Assembly (NCBI GenBank): GCA_053919585.1
Contig: CM132787.1
Direction: 5' to 3' (one strand)
DNA from: Euprymna scolopes
Lineage: Eukaryota
Length of the DNA: 63,869 nucleotides
Notes under the pieces: generated by a model
What the model saw: only the letters and a program-made list of their open reading frames with translations
Told to the model about the DNA's origin: nothing
The model's database searches: none
In this document: positions 1-63,869 of the stretch, piece after piece
Position numbering within the stretch: position 1 is the stretch's first letter
Layout: every line of letters starts with the position of its first letter
Program-made: the position numbers and the translations under genes

Positions 1-264
1 TTTTCATAATACACACACACCTAGGAGTACTTCAATGCAAATGTAAAAACAATTATAGTTTATTTAAAATAGACAATACAAATCAGTTATAAACATGTGG
101 AAATATTTTCATACAATGTGTTCTAATAACACACACGTTTAATTTACAAAACACGTTTTCGAATATGTATTAATTCTTAGCGGAAATCATAAATGTGAGC
201 CCATGAAAATATATTTGTTTACACAGTTCTACAACAAGTTAATATTTTAAAAATGCCTTAATTA

Positions 265-808
265 TCTATATATTAAAACGAAAGTGTGTGTGTTTTTTTG
301 TGTGTCACGCTTACATCCGGGTCGTTTAATTGTTCTTGTAGTTCTTGTCATAAATTATTTTAACAAGAATTCTTCATAAGTTTTGGTTTCGGTTTCGACG
401 CTAGCTGATGGACTTAAATCATCTATTTTTTTATATTAAATTTTATCAAGACTTCTTTAAAGTTTTGGTTTCGGTTTCGAATATAGCTGATGGCACTTAA
501 GTCATCTATTTTTTAAAGAAATTATTTTATGAAGAATCCTTTACAAGTCTTGATTTTCGTTTACATTATGGCTGAAGGAATTCAAGTTATATTTATATGC
601 ACATGTTTTTTTCCATCAATTTAGATTCAAGTGAATGCACCCGAGTCATATGGATATATTTTGTTTAGTAGTTTTGAACTCTAAACTTTATAACATATAA
701 AAATCGTAAAAACATTAAATTTATAATAATGTATACGAAATCGGCAAGAATTAAAATATCATAGTTAAGCGTACTTTACGAGCGGGCATTGCCGAGCGTT
801 CGTGCCAG
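265..808 (+). mobile_element. Non-autonomous Helitron-like element (family B) with internal ~85-bp tandem repeats
   Basis: 5' A|TCTATATATTAAAACGAAAGTGTGTGTG; 3' GC-rich hairpin (acgagc...gcgttcgt) then CCAG|T; about three diverged ~85-bp units at ~360-600. Confidence 0.6.
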
Positions 809-1027
809 TTTAGATAAATAATTTTGCAGCTTAACAAAGAAACTACAATAATGGCAGTGCTTCTCCATTTACACGGACGATCTACAGAATGCTAACATTA
901 TATATGAATGAGTTCACTGTGGAGTTTCCACAGATCCCGTTTGTACATATATTAATATATAAGTTTAGTTTCTGTGTGTCTATATTCGTGGTTAATATGT
1001 GAAAATTATATATTTTAACTACACATA

Positions 1028-1428
1028 CTAGCATGGATGTCCGGCGTTGCCCACGTATTTGGAGGTGTATGTTGAGCACCCCTCCCAATTAGCGGTCAAT
1101 TTTTTTTTAATTTGAACCCTATTATGGCCTCTTAAAATCTATTGTATTAGGTTCAAATCAAGTTATTAAGTATGATCCATGTCCAAGGAACCCATATACA
1201 AATGTTCAAGTGTTTAGACACAAAATTGTCGTAGTAGTTTGGTAGCGTTCTCAAAAGTAAAATCGTTGAACTTTGACCCCTTAATCCAAAAATTTCGGGC
1301 CGAAAACCGATCACATCGAGTACCCAGTATATCAAATTTCGAGTCTGTGGACTAAAAATGAGAGAGTTGTTGCGTATGGAAATGTACACACACGGACACA
1401 CAGACAGACAGATACACCGGCACGTTCA

Positions 1429-1436
<8 letters not shown>
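1028..1436 (-). mobile_element. Non-autonomous Helitron (family A)
   Basis: Reverse-complement CTAG|T end at 1027-1031 with adjacent hairpin ccggcgttgccc; other end has cacgttcactt plus GACA microsatellite; homologous to copies at 1497, 2597 and 49190-51290. Confidence 0.75.

Positions 1437-1492
<56 letters not shown>
1431..1492. repeat. (TA)n microsatellite (representative of many similar tracts in the window)
   Basis: Pure TA run; similar runs at ~1941, 2560, 3650, 5367, 12182, 19463, 24052, 43829, 63160, 63615 and elsewhere. Confidence 0.99.
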
Positions 1493-1496
<4 letters not shown>

Positions 1497-1497
<1 letters not shown>

Positions 1498-1914
1498 TAG
1501 CATTTCAGCCCGGCGTTGCCGGCTGTTTGGAGGTGTATGTTGAGAATAAAATGAAAAAAAGCGGTCAATTTTTAAAAATTTGTCCCCTATTATCACCCTC
1601 TAAAAATGTATAGTTTTGGGCTCAAACACAGTTATCAAGTTAGATCCATGTCCAAGAAACCTATATCTAAAATTTGAAGAGTTCAAACCAAAATTGTCGG
1701 AGAAGTTTGGTAGAGATCTCAAAGGTCAAATCATTGAACTTTAGCCCCTTTACAGCCAAATTTCTGTCCGAAAACCGATCACATAGACTTTCAAAAATCT
1801 CAGTATCTGTATATCAAATTTCAAGTCTGCAGACTAAACATTGACAGCGTTATCGCATACGGAAATGTACACAGAGATACAGAGGGACAGACACGTTCAC
1901 TTTTATATTTTAGA
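1497..1914 (-). mobile_element. Non-autonomous Helitron (family A)
   Basis: actagcatttcagcccggcgttgccgg at left (3' end); cacgttcacttttatattttaga at right (5' TC on minus strand). Confidence 0.8.
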
Positions 1915-1938
1915 TATATATTCTCATATGTAGACATG

Positions 1939-1982
<44 letters not shown>

Positions 1983-1986
<4 letters not shown>

Positions 1987-2556
1987 AAGTCATGATATAT
2001 GCTACTGGTACCATGTAACCCAGTACTGCCTGCATCATGGTCGGGCCACTGGTAACTAAACTGGTTGCCCCAGCAAACTTGTTTGGTTAGGAGGGTGACT
2101 AGTGTCCCTTAAGGATTAAAAACAAGACATTTAAAAGAGCGAATGGACCCTTTTTCGAGGTCAACGGCCAACTAGAACCTGTGTGTTCGTGTGTATGTAT
2201 GTATGTGTTGGAATTGAGAGGGCTCCCGTAAGTCCTGATGAAATAAACCTTTCTAGGATAAGCAAATCTCTGATTTCAAAAACAGTAAGCGGGAGACTAA
2301 TACCCGCATTAAGCTGAGCTGCAGTTTAACTTGTTGCAGGCTATCTTATTCTTGCTTGTTGCTGGATCTCACATTTTGAACCGAGAGAGAGACTTAGCTG
2401 TCGTACAAAGATAAGCCTCTGTAACATCATCTGTTTACAGATACTTATTCGGGCATCTGTCTATTAAAATTGTCCTTTGGCGATGAAAGTCATTGTTGGA
2501 CTCATGGACTTTAAGTGTCTGAGAGAGTGGCACTCGTCTGACAAGACGTTGCAATA

Positions 2557-2560
<4 letters not shown>
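1983..2560 (+). mobile_element. Candidate solo LTR inserted in (TA)n
   Basis: Block of ~570 bp, GC-richer than its flanks, between TA tracts; starts TGTCA, has TGACA at 2539-2543 and CA at 2559-2560; ATTAAA near 2463. No second copy to confirm. Confidence 0.35.
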
Positions 2561-2596
<36 letters not shown>

Positions 2597-2604
<8 letters not shown>

Positions 2605-3009
2605 TGAACATGTCTTTGTGTATGTGTGTCTTTCTGTGTATCTGTGTACATTTCCCTACGCAATAACTCCGTCAATTTCGCGTCTACAGACTCGAAATTT
2701 GATATACAGGGTACTGAGATTTGGGAAAATTTTGGGATCAGTTTTTGGCCAGGAATTTGACTATTAAGGGGTCACAGTTAAACGATTTGACCTTTGAGAA
2801 CTCTACCAAACTCCGACAATTTTGAGTCGAAACACTTGAATTTTTGTATATAGCTTCCTTGGACAGGGATCTAACTTAATAACTTGATTTGATCCCACAA
2901 CAATAATTGTTAAGGAGTCATAATAGGGGTCAAAGTTTAAAAAAATGAACCTTTTTTTTAATCCGTATACACCTCCAAACACCCGGGCAACGCCGGTCTG
3001 AAATGCTAG
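2597..3009 (+). mobile_element. Non-autonomous Helitron (family A)
   Basis: tataaaagtgaacatgtc...; ends cccgggcaacgccggtctgaaatgCTAG|T (hairpin + CTAG). Confidence 0.8.
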
Positions 3010-3013
3010 TATA

Positions 3014-3646
3014 TCTATAAAAGTGAACGTATCTGTTTGTCTGTCTGTCTATCTGTATGTATGTATGTAGTATGGTTGTGTGTCTGTGCACATTTCTCTA
3101 CTCAATAACTTTCGAATTTTAGTCTACAGACTTGAAATTTGACAGAAAGTGTAATCAGAGATAGGGCAAGCTTTTTAATGGGTTTGGGTCGAAAATTTTT
3201 AGTCACCAAGACATAAACCTATGTATGTACGTATATATGTATGTATGAATGTATGTATGTTTGCACGTCTGCCTAAAAATTTCAACAGCGGCGAGGGATT
3301 TTACTAAGATCAGTACCTTTTTGAGGTCAATCTTCCTGGACAAATATCGAAAATTAGCTAAAATCACTAATATCTTCGCTTTCAACTGTTTTTTTTTTTT
3401 ACAGGGGAGGGGGTCGGTTTTTTCGCCGATATTTTTGAAGGTCATCCTCTACTTTTGATGGTCTAATCTTAATTCAAACATAACTCACTTCTTGTTTGGC
3501 AGCGGCCGTTGCAGCAAATACGTCACGTTTTCCCCCGTTCTTTTACTCCTTCGAGTTACGAGTTTGATTCTGCCTTCCTAATACCACTTTATTTTTTTGC
3601 TCACCATACACATCAAAACATAGTTGGGCAATGCCAGGCGGAAATG

Positions 3647-3650
<4 letters not shown>
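3014..3650 (+). mobile_element. Composite non-autonomous Helitron (family A termini, extra internal modules)
   Basis: A|TCTATAAAAGTGAACGT start; end gggcaatgccaggcggaaatgCTAA|T; internal segments match 50500-50890 in reverse orientation. Confidence 0.7.
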
Positions 3651-3708
<58 letters not shown>

Positions 3709-4334
3709 CATTAATCCAATCATACTTATATTCAAATTATTATCTTTGATTATACCACCTTGTAAGTTCGCATGCCAAAACGATATGTGTGAGTCGTTAC
3801 TTCTCTAAAACATATAAAACGATGTAAGTTTGCTTATACAAATGAAATCGTGACAAATGCAAAGGTCTAGCCTGAGACGTGATCCTCCTTCAAAACTGCA
3901 GTAAATAATAGTTGCATAACAATTCTTACTATTGTGTAGCAGTCCTTTGATAAAATATTCTCCTTTTTTCTGAAGAGAAGTTCAGCTGCATACATCATAT
4001 AAAAGTAGAACCGTTACCCTTTTATGTGTATTATAATTTTGCAGGTGTCATATGAGTGTTTTACGAATACACGTATTGCAAAGTCTCGTTCTCGTTCTTA
4101 ATATCAAAACTATAAGTTTTAAACTCCCTTTTTATTTATATACTTAACTTAGGGAAATACGATCAAAGCAATATGTTACAAGATAACAGTTCTAATCATT
4201 AAAAGCAGAAAATGCCGTACATTTTTTTCTGGTTCCAGGTGATGCTTTATATTCACAGCCGACGCAAACACACATATGCAATAGAAACACACACATACAC
4301 AAATATTTTCGCACTTCACACACACATACACACA

Positions 4335-4373
<39 letters not shown>

Positions 4374-4778
4374 GATAACATATCATGTAAGAGGCAAATA
4401 CATCAGAATCTTCAGTAGTTGTAGCACATCCAAGGCGTAGTTTTGCTTCTTTTGTGAAAAGTAAAGCACATGCGCTTAACTGTAGTCTCTCATGTAATTA
4501 AGGATGATAATAACTCGGGTGACTGAGAAGATTACATTGCTTTCCTATTACCTAATAAAATAATGATAACTAACAACCTGATTTCGCACTCTGTACCAAC
4601 ATTTCATTTGTGTCTCCCTGTAAAGAAATTTAATAATAAATATTTCACATGTTGGAGCAGAGTAAAAAACAAACAAACGTTTTTTCTCTTTGATTTTGAT
4701 TTGCGGAATTATAAATAGGAACAATAGATGTTAAGTTTTTGTATTGGAAGGGAAACATTACAGATCCAGTTGCATTAA

Positions 4779-4828
<50 letters not shown>

Positions 4829-4918
4829 GTCCAATTTATTGATAGCATATTGTATATATATATATATAAATATATATATATATATGTATATTTATACTCC
4901 AATTTATTGATAACATAT

Positions 4919-4960
<42 letters not shown>

Positions 4961-5362
4961 GTGTATATATATATATTTCCAAATTATTTATAAGATATGC
5001 GATGTGGACAGCGCGATAACATCTTGTAATACATACATATTTACTGAGGCAGCTTAATACCTCGTGATGGGAATCTGGCGATAATAACTTTGAGTTGACC
5101 TATTTTAAGGATATGCTATTTAAACACCACATAGACACACAATCTATTCATGTAGTAACACCAATGGCTATGTAATCTCATTATCAAACAAAAAGGATCT
5201 TAGATACATGGCATTGCATACAATTATAGGATTGTTATATTTTGGTTGTCTGTAATGCCTTTTGTTTAAAAAGTCCAACAAATCTTCACTTTATAATCAT
5301 AGCGAAGCCTATGATATGGCATATTTAACACGCACTGAATTATTAATTAAGCTGCCAACCAT

Positions 5363-5427
<65 letters not shown>

Positions 5428-6649
5428 TAATTGCAAAAAAAACTCTATCAATCCCTATCTTATTCTGTATCGGTTCCTTAACATGCATGTGGATCTCATG
5501 AGAAACGATTTTTCCCAGAAATTCCCGCCTGTAGAACTTCGAGTCTTCTTTTCAGCTGACGACAATATTGCCGTCTTTAAGACTAATTAAACAAGTTTTT
5601 GTAAAACCGCCTCATTAAATTATCTTATCCTACCAAATTATCCCTGCTAATTATTACTAAGTTATGGTATAACCACCGTACACCCATTATATCTGTTTTT
5701 CTTGGACTTTTCCCCTAGGTATTTATAAGTGGTGACTTCCCTGTAAAAATGTCTCGGAATATACTTTTCAGTAATTTAGAAATGGTGTGTACCGGGCTCT
5801 TACCGGTTGGATACATACGACATTGAATAAACAATAAATCCCGACAGCAGTTCAAAGGAGTCTATTACTTGGAGTATTAAGCGTAATGTGCTACATTATA
5901 ATTTCTACTTTCGACATGAACATGTGTCGCTAGACTATTATTAAACATATTTTTAATATGAAGCGTAAAGGTTTCATGAAAAACAATTCTCGGGCGGTTA
6001 GAAATTTTCAGACGGGAATAAGGGAAGGAGCAGATTGATCTGTTAATTTTGTGATATGATCATAATTATTATTATTTTATATTGTTATAATTCATCAAAT
6101 CAATAGTCATTATATTCGTAAATCAATGTTCAAATTGACATGACGTCGCGTGACACATTATTGCTTGTCATGTTATTAAAGTTAAAGAATATTGAAATAT
6201 ATGATTTTCTTTTTCTCTGTGAAACGCTATGATCTGACAACTGTCAATCGATTAATGTATTTTTCTCTAAAAAATCAATAATGATGTGCGTTTTTTATAT
6301 ATGTTAATATCGATGCAAATTGTAAATGTTACATATGCAGATGTGTATGAATCTCGATTGTAAATTATATTATCGTTTTATAGTTACAACAATCGTGAAC
6401 TAATATTTAATTTTCCTTGAGTAATTTGTACACATGAGTTATACAAAAACCTACATAACAAAGACGCAATCTTTGTTTCTAAGACTAGAACACTGTTTTC
6501 TATAATCGGTTAAAATATGCCAATCGTTTGCTATATGTGTGTTTACGCTAGAAAAAGTATTAGCTGTACTTTAAACCAGCTATTGAATATATAGATACAT
6601 GCGTAAGTTTACATATATCAAGTCAATGTAGATCAACATTTAAAGTATT

Positions 6650-7100
6650 GTAAAAACTGATTGTGCGTCTAAAAATTAAAACATGTTATAACAAATTGAG
6701 ACTAAAAGATGTCTTTTGATGATGCACCTGATTGAATCACGATATTTCTGAAAAGCCAGTTGCACAGATTATGACTGAATATTAAAATTCTAGAATTATT
6801 ACACTCCAATATTTTCCAGTGCGGTACACAGTTTGCAAGTGGACATGACTTTTTCATAGGCCATGATTCTACGCAAATAATAATATTACAGGGATCGCTA
6901 ATAATATGCATATCCAAACCATGCGATGCCCTTTTTAACGACCATATAAGTTTTGGATAACAGAATCGTGATGTGATTCGGATCATATCAGTAAAAAATG
7001 CCTTACCACAAATTATATTATAAAGAACACTGTGTATTTATTTCAATGTCCGAGATATACAAATGCACGCTGACTAAAAGTAACAAAGCAAACTCTGGCG
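6650..7100 (-). pseudogene. Possible decayed PIF/Harbinger transposase fragment
   Basis: Minus-strand peptides ICGKAFFTD, MHIISD, WPMK, FSHNL...RNIVIQS...KDIF loosely follow Harbinger DDE motif order; heavily degenerate. Confidence 0.3.
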
Positions 7101-7989
7101 ACACATTAACCGACGAGTGTAAACGATGAACGACATTTTAAGAGATTCTTTCTGACCTTACCGAAATCATTACAAGAATAGCGGCGGCCGTTTATGAAGG
7201 ATCTAACTTACTACGTATTCTCAACTGAAGCAGAGACGATATTATTAGCTTCCCCGATGCGATAAGTATTTGCGGTGTTGCTGATATAAGGAACGGTACT
7301 ACACATTTTTATGTTAATTGAGAAATCATAGCGGGAATATAATTCATATATAGTAAGCCTATCTTGATTTGCAATGTAAGTCAGTCCTCCGCTATTTTGC
7401 CAGTGAAAAATAAACCCAATTAGTCAACTTTTTATAATAGCGAAAAACAAACATGAAGAATTTTCTACCTCTACAAAAAAAAAACAAACACTTCCAGTCA
7501 CATATAAACAAAATGGTGTGTGGAAGAGAGGAACATCGATTTTGCAGTGGAGACAAATAAAACGATGTGTCAAAATGTTTATGAAAATAATTATATGCAT
7601 AACCAGCGGCTAAAACACACGCATACGAAAGAACAACATTTATATTATAAGATACGTGTAAACAAAATACAGCTACAGCAACCAGATTAAAATAATTTCG
7701 GAACTTACGTCCAGGAGAGAAATAATTCGCAAAAGGAGTGTAATGCATGTCAAACGTAATGCATAAAATTAGATATGCTTCATGTGGAAAGGACGAAGAT
7801 AAACAATTAAATGGCTGAGAAAAGTATAATTAAGGGTACAATAGAAATACCTCCGACCTCTCAACTATATGTTGTGAATGAACGTATGCAAATGCCACTG
7901 ATGCATTTTCGCTAATAACTTGTCATTTGTCAGGTTTCCTCATGAATCTATATGCTTTGGACTAATACACATCTTACATTTACTGTAGA

Positions 7990-8347
7990 AATGTGTTTTA
8001 AAGAATTGTGAATCTGTAACTGCCACACAGTTTTATCTGATTCCTTCCAAGTTAGGATTGCATGATCGAAAATCAATACAACTATGGGTTGCAAATTACG
8101 GAGCTACAGGTTTGCCAATTAAAGGAACCAGCTAGAAGGCCTCGAATCACCCGAACGCCAGACAGTATTCGACCTGTGAGACGTTCTGTTATTCAGTCCC
8201 CTACATGTTCAACCTGAAAACGTGATTTAGTCAAGAGCCAGTTGTGTTCTACACACTAACATCGAGATTTATCCATACAACTTAACTACACGAGCGCCAC
8301 TAAAAGGATCACTTGTCAAAATGTGGGCGATATTTCTGCCGCACCTT
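7990..8347 (+). mobile_element. Internally deleted Tc1/mariner-superfamily remnant (N-terminal HTH)
   Basis: Peptides DRKSIQLWVANYGATG and RRPRITRTPDSIRPVRRSVIQSP, similar in kind to the N-terminus at 22100-22440. Confidence 0.55.
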
Positions 8348-10285
8348 ATATAAAAGTAAAAATTACAAAAAGGAAAAGGGATACCGATGAAGGAAATGAA
8401 ATGGCAAGAGAGCAATGATATAGAAACAGATGAATGTAATTTCTTTAGAACTGAATAAAATGTTGTGATTTTAATTTTCATTCGTTACTTGACAGAGAAA
8501 ATATATCTAATTTCCAACCCCACTTTCTGTTTGACAGTTAACAATATTCTTTCAGAAAATTCATCTTTTAGTCGGGCTGTCATAGCATAGGCATTTAACA
8601 TTCATAACAGAGTAATTTAATTTTCTTTATTCAACACTTGCTTGGAGTTTTTTTTTTCGTTTAAATACTTTAAAAATAACACATTTTAGATTAATAGTCA
8701 GTACACATAGATTTTACTATATCAATAATAAATTAAAAATTCAGAATACAAATCTTGTACATCCCATTTTTATTGAAAATAAAAACAGTGCAAATAAAAG
8801 CCAGGGAAGTTAAAATTACTGTAACTGTAAACAAACTCATACAACGTAGAATATATGTCTATACAATTATAATTAGATAGATATGTTTAAAACCACGCGT
8901 ACATTTATTGATAATTATATAAAAAAAACATTTAAGTAATGGAAAGTGATTGTATTCTATAGCCTCATATGGGATTTTACAGTGCGGAGTTTTCATAACA
9001 TTGAAACACGTTTTCATAACTCTAGACCACGGCATCGTAAGATAAGTCTTTAATTTGGAAAAATAACCTGTATGCAAGAAAATGTCATTAAATAATAATA
9101 TAAGATTGATATGTAGTTTGCTTGAAGCACTGTGTGGCACAGGTATTTAGTAGAGATTTAGAAGGCTATCACAATTCGAAGCATGAGATATAGTCGGTGT
9201 TGATTCGAGAATACGTAAACAGGTGGTGATTTACAACTCAATAAGTACATATTTATATGTTTATATATACATATATTTATTCAATTGTATTAAGTACAAA
9301 TGACTTACTTGTTATGTCTGTGACAATATCCATGATATCTCGGGAAAATTTCCCCTTTTAAAATGGTGAGCTAAGTTTCTCCAAAGCATGCATGTAGATA
9401 GAGCGAAAAAAGGAAACTGTATTAAATGGCTGTGTGTAGCTTGGCAGAAAATGTAAGGGAGAGTGTATCTGTATAGAGTGCTTTGGGTAATTTACATATC
9501 GTTGTTGTTGTAAGATTTATCTTTTTATTTTATATATATATTGTTCAAAGTGTATAACTTGTTGCTTTTGTATGATCTTTTATTTGTTTTTTACATTCTA
9601 TACCTATTTTTTGTCTGTTTCCTCTTCTCTGCTGCTATGTATAATTCATTTATTTAGTTATTTAGTTATTTATGGAGTTATTTGTTCAGCAGAATGACCT
9701 GATTCATATAGCTCAAGCGAGTCGTTCGCTGGCTTGCATGTGTTAAATATTGAAGCAAAGGAGGGAAGCGGTTGTGAAGGAGGAGGGGGGCCGACGGTTG
9801 GTGTAGAGTGGATGCTCTTGGTCGGCTGTTGGGGTGTTTGGATCAGGATTTACGATTGCCGAGTAAAGGGAGATAGCTTGAAAAGGGGAAGGGGACACTG
9901 GAGTGACTATTCTTTGGACATTTATTATTTTCTTTATTTTATTGAAAATTTAAGTTATTGCAGATAGAGCATTTTTTAATATCCTTTTTAATAAAGCTTT
10001 AATTTTATTTGTTTTATTTATTTATCTATTTATTTATTTATTTACCATTTTTTTATCGGTAAGGACTAGTAGGTTAACGATATTTTTTTTATATATTGAG
10101 TATTCGATATCTAAGGGCTATCGTAATTTAATTTAATTTAATTTAATTTTTTACTGGATTTAAAAAAGGGTGTTCATCATTCTGTCATGAGTTGTTACTT
10201 TATCGCTGTGTTTATGTGCCAGCTTGATATGTTTGCTCATTGATCCTAGGTTCATCGGCTTATTAGGTTCCATTTTCTTTTTTTG

Positions 10286-10333
<48 letters not shown>

Positions 10334-12180
10334 GTGTCATGGGTATGTGTAGTTGTTCTTACGTGTGAGTTTAAGCCGTTGATGGGAGTATCTCTATTAT
10401 CCATTTGATGGTAGCCGCAGTTATGATATGTAGTGTTTTGTTTTAGTTGAATTTTCAATATTTTCTATATTTTCAATATTTTCTATATGTTCTATAATTA
10501 TACATCCCGAATTTACATTACCACCATATAGTAAGTGAACCAATCTTTTTAAGAAAATGCTGAAATAAATAAAATATATAAATCGTATCTGTGTACGATG
10601 AATTCATTTATTATTATTCAGTGACGACACACATACATAGCAACAAGAACTATATCTGCAGGATGGAAATGTCTGCTCTCACGTAGCTGAACCTGATTAA
10701 TAAGATCATTGATGTCAACAACGTTTACCTCGTCTCCATGCAGAGGAAATTGACTAAAATGCTTTGGAAATTAAATTTCGCTAAGGAATATTGCTGGAAT
10801 ATGTCTTTAAGCATTAGGTTCAATCTAATGCACGTTTCATGGTTCTTAAAACGTTGTCATAACTACGATAATAACCAATACACCGGAAGAAACTGGGAAC
10901 AAATCAGTTAAGAGGAACGCATTAAATAGCCGTTAGTTGTTGTAAATCACAACTGCAGTTGCACACGGTTCAAGACAAAATAATAGCTGTTATCGTTTAT
11001 GAGATGCGAAAACTCATTTCGGTAAATAGCTAAAATAAGCTAAAATAGCGATAATGCCGTATTGGAATTTAAGTTTGGCTGTGGGATCCGAAAACAGCAC
11101 AAGAAATTATTATTACCTCACTAAGCTTAAAATACAATTGTATTATAAATTAAATTGCTAATTAATTTTGTTCTTGCTGAACTTCGCTGATACAATAGAA
11201 ATCAAATAACTATAAGCCGTTTCACACATATTTTCGAGTCTAAAAATTTATAAGCATGTCTAAATTAATACAAAACCACTTCTAAAACAGAGTATTACAA
11301 TGAGAGGGTAAGTGGGTAAAAGCTAAAACGAAGTTTCTTTTTTTAAATGCTTATAGACTTGAAGAGAGCGTTAAAAATAATATTTACTAATATAAAGAAA
11401 TTTGTTGGAATATTATTTTGCATTAAATACGATATTAATATATCCATTAAAACTACTTAATTAAGGGTTGGTAAGTATTTTTATCTGGCTTTATTCTGTT
11501 AAAGTAAAGATAAAGTTGTGTGTAGTAGACAAATAACAAATAATAGAACGCCCATGAGGGATGGGTAAGTTTAAGGAAGATGATTCAGACACTCCTAATC
11601 TTTGCCTGAAAAACTATATTTCCTATTATAAACGTGCACACATACTTGCTCATTGACTCATTTCGCTTCCTTAAATACCCTTTAAATTTTAATGCTTTGC
11701 AACTCTCTCTTTCTGCCAAAAATCCTCCGCGGATATAAGTGCTATTTTAATAACTTGTTGTGAACTGATTGTCTACTTGTTTTGTCATTTTCTAACGAGG
11801 TATCATAACCTGGAAGAATACACCTATGGAACCTTAGTTTTTAAAAAAAGAAAACAAATTGTAAACATTAAAGGTAAGCATGCTTACTATATAGATTTTG
11901 ATTGAATTATATAATGTCTATTTTGGTTGTAATTTTAGTCTTTATATAAACGATATGCATTAAGATTATGACTAAACGGATTTACGTTTGTGCTATGAAT
12001 AAATGAGAAAGTAAATCGGAACAACAATACTGTTTCTACTTTTAGTCAATGACGTACGTGCTATAATGTTGAAGCTAAGTGCGTTAGTTGGCAAGGAAAA
12101 AAGATTCTCCATATACACTAAAAGTCCTAAACTATTTGCAGTGTGTATTTGGATCGACATCTAAAGTGGGGAGGCTCGGG

Positions 12181-12232
<52 letters not shown>

Positions 12233-12349
12233 ATAGACAAATTATTTCGCTGTAAACTAACAACCCTTTAGTTCGAAGGCTGCTAATTTACAAGTTGGTA
12301 CATGGGATGTCTGCCCGCAAACCACCATGTCACATATCTACTTTTATTA

Positions 12350-12644
12350 ATATACATGCGGGGGGTACCCAGCCTTGCCCGGATGTTTGGAGGTGTGTGT
12401 GTGTGTATTAAACTGAGGTGTAATAGAAACAAAAAAGAAAATTTTGGTCGGAAGGTCGGATTGAACACCGAAGCCTTGATGCGAAGGTTGAAACGAAAAG
12501 GGAAAAAACCTGTCACATAACCATCTGGGCCACGACGGAGAGGAACTCATAAGGGCGTTATATGAATGTTTATGAATCGAAATAAACAGGTGCGAGGAAG
12601 TCTGATCTAGTTTTGCAAGCGAAATCATACGCGGACGTACACAA
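12350..12644 (-). mobile_element. Helitron family A 3' fragment, cut by assembly gap
   Basis: cccagccttgcccggatgtttggaggtgt plus following module similar to 50460-50575. Confidence 0.55.
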
Positions 12645-12824
12645 NNNNNNNNNNNNNNNNNNNNNNNNNNNNNNNNNNNNNNNNNNNNNNNNNNNNNNNN
12701 NNNNNNNNNNNNNNNNNNNNNNNNNNNNNNNNNNNNNNNNNNNNNNNNNNNNNNNNNNNNNNNNNNNNNNNNNNNNNNNNNNNNNNNNNNNNNNNNNNNN
12801 NNNNNNNNNNNNNNNNNNNNNNNN
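12645..12824. other. Assembly gap (others: 18362-18512, 18715-18865, 19206-19369, 36448-36594, 48883-49189, 51771-51900)
   Basis: N runs. Confidence 1.
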
Positions 12825-14339
12825 ATATATGACGGGAGTAAATTTTCTGTAAATGCAAACAGGGGACTTTATTTTGTAAACGAAATAAAACCGGTAATGG
12901 TTTATGCTGAATTTGTGCTGTTCGCGTTCAATGTGGCGAAGAAATAAAACTTTGTTTGCCTCCGACCTAGCAAGCAAAAGGAGCAACATATATTTATGTT
13001 ATTTTCATCCGTCTGTTTTATGCGCCTTAAATTGGAAGAATTAATGACAAAAACTGGGGAAAATATGTAAAAAGGGTGTTAAAAATCATTTGTAAGTATT
13101 AAGGGCCCAAGAAAACCGGCAATCATCGGTGTCATTCGCAGACTACCGAAAAAAAACCCAAGATAACAAACAAACAAAACGAACTGGAAATAATACAAAT
13201 GGGGGAAAAAGGAAAACACCAAGAAACTTACCGCGTAAAATGCAAAAATATTTAAAGCATTTTAATATTTTTTAAAATGTATTTATTGTCTGTTTGTTTC
13301 TGCAATAAACGCCAATAAGCAAAACAAACTGCAAAATATACAAATGGAAAAAAATGACCGTGTATAAATAAAATGTTTAATATATTTATGTTAATGTTGT
13401 TTTTTTTCTGAAAAAAAAAAATTAACCGTATAATTGTTAGGTTTAAGTCCAACGGTTTGTTATGTGTTTAGTTTTGTTTTCTTTTTTGTATTGTTTTATT
13501 TGTGGCAGCTTGTTACCAATTGGAATGTCGTCTGATTCCATATCCATAGCGCAGTGGTAATTGGGCTAATGAAACTCCCAGAAATCCAATGTATAGAAAT
13601 AAAAAAAATAAATAAGTAAGTAATCCGAAAATAAGAAGTCAGCTCTCCTCCCTACTATAACGTAAAAATCACTGCAAACATAATAGAAGGAAAATACACT
13701 AAATAGAATATTAAATCGAGTAATCGTTTTAACATATGAGGAACGATCGCAGCTGACTTGTAGAGTGTGTTCTAAAATCTGGAATCCAATGTTACTTCGT
13801 TTCGTGTAAGTAACCCATCGACCCCGCGCCCCCTAACCACAAAGGAAAAATGGTTGGGGAGGTAAAATATTAAAATGAAAAGAAATATAAAAGTTGGCAT
13901 AAGTAACCTATAGAATAGCTGTAATCGAAAGTTGCGTTTCACTGGGCGGTAAAATGCCAATATATTGTTTGTAAGCAACTAAGAACTCAAAGCGGTGTTT
14001 CCTCGTAAATTCCCCTGTGGACCTATCATCAACGGTGTTAAGTGTTCGCGGGAGATGTATGAATCTAATAGAGAGAAAAGATTTTACCACTTCCATTAAT
14101 TGTAACAGATTGTGGGCGTAAACTCTCAGCAGAAAAATATAGGGATCTAAAATTATCGAGGAAGTGGATAGGTAATAGGCCTATACCACACCAGAGATAT
14201 CGTGCTGCAGTCAGTACATTATACATTTGCATGACATCTCTGGATTTTAATCCTATTAAGGTCACCTCAGGGTGGGAAAATGAGTTTATGTTATTTATAT
14301 AGAGTAGAGAAGAGATGATTGCCTCTATTTACAGTGCTT

Positions 14340-14545
14340 AATTTCTTTGTTTATTTAATAACCCAAGGGCCGTGCATTATGCCAAGAAATTTGATGTTAA
14401 TGATGCTTTCCATCGTTCTATGTTTACTTCTAAGAAATCTAGAACATTCGACGATACTCAATATTTCCGTACAGTCCTTAATCCAGCTATGTGGAAACAT
14501 ATCATATGCTTTGCGGTAATCTATCCATGGCATGTATAGTTTTGT
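14340..14545 (-). pseudogene. R4/Dong-type LINE reverse transcriptase fragment
   Basis: WIDYRKAYDMFPHSWIKDC matches the WIDYxKAYDxVPHSWI motif of RLE-bearing LINE RTs. Confidence 0.7.
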
Positions 14546-14602
14546 GAATTTTTGCTTACACGCTTACACTCCGAAGTTTTGTCCTATCAATAAACACCCG
14601 AT

Positions 14603-14608
14603 CATTAC

Positions 14609-14669
<61 letters not shown>
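14603..14669. repeat. (ATT)n microsatellite
   Basis: Direct observation. Confidence 0.98.
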
Positions 14670-14673
<4 letters not shown>

Positions 14674-14719
14674 TTATTTTTTTCACATGGAGCTTTCACA
14701 TAGGTCATCATAGGTCTGA

Positions 14720-15135
14720 TTGAAAACATGTGGTGTTTCTTGGAAACTGAGTGAAAACAAGTCTCCACAGGCGTCCAGCACTCTCCACATCCTTCGATAA
14801 CATTTGAAAATAAATTTGAGTTATCGCAACAACCTCTCACTATTGATTTCTCGCTGGCAGCGGCCATTTGTCTGTACTGGAATTGGAGTGGCACCCTGTC
14901 TCCCCAATGTCACAGTTCTCTTCGCGGTTATCCAGCGGAGGTCTGGTCAGCGTTCTTTCATTAGTCTTTCCCTCCCTCTTTGACCCTTCTCGGCTCTTTG
15001 GTTTCAAACTTTTTATGATGGGGCAATGCGGAAGGATGCGTGATGTGGAGGTAGAACTTGCAGCGTCATTGTTCTACATTTCCTGCAAAGCGTCTTCATG
15101 GTTTGTCTCTGCAGCAGGTTGTCTGATTCACGTAT
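14720..15135 (-). repeat. Dispersed repeat, diverged copy at ~17860-18210
   Basis: Collinear shared blocks: aaataaattt, tggcagcggc, gagtggca, agttctcttcg, ctggtc, ctctgcagca. Confidence 0.65.
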
Positions 15136-15149
15136 GTTTTATGTATATA

Positions 15150-15500
15150 ATTCTCCACATTTAATGGTTTTCTTTAATATTTCAGCCGTTTTCCTTATCG
15201 TTAATCGTTGTATCTTTGCAGCCATTTCTCTGGTTCCAATTTCTCCCATCCTGTTTTCAAAGTCTTTCGGGATTGTTCCTAGTGCTCCTACTATCAGGTA
15301 TTATTTTGATTTGCTTCAATCATCCACATCCATTTTAACACTCTGCCTATCTCTGTGTATTTGTTCCGTTTCTCCTTTTCTTTCATACTCACCCTGTACT
15401 CAGTTGGGATAGCAAAATCTACGATTTGACAGGATTTTTCTTTCTTGTTCATTATTACGACATATGGTCTTCATGCTTGGATGGGTTTGTGTAGTTCTCA
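15150..15500 (-). pseudogene. R4/Dong-type restriction-like endonuclease C-terminus
   Basis: Minus translation RPYVVIMNKKEKSCQIVDFAIP...KEKEKRNKY...IVGALGTIPK...KTAEILKK, the characteristic RLE domain; next to (TTA/TAA)n. Confidence 0.8.
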
Positions 15501-15534
15501 TTTTTAGTACTGTTGCGGGGTTCTGCTATTCTTC

Positions 15535-15568
<34 letters not shown>

Positions 15569-16284
15569 AATAATAATAATAATAATAGTATAATCCCCTA
15601 TAAAATAATTTGACTGCAGAAATTGCCCTTTGTAGCAAAGTATCGTAGGTTTGCATCACTAGATGTCACGTAAAAATTTTATACATCCAGCCTATTTACA
15701 ACTATTATATGTAGTGTTAAACCACCATTAAAGACACATAAAGCTGTGATATTAGAATCATATTCTATCCGACAAGCATCATCATCACTATCCTAAGATT
15801 TTAAGAGGCAGGAGTCCCTACATTTCTTCCGAGATATTTAGTCTTACCAAGAATACCAGTTGTCACCGGGCCTTCTTCTACATTTCCAACTATAGTGCAA
15901 TTACACTCTCTAGATCTGGCTAAGACTTAACATATTTTTTTCCGATTTCCAAATACTAAATAATAACGGCTCCCTAGAAGTACTCGGCCTTTACTAATTA
16001 ACTGAAACCGAACAGTCTCATATTCAAGAATTAAACTAATTCCTAGATAAACGAATACTTCTAAATGTTTCCAAAAATAGCGTCGCTCTTCACATGAGGC
16101 ACGAACGTTAAAAACGAAATACACACGTTTTAAACGTTCATAAACATACACTTAAATACTGATAAACTTTATTACTGGAATCAATTGCACAAGAAAACAA
16201 GGTGTTATACATTCCCGTCTTTGTGTGAACGTCGGAAAGAAATAAAATGTAAACACATAACTAGTCCAGGAATGTAAACATGTA

Positions 16285-16347
16285 CAGCGTACCGGCACGG
16301 CACTCATCTCCCCACTCAGCGTACTGGCACGGCACTCATCTCCCCAC
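16285..16347. repeat. 32-bp tandem duplication
   Basis: cagcgtacyggcacggcactcatctccccac twice, period 32. Confidence 0.95.
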
Positions 16348-17107
16348 CAGACATTAAAACATCTGCTCTTGAAATCCATTAATAAAAAACATATTTTTTC
16401 AAGTCTATACGTTTAAACATATTTTTACTCAAGAAAACTCCCGGATGTCATTAAGTATTTGTCCTTACATAAGCGATCTACTAATACTGCCAGCGTAAAA
16501 AATGGTGTTATTAAAATAAAGTATGACACTTTAGAAATAGTCGGGTAATATATGTGCAGATTCTTACGCACTGGGATTTTTTTCAACCCACTCAGCTACT
16601 TTTGTATCGTTGTAATGACGAAATAGATGAATAAATAAACATTTTTTTATTTAAATAAAACAACACCAATTTAGTCACAGCTACAATTTTCACCCAAGGG
16701 ATTTTATTTTCAAATAACATTTTATGAGATCTCTTATTTTAAAATATGAATTTTGAAACGCAATAACAATATAACACTAGAAAATAGTTGTAAAATGTAG
16801 AATCCGTTAAAAGTCTACATCCAGAATAAATATCTACCTTTTATTTATTTTTTTTTTACTAGGTGTGTTTTATTTTAGATCGAGTCTAAAAAGACAAAAA
16901 AATCTTATAAGTAAACATAAAAAAAATATTTGTTTAGTTTTTAATAATATATTTACTTTTATAACACGTGTTTGTGTGTGTGTTCGTAATATTTATTTAT
17001 ACTTTATACAATTGGGGAGATTTTTCTTGTAGTTTTTTTTTTCAAAATGAAACTGGATTATCTATAATTTAAATAGTTGAATATTGCAAAACATCAAGAA
17101 TAATAAT

Positions 17108-17459
17108 GGTGAATGCTCTGACGAACTGCAGGCACTTGTGACCCCACAACGTAGACACCCTCGACAAACCCGACAGGCAGCTTAATCCCAACCCCACACG
17201 GTAGAGATCCCTAGATGTAAAATATCTTTCTACTCCACTAGTTTCTTCCCCAGAGCCGCTAGACTCTGGAATTCCATTCCAGGTCCCTGCTTCCCTAACT
17301 GACATGCAGAAGTTCAAGTGTAACGTGAACCGACATCTTGCTACCCAAATCCCGACATAGTGCCCCAGTAGTTGTTGCCTTTGATAGTAGCCCCCTACAC
17401 CAAAGTGGCAATGTGCCTTGTTTGGGCGAAAATGTAAGAAACAAAAATTAAAAAAAAAT
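17108..17459 (+). mobile_element. 5'-truncated 3' end of CR1/L2-group LINE
   Basis: Near copy of 48235-48569 including 3' UTR and A-rich tail. Confidence 0.85.
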
Positions 17460-17859
17460 AAGTAGGAGAATAGTCATTTATTTGCTGGAGACAGAGTTAG
17501 ACACAAGGACGGTTTTAGATTTATGAAAACTCCAATTCACCGAGAAGTGTCACACTGGGTTGGGAAAATATGTTTCCCTATTGAAAATTACTATATAAAT
17601 AAATAGTTGTGTTTCTATTTTATCTGTTTACTTACTAGCTTAAAAAGATAATATTTTTTTTAATAAATAGTTCATTTTTTAAAAATATCTTTATGTATGA
17701 AGCTAAAAATATATTCTCAAAATCTCGACTTAAAGTGAGTAATTTTGTTTTATTGGGCTTTTTTATATTCATTTTAGTAACCCCGCTTATGTACGTTCAA
17801 AATCAGACATGGCTATATGACCTATTCAACTCCTGCTGACTCAAGCGACTTAACACGTT

Positions 17860-18210
17860 GTTTCCAGTACTCCCTATCTATTTGATAAACTTTGCAAATA
17901 AATTTGCATCATCGCAGCAGATGTTTGTCATTGATATTTCCTTGGCAGCGGCTATTGATCTTCACCACAAATTGAGTGGCAATAATCCTGTCCAAAGTCC
18001 TAGTTCTCTTCGACCGTATACTGTGAAGGCCTGGTCGGTTCCTCGGTCTTTCCTTCCTCTTGGTCTAACTCTTTTTAGAGGGCAGCGATATGGTAATTGG
18101 GGCTGGGCTGGGCTTGAAGAACTTAAGGATATGAGGCTTAAATGTGCTGACTTTAATGTAGCGCTTCATCGTTTGCCTCTGCAGCAATTTGTCTGGTCCA
18201 CGCTTGCTGC
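17860..18210 (-). repeat. Dispersed repeat homologous to 14775-15135
   Basis: Same collinear blocks as the 14720-15135 entry. Confidence 0.6.
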
Positions 18211-19460
18211 TCCTGTGTGTTAGTCCCGCCATTCAAGGAATTTTCTTAATATTTCAACAAACCATCACTAATATTATTATTTTACTATATGCATTTTTTA
18301 ATGATTTTGTTTTAATTACAACTATTAATTTGATATTTATTGACAATATAAATATTTTGACNNNNNNNNNNNNNNNNNNNNNNNNNNNNNNNNNNNNNNN
18401 NNNNNNNNNNNNNNNNNNNNNNNNNNNNNNNNNNNNNNNNNNNNNNNNNNNNNNNNNNNNNNNNNNNNNNNNNNNNNNNNNNNNNNNNNNNNNNNNNNNN
18501 NNNNNNNNNNNNTAAGTACCTATGTACGTACATATTACGTATATTAGTATCGGTGTCATTACTTGAATTTATGAGTATGCTTTACTATAGGACTGGTTTA
18601 ACTATTGATACATATCCTGACACATAAACAATTTAAATGATAATCATATGTGCATGACGAATATTATTTTCTCATAATTATCATCAGTTCTATTATTACT
18701 TGAATGCATTTCTTNNNNNNNNNNNNNNNNNNNNNNNNNNNNNNNNNNNNNNNNNNNNNNNNNNNNNNNNNNNNNNNNNNNNNNNNNNNNNNNNNNNNNN
18801 NNNNNNNNNNNNNNNNNNNNNNNNNNNNNNNNNNNNNNNNNNNNNNNNNNNNNNNNNNNNNNNNNATTGTTTTGCTCATTAACGACATTTGTTTCGGTTT
18901 CTGCAGATTTATTATGCATACTGAAATCAAATGTGGATGTATATTATCGTTTTACATGAACCCTGATGCGGTTCAAGTTAAAAAAATATCAAACGGTACA
19001 CAAATCTTTTTCCACAAACGGTAAAAATAATGCACGTGGGCTGCTTCATACATTGTTGCAAGGAATTAATGCAGCTCAAGAATAAAATATCCAGTTATTT
19101 TGTAACATTTTTTAATTTTTATTTCGTAATATGTACAAAGAGGGATTGCTAAAAACAATTATAAAAACATTACATTTTATGATTTTAAAGGCCTCACAAC
19201 CTTGANNNNNNNNNNNNNNNNNNNNNNNNNNNNNNNNNNNNNNNNNNNNNNNNNNNNNNNNNNNNNNNNNNNNNNNNNNNNNNNNNNNNNNNNNNNNNNN
19301 NNNNNNNNNNNNNNNNNNNNNNNNNNNNNNNNNNNNNNNNNNNNNNNNNNNNNNNNNNNNNNNNNNNNNCGCAGTAGACAATTTTCGACAAACCTCTATT
19401 TGTTAACTTATGATCAATAATCGCCGGATTCTGTCATCAGAAAATTGCCAAAAAGGGGCA

Positions 19461-19529
<69 letters not shown>

Positions 19530-19531
<2 letters not shown>

Positions 19532-21197
19532 AATTCAGTCCTCGCCCCAAAAAATGCACATTGCCACTATGAAATAGGGGGCTACTATCGGGGGCATACG
19601 TTACAGGGGTGTTGTGAAGGGAGATGTATCGCAAGATGTCTAGTCATATTTCCTTTATACTTCTGTATGGCAGTATAGTTAGGAAAGCAGAATGCCGAAA
19701 GGGAGGTCACATGTGTAGCAGTTCCGAAGAAGAAACTCTTGGAGTAGAAGGCTTTCTTACACCTAGAGATCGCTACTGTGAAGCGGTTTGATTTGGATGA
19801 TGTCGGGTATTTCGGGGCTATACATGTCGAGGGGGTACACGTGTTTGCAGTTCGTCAGAATATTCACCATTAAAGTACTAGTAAAACAGGCAGAGCGATG
19901 CAATATTTCGTCGATTGGACAGAGGCTGAAGCCTGGATGACAGTTCAGGACCTATCAGGTTGGCGACTCTCTTTTGACCCCTGTCAAGGAGAGAGAGAGA
20001 GACATACAGCAGATGCACCAACCCAAAAGTGACAACAATACTCCATACATGGGCGAATGGTGGCCTTATAGATGTATAGTATACTTTCAGGTTTCTAGCT
20101 TCGCAACAAACTTGGAATGCGCTCTATCTATTTTAGTTCATGTTCTCTGTAAATGTTAGGCCGAGGATTTTAAAAGAAGTACTTACGGGTAATGTGTTCT
20201 TAGCCATTGCTATTGGTGGTAGAGAAGGTGTTATGTACTTATTGAAGGAAAAAAACTTAGTCTTGGCAGAACTGAACGTGACCTTCCATTTTGCCCCCAT
20301 TCCACTACATATTGGAAGTCATCCTCCATTTTTCCCCTTATTTCCTTAGATATGAGTTCATTTGTTTATCCCTCATGCCAGTAATAGAGAGTTGTGTCAT
20401 CAGCAAATATACCCATCTCAGAAATAATTTTATCAGGGAGGTCATTCATGATTACTCATGACTAATAAAGGTCCAAAAATAGACCCTTGATGTAATCCCG
20501 AATTTATATCATATTGTTTAGATGTACGACTGTCGAAGACAATCTGGATTTTTCTCTTACTTAAGAAGGATTTAATAACATTATGTATTCTTCCAGTGAT
20601 ACCATATGATCTAATTTTCTTACGAAGACAATCATGCCATGCCCTGTCAAAAGGCATAGATATATCGAGGGCATCCGCTATATCCTCCCCGGTTTTGTCC
20701 AGTTTACGGTATATACGGTCCGAGGTTACAGTTAGGATATCTGATGTGGTACGGTCTTGTCTAAATCCATATTGATTGTCCGTCGGGATTTTAGCATCTG
20801 TAAGATGATGGGCAAAAGCTTGATTAATTAAGGAGTCACATCATTTTGCGAAAAGCGAGGGAAAGCTAATGGGGCGACTATATAATTAGACAGTTCCTTC
20901 GCCAGAATTATTGAAAAATGGAACGATAGAAGCGGTTTTCCTGCAGTCAGGAAAGTAAGGTTCGTTAAGGCATTTATTTTAAAGTTTGGAGAGAACTGAA
21001 GCAACCACAGAGAAGCATTTTTAATAGCACAGCTGGGATGATATCGTGTCCACATGCTTTTTGGGTTCGTTTTTTATACCATGTACCCGAGGAGGGGTGA
21101 TTTTCACATCTTCTAGTGTGGCGTCTATCCGCAAAGGAAAGTCAGGAAAAGTGTCGTGTGCGGGTCCAATGTGAAGTTTGAGGCAAAGCGACTGGTA
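19530..21197 (-). mobile_element. Decayed CR1/L2-group LINE (RT + 3' UTR), sister subfamily of the 46838-48569 element
   Basis: FDRAWHDCLRKKIRSYGITGRI...SGLHQGSIFGP, CMEYCCH, LQPLS motifs with frameshifts; 3' UTR shares gatagtagccccct; 3' end abuts (TA)n. Confidence 0.9.
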
Positions 21198-21314
21198 ATA
21201 TTATTTTTATTTATATAAATATATACTGTTAAAATGTTTTGATATAAGACGATGTTACTCGTATTGATGATTTATGTATCTACAATGATCCATTTGGTAG
21301 TTTGTGTTTATGTA

Positions 21315-22525
21315 CAGGGCGTCTCAAAAATGTACTCACACTTGGAATGACGAGAACTCCTTTATGTATGAACACACAGTGAAATGGAATAGCTTAGAAT
21401 ACAGGAGATAAATTATATTAAAGAATCATGTTCGCAAATGTTCGAATTGATGACAATTATTGTCCAGACACCACTGATAACGCGAACCAAGAGATTCGCA
21501 AACGTCAGGAAACAGGTCATTAGGAATATCGCGACATTGCCTTTCAATTTTCATTATCAATGCTTCAATTGTTCTTGGTTTGGTGAGATAAACTTTGTCT
21601 TTGAGATATCCCCACAAAACGAAGGCCATGGGCGTGAGTTCCGGGGAACGTGCAGAGTATTCAATGGATCCCCTTCGTCCAATGCATGTGTCTGGAAAAG
21701 CTGCATCGAGGTGAGCTCGTACATCGCGATGGTAGTGGAAAGGTGCTTCATTTTGCTGAAAGTAAATCTCGCCGTCATCAGCAAACATCTCAGAAATTTG
21801 TGGAGCAATAAACTCCTGAAGCAAGTTAATGTATCTCTCACCAGTGACAGTTCCTATAATATAAATGTTTATATGGTGTTCAAGGGTTACATGAGGATTT
21901 ATAGGACCCCAGTACGTGCAATTATGGCGATTAATGGTGCTATTTAATGTAAAGGTTGCCTCATCGCTCCACACAATTTTATGTGGAAACCCTGCATCTC
22001 CTGTACATTTTGCCAGCTACCATTCACAGAATTCGACTCTCCGGTCTGGATGGTCTTCGTTGAGAGCATGAATTAGTATTGGAATGTAGCATTTCCAGTG
22101 CAGACGCTTCATGATGCGATGGGCGCTATCTTTTGAGGTGTGGGTTTCCCGAGCAGTTTGTCGAAGTGATTTTTGTGGTGATCTAAAGAGTATTTCCTGC
22201 ACCTACTCTTCTTTTTTAGGGCTCGGGGATGTCCAAGGTCGTCCAGAACGTCAAGAAACGTTCTGGACGGTTCCATCTGCTTCAAATTTATCTTTGATAC
22301 GAGCAATGGTCCGGCGCGTTGGCGGTGATCTTGTGAATTCCCTTCCGAATCGTCTGTGCACTTCAATGGCGTTTTCTGTCTTCCAATAACATTTCAGGGC
22401 AAACTTCGTCTCTTTTAAGCTAAGTTGATTTCCTGCCATGCTGTGGTTCACACTTACACCTGCAACTCAAAACAGACAGCATGTTAACAAGGGTTAAAGT
22501 GTGAGTACATTTTTGAGACACCCTG
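21315..22525 (-). mobile_element. Tc1/mariner-superfamily transposon, DD41D (rosa/Visitor-type), 1211 bp, inactive
   Basis: ~29-bp TIRs CAGGG(C/T)GTCTCAAAAATGTACTCACACTT, TA duplication at 21313-14 and 22526-27. Confidence 0.95.
21426..22440 (-). pseudogene. Transposase pseudogene (HTH + DD41D-spaced catalytic domain)
   Basis: WSDEATF, FQQ(N)[13 protein letters not shown](A)FVLWGYLK; 41 residues between the second and third catalytic positions, both mutated; frameshift near 22250, stop at 22017-19, apparent internal deletion after HVTLEHH. Confidence 0.9.
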
Positions 22526-22954
22526 TATGTGTATAATTTTAGTGGGTTTTCTATTACACTTACATTATATTTTAACACGTGCGTGTAAGTTGATCCACCA
22601 CATTTGCATCAGACTTGCGTAGAATTCGATTGTTTTCAGTTATATCAGTTCTTCTGAGTTTCACCAAAGATTAGTAATTTGGCAATTTTAAGAAAGACGC
22701 GTGTTGTAAGTAGATGCGACATGTTAAGAATAACCATGTCTGTACAAGGATTAAAATGTATGATTTCGTCCATTTTCGTATATAGGCATACATCTAGTGA
22801 TGATTTTAGTAATAACGTCAATAGTACTCTCGATAAATCATAAAAAGATAAACCAGTGAAACTTACAGAGAAAAAAATATCTTTAATTACATGAATATAC
22901 GTACATGATTTTGTGTTAGACGTCTATATGTTGTTGGCAGCTATTACATTAAAC

Positions 22955-22994
<40 letters not shown>

Positions 22995-23203
22995 TATATA
23001 TATTAATGCAATTGAAGGTTTTATATATACTTGCTTTATCTTTTGGAAAGCTGATCACTAATGAAAATATGATTCAGAAAGATTTACTTGTTATAAAATT
23101 AAAGATAAAAGTGAATAGATTCTATTGTTATTGTTCTCGTTTTGTTCTGCAGCAATAAATACTTGTAATCACGGTGAATGTCCAACAATATATATATATA
23201 TAC

Positions 23204-23272
<69 letters not shown>

Positions 23273-24049
23273 AGTTGGGATATGGGTGATTACACTTCTC
23301 ACTCTATATATAATGACTTGTTGATCAAACAACTTAAAATTTTGTATATAAGATTTTTAGACATGTGGAGAACCTTTTTATTGACATATCCCTGGAAAAA
23401 ATAGGCTGCAGAGGTGGCTAAATAATAAAAAAGTAACTGTTACGTGGGATGATCAAATTTGTATCTGTTCGCTTTTCACGAATGTGCATGCGTGATTAGT
23501 TCTGATTACAGATAATTATGGGAAGAATAAGGAGATGCGAAACACATTTTTAACGTGTCACGCTGGTATAATGGTTATCGCATTTCACTCTGTGTCTTTG
23601 CTTTTGTATTTTTAACTCAGCCCGAGTGTCTTTTTTCTTTATTCATTTCCAATTAGTTAACGGTTTTGAAATAATACTCGCATCCACATGTATCAGTTTC
23701 TGTCCGTTTTGGTTTTACTTTATTTTTTATAGGAATTTAATGTTCTTTTTAATGCATACAATATTTCTGTTTATAATAAATAATATATAATATATACCAA
23801 TCAAAATATAATATTTAGTTATTTAACGACTGGGCATCGGCGGCCGGCCTATTAGTATTAATCACGTTTACATAATCTTAATTGTTTTCAACACCTGAAA
23901 TTCAAGATAATCAGAAGACATCACTATATGCACGGCGCTGTTCCTAAAAGTTACAAAGTAGAATAAATCATTATATGAGATATATAGGCTGCAAATGCTG
24001 TTACAGGGTTATTTCCGTTCACAGATTGTATTTATTCCTTTAGTGATGA

Positions 24050-24119
<70 letters not shown>

Positions 24120-25375
24120 TTGCGTGTGAGCGTGTGTCCACGTATACTCACATATAGAAATGTTTCGCGTTATCATAGGCATTCCGTGCGGCAGGACAAC
24201 AGAGTACGAACATTTTACAGTAGAGCTGATATTCAACCTTTATAATCTGTCGGGTTATCGTTCGATATTGCTTAATTTACATTTAATTTAATTAACGCTC
24301 TATTTAAAATTCAGCAGTTCCCGGAAACGTACATTAATTTCTAGACAATTAGCAATACCTTCAGCAGGAGTTTAGTATTTATGAATTTAGTGAAAAGCAA
24401 GAGATGTTTTTCATCCACCAAAGACAGTGTAATCTTACGCTATTGCATTCTCCTTTGGAATATTGTATATTTAAACATCTTCTTAAACTTGCCATGACTA
24501 TTCAGCTACTCTTACTGGTACGCATTAATATTGAGTAGTGAAAATAGTGTAATCTATGTTTGTTCAGTCAAGAAAGTTATGAAATATTTTACTTAGATCG
24601 TGCGAGTGCATACTAACTATTTTTATAAGGTAGTTACGGTTTTGGCACAACCTATCTCTGCTTCACATCTATTAATCTTATTTTTAACTACATATTACCA
24701 AGATAATGAAATTGTGTTCGTTTTTTTTTACCTAATAATGCTTTAAGGGGTGCTACTTTATAAAGGACAAATGCGGTATAATATGGTTAACCAGCGGAGA
24801 ATCTGAGAAACTACATGAGCCGGACAGACAGGCATCCGCTTTACCGAACCTTGATCTAATATGATTTTTCTCTATTACTAAAGATAGTACAGACCCAATA
24901 ATTACACATGTGCGCGTACGGACGCGCGTGTGCGTGTGTGTGTGCATAGCATCTTATCTAGAAGCTTGAGGACGCAAGACTTCATTTGAATACTGGCTCC
25001 GAGATGACGCGCAAAAATTATTTTCTCGCACTATTTAATTATTTAAAGGTAAAATTGCATAGAATTTTCTATAGAATTCTCTGATAAAAGCCATTTTTAA
25101 ATTACATAATGATACCGATTTAATAACACATCTATATTCAGGTCACAATGACATCTTTTGCTGAATGAGTGCATTTCCATTTTATCTTAGAAGGTTGGGA
25201 TTACTAATATGATAGCGTTGGTAATAGACGAAATAAGGAAAGAGTAGATTGTATCAAATGACGTGTGACAATAATAGAGTTTTACTGTAATCTCGTGGGA
25301 GTATGCAGAATATAGTGTTCAGTGTAGTTCATTATGTGAACAATGAATTCGCGTGATTTTCTTTGAAATATATAC

Positions 25376-25410
<35 letters not shown>

Positions 25411-26339
25411 CAGGTGTACGTGTGCGTGTGTATATATATACAGAGAGGGGGGCATATAGAAAGAGAGAGCAAGACAGACAGTCTGATATATATATCGATA
25501 GGCAAACAAACAGATAGAGAGATAGATAGATAGACAGGTAGATAGCATGTATATTTAATAAGGCAGGCTTTTTTATTTTTTACAGTTTCTAGCAATTTTC
25601 CTCAACTTGACCATGAACATTTTTGGTGTGTCGTTGTAAATTATGTATAGTAAAACTGTGCGATCCTGGATCATCTATGTCATTCCTGAACGTTTTCGAT
25701 CACGTGATCCTCATAAAGACTAGTATTGTAGGGGGTTATTCTGTAAAGTTGTTATTATAGGCTTAAACCGATATATTCACTACTATTGAATCTTCCGACG
25801 CAATAAAAAATCTCTAGCAAAATAGGAAAAGTCATTCCATTTTAATGTTTACATACGAATTAAACAGTAATAATTTATTGTTTTCTTTATATGTATGAAC
25901 CTATAAAATATCAATTAACGTATAAAACTGAGGAAACCCCCAACTGTCTCAGTAATCATAAAAATGCTCACAAAAATTCAGAATAGGACTCAATATACAC
26001 TGTTACTACGCGCAAACAATGCATCTTATCTAGTAAATTATTAAACCAAGACCCAACCAACATTATACAACAACTGATAAATTAGTGTTACCCCAATAAA
26101 ATAGCGGAGTTACAAATAAAACTAGCTATAAACTCTATCCAAAACTATATAAACACACCCATTAATTTATTCAAAGTTATAATATATAAATCAAATACAC
26201 AGTAACTTTAACATCAATAAAGATATATGATAGAGTCCGAGTATATACTAGGCCCATCGGATAAATTAGAAATAATAGAGCATTACTATATTCCAGAGAA
26301 TTTAAAACTTCTTACTTAATAATTGGAAACATTAATGCA

Positions 26340-27320
26340 AGTATTGAGATTGTCGGACTGGCTTTCTCATCTTGGTTGTTATAGTCACAATGTTTCGGCC
26401 GTTTTGCCATCCGGCCTTCATTAGGTGTTTAGTATCGAACTGGGGAACCGTTTGTTAGGAGTCTCGAACCCAACCCTTTATTATTATTACGGGACAGTTG
26501 CTGATTCTCCGTTTTGAATGTTTCTTTTCGCTGCTTTCGTTCAGGATCGAACTCAGCACCTTTGGGTAGCTGTACACTTTGATACAACTTCTAGGACCAC
26601 TCGGCCATATGTCACTAGGACAATTCTTGGTTGGTTTTTGTTAATGTTAAACCTATGTTGTTATTCAAGGCTTTCCCTCTTATTCAGAGGTGTCCAAATT
26701 GCATTCAGCTCTATGCTTGGTTTGCTCCGTAGGTTGTTATGTCCGAGCATGTGAGCTGTGTCTTTAAGTTTTCTCACTTTCCTGTGGGTCTCTCTGTTTA
26801 CTATTTTTACTTTATCCCATAGGGGGCGATGATCCCCCTCTCCATCCAGACATGGTTGGCTATACCCGATTTTTCCGTCTCCCCTTTAGTTACCGCTTTT
26901 CGGTGTTCTTCCACCAGTACTTGTAGGAGGCGGCATTTTTCACCGGTGTATACCTTTCTGCAACTGCATGGGAATTAGTATATGCAGTTCTTGGTCATGT
27001 GATATTGTATGGGTGATGGAAACTGAAGTTAAGGTATTGTCCGGTGAAGGTAAGCTTGCGATATACGGATGTCTTAAACCCATGCTCTGTGCGTGATATG
27101 AGTATATCAAGGAAGGCCAGTTGGTTTTCTTTTTCTTTCTTCATTGTGAACTATATCGATGGTCTTATTGAGTTCACATGGTCTAGGAGAGCCTGGATGT
27201 ATTCCTGATGTGGCCCGAGTATGAAGGTGTCATCAACGTGTCTTAGCCACACGGTTGGCTTTAAGGGAGCTTAACCTAAGGCCATGTCTTCGAAGTATTC
27301 CATGTATATGTTCGCTAGGA
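26340..27320 (-). mobile_element. Penelope-like element remnant (RT C-terminal half, GIY-YIG endonuclease, pLTR)
   Basis: LANIYMEYFE...WLRHVDDTF...FTMKKEKENQLAFLDILI...SVYRKLTFTGQYLNF, then NCIY*FPCSCRKVYTGEKCRLL...EEHRK...SGIANH; stops and an internal deletion. Confidence 0.92.
26385..26430 (-). ncRNA. Degenerate hammerhead ribozyme core in Penelope pLTR
   Basis: Minus strand CTAATGA-a-ggccg...cggcc-GAAAC; G5 replaced by A. Confidence 0.6.
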
Positions 27321-29849
27321 AAAAATGTTCATATAAAAAGTCATATTACTTCTAATCTACCTATAAAAATAAACCGTAGATTTATATCTTTAATATTTAA
27401 CAGATAAACTCTTAAACTGCTGGTCATATAATACTGGAATTACTAAGATAATAATAGCCATACGCCAAAATTGTTTTATAACGAGTAAGCACTTTGTTTG
27501 TATGGAGGATTAACGCGGTATGTTTAGAGGCGAAATGTCCATTTCAACTGGTCAACAGTTCTTTTTAGTTTTCTTCTGCACATGCTCAAGTTCTAATTCG
27601 ATTTATTTATGTCGTTCAATATTAAGATTTATTTTCTTTCTCTGGATAGCAGCATAGATAATGAAAAGGGTGAATCGTGTAAAGTTTTGGTTTCGATTAT
27701 TGCTCAAAACACAGGTACTTTTTTTAAAAATTTTCATATCATTCAGTTTTACGAATAAATACAAAATCTGCATGGATTTTAAAATATTTAATCTTATTTT
27801 ACGACCGGCAACAATGACACATTTTTATTTAGAGCGTTAAACTATTTCATACAGATACTTTAATAATTTTTTAAGAGGATTACTATTATTTGGCAATAAT
27901 ACATTTTTTGCCAGAACTCCCTAAGGATGAAAACCAAATCCTTGTAAACAATTCACACATTTCTCGAAGAAATCTTGCAAACTGGGGCACATTCTTAGTA
28001 CAGTTATTTATACTTATGTCAGGTTTATGCGTTTATTGTCTGTTTTTCTTCTGGTTTTCAATTAATACGTAAATATTGTCGAGATTTAGATATTGAAAGC
28101 ATTTATAGTCTCGCCTAACGTTAATAGTATGTTATTTTTCTTTAAATTGTCTACTTGGTTATTGTATATAATTTACGTTTCCTTAAATAACGTTTTTTTT
28201 AGTTTAAAATGCTTATTTTTCCTTAAATGATTTCTCATTTTTTAATAATAAATAAATAATATATCATTAGTTGCAGACGTTAAATTAAATATAAAATAAT
28301 ACATATATTTTTTCGTTTTTATGCATTTTTCATTAAACGGAACACATAAGTTTCAAACAATAATTCGAAATTTTTCAAATGTGTAGTTTTGTTTTATGAG
28401 AAAATTTACTTTACACATTTACTGAATTCAAACAAATGTATGACAATTATGACAACTTAAAGCTGAGTTTTTTTTTATTGCACAATAAAAATTTAGGTAA
28501 CTAATGAAATAAAAAATAATCAGTACATTCTGAGAAAATTGTTTCTTTTCTTTTTAACTGAGCAATTATCCTGACAAATTTAAGACTTCATTGTTTGTAC
28601 TGAATAAATGAAAAGAATGATGCTCCACCCAACTGAGGACAAAATTCAATGGATGGAGTTAATATTTTTTGAAGGAAATATAGCACGGCAAGAGGTAAAT
28701 ATTAATATACTACTGATAGACTAGTTTGCTGGGGTTAATGCCTAGGTCCTTCGTTTTTTTTCTTTTTCGAATTTGTTTTACCTAATACGTACATATAGCT
28801 CAGCACTATAAAAACAAACACATTTGCCTATCCTGATTTAATAATTTCTTTCCCCCATTTTAAGTTTAATATATTTTCTGTAAATAACTTTTTGTTAAAT
28901 TTAAATAAATTCCCCGCCCGTTCTTACGATAATTTCTTCTTTTTTTCTTTAAATAAATTTCTTTTTCACCAAAGAAATACTGATTTATGCGATGCAGAGG
29001 TTGAATTAAATATACGAAGACGCATCTATCATTTTTATAAATGTATTTGTCAATTAGATGACATTTAAAAAAAATATTTGTCTCTCTGGAAATAGCAGAA
29101 TATTAGGGTATTATATTTTTATTTCAACAAGATTATTTGGATTTCTTTTTTTCCTAATACAAATTTAAAGTAAAACTTTCATACCAAAACAGATCAATTT
29201 ACTTCATGTACTTTACATTTTAAACCTATGGCAAAATAAATGACGCCAGTTATCAATTCATATTGAGATATTATAAAAAGAGAATATTTAACTTCATTGA
29301 ATGCAATTCACATAAAAATACCAATAGAACCAAAACAAAAAAGAAAAAAATGTATCCCTCGTTGAAACCTTATCTGACAAAATACGACAAAATCCTGAAA
29401 TGTGATCTGTCAACATTTATAATTAAAAACAGTCAGGAGACTCAAACAAATCATGAAAGGTTACCACTGAACAAGCATTCAAACAGAAACACAAGATATC
29501 TCCCATAATATTTGTAAACGAAATTCAATAACATCTGAATTTGCTCAGAAAGAATAGATTCTATAAATGTGATGTTCATCCACCCCGCGCTGGTAGAAGA
29601 GCCAAGCAGCAGCCTCCAATCATAATACTATCACCACTCTTATTTAAAGTGACTTTGTGTGTGTTTGCGTGAGTTCCTTTCTCATAGGGTCCGAAAGAGC
29701 TAGGCCTATTTTCTTGGCACAAAAAACTACTTCATATCTTCTTAGACATGTTTTGTAAAGAAATCCCTTCGATCAGTATCGAAAAATAATCCACTCTTAA
29801 ACATAACCGTTGCTTACTTTTTATCACTGAGCCTACACAAAATAATCTA

Positions 29850-30905
29850 CGGTAGCGCAATAAATAAAAAAACAGCAATTTTCCTCCTGTCAATTTTCTT
29901 CATGCTCATCATTCTGTTTCGTATGTTGTTATTGAGAAAATCTAAGTTTGCAACAGTCTTTTCTTTGTGTCTTGTAAAATGGGACTGTCTTTCCAGATAT
30001 TGGTTAGCGCAATCATAGCTGTCTTTGAGCTTGCTATACATTGGCTTACTTCTTTGGCGTCATCTACTTTGTTTTTGTAAACTGCACTCAAACAGTCAAC
30101 ATATTGATTGCCGGCTATTAGGTTTTCATAATTTCGTGACCCTGTTACTTTCATTACCTTTGTTTTGCTGAAATTGAATACGAGTACTGTTGCTTCTCCG
30201 AAAACGTTTACATTGTTGGTTAAGTCTTCTACTAGCTGCATTCATGTTGTACCCATGTAGCGTAAATCAGGTTGTTGAGTCTTATTCCACCATTTTGATT
30301 GCTGCTGTGTGATATTCTAGTGTTTCTCGCAATATTTGCTCGTGAAATGTATTAAAAAATTGTGTGATAATTTGCATGCGTACCTATGACTCTGGCCAAT
30401 TTAAGAAAAGTCTATCATTCCGTGAGGTGTTCCTGTTGTTCGTATTTCTCTGAGGTACATAAGGTTTTGATGAGATTAATTATGCTTACAGGGAATCCCA
30501 TCTCTGCCATCAGTTCCGGATAACCGTATAAACCGTAGTACTGGAGGCTTTTCTATAATCGATGAAACATCCAATATTTTCATACAATAGTTTCACAAAC
30601 TATGACACAGCTAGTTGGAAAAAGCATAGCTAACTGATTAAAGAGTATTATTACTCGACACACTTTCGACAATAAGCGACGCAGTTCAATGAACTCTCGT
30701 CTTGATTAGTCACTGTAGTAAAATCATATCGAAAATACATTGCATATCGGATGGGGGCCAAGTAAAGTAGCGAAAGAGGGGAGAAACATTGTTTTTAGAG
30801 CAGGTAAAAGATAAGAGAGCAAATACACAACTAAAAATCATACTCGAGAAGAATAAAGAGACAGTGACAGATGTGTATCTCTGTTTCATCGATTATGGAA
30901 AGCTT
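29850..30905 (-). mobile_element. Decayed RTE-clade LINE RT with inverted 5' segment (~30575-30905)
   Basis: Minus: CFIDYRKA...MAEMGFP...NFSKTKVM...SKTAMIALTNIWKD; plus: LISHCSKII...KIILEKNKE..DVYLCFIDY. Confidence 0.8.
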
Positions 30906-31323
30906 TCAGCTCATAGGTACAAAATCAACCGCATATATTAAATCAAAACCACTCGAAACAATACTAATACTAAAATAAGGATTAATTTTAAGATAATAGT
31001 ATTTAATATAGGTAAAACTTGTTAACCATAATTAGTAATTAACACATCATTAAAAATATATACTGATGAATCATTAATTGACTCTGCCACAAATTTCTAT
31101 ACATTTTCTATAATGCAAGAAAACTTAGAAAAATACATGAAACACTGGATCAAAGTCTCTAAGAATAAAACTGCTGATTACAATCACATGGACGTAAGGA
31201 TATAACCGAAACATTATTCATCGGCTCTTCAATACATAATATACTAATAAATATAAAATTCGCAAAATATAAAAAAGTTCCCAAACATTAACAAAAAATC
31301 AGTCTTATAGAACACATGCGTGC

Positions 31324-31375
<52 letters not shown>

Positions 31376-31464
31376 TTTTTTTACTATAATAATTAAAATA
31401 ATTAAATACCTACATTATATATATATATATACAGAGAGAGAGTGAGAGAGAGAGAAAGAGAGAG

Positions 31465-32020
31465 CTGACTGTCTGTGTGTGTGTGCGTGGGTCTGGTCAC
31501 GAATAGGCTCCTATATGGCTGACTGTTTTAAAAAACTGATTGCATATAGTGATGGAAGATGTATCGAGACACAGGAATGGGTATGTTTTATCTGGCAGAA
31601 TAGTGGTTCATAAAAAAACTGTGGGGTCTGCTTTCGCGCCTGGTCTAGAAAGTATGGAAATTAAAAAAATAGCAATTAGAAAAAAAGTTTACAATTGTTT
31701 TGTTTTGTTATAAGTATGTACATAAGAATAATTTGATAAGTATGCCTTTACTAAAATAGGGAAGGTATAATAAATAATATAGATCCACTGAATATTGTGA
31801 TAAGTGTTTCAGTATGAAGAGGTATTGTATAATAAATTATGTGGTTTATTTATTTTATTTTTACTTTCATCATATTCTGCTTTGGTTTTGATACCTCTAA
31901 ATCCACCCGAAATTTACAATTCTTCCTTTTCATAACCTATCATACTTTAATAAATCAGAGTTCGAGTCCATTTTCTATAGGCTGTTTTTTAACCTAGTGA
32001 ACAACGCGTACTTTTGCTAG
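31465..32020 (+). mobile_element. Non-autonomous Helitron (family C)
   Basis: Homologous to 45668-46404; ends ttttgCTAG|T. Confidence 0.75.
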
Positions 32021-32037
32021 TATTATGTGTGTATATA

Positions 32038-32093
<56 letters not shown>

Positions 32094-33289
32094 GCATGTA
32101 TATATATGTAAATATATAGACATTACTATATTACATTTGTGTATCTCCATATCGGTTAAGATCCATACCGATCCATCTCATTATCTATAAAATAAATACA
32201 CACTTCACGGCTGCATGATCTAAATCATTAAATTCTGCATTAGTAAACGTATGCAAAGAGTTTATTCGCCTTCAATATTTCTAGTATTTTACATCTTTCC
32301 ACACTTCGTTGCTTGGAAACTGATGCAGTTTATAAATTAACTAGTGGCCTGATGATTTCTCTCTGGATTGATTAATCCTTCGATAATTCTTATGCCTTTG
32401 GCTGCATCATCGATAGCGTTTTTTTATGTTTTGTAAATCATTAACATGCCGTACCCTCTATGTGTAAGTATCAACAGAGGGATCTTTTTAGGTCTCTTTA
32501 ATCATTTATATATTTTTGTATTTCAAAACGTTCAAAATTTTAAAACCAACCTTACTTGAAAATAATTTTAGCTTGTTAGGACACTTTATGTTGCCTTGTA
32601 TGGTGGTCAGTAGATATGTCCTATGAGTTTTCCATCCGTTATCAATATCGTAGCGCATTTGACTTAGTTTTGTAATCGCACTTTTTATGTGTCATTGTTA
32701 TTTTATTGTGCATTTTCACAACAGGATGTTTGTTCATATTAGTTACAAATGCAACACTATTTTTCATCTGTTTCATGATCGTTTTTTAAAATAAGCTGGT
32801 TTCTGAAATTGAACGAGCCAGCATTGACTGGATGGCACGCGCGTTTTTTTTATGCTTCAGGGTATGATAGATAGATTTGTTTCTCACACCGACGTTTTGC
32901 GCTAACATTTTTATTATATATATATATATATTCATATTTTGTGAATTGTTAAAAAATACAGAAACTGAAATATTTTACTTGTAGCTGTAATACATGGGAA
33001 GCGTTTACATATTATTAAAGGAGATACTATGCACTATCACATTAGAAGAAGATATGCGCAAAGAAGGCACATAAACAACAAAAGACGCAATTGGAAAATG
33101 TTTCTCGTGCCGTTTTTTCGTGAGGACTGCAGATAAATTTCCTCGACTGTGAAGGACGGAATAAATTAAACGGATACTCCACGGCGAATTTTGTTTTAGT
33201 TATGTGTGGAAGAAATGAATGAATTAAATAAAAAGATTACACAAATGAAACAGTTTAAATAAAGCATTAATAACATTTCTAGTAGAGAA

Positions 33290-34230
33290 TCAATAGTAAA
33301 CGTTGTGCATATAATGGAGTCTTTGAGATTTCAAGAGCAATTTCGCTAGAAACGAATCCTTGTCGATATATTCGCTTGTCTCGTTAGATGCCATATTTAG
33401 CGCATATGTTGCAGACCGAGCAGAACGTAAACAGTATTCTGTGTCACTGAGAATGTTATTTTTGCTGAAGTAGTTAACCATTTCTCTATTTAACACAGAT
33501 CTCGGCAACTTACTTATGACGCAGAGCAGACTAAATCGTCTGTAGTGAAAGAGAATGGCTGGTAACCGGATCATTTATTTATTATTATCAAATACGGGTC
33601 ATACCGATTGGGATTTACAGGATGTTTGGAAGCAGTTTTTCTTATGATAACACTAAAGAAATGTATATATCCTGCGGCTAGTTATAGTTGAAGCTTTGTG
33701 CTGACTATAATTGGAATGTTACTAGAACTAGTTTTTTTATGGAAACATTTTTATATGCTTGTCAACATCACGCACATATAGTATTATGTCGGATAGCATG
33801 ATTTAAGACACAGAAGAAAATATGGCGTGTTTGGTTTTAGATTGCACGTGGTAGAACTAGTTGCAAAATTCTTGCAAAACGCTTGGCTTTGTAGGATAAT
33901 GACGAGACCATGTATGGTCTATTAATGATAGTTGTTATATAGCACATGCTTTTGTTCAAAACCCGGTATTTTATTCGCCACGTGTCCTGAGCACCAAGCT
34001 GATGCTTAGTTTTTGTAGGTTTATTTTCGACTTGATGAATTAAGTATGCAACTCTCCAGCTTTATTTCTTATTCTGTTCAATGGTTACTGTGAGCACTGA
34101 AGGCGGATTTTGTCTCCGTACATTTATTTAGTTAAACGCAATGGCAAATGTGATTTATTTGGGCAATTTAAGCAGCACATTCTGGAAGGAACGACAGCTG
34201 ACTGTTTGGTTTTAGCTGGAATTTCTCGTG
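33290..34230 (-). pseudogene. Old CR1/L2-group LINE RT fragment
   Basis: YRRFSLLCVISKL...NNILSDTEYCLRSARSAT corresponds to YRPISLL...LTDKQYGFRQARST. Confidence 0.65.
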
Positions 34231-34439
34231 TATAAAATGCAGACAATGGGTCTCTCAGTAAGTTACGATACTACAAAATACACGCTCACTTTGAACATGG
34301 AATACAGAGGTATATTCGATAGTAATGTACGGGTACTATTACATTATACCATAGTGTATCGATATAATGTGTCAATGGAAAGTACGTCTGATAACATATT
34401 TCATTTTGTTTTTATCTTTACCGATACAACTGGCTAGGC

Positions 34440-34760
34440 AAAATATCCCAGTAGAGACAGCACAGAAGATGATAAAACTTAAGCAAATTGTTAGAAGACG
34501 TGGATACTAATCGTGAGTATCGGGCAAACATCTGAGATTGTGAACATGCGAGTTAGGTCATAATCAATAGAGAAATTATAAGAGAATCTTCGCTGATCAT
34601 GTACATTGTTTGAGTTAACTAACCATTATATAATCTGAATATTGAAGTTTCCAGAGAGGTTAATATTAGGCGATGTATGTTCAGACAGGGTGTCGTAAAT
34701 ATTCTCAGATATTCTGTTTAAGATATTTACACTGCTGTTGTGAGAGCGATAGAGGGCAAA
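34440..34760 (+). pseudogene. Possible very old RTE-like RT fragment
   Basis: RQG motif at ~34683 with plausible flanking residues; weak. Confidence 0.25.
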
Positions 34761-36634
34761 TATGAACGCGTTGTTGTTAGCAAGTGCTAATCAGAGGCAC
34801 GTAATAATTAATTTAGGGGCTTCTCTCAGATATTTCTATAAAATAGGCGTCATCCCTTATATAGGCACATATTTCATGCCCAAGACGATCTTTGGGGTCA
34901 GGTTTATAATGGCAAATAAGGGTAGTTTTTTGTCAGTTTCGCATAAGCAAAAATTGGCCTGGTTTTATCTCATGTAATTGGGTGTAAGCCTTTGGTAGTT
35001 TGGAACGTTAACCTGTTTTGAAAAGTAGGCCTGGTAGTTGAGTTTTTACATGTAAAGTTGGAATTCTAGAATTAATCTAGAACATTTTTTCAGACTTTTC
35101 AAAGTGATGTTTATGGGTTTGTAGCACATGTGGGCAGACTAGGTTAGAGTAAGGAAAAATGGAATTAAGCGAGAACAAGAAACGGTATACTTTAGTACAC
35201 CATGATTTAGAAAGGCCGTAAACGTACCTATCAATATGGCACCGAGAAAGCCACCAGAGCCACATCATCGTCTAGAATCCAGTACACAAATGGCAATACA
35301 TCAGCTCTAGTACTTTGCCCCATGCTGATTGGACGGTTAATTTTGAGGTTTATGCAAGTTTCGGGCCCCTGATTATCAGGCGAATACGCCAGGAGGGTTA
35401 AAATGTTTACCTTTATCACTCTTAGTAATTACACTGTTACAAGCATAGAACCCCCCCAGAAAATACCTTACAGCTTAAGCGACTACTCACACAAAATGCC
35501 TGCTGACATAGAATACATAGCTATTTATTTTCTTTCGTCAGAAAAAAAATCCTTGATTCAAAACAAAGACCAGACCCAAATAAGGAGATACGATGGTTAG
35601 GGACCTGCCGACGACGTGTCATAATGGCTTGCCTACATTCAAGTAAAATATAACAAAATATTTAATTGATATGTTTTATATGTTTTAGAAAAAAGTATGG
35701 CGATAAGTTCCTATCTCTCTAACTGAAATAAAGAATAGACGCTTTTTGTGCTACCGGAATTAAGTTTGCAAAATTTACGTATATAATTCTTAACGATACT
35801 CGCCATTTTCCTTGAGGCATTCGAGACTTGATTTGAATCGAATTATCTATCCCTTTTGCTTACATATGCGAGTGTTGGGCGCACTTTATTAGTATAACTA
35901 ATTGTAAAGTCCACTAAAAAGAACAGCGTGCACTGTATATATTTCGCAGAACAACACGTGGCCAAACATTAATTCATTTGGAGAATGCGTTTATTTGGAG
36001 GAAAATAGCAACCCGAAAATTTTCAAACATAAATTCATATACAAATTTAACAATAGTTATTTGGCGTTAAGGGGCAAGTGTGTGAGAAAAAAAGTAATAA
36101 AAATTAATACACATATCATAACTGTAATGAAAAAAAAATCATATTCTTGGCCTTCCCAGAATGCAGTTGGCAAACATTACGAATGTGATTCCTGCGGCTA
36201 CTTGCTTTTTCTTCGTTTATTCACACGTGCCCATTTTTGTCCGCACTCACAAGCCGAAGAAATATTTCAAAGAGATGCATGTGTAAGTGTGTAAAATATA
36301 AGTTGTATTAAAATAGAGAATGTCAAGTGAATCCTATAACAAACATGACATACTAAGCTTCGTTATTTCGCCATGCGTCATTACGAACACTTTTGAATTA
36401 AAGTCACTAATGTTATTATTGTGATAGGTTGTAGTAGTTTCGGACGTNNNNNNNNNNNNNNNNNNNNNNNNNNNNNNNNNNNNNNNNNNNNNNNNNNNNN
36501 NNNNNNNNNNNNNNNNNNNNNNNNNNNNNNNNNNNNNNNNNNNNNNNNNNNNNNNNNNNNNNNNNNNNNNNNNNNNNNNNNNNNNNNNNNNNNNGCATCC
36601 TTATATGCGGATCATACTAAATTACAATAGGCTA

Positions 36635-36770
36635 TCAATATCTTTTTTGTACTGTTCTCTAGTACTTTCCGCAATATTTTGGAAGTTGCTAACAGTGTAG
36701 TCGTCTGAAACACTCTTAATTGCAATAGATCCCGATTCTCGCAATCCACTTATCAAATCATTTAATCAAA
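36635..36770 (-). pseudogene. R4/Dong-type LINE extreme C-terminus fragment
   Basis: QTTTLLATSKILRKVLE on the minus strand. Confidence 0.55.
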
Positions 36771-37241
36771 ACATCTACTACTTCGACCATATAAAACTTC
36801 CACACTCGATTTTATCCTTGTAAAAGTTTGGATGCATTTGATATAACACGATCCGCGTGCGACCGGCATCACGTGTTTCACTAAATGTCTTAGACTCGGC
36901 CCCATGAAGATGTGAACATGGGCCAGTCATCAGGGTCTTTGTATCAAGAAGAAAAGCATAACTGAGATGTTGTAGGTGGGTGCATGGCCTCTTCCTTCTT
37001 TCAAAGTTACATTTTAACTCTCGTGGCATTTTGGTTGGGATCTTTTTTCTTCTTCCTCCGGACCGCTTTGTTGTTTAATTGATACATTTATGGCAGACAC
37101 AAGAAAACACACAACACGACACAATCGTCCTATATGAGGATTACAATAAACTATTTATTCTAAAAAATGTATACAATAAATACATTCAGAAAATTTACAA
37201 TTGATAACCTTCAAAATAAAACTAACCAACCTAACTAATGA

Positions 37242-38552
37242 GAGGGACAGAAATATACGTGCTTACCTCATACTGCCTGGACGAAAAAGAGACCTATAGA
37301 GGAAAAGGAATTCAGGGGTTGCATTACTGTGTATCCTTCCGCCTACAGTCAAATTACCACCTGGGCATGTTGAAGAGGGGGTTGACAACCGTGGCACTGA
37401 GATAAAGTGCAACCTCTCTCCCTATGCACGCTGAAATTTATAAGCATTCATAAATTTCAGAAACCCCTAATTTTCCGTGGATAGTGCGGCAAACGGCCGT
37501 CAGCAATCAATGTTTCCATGCTCCTCTACTGTCATGAACTCACTGAAGCAATTTATTTTTTTCGTCAGGCCCCGTGTCAGCTGGCATACTGCTTCAAATA
37601 CCAGGGAGGGTAATCATCTTCGCCCTCCTTCGAGGCAGTGAAGAAAAAAATGACGGAGGAATTTCAACCTCCTAGCTTAATATAACTTACACACACAGGT
37701 CCTCATGATTAGTGTTACTGTAGTTACGCTCTCTTTAACAAACAGTATAATGTATTTTAACCAAGCCTATGCTTACTTGAGTTCATCACGCCGATCTATA
37801 CATAGTTCAATTAATTCTTCATCAACTTATCACATTATTTCAGTAACTGGATTTACGGTCTCTTCAGGAACCAGTGTAATGCATTTTTACCTAATCGGAG
37901 TTTACGTGAGTTAATCACGCCGACCTATACCTATTTCAACTTAATCTGCATCCACTTATAACCTTATATCAGTAACTGAATTTACACTCTCTTCAGCAAC
38001 CAGTATAATGTATTTTAAATAATTCGGAGTTACGTGAAATCGTCACGCCGACCTATACCTATTTCAATTTATTCTGCGTCCGCTTATCATTTGATTTATA
38101 ACAATTAACCCCCAGAGTTACGTGACGTTATCTCGATTTTGATGATCACGCTGGTTACACCTTCAGTTTCCTCTTGTAATAGACTAAAACAACATTTTTA
38201 AAATCTACTACTACTGGGTTTATTGCTCCCCTCAGCTACCAGTTTAGTTTTGTTTATAAGTTGGGGTTACGTGACCTCATCACACCCATCTATATGGATT
38301 TACTTGAACCCCGGTCTTAAGAGGTCCTAATCCGAGGTAATTCTGTTAGAACTAGGAGTCTGAGGGACAGGAATATGCGTGCTTACCCCATAATGTCCGG
38401 AAGAAACAGGGGATTCTGGGGTTTCATTACTGTGTATCATTCCGCTTACAACAAAATTTCTACGCGGCGATGCTGAAGAGTGTGTTAACAACCGTGACAC
38501 TTAGATAAAGTGACACATTGGTATCCCTTCCCTAATTTTGTAAATATTCATA
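37242..38552. repeat. Element bounded by ~200-bp diverged direct repeats enclosing a ~128-bp tandem array
   Basis: gagggacag...cattactgtgtatc...acaaccgtg...gataaagtg at 37242-37452 and 38362-38552; tandem units start near 37741, 37869, 37998. Confidence 0.8.
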
Positions 38553-41009
38553 TCAGCCAGTAATTACTGTTGCTTTGGGATCGTTCTTATCTAACAAGAC
38601 TAAATCTGGTCTCAGTGTTTCAATGAAATTACCTTACATATATCCTAATGGATGTTATCGCGAGATTGCTATTTCTCGTAGTGTACTTTTTTCGAGCAAA
38701 CTTTTCACAGCTACTTACTTATATTTACTTTCACATAGTCGGCACTTAAAACAGTGTTATCAATTAGATACTTAAGACATATTGTCCTGAGCTCTTGTAA
38801 TATGAAGCACTTATTAATATTCTGAAATCTGAATATTTTTAAAAGAACCCCATGTTTTTTCACTTCCTTTAGAACATACAGACAGAATAGACTATACATA
38901 TTGCTATCAATCATTTTATGCGTTTTGTTTTATTTTTAGATTTTTGTTTTTCCTTTACTTTTAATTCTGAACATCTCAATACTTCGCTCGCTTTCGATGT
39001 TTCAAATTTTCAATCACTCTTTATAAGCTATTCCTGAACTTAGAGATGCAAACTTTCAAACATGTTTTACTTCTTTTTACGCATCGTTTTACATATACAC
39101 GTCCTCATATTCTTTTTTTTTACACACAAGACATTTCGATAATACTATTTGAGTGAATAAATGCGTCTGTTCTCATATTTCCCCTGGTTTTCCTTTACAT
39201 GGATTTCAACAATTTTTTCGAGTTAATAGTAACAGCTCATACCGAGATTTAGCAAGTTTTTAACCTTTACAGTGGACATCTTGTTTTTTTTTTGTTAACA
39301 AAATCTTCACTTGAGAATCAACTGCAGTTTCCGCTTGTATTTTTTACTATTATTTGTGTCGTTTCTGCTAATCGTCATTTACTATAATGCCACACTCCTT
39401 AAACAAATGTGTGATGCTTCTCCGAACTCTTTTCCCCTATTTAAATCGATTTTAATTTTATTTTCAACAAGTGTTCCTCTTCAATTTCATAACCTTACAA
39501 TTATTCTTCTAAATTCATCATCTATTCCATAATTACCCATGTCCTTAAAAGCAGAGTTTCTTGACATGTATCTTTGCCTTCAACTGTAAGCCATCAATAT
39601 TTCTGTTATAAAATATGGCCATAATTTTCCTACTTTAACCGAAATTTTAGTTTGAAAAACACAATCAACACATGCCTAGTAGAAACACTTCCACTGACCG
39701 CTGTTTTTGTAGGTTTTGTGCATACTAGCAATCGCTTTATTTTGTTATCATAAATCACAATATTATTTGTAGGAGAGAAATTTCATTTACACGGTATGTT
39801 CCCTGGAGGTAGCATGATAATAACACTCTCATTACGTACTTACTTTTTCTTCTTAAATCGATTAGGAACACCATTACATTTGCCATATCCACTTCTAACA
39901 TGGCGTTCGTTTTTGCTTCCTATGAAAATATATCTGGTATTAGTTCTGTCGTTGACCTATCTTAAAACAATGATCGCTTCCTTATAGAATACTTGTTGCT
40001 CGTAGTGGCTGTCTGCGTGCGTTTCTCAGCATAAGAGATTATTTTTATGTAAGTTGCCGAATATTAAACACTGCACACCATGGTGTCATTCATTAAATGA
40101 AACAAATTAGTCAATTAATTAACTGATTGATTATGGGCCCCAAAATTTCGCAACCTTCACCTACGACGATTCAAGCCAATTCGCACAGATATAAAATCTG
40201 ATTAATTATGTTTTGATACGCTTTGAATTAATATGTAGCCTAATGTTTACAATTGTTGCCAGTTGGTCAAGAAAAAAACAAACCGTTCAATTCCGCAGCT
40301 TCTTTTATATCCCAATTTTTATTTCAGACATTATTTTGTTTTTATTGCAGCAGGGTTACTTTTAAGACACACGCGTAGCTAACCACTGCTTACCATTGTT
40401 CACCAGTGATATTTACTGCTTGCTAGTTCTCGACGGGTACACGAAGTGAGAATAACCAGAGGTAACTGCAGTTAAATGAAGTTCGACACTGTCCCTGATC
40501 GAGATTTGCAGAAAAAGACACAGTACCAGCCAGTAAAGTCATTTTTTCTCCTCAGCTTCATTTAAGAGTAGTCAAATGGGTGCATACTCTGCCCAGGGGC
40601 ACCAATAACCGACAATGTGCGCCAGAAACTATTGGTAACACTTGTAAGGCCTACAAAAATCTACTAGTAAACGCCGGTAAACGCCTAAACTCAGCAATCT
40701 TATCAGTGATTATTCACTGGAAAATTATGCTGCGCATGGCCGTCAGATACATGCACTCCAATCAGGAAACATTGGATATTGTAAATAGAGTCAAGGTCAA
40801 CCAGCACAATACAGTACAATACGATTCAACACTACACTTTCTGCCAGTAACATTCACTTTATTCCAGAGGAAGGTGGTATTGCCAGATGATGGCAGATAA
40901 TGACAGATACTGGGACTCAGATAATTTCATTTGAGCAACTAAAATTTAATTTATTATTTTTTTCTTGGGGGGTCCGTTACTTTTCATTTGTGACATGTTT
41001 CTACTCACA

Positions 41010-41700
41010 ACGCCGATATACGACACTATGATCTACGAGCATTTATATGTATTTTTAGCTATTATGATATACACTCTTTTTGCTTGCATGGTTATTATGG
41101 TTTCTATTTTTACGTTCATAGGATGTGTTTAATTCTGCTTTTATTACTGCTGATGGTGTATGCTTATACTATCAATCCAGGTGTTCACAATGTAGTTGTT
41201 TGCATAATTCTAAGTGCAGAACCTTTCCATTTGTTCAACCTTATTAATTTGTCCAGGTATCTGTTTCTCTTCCAGTTGTTATATTCTCGCCTTATGTCTT
41301 ACCTTTTCTGTTTACTGTCTACTGCTGCAGTAATCTCTGGGCTGTATAATTTATGTTTGTAAATACATGTTTGCCATTAGAGCCGCCGATACACCGAACA
41401 TCTACTATATGAATCGACTTGTGCAGGTTTCACCGGGTCAAAGCAACCCTCGTAGTGGCCTGGTTGAATGTTAGCCATTTTTTCGGGAGAGTTTAATGGG
41501 TGTCGCTTGACTTTCTCCCGGTACAGGAAGAGCCTAGATGATGTCGTTTCTGACAGATTCATTCCATTAAGATAAGCAGGGTGGCGGTAGTGATGTTCTT
41601 TGTAGGCTTGTGGCGGTGTCTATAATCGTGCGGTATGATAGTGGCTCGTGTACTTCTAGAGATCCATGTACAGGATATCTCTTACTCTGCATTTTTTTAT
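41010..41700 (-). pseudogene. Possible decayed LINE AP-endonuclease region
   Basis: Fragments EQMERFC, IVNTWID, KSRIKHIL, VDHSVV occur in APE motif order. Confidence 0.4.
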
Positions 41701-42473
41701 TGTTGATGAATCGGCTGAGTATCTATTGTATGCATCCAACAGAGAGCTCCATCGATTTTAGGTTGACAGTAATCGTTCTGTTTGGCGCATTGAGCTCCAC
41801 GTCGATGTTTACAGTATGAGCAGAACGCGCTGTATTCATGGACAATTGTATTTTGTGCAACAACTGTTAGCCAGGGTCGCGAACAGCTTGTTACGCCTCG
41901 AGAGCTTCGTGTGTAGCGTCTGAACAGGTGTTCTGTATGAACGAGTTCTGTAAAACTATAACCTAATATGAATCAGACGTTTACACATCAAATCGAATCG
42001 AAATGTAACAGTCATTTCTTCTGTCAATGGTCGATAAACTCTGCTAAAATACAACTGCTAGTTTGTATCTATTCAAAAGATATCAACGACCTTTTTTCAA
42101 AGGATGTTTCTTCAGATTAAAGGAAACGGAGCTATATACGTAAAAATTAATGGGTACGGATAAACAGAAGAGAAATTGAACAACCGCTAAAATATCTACG
42201 ACGGGTGTCTAACCCGAAGGATTCGTCGCGCAGTACTGCAGAACGAGTGTCATTGTTTTGGGAAATAGCTAAAAATTCTTTATGTCAGAGATTCATATTC
42301 AATTTAGGAATGCAGTCGTTTGTACATTATTTTAGACATAACTGGATATTTAATATGTCAATTAAAAGAATGAACAATACGAGTTTATAAAAATAGAGTA
42401 ACAAATACGTTAGATATTGAACAATTCAAATTGGGAATTATTTGTTTGCCAAAAGTGTGTTTAGACACACATA

Positions 42474-42845
42474 GGTAGAATCCCCGTGAATACATTTTAC
42501 GTGGCGTGGCACTGAAATCTTCGAGAAAGAAGGTTCTTAATATATTAGACCGGGTTCAAAGTTAGTTAGAAGAGTTGGAGATAGTACGTCACGGACAGAG
42601 CCTGAGAGCTAGACAAGAGACTCAGAGAGGATCAGTCAGACTGGGTGCGTAATCCATTAGAAGCGAGGCGGGGAGGAGAAACCATGTAGCCGCGCAAGCT
42701 TTAATTCCTGAATCATCAATCAGCCGGTTGTATGAATGAAGAATCGCCATCTATATTTTGTAAACTGTTTGTCTTCTTGTCGTCATTAAAACGGAAAGAT
42801 AAATGTGGTTTGTCTTTCATCCTGTACACGATCTTCTGTATAACA
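42474..42845 (+). mobile_element. Candidate solo LTR
   Basis: GC-richer block with ATTAAA at ~42785 and terminal ...TAACA; 5' TG and TSD not clear. Confidence 0.3.
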
Positions 42846-43059
42846 CCCTCAAATTATTAACTGTTTGCCCACTCCGCAATCTGTTAAATTGCTCCTCCAT
42901 CATTATCTATATAATATCCCCTCCTTTTTCTGATGTAAAAATACCTGTTGCACTAATGTATCAGCTCCATAATATAATAAGGAATTATCATCACATTCGT
43001 TGTGATGTAAATAGTATATAAATCATCTGTTCTGGGTCTGTGTTTTACGTGGTCCTGTA

Positions 43060-43828
43060 CGCATTCTGCAACACAACATGAAAAGCGTAGCGGAATGGTT
43101 GTTTAAACATGTCCTGGCGGCAACGAGAGTTTTAGTCATTAATAAGCGTAGTGGTGGTCAATTGAGTGTTAACATCGAATATTATAGGTCCTTATTGAAG
43201 GGAATTCACGAAGAACTATTTGAGAACTTTGAATGAAATGTCACGTATTCAGCGATTTCTAACCACTTGAGAGGGATTGAATGATTAAGAAACTTTATGA
43301 ATGAGGGCTTCACGAATGAAATGACAACCAAAAATATAGTCGTTTAGGAACTGTTATCTTCTCTATAAAGAAGAGTAACCGTTTCTCGAGCGGGTTGTTA
43401 ATTGCGATTAACAGACAGTTCTTTACAAAAATCGGCGACTCTAATCGTTGTGGTTAGACGTCGACAAAGCTCCATGACGCTTCCTTATGGCATGGTTGCA
43501 CGAACAAAAAGGGTCATGCTTACTCTTTGAGGGTCTGTAAACAGTATCATCCATTATAGTTGTTGAATGCAGTCCAAACAATTCCGGCGAAGAATATTGT
43601 CAACAAATATATGAAATGAACTAGACACTTCGACAATAATACCCAGTATTACTATACAGCAAAAAGCACAAGTTCCTTTTACATGAATGGCAGAAAGCAC
43701 ATTGAAAAACTGATCCTCCAGAAGCTGAAGAAAATGGCGCTAAGAAGCTATACTCCCCATAGCACTCACCACCGACTACACGTTTGTCCAGCACCCGACA
43801 TCTTGCTGCGAACTCTCCTGTCAACCTG

Positions 43829-43830
<2 letters not shown>
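43060..43830 (+). pseudogene. Decayed mariner (DD34D-type) transposase
   Basis: SAISNHLRGI, KKLYE*GLHE*NDNQK (WVPHEL), IIHYS, AEEYCQQIYEM, LLHE, LILQKLKKM, PTDY-like segment. Confidence 0.75.
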
Positions 43831-43908
<78 letters not shown>

Positions 43909-44039
43909 GCATAAAACCTTAATCCCCTCCGACAGCAATGCAGTTGCGGCACCGTTCACTCCACATCTAAAAATGTCCATGCAATTTCCTCGGATGAGTG
44001 CGTGTCAATGACCTTCGTCACGGTTTCTTTTATCTCCCC

Positions 44040-44880
44040 GAATGTTTCATAACACTAGCCTGAAATGTTTTCATTGAGCTTAGGGAATAAACAAAAGACA
44101 GAATGAACAATGTCTGAGCTATCTCGAGAATGAGGATCTGACATGATGGAATAGTTTTTTACAATAGAGATATTTCCGCGTGTGTATTGTCCTGGTGGAA
44201 ATGACACTAATCCGATTTTTCGGTGCTACCACTTTTCAACGTAATCTCTTCCTGAGCCCTTTAAACCTAAATATAGTACTATTTGTCAACTTCATCTCCA
44301 GCGCTATACCAATGCATGGTGACCATGCCCGTGATGTCAAAATGAAGCCATATATATTTTTTTTTTCTGCGGATTTTCTTTGTGTGGTCTTCATAGGTCT
44401 GAACAAGCTAGCATGCCTCCATTAGGAATTTATTTTTGGGTTACAGCAGTAGATCGCAGGTAAAACAAGCATTACGTCCCGCGACATCTTAATTAATCAT
44501 CTAAACCATCTCCCTGCTGTGTTGACAGTGTTATTTCTATCTTCTCTGACAATCCTTGCGATAAACTTCGCGCAAATCTTCCGTATCTTCTCCTCCTCGC
44601 GAATAATTGTATGTACAATTCTTAAACTGACATCCAACGTTTCTTATCTACGAGATTCTTTATCTGGACATCATGCTTCATGAATTTATTATCCCACACA
44701 AAAGTTGATACTCGATTAATAGTATTCCATATGTTTCTTTGACATATTCATTCATTTTAAAACGTAATTTTATTGTATATTGTTCTTCCAAAGTGATCTC
44801 ACATTCAGAGTGTATTTTTTAAATCCACCAGGCGTAAGAATCAGATTTTGATAGTGTATATTTCACTTCCTGCTGTAACT
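44040..44880 (-). pseudogene. Second decayed mariner transposase
   Basis: FDITGMVTMHW and HFHQDNT motifs on the minus strand. Confidence 0.65.
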
Positions 44881-45667
44881 GTTATTTTGAATTGGAAATC
44901 ACAAAAAATAACCAGTCATCGCGTAAGTTGTACGGAATAACATACCGAACATTCAATGTCTACGACAGTTTCCTGTGCCTATACAAAAATCTGGAAATTA
45001 TTTAAGGCACCTTGTACATGTCTTCTCGTTTAATTAAAGACACACCATAGCGTATATATATTATCTAATCCTTTTTGTGTTTCCCTTTGATTTCAAGCGG
45101 ATGATGTTAGACTAGCTTACACGAATATATCTGACAATATAGCTTTCTACTCTTTGCTGGATTTATTTCATGTCATATTAATTACAACAGTATTGATTTG
45201 GTATTTTCGAACAATCGTAATTAATTATTCGCCGAATTATTTCTCGCCGCTGTCTTTATTGTATAGGACGACTTAATTAGTATACATTATGAGCGAGTTC
45301 ATTACCAGGATTTATGAAATGGTGTAACGGCAAAGTAAATTAAGAATAAAATAAATCTGACAGAGCAAGAATCTGATCGGATAAAAACAAATGAAAATGT
45401 GCCAAGAATATACCATTGACGGATTGAGAGAATAACGAATAGAAAGTGAAATCAAATAGTTTATGGGGTAACAAATAGGCAAGCAGTATGTGGACAAAGC
45501 CTGATGAGAAGTAAACGTCTATTACGAACCAAAGACGTAGACGGAAATAAAGAACTAGTGTTACATATGGAGATACAACGATGGCAGTGAGGGAATCAAA
45601 ATGATGGTAATGTGAATGAAGATATAAAAATGACTTTAGAATTTTGAAGGTATCATATGCATATATA

Positions 45668-46403
45668 TCTATAATATAAAGTTGAATGTCTGTATGTGTG
45701 TGTCTAGCCACGAATATGTGTCTATGTGGTTGACTATTTGAAAAAACTGATTACATATAATGGCAGAAGATGGATCGAGATAGGAGTAGGTATGTTTGAT
45801 CTGGCAGAACGGTGATTCATAAAAATTGTGGGGTCTGCGTTCGCGCCTGGTCAACAAAGTATGGAAAAAAACAACGTTTACAAGTGTTTTGATATATATG
45901 TACATAAGACTACTTTGATAAATATGTTTTAAATTAAATAGGCTGGTATCATAAAATTGCGGGGTCTCCGTTCGCGCCTAGCCTTCATAGAATGAAAATA
46001 GGTACAACATTTAATAAAGACTTTTCTTATCTATCTGCGTAAGTATACTTTGATAATTATGTTTCAGTTTGAAGAAATATGGTATAATAAAATGATTGGG
46101 TGTTCGTTCGCATCTGACCTCCATAGAATGAAAATGTCACAAAGTTTAACAAGGTTTTTAATATAGATCCACAGAATATTGTGATAAGTATTTCAGTGTG
46201 AAAAGGTATGGTATAATATATTATAGGATTTATCTATTTTATTTTTACTTTCATCATATATTGCTTTGGTTTTGATACTCCCAAATTCAACCCAAACCCA
46301 AATTTCCAAACCTTCCTTTTCATAACCTACCATACTTTCATAAATCAGAATCAATTTTCTGTAGGCTGATTTTGAACCCAGTCAACAACGGATAATTTTG
46401 CTA

Positions 46404-46404
<1 letters not shown>
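45668..46404 (+). mobile_element. Non-autonomous Helitron (family C) with internal ~3x subrepeat
   Basis: A|TCTATAATATAAAG start with TG microsatellite, end ttttgCTAG|T; ggggtct.cgttcgcgcct repeated at ~45830, 45961, 46098. Confidence 0.8.
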
Positions 46405-46451
<47 letters not shown>

Positions 46452-46837
46452 GTCCCCTTTGTTGTTTAGCAGATAAAAAGTTCAAGACAACCATCACGAT
46501 GTGTTGATTATTGATTTAATTGATTACATAATAATACGATCGGTTATATAATGTATACTTTACATTTTAGACAAGGATTTTATATGTTTTTATTAATAAA
46601 GTGTTGAAATAAATACCCTTACTTATATGTGAGAATCTTTAATTAAAACGGATTAATACTGCAAATCGTTATTAAATATTATATGTTATGCATTGGAAAA
46701 TGATACATACAGTGTGAAAATAAAAGATGACACACCGATATATCGCTGTTTTATTAATTATGTGCTTGCTCACGCTAATGTTAGGGACAAAATATCAGTA
46801 AACGATTTACAAATATATCGTTAAATATCTGCTTATT

Positions 46838-48569
46838 TAAAATGCATTTGTTGTAGAGTTTGGAGAGAACTGGAGCTACTTCGGCTGAACACTGTTTTAA
46901 TAGCACAGCTAGGATAAGATCGGGTCCACGTGCTTTTGAAGTGTCAAGGTTTTTTTTTATGATAGCATGCACCTGAGCAGGGGTGGTTTTCAGATCGTCT
47001 AGCCTGGCGTCTGTCCGCATAGGAAAATCAGGTATGGGGTGGTTGGAAGGGTCCAGTGTGGAGTTTGAGGCAAACCGACTGGAAAGCATGTTAGCCCTGT
47101 CGGTTGCTGAGGAGACAACCTCGTGATTGTTGGAAAACTGCTTCTGTTGTACCAGTATTCAAGAATTCTGGCGAAAGGAGAGACCCATCAAATATCGCCC
47201 CATTAGCCTCCTCCCACTTTTTGCCAAAATATTTGAGACCATAATTTACCATGCTCTAGTCCATCATCTTACAGATGCTAAACTACTGACTGACAAACAA
47301 TATGGGTTTAGACAAGCCCGTTCCACAGTAGACATCCTAACTGTCATCTCTGAACGTATATACCATTCACTGGAAAAAGCGGGGGAGGGCAGAGCGGTAG
47401 CTCTAGATATATCTAAGGCTTTTGACAGGGTGTGGCATGAGGATCTCCTCAGGAAAATCAGATCATACGGTATCACTTGTAGAATACTTAACATAATTAA
47501 ATCCTTCTTAGATAAGAGAAAAATCCAGGTTGTCCTCGACGGTCGTACATCTAAACAATATGATATAAATGCGGGGGTGCCCCAGGGTTCTATCCTTGGA
47601 CCTCTATTTTCCTGATATTTTTAAATGACCTCCCCGACAAAATTGCCTGAGATGGGTATATATGCTGATGACACTACACTCTATGGCAGGCACGACAGGA
47701 AGACAAATGAACACATTTCTAAAGAAATGGCAGGAACACTAGAGGAAGACCTCCAATCTGTAGTGGAATGGGGATAAAAGTAGTTGGTCGCGTTCAATGC
47801 TGCCAAGACTAAACTAGTTTCATTCAATAATTACAAGAAACCCTATCTACCACCCATAGCAATGGCAAACAACTCTTTATCTGAGAGTCCATCTTTCAAA
47901 CTCCTTGGCCTAACGTTCACAGGAAACATGAGTTGGAACAATTACATTGAAGACATTGTCAGGGCCGCTGCAAGAAAGGTGGGCTCTCTCTACCGTGATA
48001 GAAAACTACTACCACCCGAAATTATCATGCACCTCTTTAAGGCCACCATTCGCGCATGTATGGAGTATTGCTGCCACATCTGGGCTGGTGCATCTGCTAC
48101 TAGTCTCTCGCTCCTTGACAAAGTTCAAAAGAGAGTCGCAAACCTGATAGGCTCTGAACTGGAATCTAAGCTTCAGCCTCTGTCCCATCGACGAAACGTT
48201 GCATCCCTCTGCCTTTTCTACAAGTATTTTAGTGGTGACGAACTGCAATCACTTGTACCCCACGACGTGAGCACCCTTGACAAAGCCGACAGGCTGCTAA
48301 ATCCCACCCCCATACTGTAGAGATCCCTAGATGTAAACGATTTTTTTACTCCAATAGTTTCTTCCCCAGAACCGCTAGACTCTGGAATTTAATTCCAGGT
48401 CCCTGCTTCCCCAACAGTACAGTCGTGCAAAAGTTCAAGTGTAACGTGAACCGACATCTTGCTGCCTAAATCCCTACATAATACCCCAGTAGTTGTTGCC
48501 CCTGATAGTAGCCCCCTACACCAAAGCATCAATTTGCCTTGTTTGGCGTGAAAATGTAATAAAAAAAAA
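46838..48569 (+). mobile_element. CR1/L2-group LINE, 5'-truncated, with inverted 5' segment (46838-~47123)
   Basis: RT motifs YRPISLL, QYGFRQARST, LDISKAFDRVWH, GVPQGSILGP, YADDTTL, MEYCCHIW; 3' UTR and A tail; upstream coding part on minus strand. Confidence 0.93.
47124..48470 (+). pseudogene. Reverse transcriptase pseudogene
   Basis: ORF fragments 47127-47615 and 47784-48320 separated by frameshifts and stops. Confidence 0.92.
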
Positions 48570-49189
48570 TGCTCATTCGAATTGGGATAAGACTTCAATA
48601 TTTGAATGTTTATTGCTTTATAATAATACGTTTGCAATATACAAAATCGGTGTTAATATTTTTAATTAAAAAAATTCGTTTACATCGCAATTCTTTCCAA
48701 TTTTTTTTCACCAAATTTTGGACCTCAGATAGAATTCATGTTTAAAAAATATATATATGCATGTATCTTTGTGTGTGTGTGTGTGTATGTGCGGATATGA
48801 AGTAAAACTGAAGATTATAAATGATTCCCGATTTAGATTATGTGCTATTCTAGCGGCTACGCATGGCCGTGGTACCATGAAANNNNNNNNNNNNNNNNNN
48901 NNNNNNNNNNNNNNNNNNNNNNNNNNNNNNNNNNNNNNNNNNNNNNNNNNNNNNNNNNNNNNNNNNNNNNNNNNNNNNNNNNNNNNNNNNNNNNNNNNNN
49001 NNNNNNNNNNNNNNNNNNNNNNNNNNNNNNNNNNNNNNNNNNNNNNNNNNNNNNNNNNNNNNNNNNNNNNNNNNNNNNNNNNNNNNNNNNNNNNNNNNNN
49101 NNNNNNNNNNNNNNNNNNNNNNNNNNNNNNNNNNNNNNNNNNNNNNNNNNNNNNNNNNNNNNNNNNNNNNNNNNNNNNNNNNNNNNNNN

Positions 49190-51290
49190 TTGCCAAGTTG
49201 TTTGGAGGTGAATTGTGAGAAAAAAAAAACAAAGGTCATTTTTTTTTTATTCGACTACTATTATGACCGCTTACAATTTATTATTTTGGGTTAGAATCGA
49301 ATTATTAAGTTAGATCCGTATCCAAGGTACCGATATCTAAAATTTCAAGTGCGTAGAACCAGAATAGTCGGAGGAGTTTGCTAGAGTTCTCAAAGGAAAA
49401 ATCGTTGAACTTTGACCGCTTAACAATAAAAATTGCTGGCCGAAAACTGATCACATAGATTTTCCCAAATCTCAGTACACTGTATATCAAATTTCGAGTC
49501 TGTAGACTAAAATTGACACATTTATTGCGTAGAGAAATTTACACAGACACACGGACACACAGTCACGTTCACTTTTATAGATATACTTTAATGGCTTCCC
49601 GGCCTTGCCCGAGTGTGAGGTGTATGCTGAGCAAAACCAAAAACCAAAAAAGAAAAACGGTCATTTTTTTTTTAATTTGACCCTATTATGACCCATAATA
49701 TTTATATTGTAGGGCTTCATTTAAGTTATTAAGTTAGACCCATGTCCACCGAACCTATATCTAAAATTTAAAATGTTTAAACAAAAAATTGTTTGAGGAG
49801 GTTAGTAGAGTTCTCAAAGGTCAAATCGTTGAACTTTGACCCCTTAACAACGAAATTTCTGGCCGAAAACCGATCACATGGATTTTTTTTCCGAATCTCA
49901 GTAACCTGTATATCAAATTTCGGGTCTATAGACTAATAAATGATAGAGTTATTGCGTAGGGAAATGTACACAGACAGAGACAGAGACAACCAGACAGATA
50001 AACGGACACATTCACTTTTATAGATATACTACTCCTCTATAAAAGTGAACGTGTCTGTTTATCTGTCTGTGTGTCTGTGTCTCTGTCTGTGTACATTTCC
50101 CTACGCAATAACTCTATAATTTATTAGTCTACAGACTGCTGGCTAAAATAAATTATTAAATTAGATCCATGGCCAGGGAACCTTTATCTAAAATTTCAAG
50201 TGTTTAGACAAAAAGTGTCGGGGGAGTTGGGTAGGGTTCTCAAAGGTCAAATCGTTGAACTTTGACCCCTTCAACAGTCAGATTTCTGGCCGAAACGGAT
50301 CACATATATTTTCCCAAATCTCAGTATCTTGTATATCAAATTTAGAGTCTGCAGACTTAAAATTGCCAGTGTTATTTCGTAGGCAAATGTACACAGACAC
50401 ACACACACACGCATACACACAGACAGACACGTTTATCTTTATAGATATATAGACTTGCATTGCAGCCCGGCGTTGCCCGGGTGTTTGGATGTGTCTGTTG
50501 AACAACAGTGGTCGTAGGAAGGCAGGTTCGAACCCGTACAGCGAAGGAGAAAATAACGGGGTAAAAACCTGACGTCTATGCTGTTAAAATCCCTGCCAAA
50601 TCGGAGCCGACATTTTTTTTTAAAATTACGGCTAGACAATCCTAAGGAGAGTATAACTTTCTAAAATATCGGCGAAAAAAGTGACCCCTCCCGGTCGAAA
50701 AGTGCATATGTAATGGTGAAGATATTAATGTTTTAGCCAATATTTCGATATTTGTCGTATGAAAGGTCGAACTTGAAAACGATACTGATCTTCGTAAAAT
50801 CCGTCGCCTCTGTCGAGATTTTTAGGCAGACATGCAAACATAAACACACATACATACATCTATATATTGGTGATTGAACATTTTCGACCCAAACAGATAG
50901 AAAAAAAATGCAAAATTTCAAATGTTTAGATCAGAAATTGTCTGAGCAATTTGAAAGAGATCGCAGAGGTCAATTTTGTTTTAAGTTTGACCCCTTTTTT
51001 GACCGCTTAGCATTTATTGTTTTGGGTTCAAATCAAGTTATTAAGTTAGATCCATGTCCAAGAAACCTATATCTAAAATTTAAAGATTCAAACTTATCTG
51101 AGGAGTTTGGCAGAGTTCTCAAAGGTCAAATCATTGAACCTTGACCCCTTAACAGACAAATACTTCGTCGAAAACAGATCGCATGAATTTTCCCCAATCT
51201 CAGTACACTTTATATCAAATTTTGAGTTTTTTAGTAAAATTTGAGTTATTGCATAGGGAAATGTACACAGACACACAGAAATCACCAGAC
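49190..51290 (-). mobile_element. Cluster of ~4-5 Helitron family A copies (49190-49582, 49590-50025, 50036-50137 on +, 50150-50447, 50452-51290)
   Basis: Repeated ttagatccatgtcc...ggtcaaatcgttgaactttgacccc...cacgttcacttttataga blocks and cccggcgttgccc hairpins. Confidence 0.85.
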
Positions 51291-52336
51291 TGAATTCATG
51301 TGACGATAATTATACTGTATATTACATAGGTAGAAATTGGACCATACTATTAACGATTCACTTTACATAAAAACACTAAGTGAATGAATAATATCAGGAC
51401 ATAATTTTCCCAAAGTTGACCATTTAAATATGCTATAATATATATTTTTGACCTTACTGGATTCTGGGACGAGAATTCACCTTGTCTAGTAAAATATCCA
51501 GCTTCTTACACTTACGAGAATTCGAGGAAATTTCAGTTATCTGATTGAAGCTTATTTGTAAGGAAATATATGTACATGTTATGTTTATCTGATTAACCCT
51601 TGTGCATATAGATCTTAGACAACTGAGGATAGTATCTAGTGGGAATTACATTTTTATCAGGTACGCAATCAGTTTACTCTAGTAGATATTTGAGTTCTCT
51701 CCCGTGTGTATTCGAATTCTCTCTCATCCAAGTTATCACCTGTTGGAATCTAATTTCTCCAGTAGGCATTNNNNNNNNNNNNNNNNNNNNNNNNNNNNNN
51801 NNNNNNNNNNNNNNNNNNNNNNNNNNNNNNNNNNNNNNNNNNNNNNNNNNNNNNNNNNNNNNNNNNNNNNNNNNNNNNNNNNNNNNNNNNNNNNNNNNNN
51901 ATTTAACGTTACGGAAGTGCTAATTTGCCTCGTGTCATAAACACTTTTTACATCATAATGGAAATAAAGGTCTGTTGACAGATGAGAAAGGTATATTTTT
52001 ATCTTGTGCTCTAGTAGAACATGGCTTATTTATTTTCATTTAAAACAGTGGGCTTTTATCCACACTTAAATATAACCATTGTTAAGTACACCTTTTCATA
52101 CTATTTTCATGGCAGAAACTCTTGGCTGGACATAAATAATTACAAGAATTAAAGTTGTATTAAGATTCCGCCCTCATGGAGTTTAATTCGAACACAAACA
52201 ATGCTTTCCTGGGCAGCACAATCTTGCAGTAATGACAATATGATTCTTATCTTCTTAAAGAAAAAAAAATAGAAAGCAAGGAAAAAAATTCACATACGTA
52301 AATGTTGACGGAAGAGGCTAGCATATTATTTAATTG

Positions 52337-52955
52337 GAATTCATTCAGATGAGCTTTATTTAGTAATTTGTATAATGCGGACTATTAGCCTCCTCTTTTT
52401 TAGATGTTGTTTCACGATGATTCGGTCAGCTTTTCATCTGAGCTTCCTTATGTTGTAAACGCGAACGACAGGGGAATAGTTGTTGGAAACATCGTGAAAC
52501 AACAACCAAGAAAGAGGAGAATAATAGTCCGCAATATATAAATTAATAAATAATATTCATCCTAAACCATTCGGTACGGACCCAACCATGGAAGATCAGA
52601 TAATGAATAAACGTGGATTGATAAGACCAAAAAATCCAACCTAGATCTCCCTCGGGGCCCGTGGCGCAATGAATAGAGATGTTGAATGTAGAAAGTTCCA
52701 GGTTATAACTGTCTGAAGATGGCGGCTTCAATTCTACCCAAAAGCCGGCCAGAGGCTTACTTGGGCAAAACATGGTGAGACGGCTACAACTATTGCTGAC
52801 ATTAATAGCTTAGAATGCGGTTAGGAGATTCTGTGTTCCTATTCCGTCGCGGTTACTCCCTAACGAAGGTCAGAGGAATAGTTGGCCGAAACGTCGTTAA
52901 TTAACAACTAAGAAGGATGAGGATAATAGTCGGCAATCTATGAATTAATGAATCG
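52337..52955 (+). mobile_element. Old Penelope pLTR-derived element: inverted copy plus two direct copies ~405 bp apart
   Basis: gaaac.tcgt...aacaac.aag...gagga.aatagtc.gcaat at ~52486 and ~52888, inverted at 52340-52430; hammerhead-like CTAACGA-aggtca...tggcc-GAAAC at 52860-52892; similar to 26340-26430. Confidence 0.7.
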
Positions 52956-54210
52956 GATCGTGTATCGTTACGACGAAAATCTTGCAAAAACTTATTTTAG
53001 TAGCTCTTTTAACTTTCTAATCTTCAGCTGTCTGATTTGTCTGCTCATCCATGAGCTCTATTATTAGATAGTCTATTTAATCAACTGCTGTTCCCTGTTA
53101 TTTTAATTGATTGTTATTTCGTATATAATAGTCTTTCTATAACGTTGATGACACTGTATCTAGCATTTTTAAAAACAAATATGTATTGCGGATATGCCTG
53201 CTAGTACTTGAAAACAGTGGAATTTGTACCATGTATAATGTTATAACTGGAAAGTATTTTACAATCATAAGATTCGGAGAAACCTACTTTATTTAGATGA
53301 TGTACTACATGATTTTGTGCATAACCCACATAACTTGTCATAAAAAACTGTACATGCTTCCCGTTGAATGATATATAGGACAGATGAAGAATTAATTAAA
53401 TGACTAAAACGCCTGGAGAAAAATAAGGCAATATTGTTCTAGCTATAGACATCTCGTCAGAGAGTAAGTTTAAGTGGTATTTATGTTCTGTGAATGAAAG
53501 AATAAGATGTGTGCTCATAGCTATAAGCGTAATGGGAAAACATTGTTTTTCAAAACAATTACTACGTTATTAATTAGGAAAATAATTATAGTTAAATTTA
53601 ACTTATACCAATTTTATTGAAGTAAAGTTTAGTTGCACTAATGGTAATAACGGTTAAGGTAAACGACACTTCATTGGCCATAGGCCCTACGGACCTCTCG
53701 AAATTTGATAAAGTGAATAACGCTCGAAATATATGTTCGGTTATGATCCACTAAAAATAGCTTCTTGTCAGAAAGAAATCTCATAATTAATACTATTATA
53801 TTTCAACCATTAAAGAACATAGAAAACATACGACCAATTAGTTTCAATTAAATACATCGATGATATATTTACACAGTGAAGAAGTTATATCAGAATTCTG
53901 TTCAGTAAATTTTCATAAATGATACTTCAGATAAGACGACACCGCATTAAAACGGATTGAAATGAAATTATTTAGCAAAATGCTGCATTAAAAACTGGGA
54001 AAAATTAGTTACCATGAATTCTACTTAATGTGTCTTATCTTAATGCAAATAGAATTATATGAATTTTAAACACGAACTCATTTTTTTCTTATATACTTAA
54101 TATTTCATTTTGTCGATCTCCAGAAGTCATTCATAGAATATACACGTAGAACCTTTCATATAAATCATTATAAGCCTTTGTATGTTGAACAGGCATTACT
54201 AATTTATTTT

Positions 54211-54211
<1 letters not shown>

Positions 54212-54296
<85 letters not shown>
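54212..54296. repeat. (TAA)n(TTA)n self-complementary microsatellite
   Basis: Direct observation. Confidence 0.97.
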
Positions 54297-54297
<1 letters not shown>

Positions 54298-54619
54298 TGT
54301 TATTAGTTTTAGCATTTATAGCTTTTATATATAAAAAAATAAACGTTTAATTTGTGCAACTCCCCTTGACGTAAATATGCACAATTTACGTACATAAAAA
54401 TAAACAAATATTATATGAGAATAAACAAAGTAGTTGCGCATTTTGTTTACGTACACATTAGTTTAAATTTGGTTACATTTTATTTAAGATTAACCACTAT
54501 TAAAGGCCCACACTCTTAGATAGGGGTTCATGAAAACATTGTGGTAGTGTAGTAATCGCTAATAGGGTAAATTGGATAACGTTAAATGATTTATGAGGAG
54601 TGCTAAACAAGACTTTGTT

Positions 54620-55230
54620 CACATTAGATTAAAAGGCTACAACGTTGTATTAAATTGGGAATCAGGTCACTGAAACAAATTCTACCTGTTGAACATTTCT
54701 AGAAAAGAAAATCTGGTCATCAAATCCGCCCTTAAATTTAGACAATGTTAGAGAGTGAGGAAAATGGCATATAGTATTTGTAACTAGTCGAATGTTTTTG
54801 TGAATGTTTGGAAAGCGGGAACGATAGATTCGAGTTCAATCAAGTACTTGCTATGAAAATAACGATAGAGCTAAGACAGGCACGTAATGACTCTTATGTG
54901 GGACAGAGGTTGCGGGAAAACCTAAAATGCGTCACCTACTAGGAATTGAAGACGGTCTGAACTGTCAAGGCTGGATAGTGTACGCCGAGCAGTTCCTGCC
55001 AAGATGTGGTAACGGTACTCCATTTTAAATAGTACCTGTTTGTTATAGAGATAGAAGATCACATCAGCAATGAGATACCTCCTGAATCTGTAGAGTGATT
55101 CAAATATTTTCCCAGCGATCTTGACAACATATTTGATGCATGTGTTCCATTTCAGTTCAGAAGTAAACGTCAGAATTTTTAATACGGGACTGGCCGATGA
55201 AGTTTCCATGATATTGGAAAGCATTTCTCA
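54620..55230 (-). pseudogene. Old CR1/L2-group LINE 3' coding fragment
   Basis: LTFTSELKWNTCIK...SLYRFRRYL...KMEYRYHILAG aligns by eye with 47784-48320. Confidence 0.8.
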
Positions 55231-57249
55231 GAAAAGCAACGTTTAAACAGCTTACACCGTTTTGAAGCAACATATTATGCTGTATAGATAGCCCGGAGGT
55301 TAGAGATAAAATTGGTTTAAAGCGGAGAAATGGGTGTTAACTTAAGATGTTTACATATATTGGCTAGTTTGAATGTAAAGAGAATGATCATCAACAGTTG
55401 GGGATATGACAGACACGTTAGGAGACGTGTGCTTTAGATGATAGCGTAACGGAGCTTATACGTACAGGGGGACAAGAAGATTAAACTGATGGGTTTCAGT
55501 TTGATCACGAAAGTGTAGTGATATGCTCTTACGCAAGGAAGCAGGCTAGAAAAAAGCATGTAGACACGTAAGCAGACTCCTGGTGAATAACACTAAGACA
55601 CAGAAATAAATCTATATCTTGTCAAATATAAAGTCTCCTCGTTTCTGTGGTTTCACAAATGAAGCTAAACAGGTGTCTCAATCGGTTATGGTTTTGGTCT
55701 TGCATGCTTTATCACAGAGCCCAACATTAAAGACATAAACCCTACTGGATAAAGAAAAGCATTTAATCATCTCCTTCCATATGTATCATACACCGCTATA
55801 TAACACAATAACTATGTGGAAAAATAGAACATGCCCATCGCACACTTTGAAATGTACAACATTTAGACGTGTAAAAGTGATACACTGATTTTACTCATAC
55901 ATTTCTCAAATTACTTTGAAAAGGCCTGGTAGACTGGTGTAAAATTTCTATACGAAGCTCGTCAGTTTTGTATAATTACCATAGAGACACCTCGTTAATC
56001 AAGGTTGCAATTACGGTATTTTAAAAATATAATATGAAATATTATTTTGTTCTACTGATACCACATTCTTATATAACTACAAACGGTGTTTACCATATAT
56101 ATATATATACATATACTTAAAATTACTCGCGATATTTGCTTATTTATTCTACTTCGGAAGCACCCATATTTTTTTATTAAATGAAATATTCTTGAACGCT
56201 TTAATTGTTTCACACTTTTAGCTCAATTCATCAGAAACACATATTACACATACGATTAGCTTAAATTCATGAGGGTCGAAATTTACATTATTAATGTTAG
56301 TGAAAAACAATGATTAATTTACATTAATAAGATATCATGATTAACATAACAAAACTAAATTAGGATATTGACATAATAAAGGTTTTGTTGTATATTTCCT
56401 ATAGATCTGCATGCTTACACAAACAATGTTTATCCGTAGTTCACATTGACAGAACAGTTGTAGAAACAACATCCTAGATGAGAACATTATCCCGATTTAT
56501 TTAAACTACATTTATATCAGTTGCATTAGAAATACACACATAGATGCGTACCAGGAAGAGGTTGACTACCTACTAGGCAATATGCCAGAGGGTCTATAGT
56601 GACTCTGTATAATTGTACGTTTCACTACAAATGAACCCTAATAGAACATTTGCAGCCGAAATAAGATTTACTTGTTGTAGCCTAGCAACACTGGTTTTTA
56701 CGAACAATGGTGCATCTTTTGAAAGTGATATTAATTCAAGTAACACCACAAATCTAGATACTACATTTGACCAGATAATTTATTGTCTTATAATGTTGTA
56801 AGACCAACTAAGACATATCAACCATACTTTAATAGTTAACTATAGAGAGAAAAATTATGTTCTAAACTTATTCATTAATTCAGTGTTTTAGATGTATAGA
56901 AGAACTCTAATGAAATATTCAAATATCTACGTATTCATATAGAGATCAGGTGTTAGCCACCATAAAGATGCTATTTGATTTCTGGGAACTTCAAGTGAAG
57001 AGAGATGGAATCAACAAGATATCAGAGAGAAACTGCATGCCTACTATACACAGCCACTGTTTTACTTCGGTCATTTTATACAGGCGAAAATAAATAACAA
57101 AAATGAATGCGCATACCTTTTTTCGAGTCACAGGAAGAGATCAGCAGCTTGTGGTCGATTTAACGTCTGAAATATCATCAATGGAGAAATATGTTATATC
57201 GTGTTACCGCGACAATGATGCTTTATGTTTGTTTCTTAATCTAGAATTT

Positions 57250-59790
57250 ATTCATATCCGCAGGTAGTAGGGTTCACGACCCGTGTGCTATCGGTTTCGG
57301 AGAATCGTTGGGCATTTTATGCCGGATACCCGCGGAGATTCAATCTGCGCTCGCGTCACTTGCGACGATAATGTAAAAATGTGGGTTGTAATTCGTCAGA
57401 ATAATTCCGAGGTGAGCAAATCTTTAAGCTTTTCGAACGCCATCTTGCATTTTGTGGTCCAGTTTCTTACCTTGTGCTTCCTAAATAGCTCATTTAAAAG
57501 CTGCATGTAAGATGTGCATATTATATATGAAGGTTTGATAGTAATTAGCTTAGCCTAAAAAAATGCATTGTTGTAATGTCTTTTGCCTCAGATATATTAT
57601 TTATTGCTATTCACCTTTATGGATCAAGCGGTCTACCATTCATAGCTAATATTTTCCCTAAGTATTTTATTTGGTAAAGGAAAAAATTATACTTGCTGTT
57701 TTTAAGTGTGTAATCGTACTAGTTTATATTTTCGAACACTTGAAATACGCGTTTCTATGTTGCTCGACAGATTCGTGTTTAATTAGAAGATCGCCCAGGT
57801 ATCCGATTGAAAAAATCAAGGCAATGAACATCGTCGATTATCTGTTGAAAGACTGATGGTCTGACTTTGATCCCGAAACCCAACTTTAATAGTCGATTTT
57901 GGGTGGTAATACTCACACGTGTTCAGCTTTCTTCCACAGCTAGAATCTGTATGTACGCTTCGCTTAGATCTATTTTTGAGATTTTTCTCTCTATTTAGTT
58001 TCATAAAACTTCCTCTGGAATAAGTAGTGCGTCATGATGATTCTTTAATGCTGCATTTCATCCGGTCGAGAAGTCTGCGCAGACTCCGATATACTTCAGA
58101 TTTGTTTCTTTACATACACGGTGGGTGTAGCTCACTCGCTGTAATCGACTAGAGTCAACATTCTTCCTTTGACCAGTTTGTCCAATTAGACGGCAATCTC
58201 TTGTTTAAACGAAAACGATACACTGCGATTGTTTTTTGAAGACTAGGGTAGCATTGTCATGAAACTTGAACATTAACTTCATTTTATACAGCGACCGAGT
58301 TTGTCCGAAAAAACATTGGGGAACGACCAATTCAGGCCTCTCTTTAGTTTTCAAGCTTCGGCTATAATGTTGTCCAATTTTGACACCAATTACTTATGGG
58401 AGAGTCCGTGAGAACATATATTTTAAGCCAGTCTGCTCTAAAATGTTATTAGGGTTTTTCATACAAAAATCTTGATGTTTAGTGTTCGACGTTACGTAAG
58501 TGGAGATCTCGCCTTTAAATTTTATTCTATCTTTAGTTATTTAACGAGCCACGTTCTTACTCCTAGTTTGCACCAAGTACAGTGGTTTATGATAGACAGA
58601 TCTGAATTATTGTCAAATTAAAGGTGCGTATTCTAATCCCACACTTTTACTACCAGGTGGTTCTATACATTTTCGTTCTCCCCTTGATTCCTCGTTGTTT
58701 TACGTACTCTTGCGGGGTCGTTTTGATATGCAATGTGAGGCTTTGTGTCTGTTGCGCCTGCACCGATCACACTTTCGGGTCAGACATGGACAATCATTCC
58801 ACCAGTGGAGTTCCCCACATCCTTAGCATGGATAACGGAGTAACTCCGACTTCTTTTGGGATTTTCCAGAGGATTATGTTTGGCTTTCGCTTGAATGTTT
58901 CCAGAGTAAGATTTTTTTTTACTGTATACTTTTTAATGTGTGCTAACCTGCATCTTCTTTAAATTGCTTCGACAGGATGATTCTTTCGCATTCCTCAGCC
59001 AGTTGTTGAAGGTTTATATTTGATTCCGTTTCCAAATGTTTAATACCCAGCGTCTGAGTTCAGCGTCTTTGGTCGAATTTAAGCGTTAAATGAAAGTCAT
59101 ACCCTCAAATCGTCAGCCGGCAATGAAGATATTCGAAGTCGTCACAGTACCAATTTACGACTGACGCAGATGTTTGTAATCTTGGTCTTCTTGATGGGTC
59201 TAGTTTATTAATCGTTATCTTTTTATGAAAGGCGGTGCTTTTGGGACAGTATAATTCTCTTAAAGATTTAACTTTCTCTTCGCCTGTTTATTTATGGATG
59301 CTAAATTCCACTAATTTATTAGGTTCCTCAGTTAACATTTTTCTAATAAAAGACGAACCATTCATCTGCTTGCTCCATGACTAAAAATCCTGATTACGTA
59401 AAAAAACTACAGAAAGAGGCTTTAAAAGTATACCTCTTTCTAAGGTGGAAGTTAAATGTTTCTTATGCTGGCCATACCCCGGATTGGGAAATATATTTTT
59501 GTCCGACTCGTTGCTGTCTTTCTTCGCTATTAGTTTAGTTGTTAAGTCTAATTTTTTCTTTGTCTGTGTTTGCATTTATAATATTATTCCTTGATTAGCC
59601 TTCTTTCCGTCTTCTATTTCTTCTGTTTCCGCTTCCCGTTTTCTCCTTTCTTCTTATATTTTCGCTTATATTTTATTTCTTTCTCCTTCCATTCTTTCTG
59701 CTTCTCTTTGTTTTTGTAATTCAAAAATCTGAGTCTGCTGTAAACGTATCATTTCAATTAATTACATTTGCAAAATAGACTCATCAGACA
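57250..59790 (-). mobile_element. Decayed Gypsy/Ty3 LTR retrotransposon internal region (gag, zinc knuckles, protease, RT)
   Basis: KDAELRR...NLQQLAEECER (gag); C*GCGELHWWNDCP...CDRCRRNRHKASHC (two knuckles); DNNSDLSIIN..TW.KLG (protease); VDYSE*ATPTVYVKK, VCADFSTG, KIDLSEAYIQI, FGIKVRPSVFQQIID, YLGDLLI (RT). No LTR pair seen. Confidence 0.88.
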
Positions 59791-60429
59791 AATCTGGGGC
59801 TAAGGAATGCTAAATATAAAAACTGCGAATTTACGAAGAGGTTATGCCAAATACATATTCACAACGAATAAATGTAACAAACATGTGATTTTAACAGAGA
59901 AAATGTTCACTTTACGACCGCAGAGAAAAGACAATTGAGGATTTATGTAAACTCTATCGAGAATATCATACAGGGAATTTGCAGTCTACAAGAAGTTGGA
60001 ATAATAAAACGAATTGAAATCCCTTTTAGTATTAAACATATAATCGAGTATTCATGTAGTTTTGCTGAATTCTCGTAATTAAAGGAATGAAGTTTCGATC
60101 ATTCGTAGAGATAATATACTTTCTTTTATTTTAGCGTTTCTCGTTGCTTTACCCAGAAAACTCAAATAATGCAGAGTGCAGAAAGAGAAAATGTGAGGTC
60201 ACAGTAATAATTTGTTTTTCAAATATATACTGTAAAACGAAAATGCCTTCTTGCAAATAGAAAAAAATAAGATATTTGCCACAAGCGAAATGTGGTAAGA
60301 CCGCAAGGAAAATCTCTTTCTTTTTTTTATTTTTCGTTTAAGTGTTGATAAATAAAATTGTTCAATTTTCCCGGGCAGGCTAAAAATAAAGGCCTTCTGT
60401 TTTTGTTTTGTTTTACACAGTGGTCACCG

Positions 60430-60720
60430 CTTATCAAGGCCAGGAAGCCACTCAGGGATAATGGTTATTGCAAGTACATTACGTTAGTGTGGAGATTGAT
60501 GAAGTGTTTATTTAAGGGGGCGGTTCATTAAGAATTTGTTAACGATGGACTTGAAGACATCCAAGTTGTAGTCAGGTGGGAAGTAGGCAGAAGAGAATTC
60601 TGGGGCAATAAAAATATCTGATTCCAAGTGTGAAAACATTGCATGACTTGCAGAAGCAGAACGTAAGAAATGGATAAGCCAAATTATTTTTCAATCGACA
60701 GCGATCTTTACTAGTCACGG
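60430..60720 (-). pseudogene. CR1/L2-group LINE 3'-terminal fragment
   Basis: YFPPDYNLDVFKSIVNKFL, a typical ORF2 end. Confidence 0.55.
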
Positions 60721-61956
60721 CTTTAGAACAAAAAAAAACGGGATGAGGTCGCGTTTTCTTTTAAATATTAGTATCAGTCTCATTAACAAAGGTTCGTATT
60801 CAACGATTAGATATGTTTCCTTATTTAACAAGTGCAATTTATGTTTTTTAAAGAGGATGAAATCAGGTTATAATAAACCATTAAAAAAAATGCAAAACAC
60901 CCACTTTTGGTGAATTACAATGAACGCATTGTCACTTGAATATGACATATTGATCAAGATGTGCTTTTCTTTACGCTTGCAATAGAAAACTTACATCAGA
61001 TTCCTTGCCAATGATGTTAGCGAAGGTGTTGGATAATTTAATCCGAACTTGATAATAGGCAGGAATGATAATCCTGCACGATAATGATTGCGTAAGTAGG
61101 TAAAGCTAGAGCTCATAGGTATAAACCAACGCACACGCAACCCCCCACACACACACATAAATCACACACAAAAACACACACAAACATATATATATATATA
61201 TATATAATGTATATATATATTCCGTGTGAAAATATATATATATATATATAATAATTTATGATTAGATATTGATAATATAGAATTATTTTAAAATTATATA
61301 GTATTTCTTATGTGTCCCGTCCAAAAAATAGAAATCAATTGCCTTATTATGAAATGCAGTTATATTTTTAAATTACTCGGAGTGAAACAGATAGCATTGT
61401 AATAAAATTGAAGAATAATTTAAGTTAGTTTTTCTGATGCCCAAGAATAATTTGAAAATTATATTTTAAGTTTTGTATTCGCTTGCACTTCAACAAATGC
61501 CACGACTGAAATGATATTAAGAAAGAAACATTTCCTGTACAAAATAAAAATTTAAAATATAATTGAAACCTGTCTGTAGTCAAAAAGTTATTTCCCATAA
61601 ATGAAGAAACGCGTGAAATGTACTGCTTATTTTATATTTCTGTAGTTTTGTATATTTTCAGTCAAAGTAAAATTAGCAAAATCCAAAATGGTTCCTCATT
61701 TTGTTTTTACACTGCAATATATGCCTGCAGGATTACATTATATCACGAGATAAATATTTTTTGTTACAAAACGGGATAAATGTTTCTGTTCTATAATGTA
61801 TTCTACGAAATTAAACATAAATAATTTAACATAGTTTAATGCAATTTATATATATATGTATATATATATATTCATATATATATATATATATATACATATA
61901 TATGTATATATATGTATGTGTATGTGCGCGTGTGTTCCTGTGTGCATATGTGCACA

Positions 61957-62009
<53 letters not shown>

Positions 62010-62179
62010 AGGGTATATTTAGAATGGAAGGTGTCTAAGTTAAAATAAATTTATAAATACCCATGTAAAATTTAAAAGCGTTAATAAACAAGGTATAAAC
62101 ATATATATATGTATATATATATATATGTATATATATTTATATATATTATATATATATATAGTGATTTATAAAATATATA

Positions 62180-62245
62180 TGGCGATGAAGCTACACTGAA
62201 TATTCTGCGTTTCATCCACTATATGATTCGCCAGGCTTATGCGAT
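62180..62245 (-). ncRNA. Mutated type I hammerhead (inverted copy)
   Basis: CTGGCGA core (A6G) and a stem II mismatch (atca/ggat). Confidence 0.7.
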
Positions 62246-62488
62246 AATTCTGTGGTTGTTTCTCGTTTTTATATATGTTGAGGATTTTAGTTAGCCAATC
62301 AGCTTTCTAGTATTCACCGCGCACCTTCCTATAAGGAAGACATTTGCTTGCCATCGCATTCGGTGTATTAGCTCATCTGTTTTTTTTATTAATTTAATTA
62401 TTTAGCTATGCTTGCTGGGTGTGGGGATGTGTTTTAGCGATGTTTCGAATCCTCAACATATATAAAAACGAGAAACAACCACATCATT

Positions 62489-62552
62489 CGCGCATAAGCC
62501 TGACGAATCCTATAGTGGATGAAACGCAGAATATTCTGTGTTGCTTAATCGC
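62489..62552 (+). ncRNA. Type I hammerhead ribozyme, predicted cleavage after GUU at 62542
   Basis: taagc-CTGACGA-atcc(tatagt)ggat-GAAA-cgcagaatattctgtg-TT-gctta: all core nucleotides and stems I, II, III present. Confidence 0.85.
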
Positions 62553-62910
62553 CATATATATTTAACAAATTACTAACTAGCTCTAACTGCGTATTGGGCA
62601 ATTTTGAAGTAAATATTTAAAGTTTACGCATAAATCAATACTGTCGTATATTTATTTTATGTGAGTAACTGAAGTAGTTATACTTAGCTCCTAAAACTGT
62701 CGAGCACTCTCAAAATAATTTATTTCACTACATTAAAAATTGATATGGAAAGAGTTAATTTCGAAACATCGCTAAAAAAAACATCCCCACACCCAGCAAG
62801 CATGGCTATATTATAAAATTAATCCAAAAAAAACGGATAAACTAATACGCCGAATGCGAGGGCGAGCACATTTCTTCCTTATAGGAAGCGGCGCGGTGGA
62901 TACTAGAAAG

Positions 62911-62968
62911 CTGATTGGCTAACTAAAATCCTCAACATATATAAAAACGAGAAACAACCACATCATTC
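62911..62968 (+). promoter_or_regulatory. Putative Pol II promoter: reverse CCAAT (ATTGG 62914), TATATAAAAA (62938), Inr TCATTC (62963)
   Basis: Motifs with ~25-27 bp TATA-to-Inr spacing; TATA and Inr repeated at 62459 and 62484. Confidence 0.6.
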
Positions 62969-63031
62969 GCGCATAAGCCTGACGAATCCTATAGTGGATG
63001 AAACGCAGAATATTCAGTGTAGCTTAATCGC
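62968..63031 (+). ncRNA. Type I hammerhead ribozyme, predicted cleavage after GUA at 63021
   Basis: taagc-CTGACGA-atcc(tatagt)ggat-GAAA-cgcagaatattcagtg-TA-gctta; one mismatch in stem III. Confidence 0.88.
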
Positions 63032-63156
63032 CATATATATTTTATAAATTACTAACTAGCTCTACCTACGTATTGATCAATTTTGAAGTAAATACTTAAA
63101 GTTTACGCATAAATCTATACTTTCGTATATTAATTTTATGTGAGTAAATGAAGTAG

Positions 63157-63210
<54 letters not shown>

Positions 63211-63611
63211 AATAGTAAATGCACATTTTATACATATGCATATACATATACTCATATATGTATATGCAATGATATATTTATATGTACACACACATATATA
63301 TAATATGAATATTAATGAATATATACATATATATGCATATATATATATATATACACATATTTAAATAAATAAATTCAATTTTTTAAGTTTTTGTGTACGT
63401 TAAAGTTCATGTGTGCATTTTAATTTTTAATATGCGTTAGGATATAGATATTCATTTTATATTTTTAGATATTTATATTGTAATCGGTATTCCGCAAATG
63501 CTTACATATATATATATATTCTGAGGGTATATGTAAAATTGAAGGTGTCTAAGTTAAAATAAATTGATAAATATCCATGTAAAATTTTAAAGCGTTTATA
63601 AACAAAGTATA

Positions 63612-63679
<68 letters not shown>

Positions 63680-63786
63680 CAATTGTAAATGCATCTTTTA
63701 TACATATACATATACGCATATATATGTATATGCAATGATATATTTATATGTACAAACACACATATATATAATATAAATATAAATTA

Positions 63787-63833
<47 letters not shown>

Positions 63834-63869
63834 CATATTTAAATAAATAATTTTTTTTTTTTTTAAGTT

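Follow-up and report, generated by a model that had tools for sequence, protein, structure and literature searches.

What kind of element carries two hammerhead ribozymes 479 nt apart, in the same orientation and with no intact gene between them? The pair lies near the end of a 63,869-nucleotide stretch of the Euprymna scolopes genome (contig CM132787.1 of assembly GCA_053919585.1), which we refer to as the window. A first-pass annotation had proposed a retrozyme-like unit whose tandem transcript is cut into a non-coding monomer or circular RNA. The window is AT-rich and eukaryotic in character, and (TA)n tracts and LINE-type reverse transcriptase (RT) fragments are frequent in it. As judged from its sequence, the region from 62159 to 63161 is an inverted, 5'-truncated arm joined to a partial tandem of an internally deleted Penelope-like element (PLE) of the Hydra clade.

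Self-alignment reveals a direct repeat of about 1.5 units, in which 62448-62682 (copy A) matches 62927-63161 (copy B) with 94.5% identity; this 479-nt repeat is absent from Tandem Repeats Finder output. A third, inverted copy (arm C), overlooked by the first-pass annotation, adjoins copy A head to head. The parts of the insertion and its target are:

62159..63161, no strand assigned: whole insertion, about 1 kb, from self-alignment and end positions
62159..62449, minus strand: inverted arm C, matching 62760-63054 at about 90% identity, with 28 differences in 293 columns
62448..62449, no strand assigned: head-to-head junction of arm C and copy A, with a 2-nt overlap
62927..63161, plus strand: copy B (3' pLTR), ending 140 nt past the cut, into (TA)n
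62101..62158, no strand assigned: left (TA)n target tract
63162..63206, no strand assigned: right (TA)n target tract
63522..63789, plus strand: paralogous empty site, consisting of a left-flank copy, an uninterrupted (AT)31 and a right-flank copy

Arm C ends 33 nt past its own cut site, where it runs into (TA)n. The three copies diverge pairwise by 3-10%, and the decay of the arms amounts to 5.6-9.6%. The left flank (62008-62100) is repeated at 63522-63614 with 91% identity, and the right flank (63207-63321) at 63677-63789 with 86% identity. Because these flank copies are joined by plain (AT)31, the paralogous empty site delimits a single 1-kb insertion. Both flanks and the empty-site paralog thus place the insertion in a (TA)n tract, the target of the Hydra clade. 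The host sequence around the insertion is a tandem repeat of about 470 bp (62008-62100, 63207-63390, 63522-63869), and the next unit of this repeat keeps the empty site.

The layout combines a partial tandem (pLTR) with a neighbouring copy that is inverted and 5'-truncated, and one end bears a tail, as is described as typical of PLEs (PMC8557442). The tail is 107 nt here, in contrast to 30-40 in PLEs in general.

Elsewhere in the window, two decayed LINE-type RT fragments (47121-48546 and 19547-20952) lie in opposite orientation, are 73% identical, and match Pfam RVT_1 with E values of 1e-22 and 2e-10, respectively. Open reading frame (ORF) pieces on the minus strand at 21426-22393 resemble a Tc1/mariner-type transposase; the ORF piece tested from this region had no Pfam match. 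Dispersed repeats of 300-500 bp (1007-3232, 49190-51293) occur in about eight copies with 70-82% identity, several of them ending in (TA)n. Short tandem repeats with periods of about 129-132 nt are found at 37717-38089 and 45817-46218.

Each of the three copies contains a hammerhead:

62495..62547, plus strand: hammerhead A, type I, GUU, with core CTGACGA at 62500 and a predicted cut after 62542
62974..63026, plus strand: hammerhead B, type I, GUA, with core CTGACGA at 62979 and a predicted cut after 63021
62187..62239, minus strand: hammerhead C, degenerate, with core CTGGCGA, a helix II mismatch and a shorter helix I; it misfolds

Hammerheads A and B have the CUGANGA and GAAA boxes, the NUH site and the three helices with open helix I that define type I, a set that is incomplete in C. 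Nucleotide N17 is at 62542 in A and 63021 in B, helix I has 5 bp and an internal loop, helix II has 4 bp, and loop 2 has 6 nt. A strict descriptor matches the window twice, at A and B, and gives no match in 60 of 60 dinucleotide shuffles. Both also adopt a hammerhead shape in the minimum free energy (MFE) structure. The descriptor and the MFE folds bear out the annotated pair of cores with period 479 and cuts after 62542 and 63021. The full stems that had been claimed for both are present in A; helix III of B carries an A-A mismatch. Only A is more stable than its shuffles (z -2.5, against -0.8 for B). An Infernal-type search with hammerhead models, proposed by the same annotation, returned no Rfam hammerhead or other relevant family at the locus, even at E<=10. 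This miss says little, since in a control at E<=1 the same models recovered 0 of 12 descriptor-defined hammerheads from five related loci (described below).

The helix III insert of A (62524-62539) is 16 nt long and perfectly palindromic, whereas that of Hydra-type hammerheads in related loci is 7-8 nt. The lengthened palindromic helix III of A should, according to folding models, permit monomer folding, and A is predicted to adopt the monomer fold in a short nascent transcript with a base-pair probability of 0.95 or more. When the unit upstream is included in the fold, B is predicted to form helices I and II with a probability of < 0.1, though the active fold costs only 2.2 kcal/mol locally. 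The helix III palindromes of A and B can cross-pair at a predicted -21 kcal/mol, an arrangement proposed for PLE hammerheads (PMC4209133).

In the 479-nt unit, a 5' UTR of 202 nt is followed by the first 175 nt of the ORF and then by a 3' region of 102 nt; these parts and the relic in arm C are located as follows:

62543..62744, plus strand: 5' UTR, from the cut to the ATG, 202 nt
62745..62919, plus strand: relic of an RT-endonuclease ORF, first ~58 codons, with ATG at 62745 and two frame breaks, from tblastn, HMM and translation; it may reach ~62934
62294..62449, minus strand: ORF relic of arm C (P0001), in one frame with one internal stop, matching HMM positions 6-54 with iE 1e-8
62920..62973, plus strand: deletion junction, with what is left of the 3' region; from the relic to the cut is 102 nt

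The first-pass description of the unit as lacking an ORF is correct in that no ORF is intact, but the stretch 62745-62919 derives from the beginning of a Penelope-like RT ORF, now decayed. In arm C (P0001), 52 codons can be read in one frame with one stop.

We searched P0001 against 1.84 billion protein representatives and obtained 15 matches at E<=1e-3, the best real match having an E value of 2e-5. An N-terminal S.KNIP...RMRW motif is common to 14 of the 15; the other match is a repeat artefact. With a profile built from P0001 and the 14 matches, we detected 509 longer proteins among 7998 scored. Among the 120 matches listed of these 509, 94 are at least 600 aa long, and these 94 carry RW[KR] (91/94), DK[TS] (94/94), YxDD (94/94) and CxCx5C (90/94). 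An HMM built from the 94 is significant in the window only at HMM positions 6-54, in both arms. The protein P0002 was left out of the analysis.

The Hydra clade has been defined by RWK, DKT and CxCX5C motifs, (TA)n targets and hammerheads (PMC8557442). Arm C reads RMRW followed by Q, and so has the N-terminal RWK region of this clade; the published Hydra-1_Obim and Hydra-1_Ajap proteins start with the same N-terminal motif (PMC8557442 supplement). The hammerhead is near the 3' end, with the insertion ending 33 and 140 nt past the cut. We rejected the Naiad elements as a source despite their TA target, since they are described as having their endonuclease first and as being without canonical hammerheads (PMC8557442). 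Other searches were uninformative: word-index searches with the relic alone recovered no relative, a PDB search gave one irrelevant weak match, and Pfam applied to six full-length relatives gave below-cutoff RVT_1 in two and GIY-YIG in none.

The unit is, on these similarities, a non-autonomous deletion derivative of a Hydra-clade PLE. It has in common with the Hydra clade (C-terminal EN+; Craig et al. 2021, PMC8557442) the RT N-terminus, a 3' hammerhead, the (TA)n target, and the tandem with an inverted arm. Hydra elements are about 2.4-2.5 kb, with RT core and endonuclease, and the cut-to-cut unit of the related locus L008 is 2487 nt. In contrast, the present unit has 479 nt and neither domain, so about 2 kb is missing. 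Within the window, DKT, the RT core, the CxCX5C linker and the C-terminal GIY-YIG are all absent, as is any C-terminal ORF remnant at the junction or other Hydra fragment detectable by HMM search. In the related loci, the distance from cut to ATG is 146-170 nt (4 loci) and that from stop to cut 118-235 nt (21 of 22 copies with a stop found; the outlier of 404 nt was assigned to a neighbouring element).

The relic is broken in both arms, and in 47 codons it shows 3 synonymous changes against 12 that are non-synonymous or create stops. It decays neutrally, and we rejected a coding role for it on these two grounds. In its present state the unit is thus non-coding and non-autonomous, as the first-pass annotation had held, with the relic broken and the RT core and endonuclease gone. 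We also considered a promoter upstream of hammerhead B, where what we take to be a CCAAT-like box (62911-62920), a TATA-like run (62938) and an initiator-like hexamer precede the ribozyme. We do not claim one: the CCAAT lies inside the relic, such motifs are common in the window (17 overlapping matches for TATA plus initiator), and there is no conservation, with 0 of 17 related upstream regions holding both promoter-like motifs. A sigma-70 scan was set aside as inapplicable to a eukaryote. Over the 63 nt at 62900-62962, arm C does not differ from the direct copy (permutation p 0.02), and a palindromic hairpin lies at 62875-62889, about 40 nt upstream of the deletion junction. Copy A is truncated at 62448 (equivalent to 62927), at most about 7 nt from the deletion junction (62920-62934).

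Non-coding PLEs have a precedent in the Chlamys elements (MRC1; PMC8557442), which likewise have pLTRs, are arranged head to tail and are presumed to be mobilised in trans. However, they belong to another clade, are described as mostly without hammerheads, and resemble their autonomous partners mainly at the 3' end (PMC8557442), whereas the present unit retains the 5' UTR and the ORF start.

Related elements were collected by scanning prokaryotic genome contigs (GTDB) with a Hydra alignment, which yielded 22 loci (L001-L022) in 7 assemblies. Their content and titles indicate that these sequences in bacterial bins are most likely contaminating host DNA. Eleven of the 22 loci come from one assembly (CBDDTI01), so that hairpin instances from them (see below) are non-independent. 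We retained 26 of their 31 hammerheads as Hydra-type and left out five, comprising one fragment cut 10 nt past the site and four with another helix III type and no Hydra ORF. The latter four (L012:2760, L014:1959, L014:2088, L016:4797), which have very short helix III, occur in the same (TA)n clusters as Hydra elements, and three of them end in (TA)n 52-55 nt past the cut, with no hairpin. Of the 120 protein relatives listed, 54 by visual count are nearly complete ORFs, and their contigs measure 2.2-2.75 kb. In locus L015 (1-2535) the unit is circularly permuted and its ends overlap by 141 nt; such unit-length assemblies (L003, L015 and similar) represent either collapsed repeats or monomer RNAs.

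Downstream of the hammerheads we identified a short bulged hairpin, present in the window as three copies:

62580..62602, plus strand: bulged hairpin 1 of copy A, degenerate, third-ranking matrix match in the window; arm C ends 4 nt before its equivalent
62687..62708, plus strand: bulged hairpin 2, top matrix match (26.1); copy B ends 4 nt before its equivalent
63059..63081, plus strand: bulged hairpin 1 of copy B, degenerate, fourth-ranking matrix match in the window

The hairpin consists of GCYC, an inner helix, a 2-nt 3' bulge (TT in 14/17 instances), GRGC and RCT. We found 19 instances downstream of hammerheads and, after dropping two duplicates, used 17 distinct ones. A MAFFT alignment placed the hairpins out of register, and pairs were therefore counted by anchoring and the model R1 was made sequence-only. 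The outer stem was itself selected for and so carries little weight. Selection did not extend to the inner three pairs, which are paired in 45/51 cells at the 2-nt bulge, compared with 14-20/51 in four slid registers, and the fifth pair is C-G in 9 and U-A in 8 of the 17 instances, a case of covariation. A matrix trained on the related loci only, whose training sequences range from 25 to 31, gives hairpin 2 of the window its score, and R1 detects it with an E value of 0.0036. The hairpin 1 copies in the window are missed by R1 and fold no better than shuffles.

Each of the four loci in which a hammerhead is followed by an ORF start has two hairpins, and the positions of the hairpins correspond to those of insertion ends. 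Both ends in the window, that of arm C and that of copy B, stop 4 nt before the GCTC that opens a GC-closed hairpin, at sites 107 nt apart in the 5' UTR. In all six comparable pairs of a truncated and a continuing copy, from four families, identity stops 4-6 nt before the hairpin. A run of (TA)>=5 within 160 nt downstream occurs in 14 of the 26 hammerhead copies; in seven it begins at +32 to +55 with no preceding hairpin, in seven at +105 to +119 with hairpin 1 preceding, and in none between. By eye, the hairpin is also present in the published consensus sequences of Hydra-1_Ajap, Hydra-2_Ajap, Hydra-2_Amil and Hydra-1_Crog (PMC8557442 supplement). The main text of PMC8557442 contains neither 'hairpin' nor 'stem-loop'. 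We found no description of this hairpin or of non-autonomous Hydra elements in the literature searched, a set of papers outside subscription journals. Within that literature, the new point is a duplicated hairpin that predicts insertion ends across the clade.

These positions suggest that the hairpin sets the site of internal RT initiation. A related process is reported for the Poseidon element PAc of Anolis (Frangieh et al. 2024, PMC11167929), whose protein acts on AT-rich DNA by nicking both strands and extending them. In vitro, RT starts internally at two sites downstream of the hammerhead that match genomic ends and define the 'tail'. Hammerhead mutants of PAc still insert, so that cleavage is dispensable there. 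However, PAc initiates inside the ORF, at an AC-rich stem-loop, and at a site non-homologous to the target (PMC11167929). As it belongs to another clade and uses another signal, the precedent that it provides for a hairpin rule is limited, and the priming mechanism of Hydra elements can be drawn from it by analogy only.

By that analogy, the locus is probably the product of one old retrotransposition of a non-autonomous, internally deleted Hydra-clade element, copied in trans via hairpin-guided priming. The RT/GIY-YIG protein of an autonomous relative would nick the (TA)n tract, and the RT, acting in trans, would bind the deleted tandem RNA at its hairpins. The nicked (TA)n would then prime internally at template positions ending in TA, 4 nt upstream of each hairpin. 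Priming at hairpin 2 would give the right end (+140) and run through 1.5 units, priming at hairpin 1 would give the left inverted arm (+33), and the two cDNAs would join head to head at the 2-nt overlap. The hammerheads would be inherited as pLTR ribozymes, and a read-through transcript could yield a 479-nt piece, 62543-63021. Since both orientations carry the junction, the deletion arose before or during the present insertion, and since both carry the deletion, the non-coding template was probably copied in trans. Mobilisation in trans by a Penelope-like RT, which had been suggested from the hammerheads, is for this reason the explanation that we consider best. A broader reading, which we put forward tentatively and would not be surprised to see fail, is that the duplicated hairpin serves the whole clade as an RT-binding ruler, with synthesis starting 4-6 nt upstream, and that the 479-nt unit represents a trans-mobilised family intermediate between Penelope and retrozymes. 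On the same tentative footing, the two hairpins would make the two ends and the tail, and the unit, through internal deletion, would have kept only the hammerhead with its lengthened helix III, both hairpins and the ORF start. The part of this reading that concerns a multi-copy family rests on one locus.

The active retrozyme originally proposed, a non-LTR element whose tandem transcript is cut at both hammerheads into a 479-nt monomer that circularises and serves as template, appears to us very unlikely. Two consecutive, intact cores in direct orientation are present, as retrozymes require; A is predicted to fold as a monomer, with a helix III longer than that of related loci, and the palindromes could cross-pair. 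Moreover, 479 nt is inside the 51-972 bp reported for retrozyme families (bioRxiv 10.64898/2026.07.22.740005), and retrozymes are likewise short and low in GC, with one type I hammerhead per unit, non-autonomous and of proposed PLE origin (Cervera and de la Pena 2020, PMC7229834; Li et al. 2026). However, the locus holds fewer than two full units and no array, its arms are decayed, and hammerhead B is predicted to misfold behind an upstream unit. Retrozyme circles are described as highly self-paired and 170-400 nt long (PMC7229834), whereas the 479-nt monomer pairs with itself no better than shuffles (linear z -0.32; circular z -0.31, with 22 of 60 shuffles as stable). In the published data, no PAc RNA-seq reads start or end at the cut (PMC11167929), and 8/9 Xenopus dimers are uncleaved, with cleavage in 1/9 (bioRxiv 10.64898/2026.07.22.740005). 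The 479-nt cleavage piece leaves the insertion ends unexplained, as these track internal sites (+33 and +140 from the cut) and not the cut sites. Copies B and C share four states against A. One of these states disrupts the palindrome of helix III; within 126 nt, B carries no change of its own. The pattern agrees better with a linear template of two slightly different units than with a monomer circle, but the hint is weak, since palindrome repair in A would look alike. The monomer array or circular RNA of the first-pass annotation finds no support at this locus, which comes close to the alternative that the annotation itself had set against it, namely hammerheads as termini of an ORF-bearing Penelope: they are pLTR ribozymes of an internally deleted Hydra-clade element, with an ORF relic in the spacer and PLE-type ends. 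From its sequence, the unit would have worked like a small trans-mobilised retroelement, yet it lacks the array and the self-pairing of retrozymes. It also arose by internal deletion and not by amplification of a lone pLTR.

An origin by accident would require no non-autonomous family, in that a template jump of the RT would have removed about 2 kb from an autonomous Hydra element in a single insertion, and the inverted arm would have been copied from the deleted cDNA or converted later. Neither a second locus in the window nor a close short-peptide relative in the searches was found, as this would predict, and the truncation of copy A nearly meets the junction, suggesting a site of RT fall-off. 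A pre-deleted template does not predict that coincidence within about 7 nt, which keeps the template-jump model alive. However, arm C has its own initiation end (+33) and yet spans the junction, which argues for separate priming on a deleted template, and the states shared by B and C hint, weakly, at a template of two units. We regard a one-off accident as unlikely. An assembly artefact, or separate Penelope fragments brought together by chance in TA-rich DNA, can practically be dismissed: although the window has seven N runs, the locus lies close to its end and several elements are piled at TA tracts in related loci, the region itself contains no N, its three copies are mutually divergent, both orientations share one junction, and a single insertion is bracketed by the empty-site paralog.

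Hairpin-guided priming of a deleted template in trans, the reading that we prefer, bears on both the mechanism and the history of these elements. A short, conserved and covarying hairpin that predicts ends within 2 nt across families lends itself to a direct test, for which the 479-nt unit would be a natural minimal template. Animal retrozymes have been argued to derive from the pLTRs of PLEs (Li et al., bioRxiv 10.64898/2026.07.22.740005). For such a descent from Penelope to retrozyme, this locus would offer a concrete route, an internal deletion that keeps the cis signals while the parent clade can still be read.
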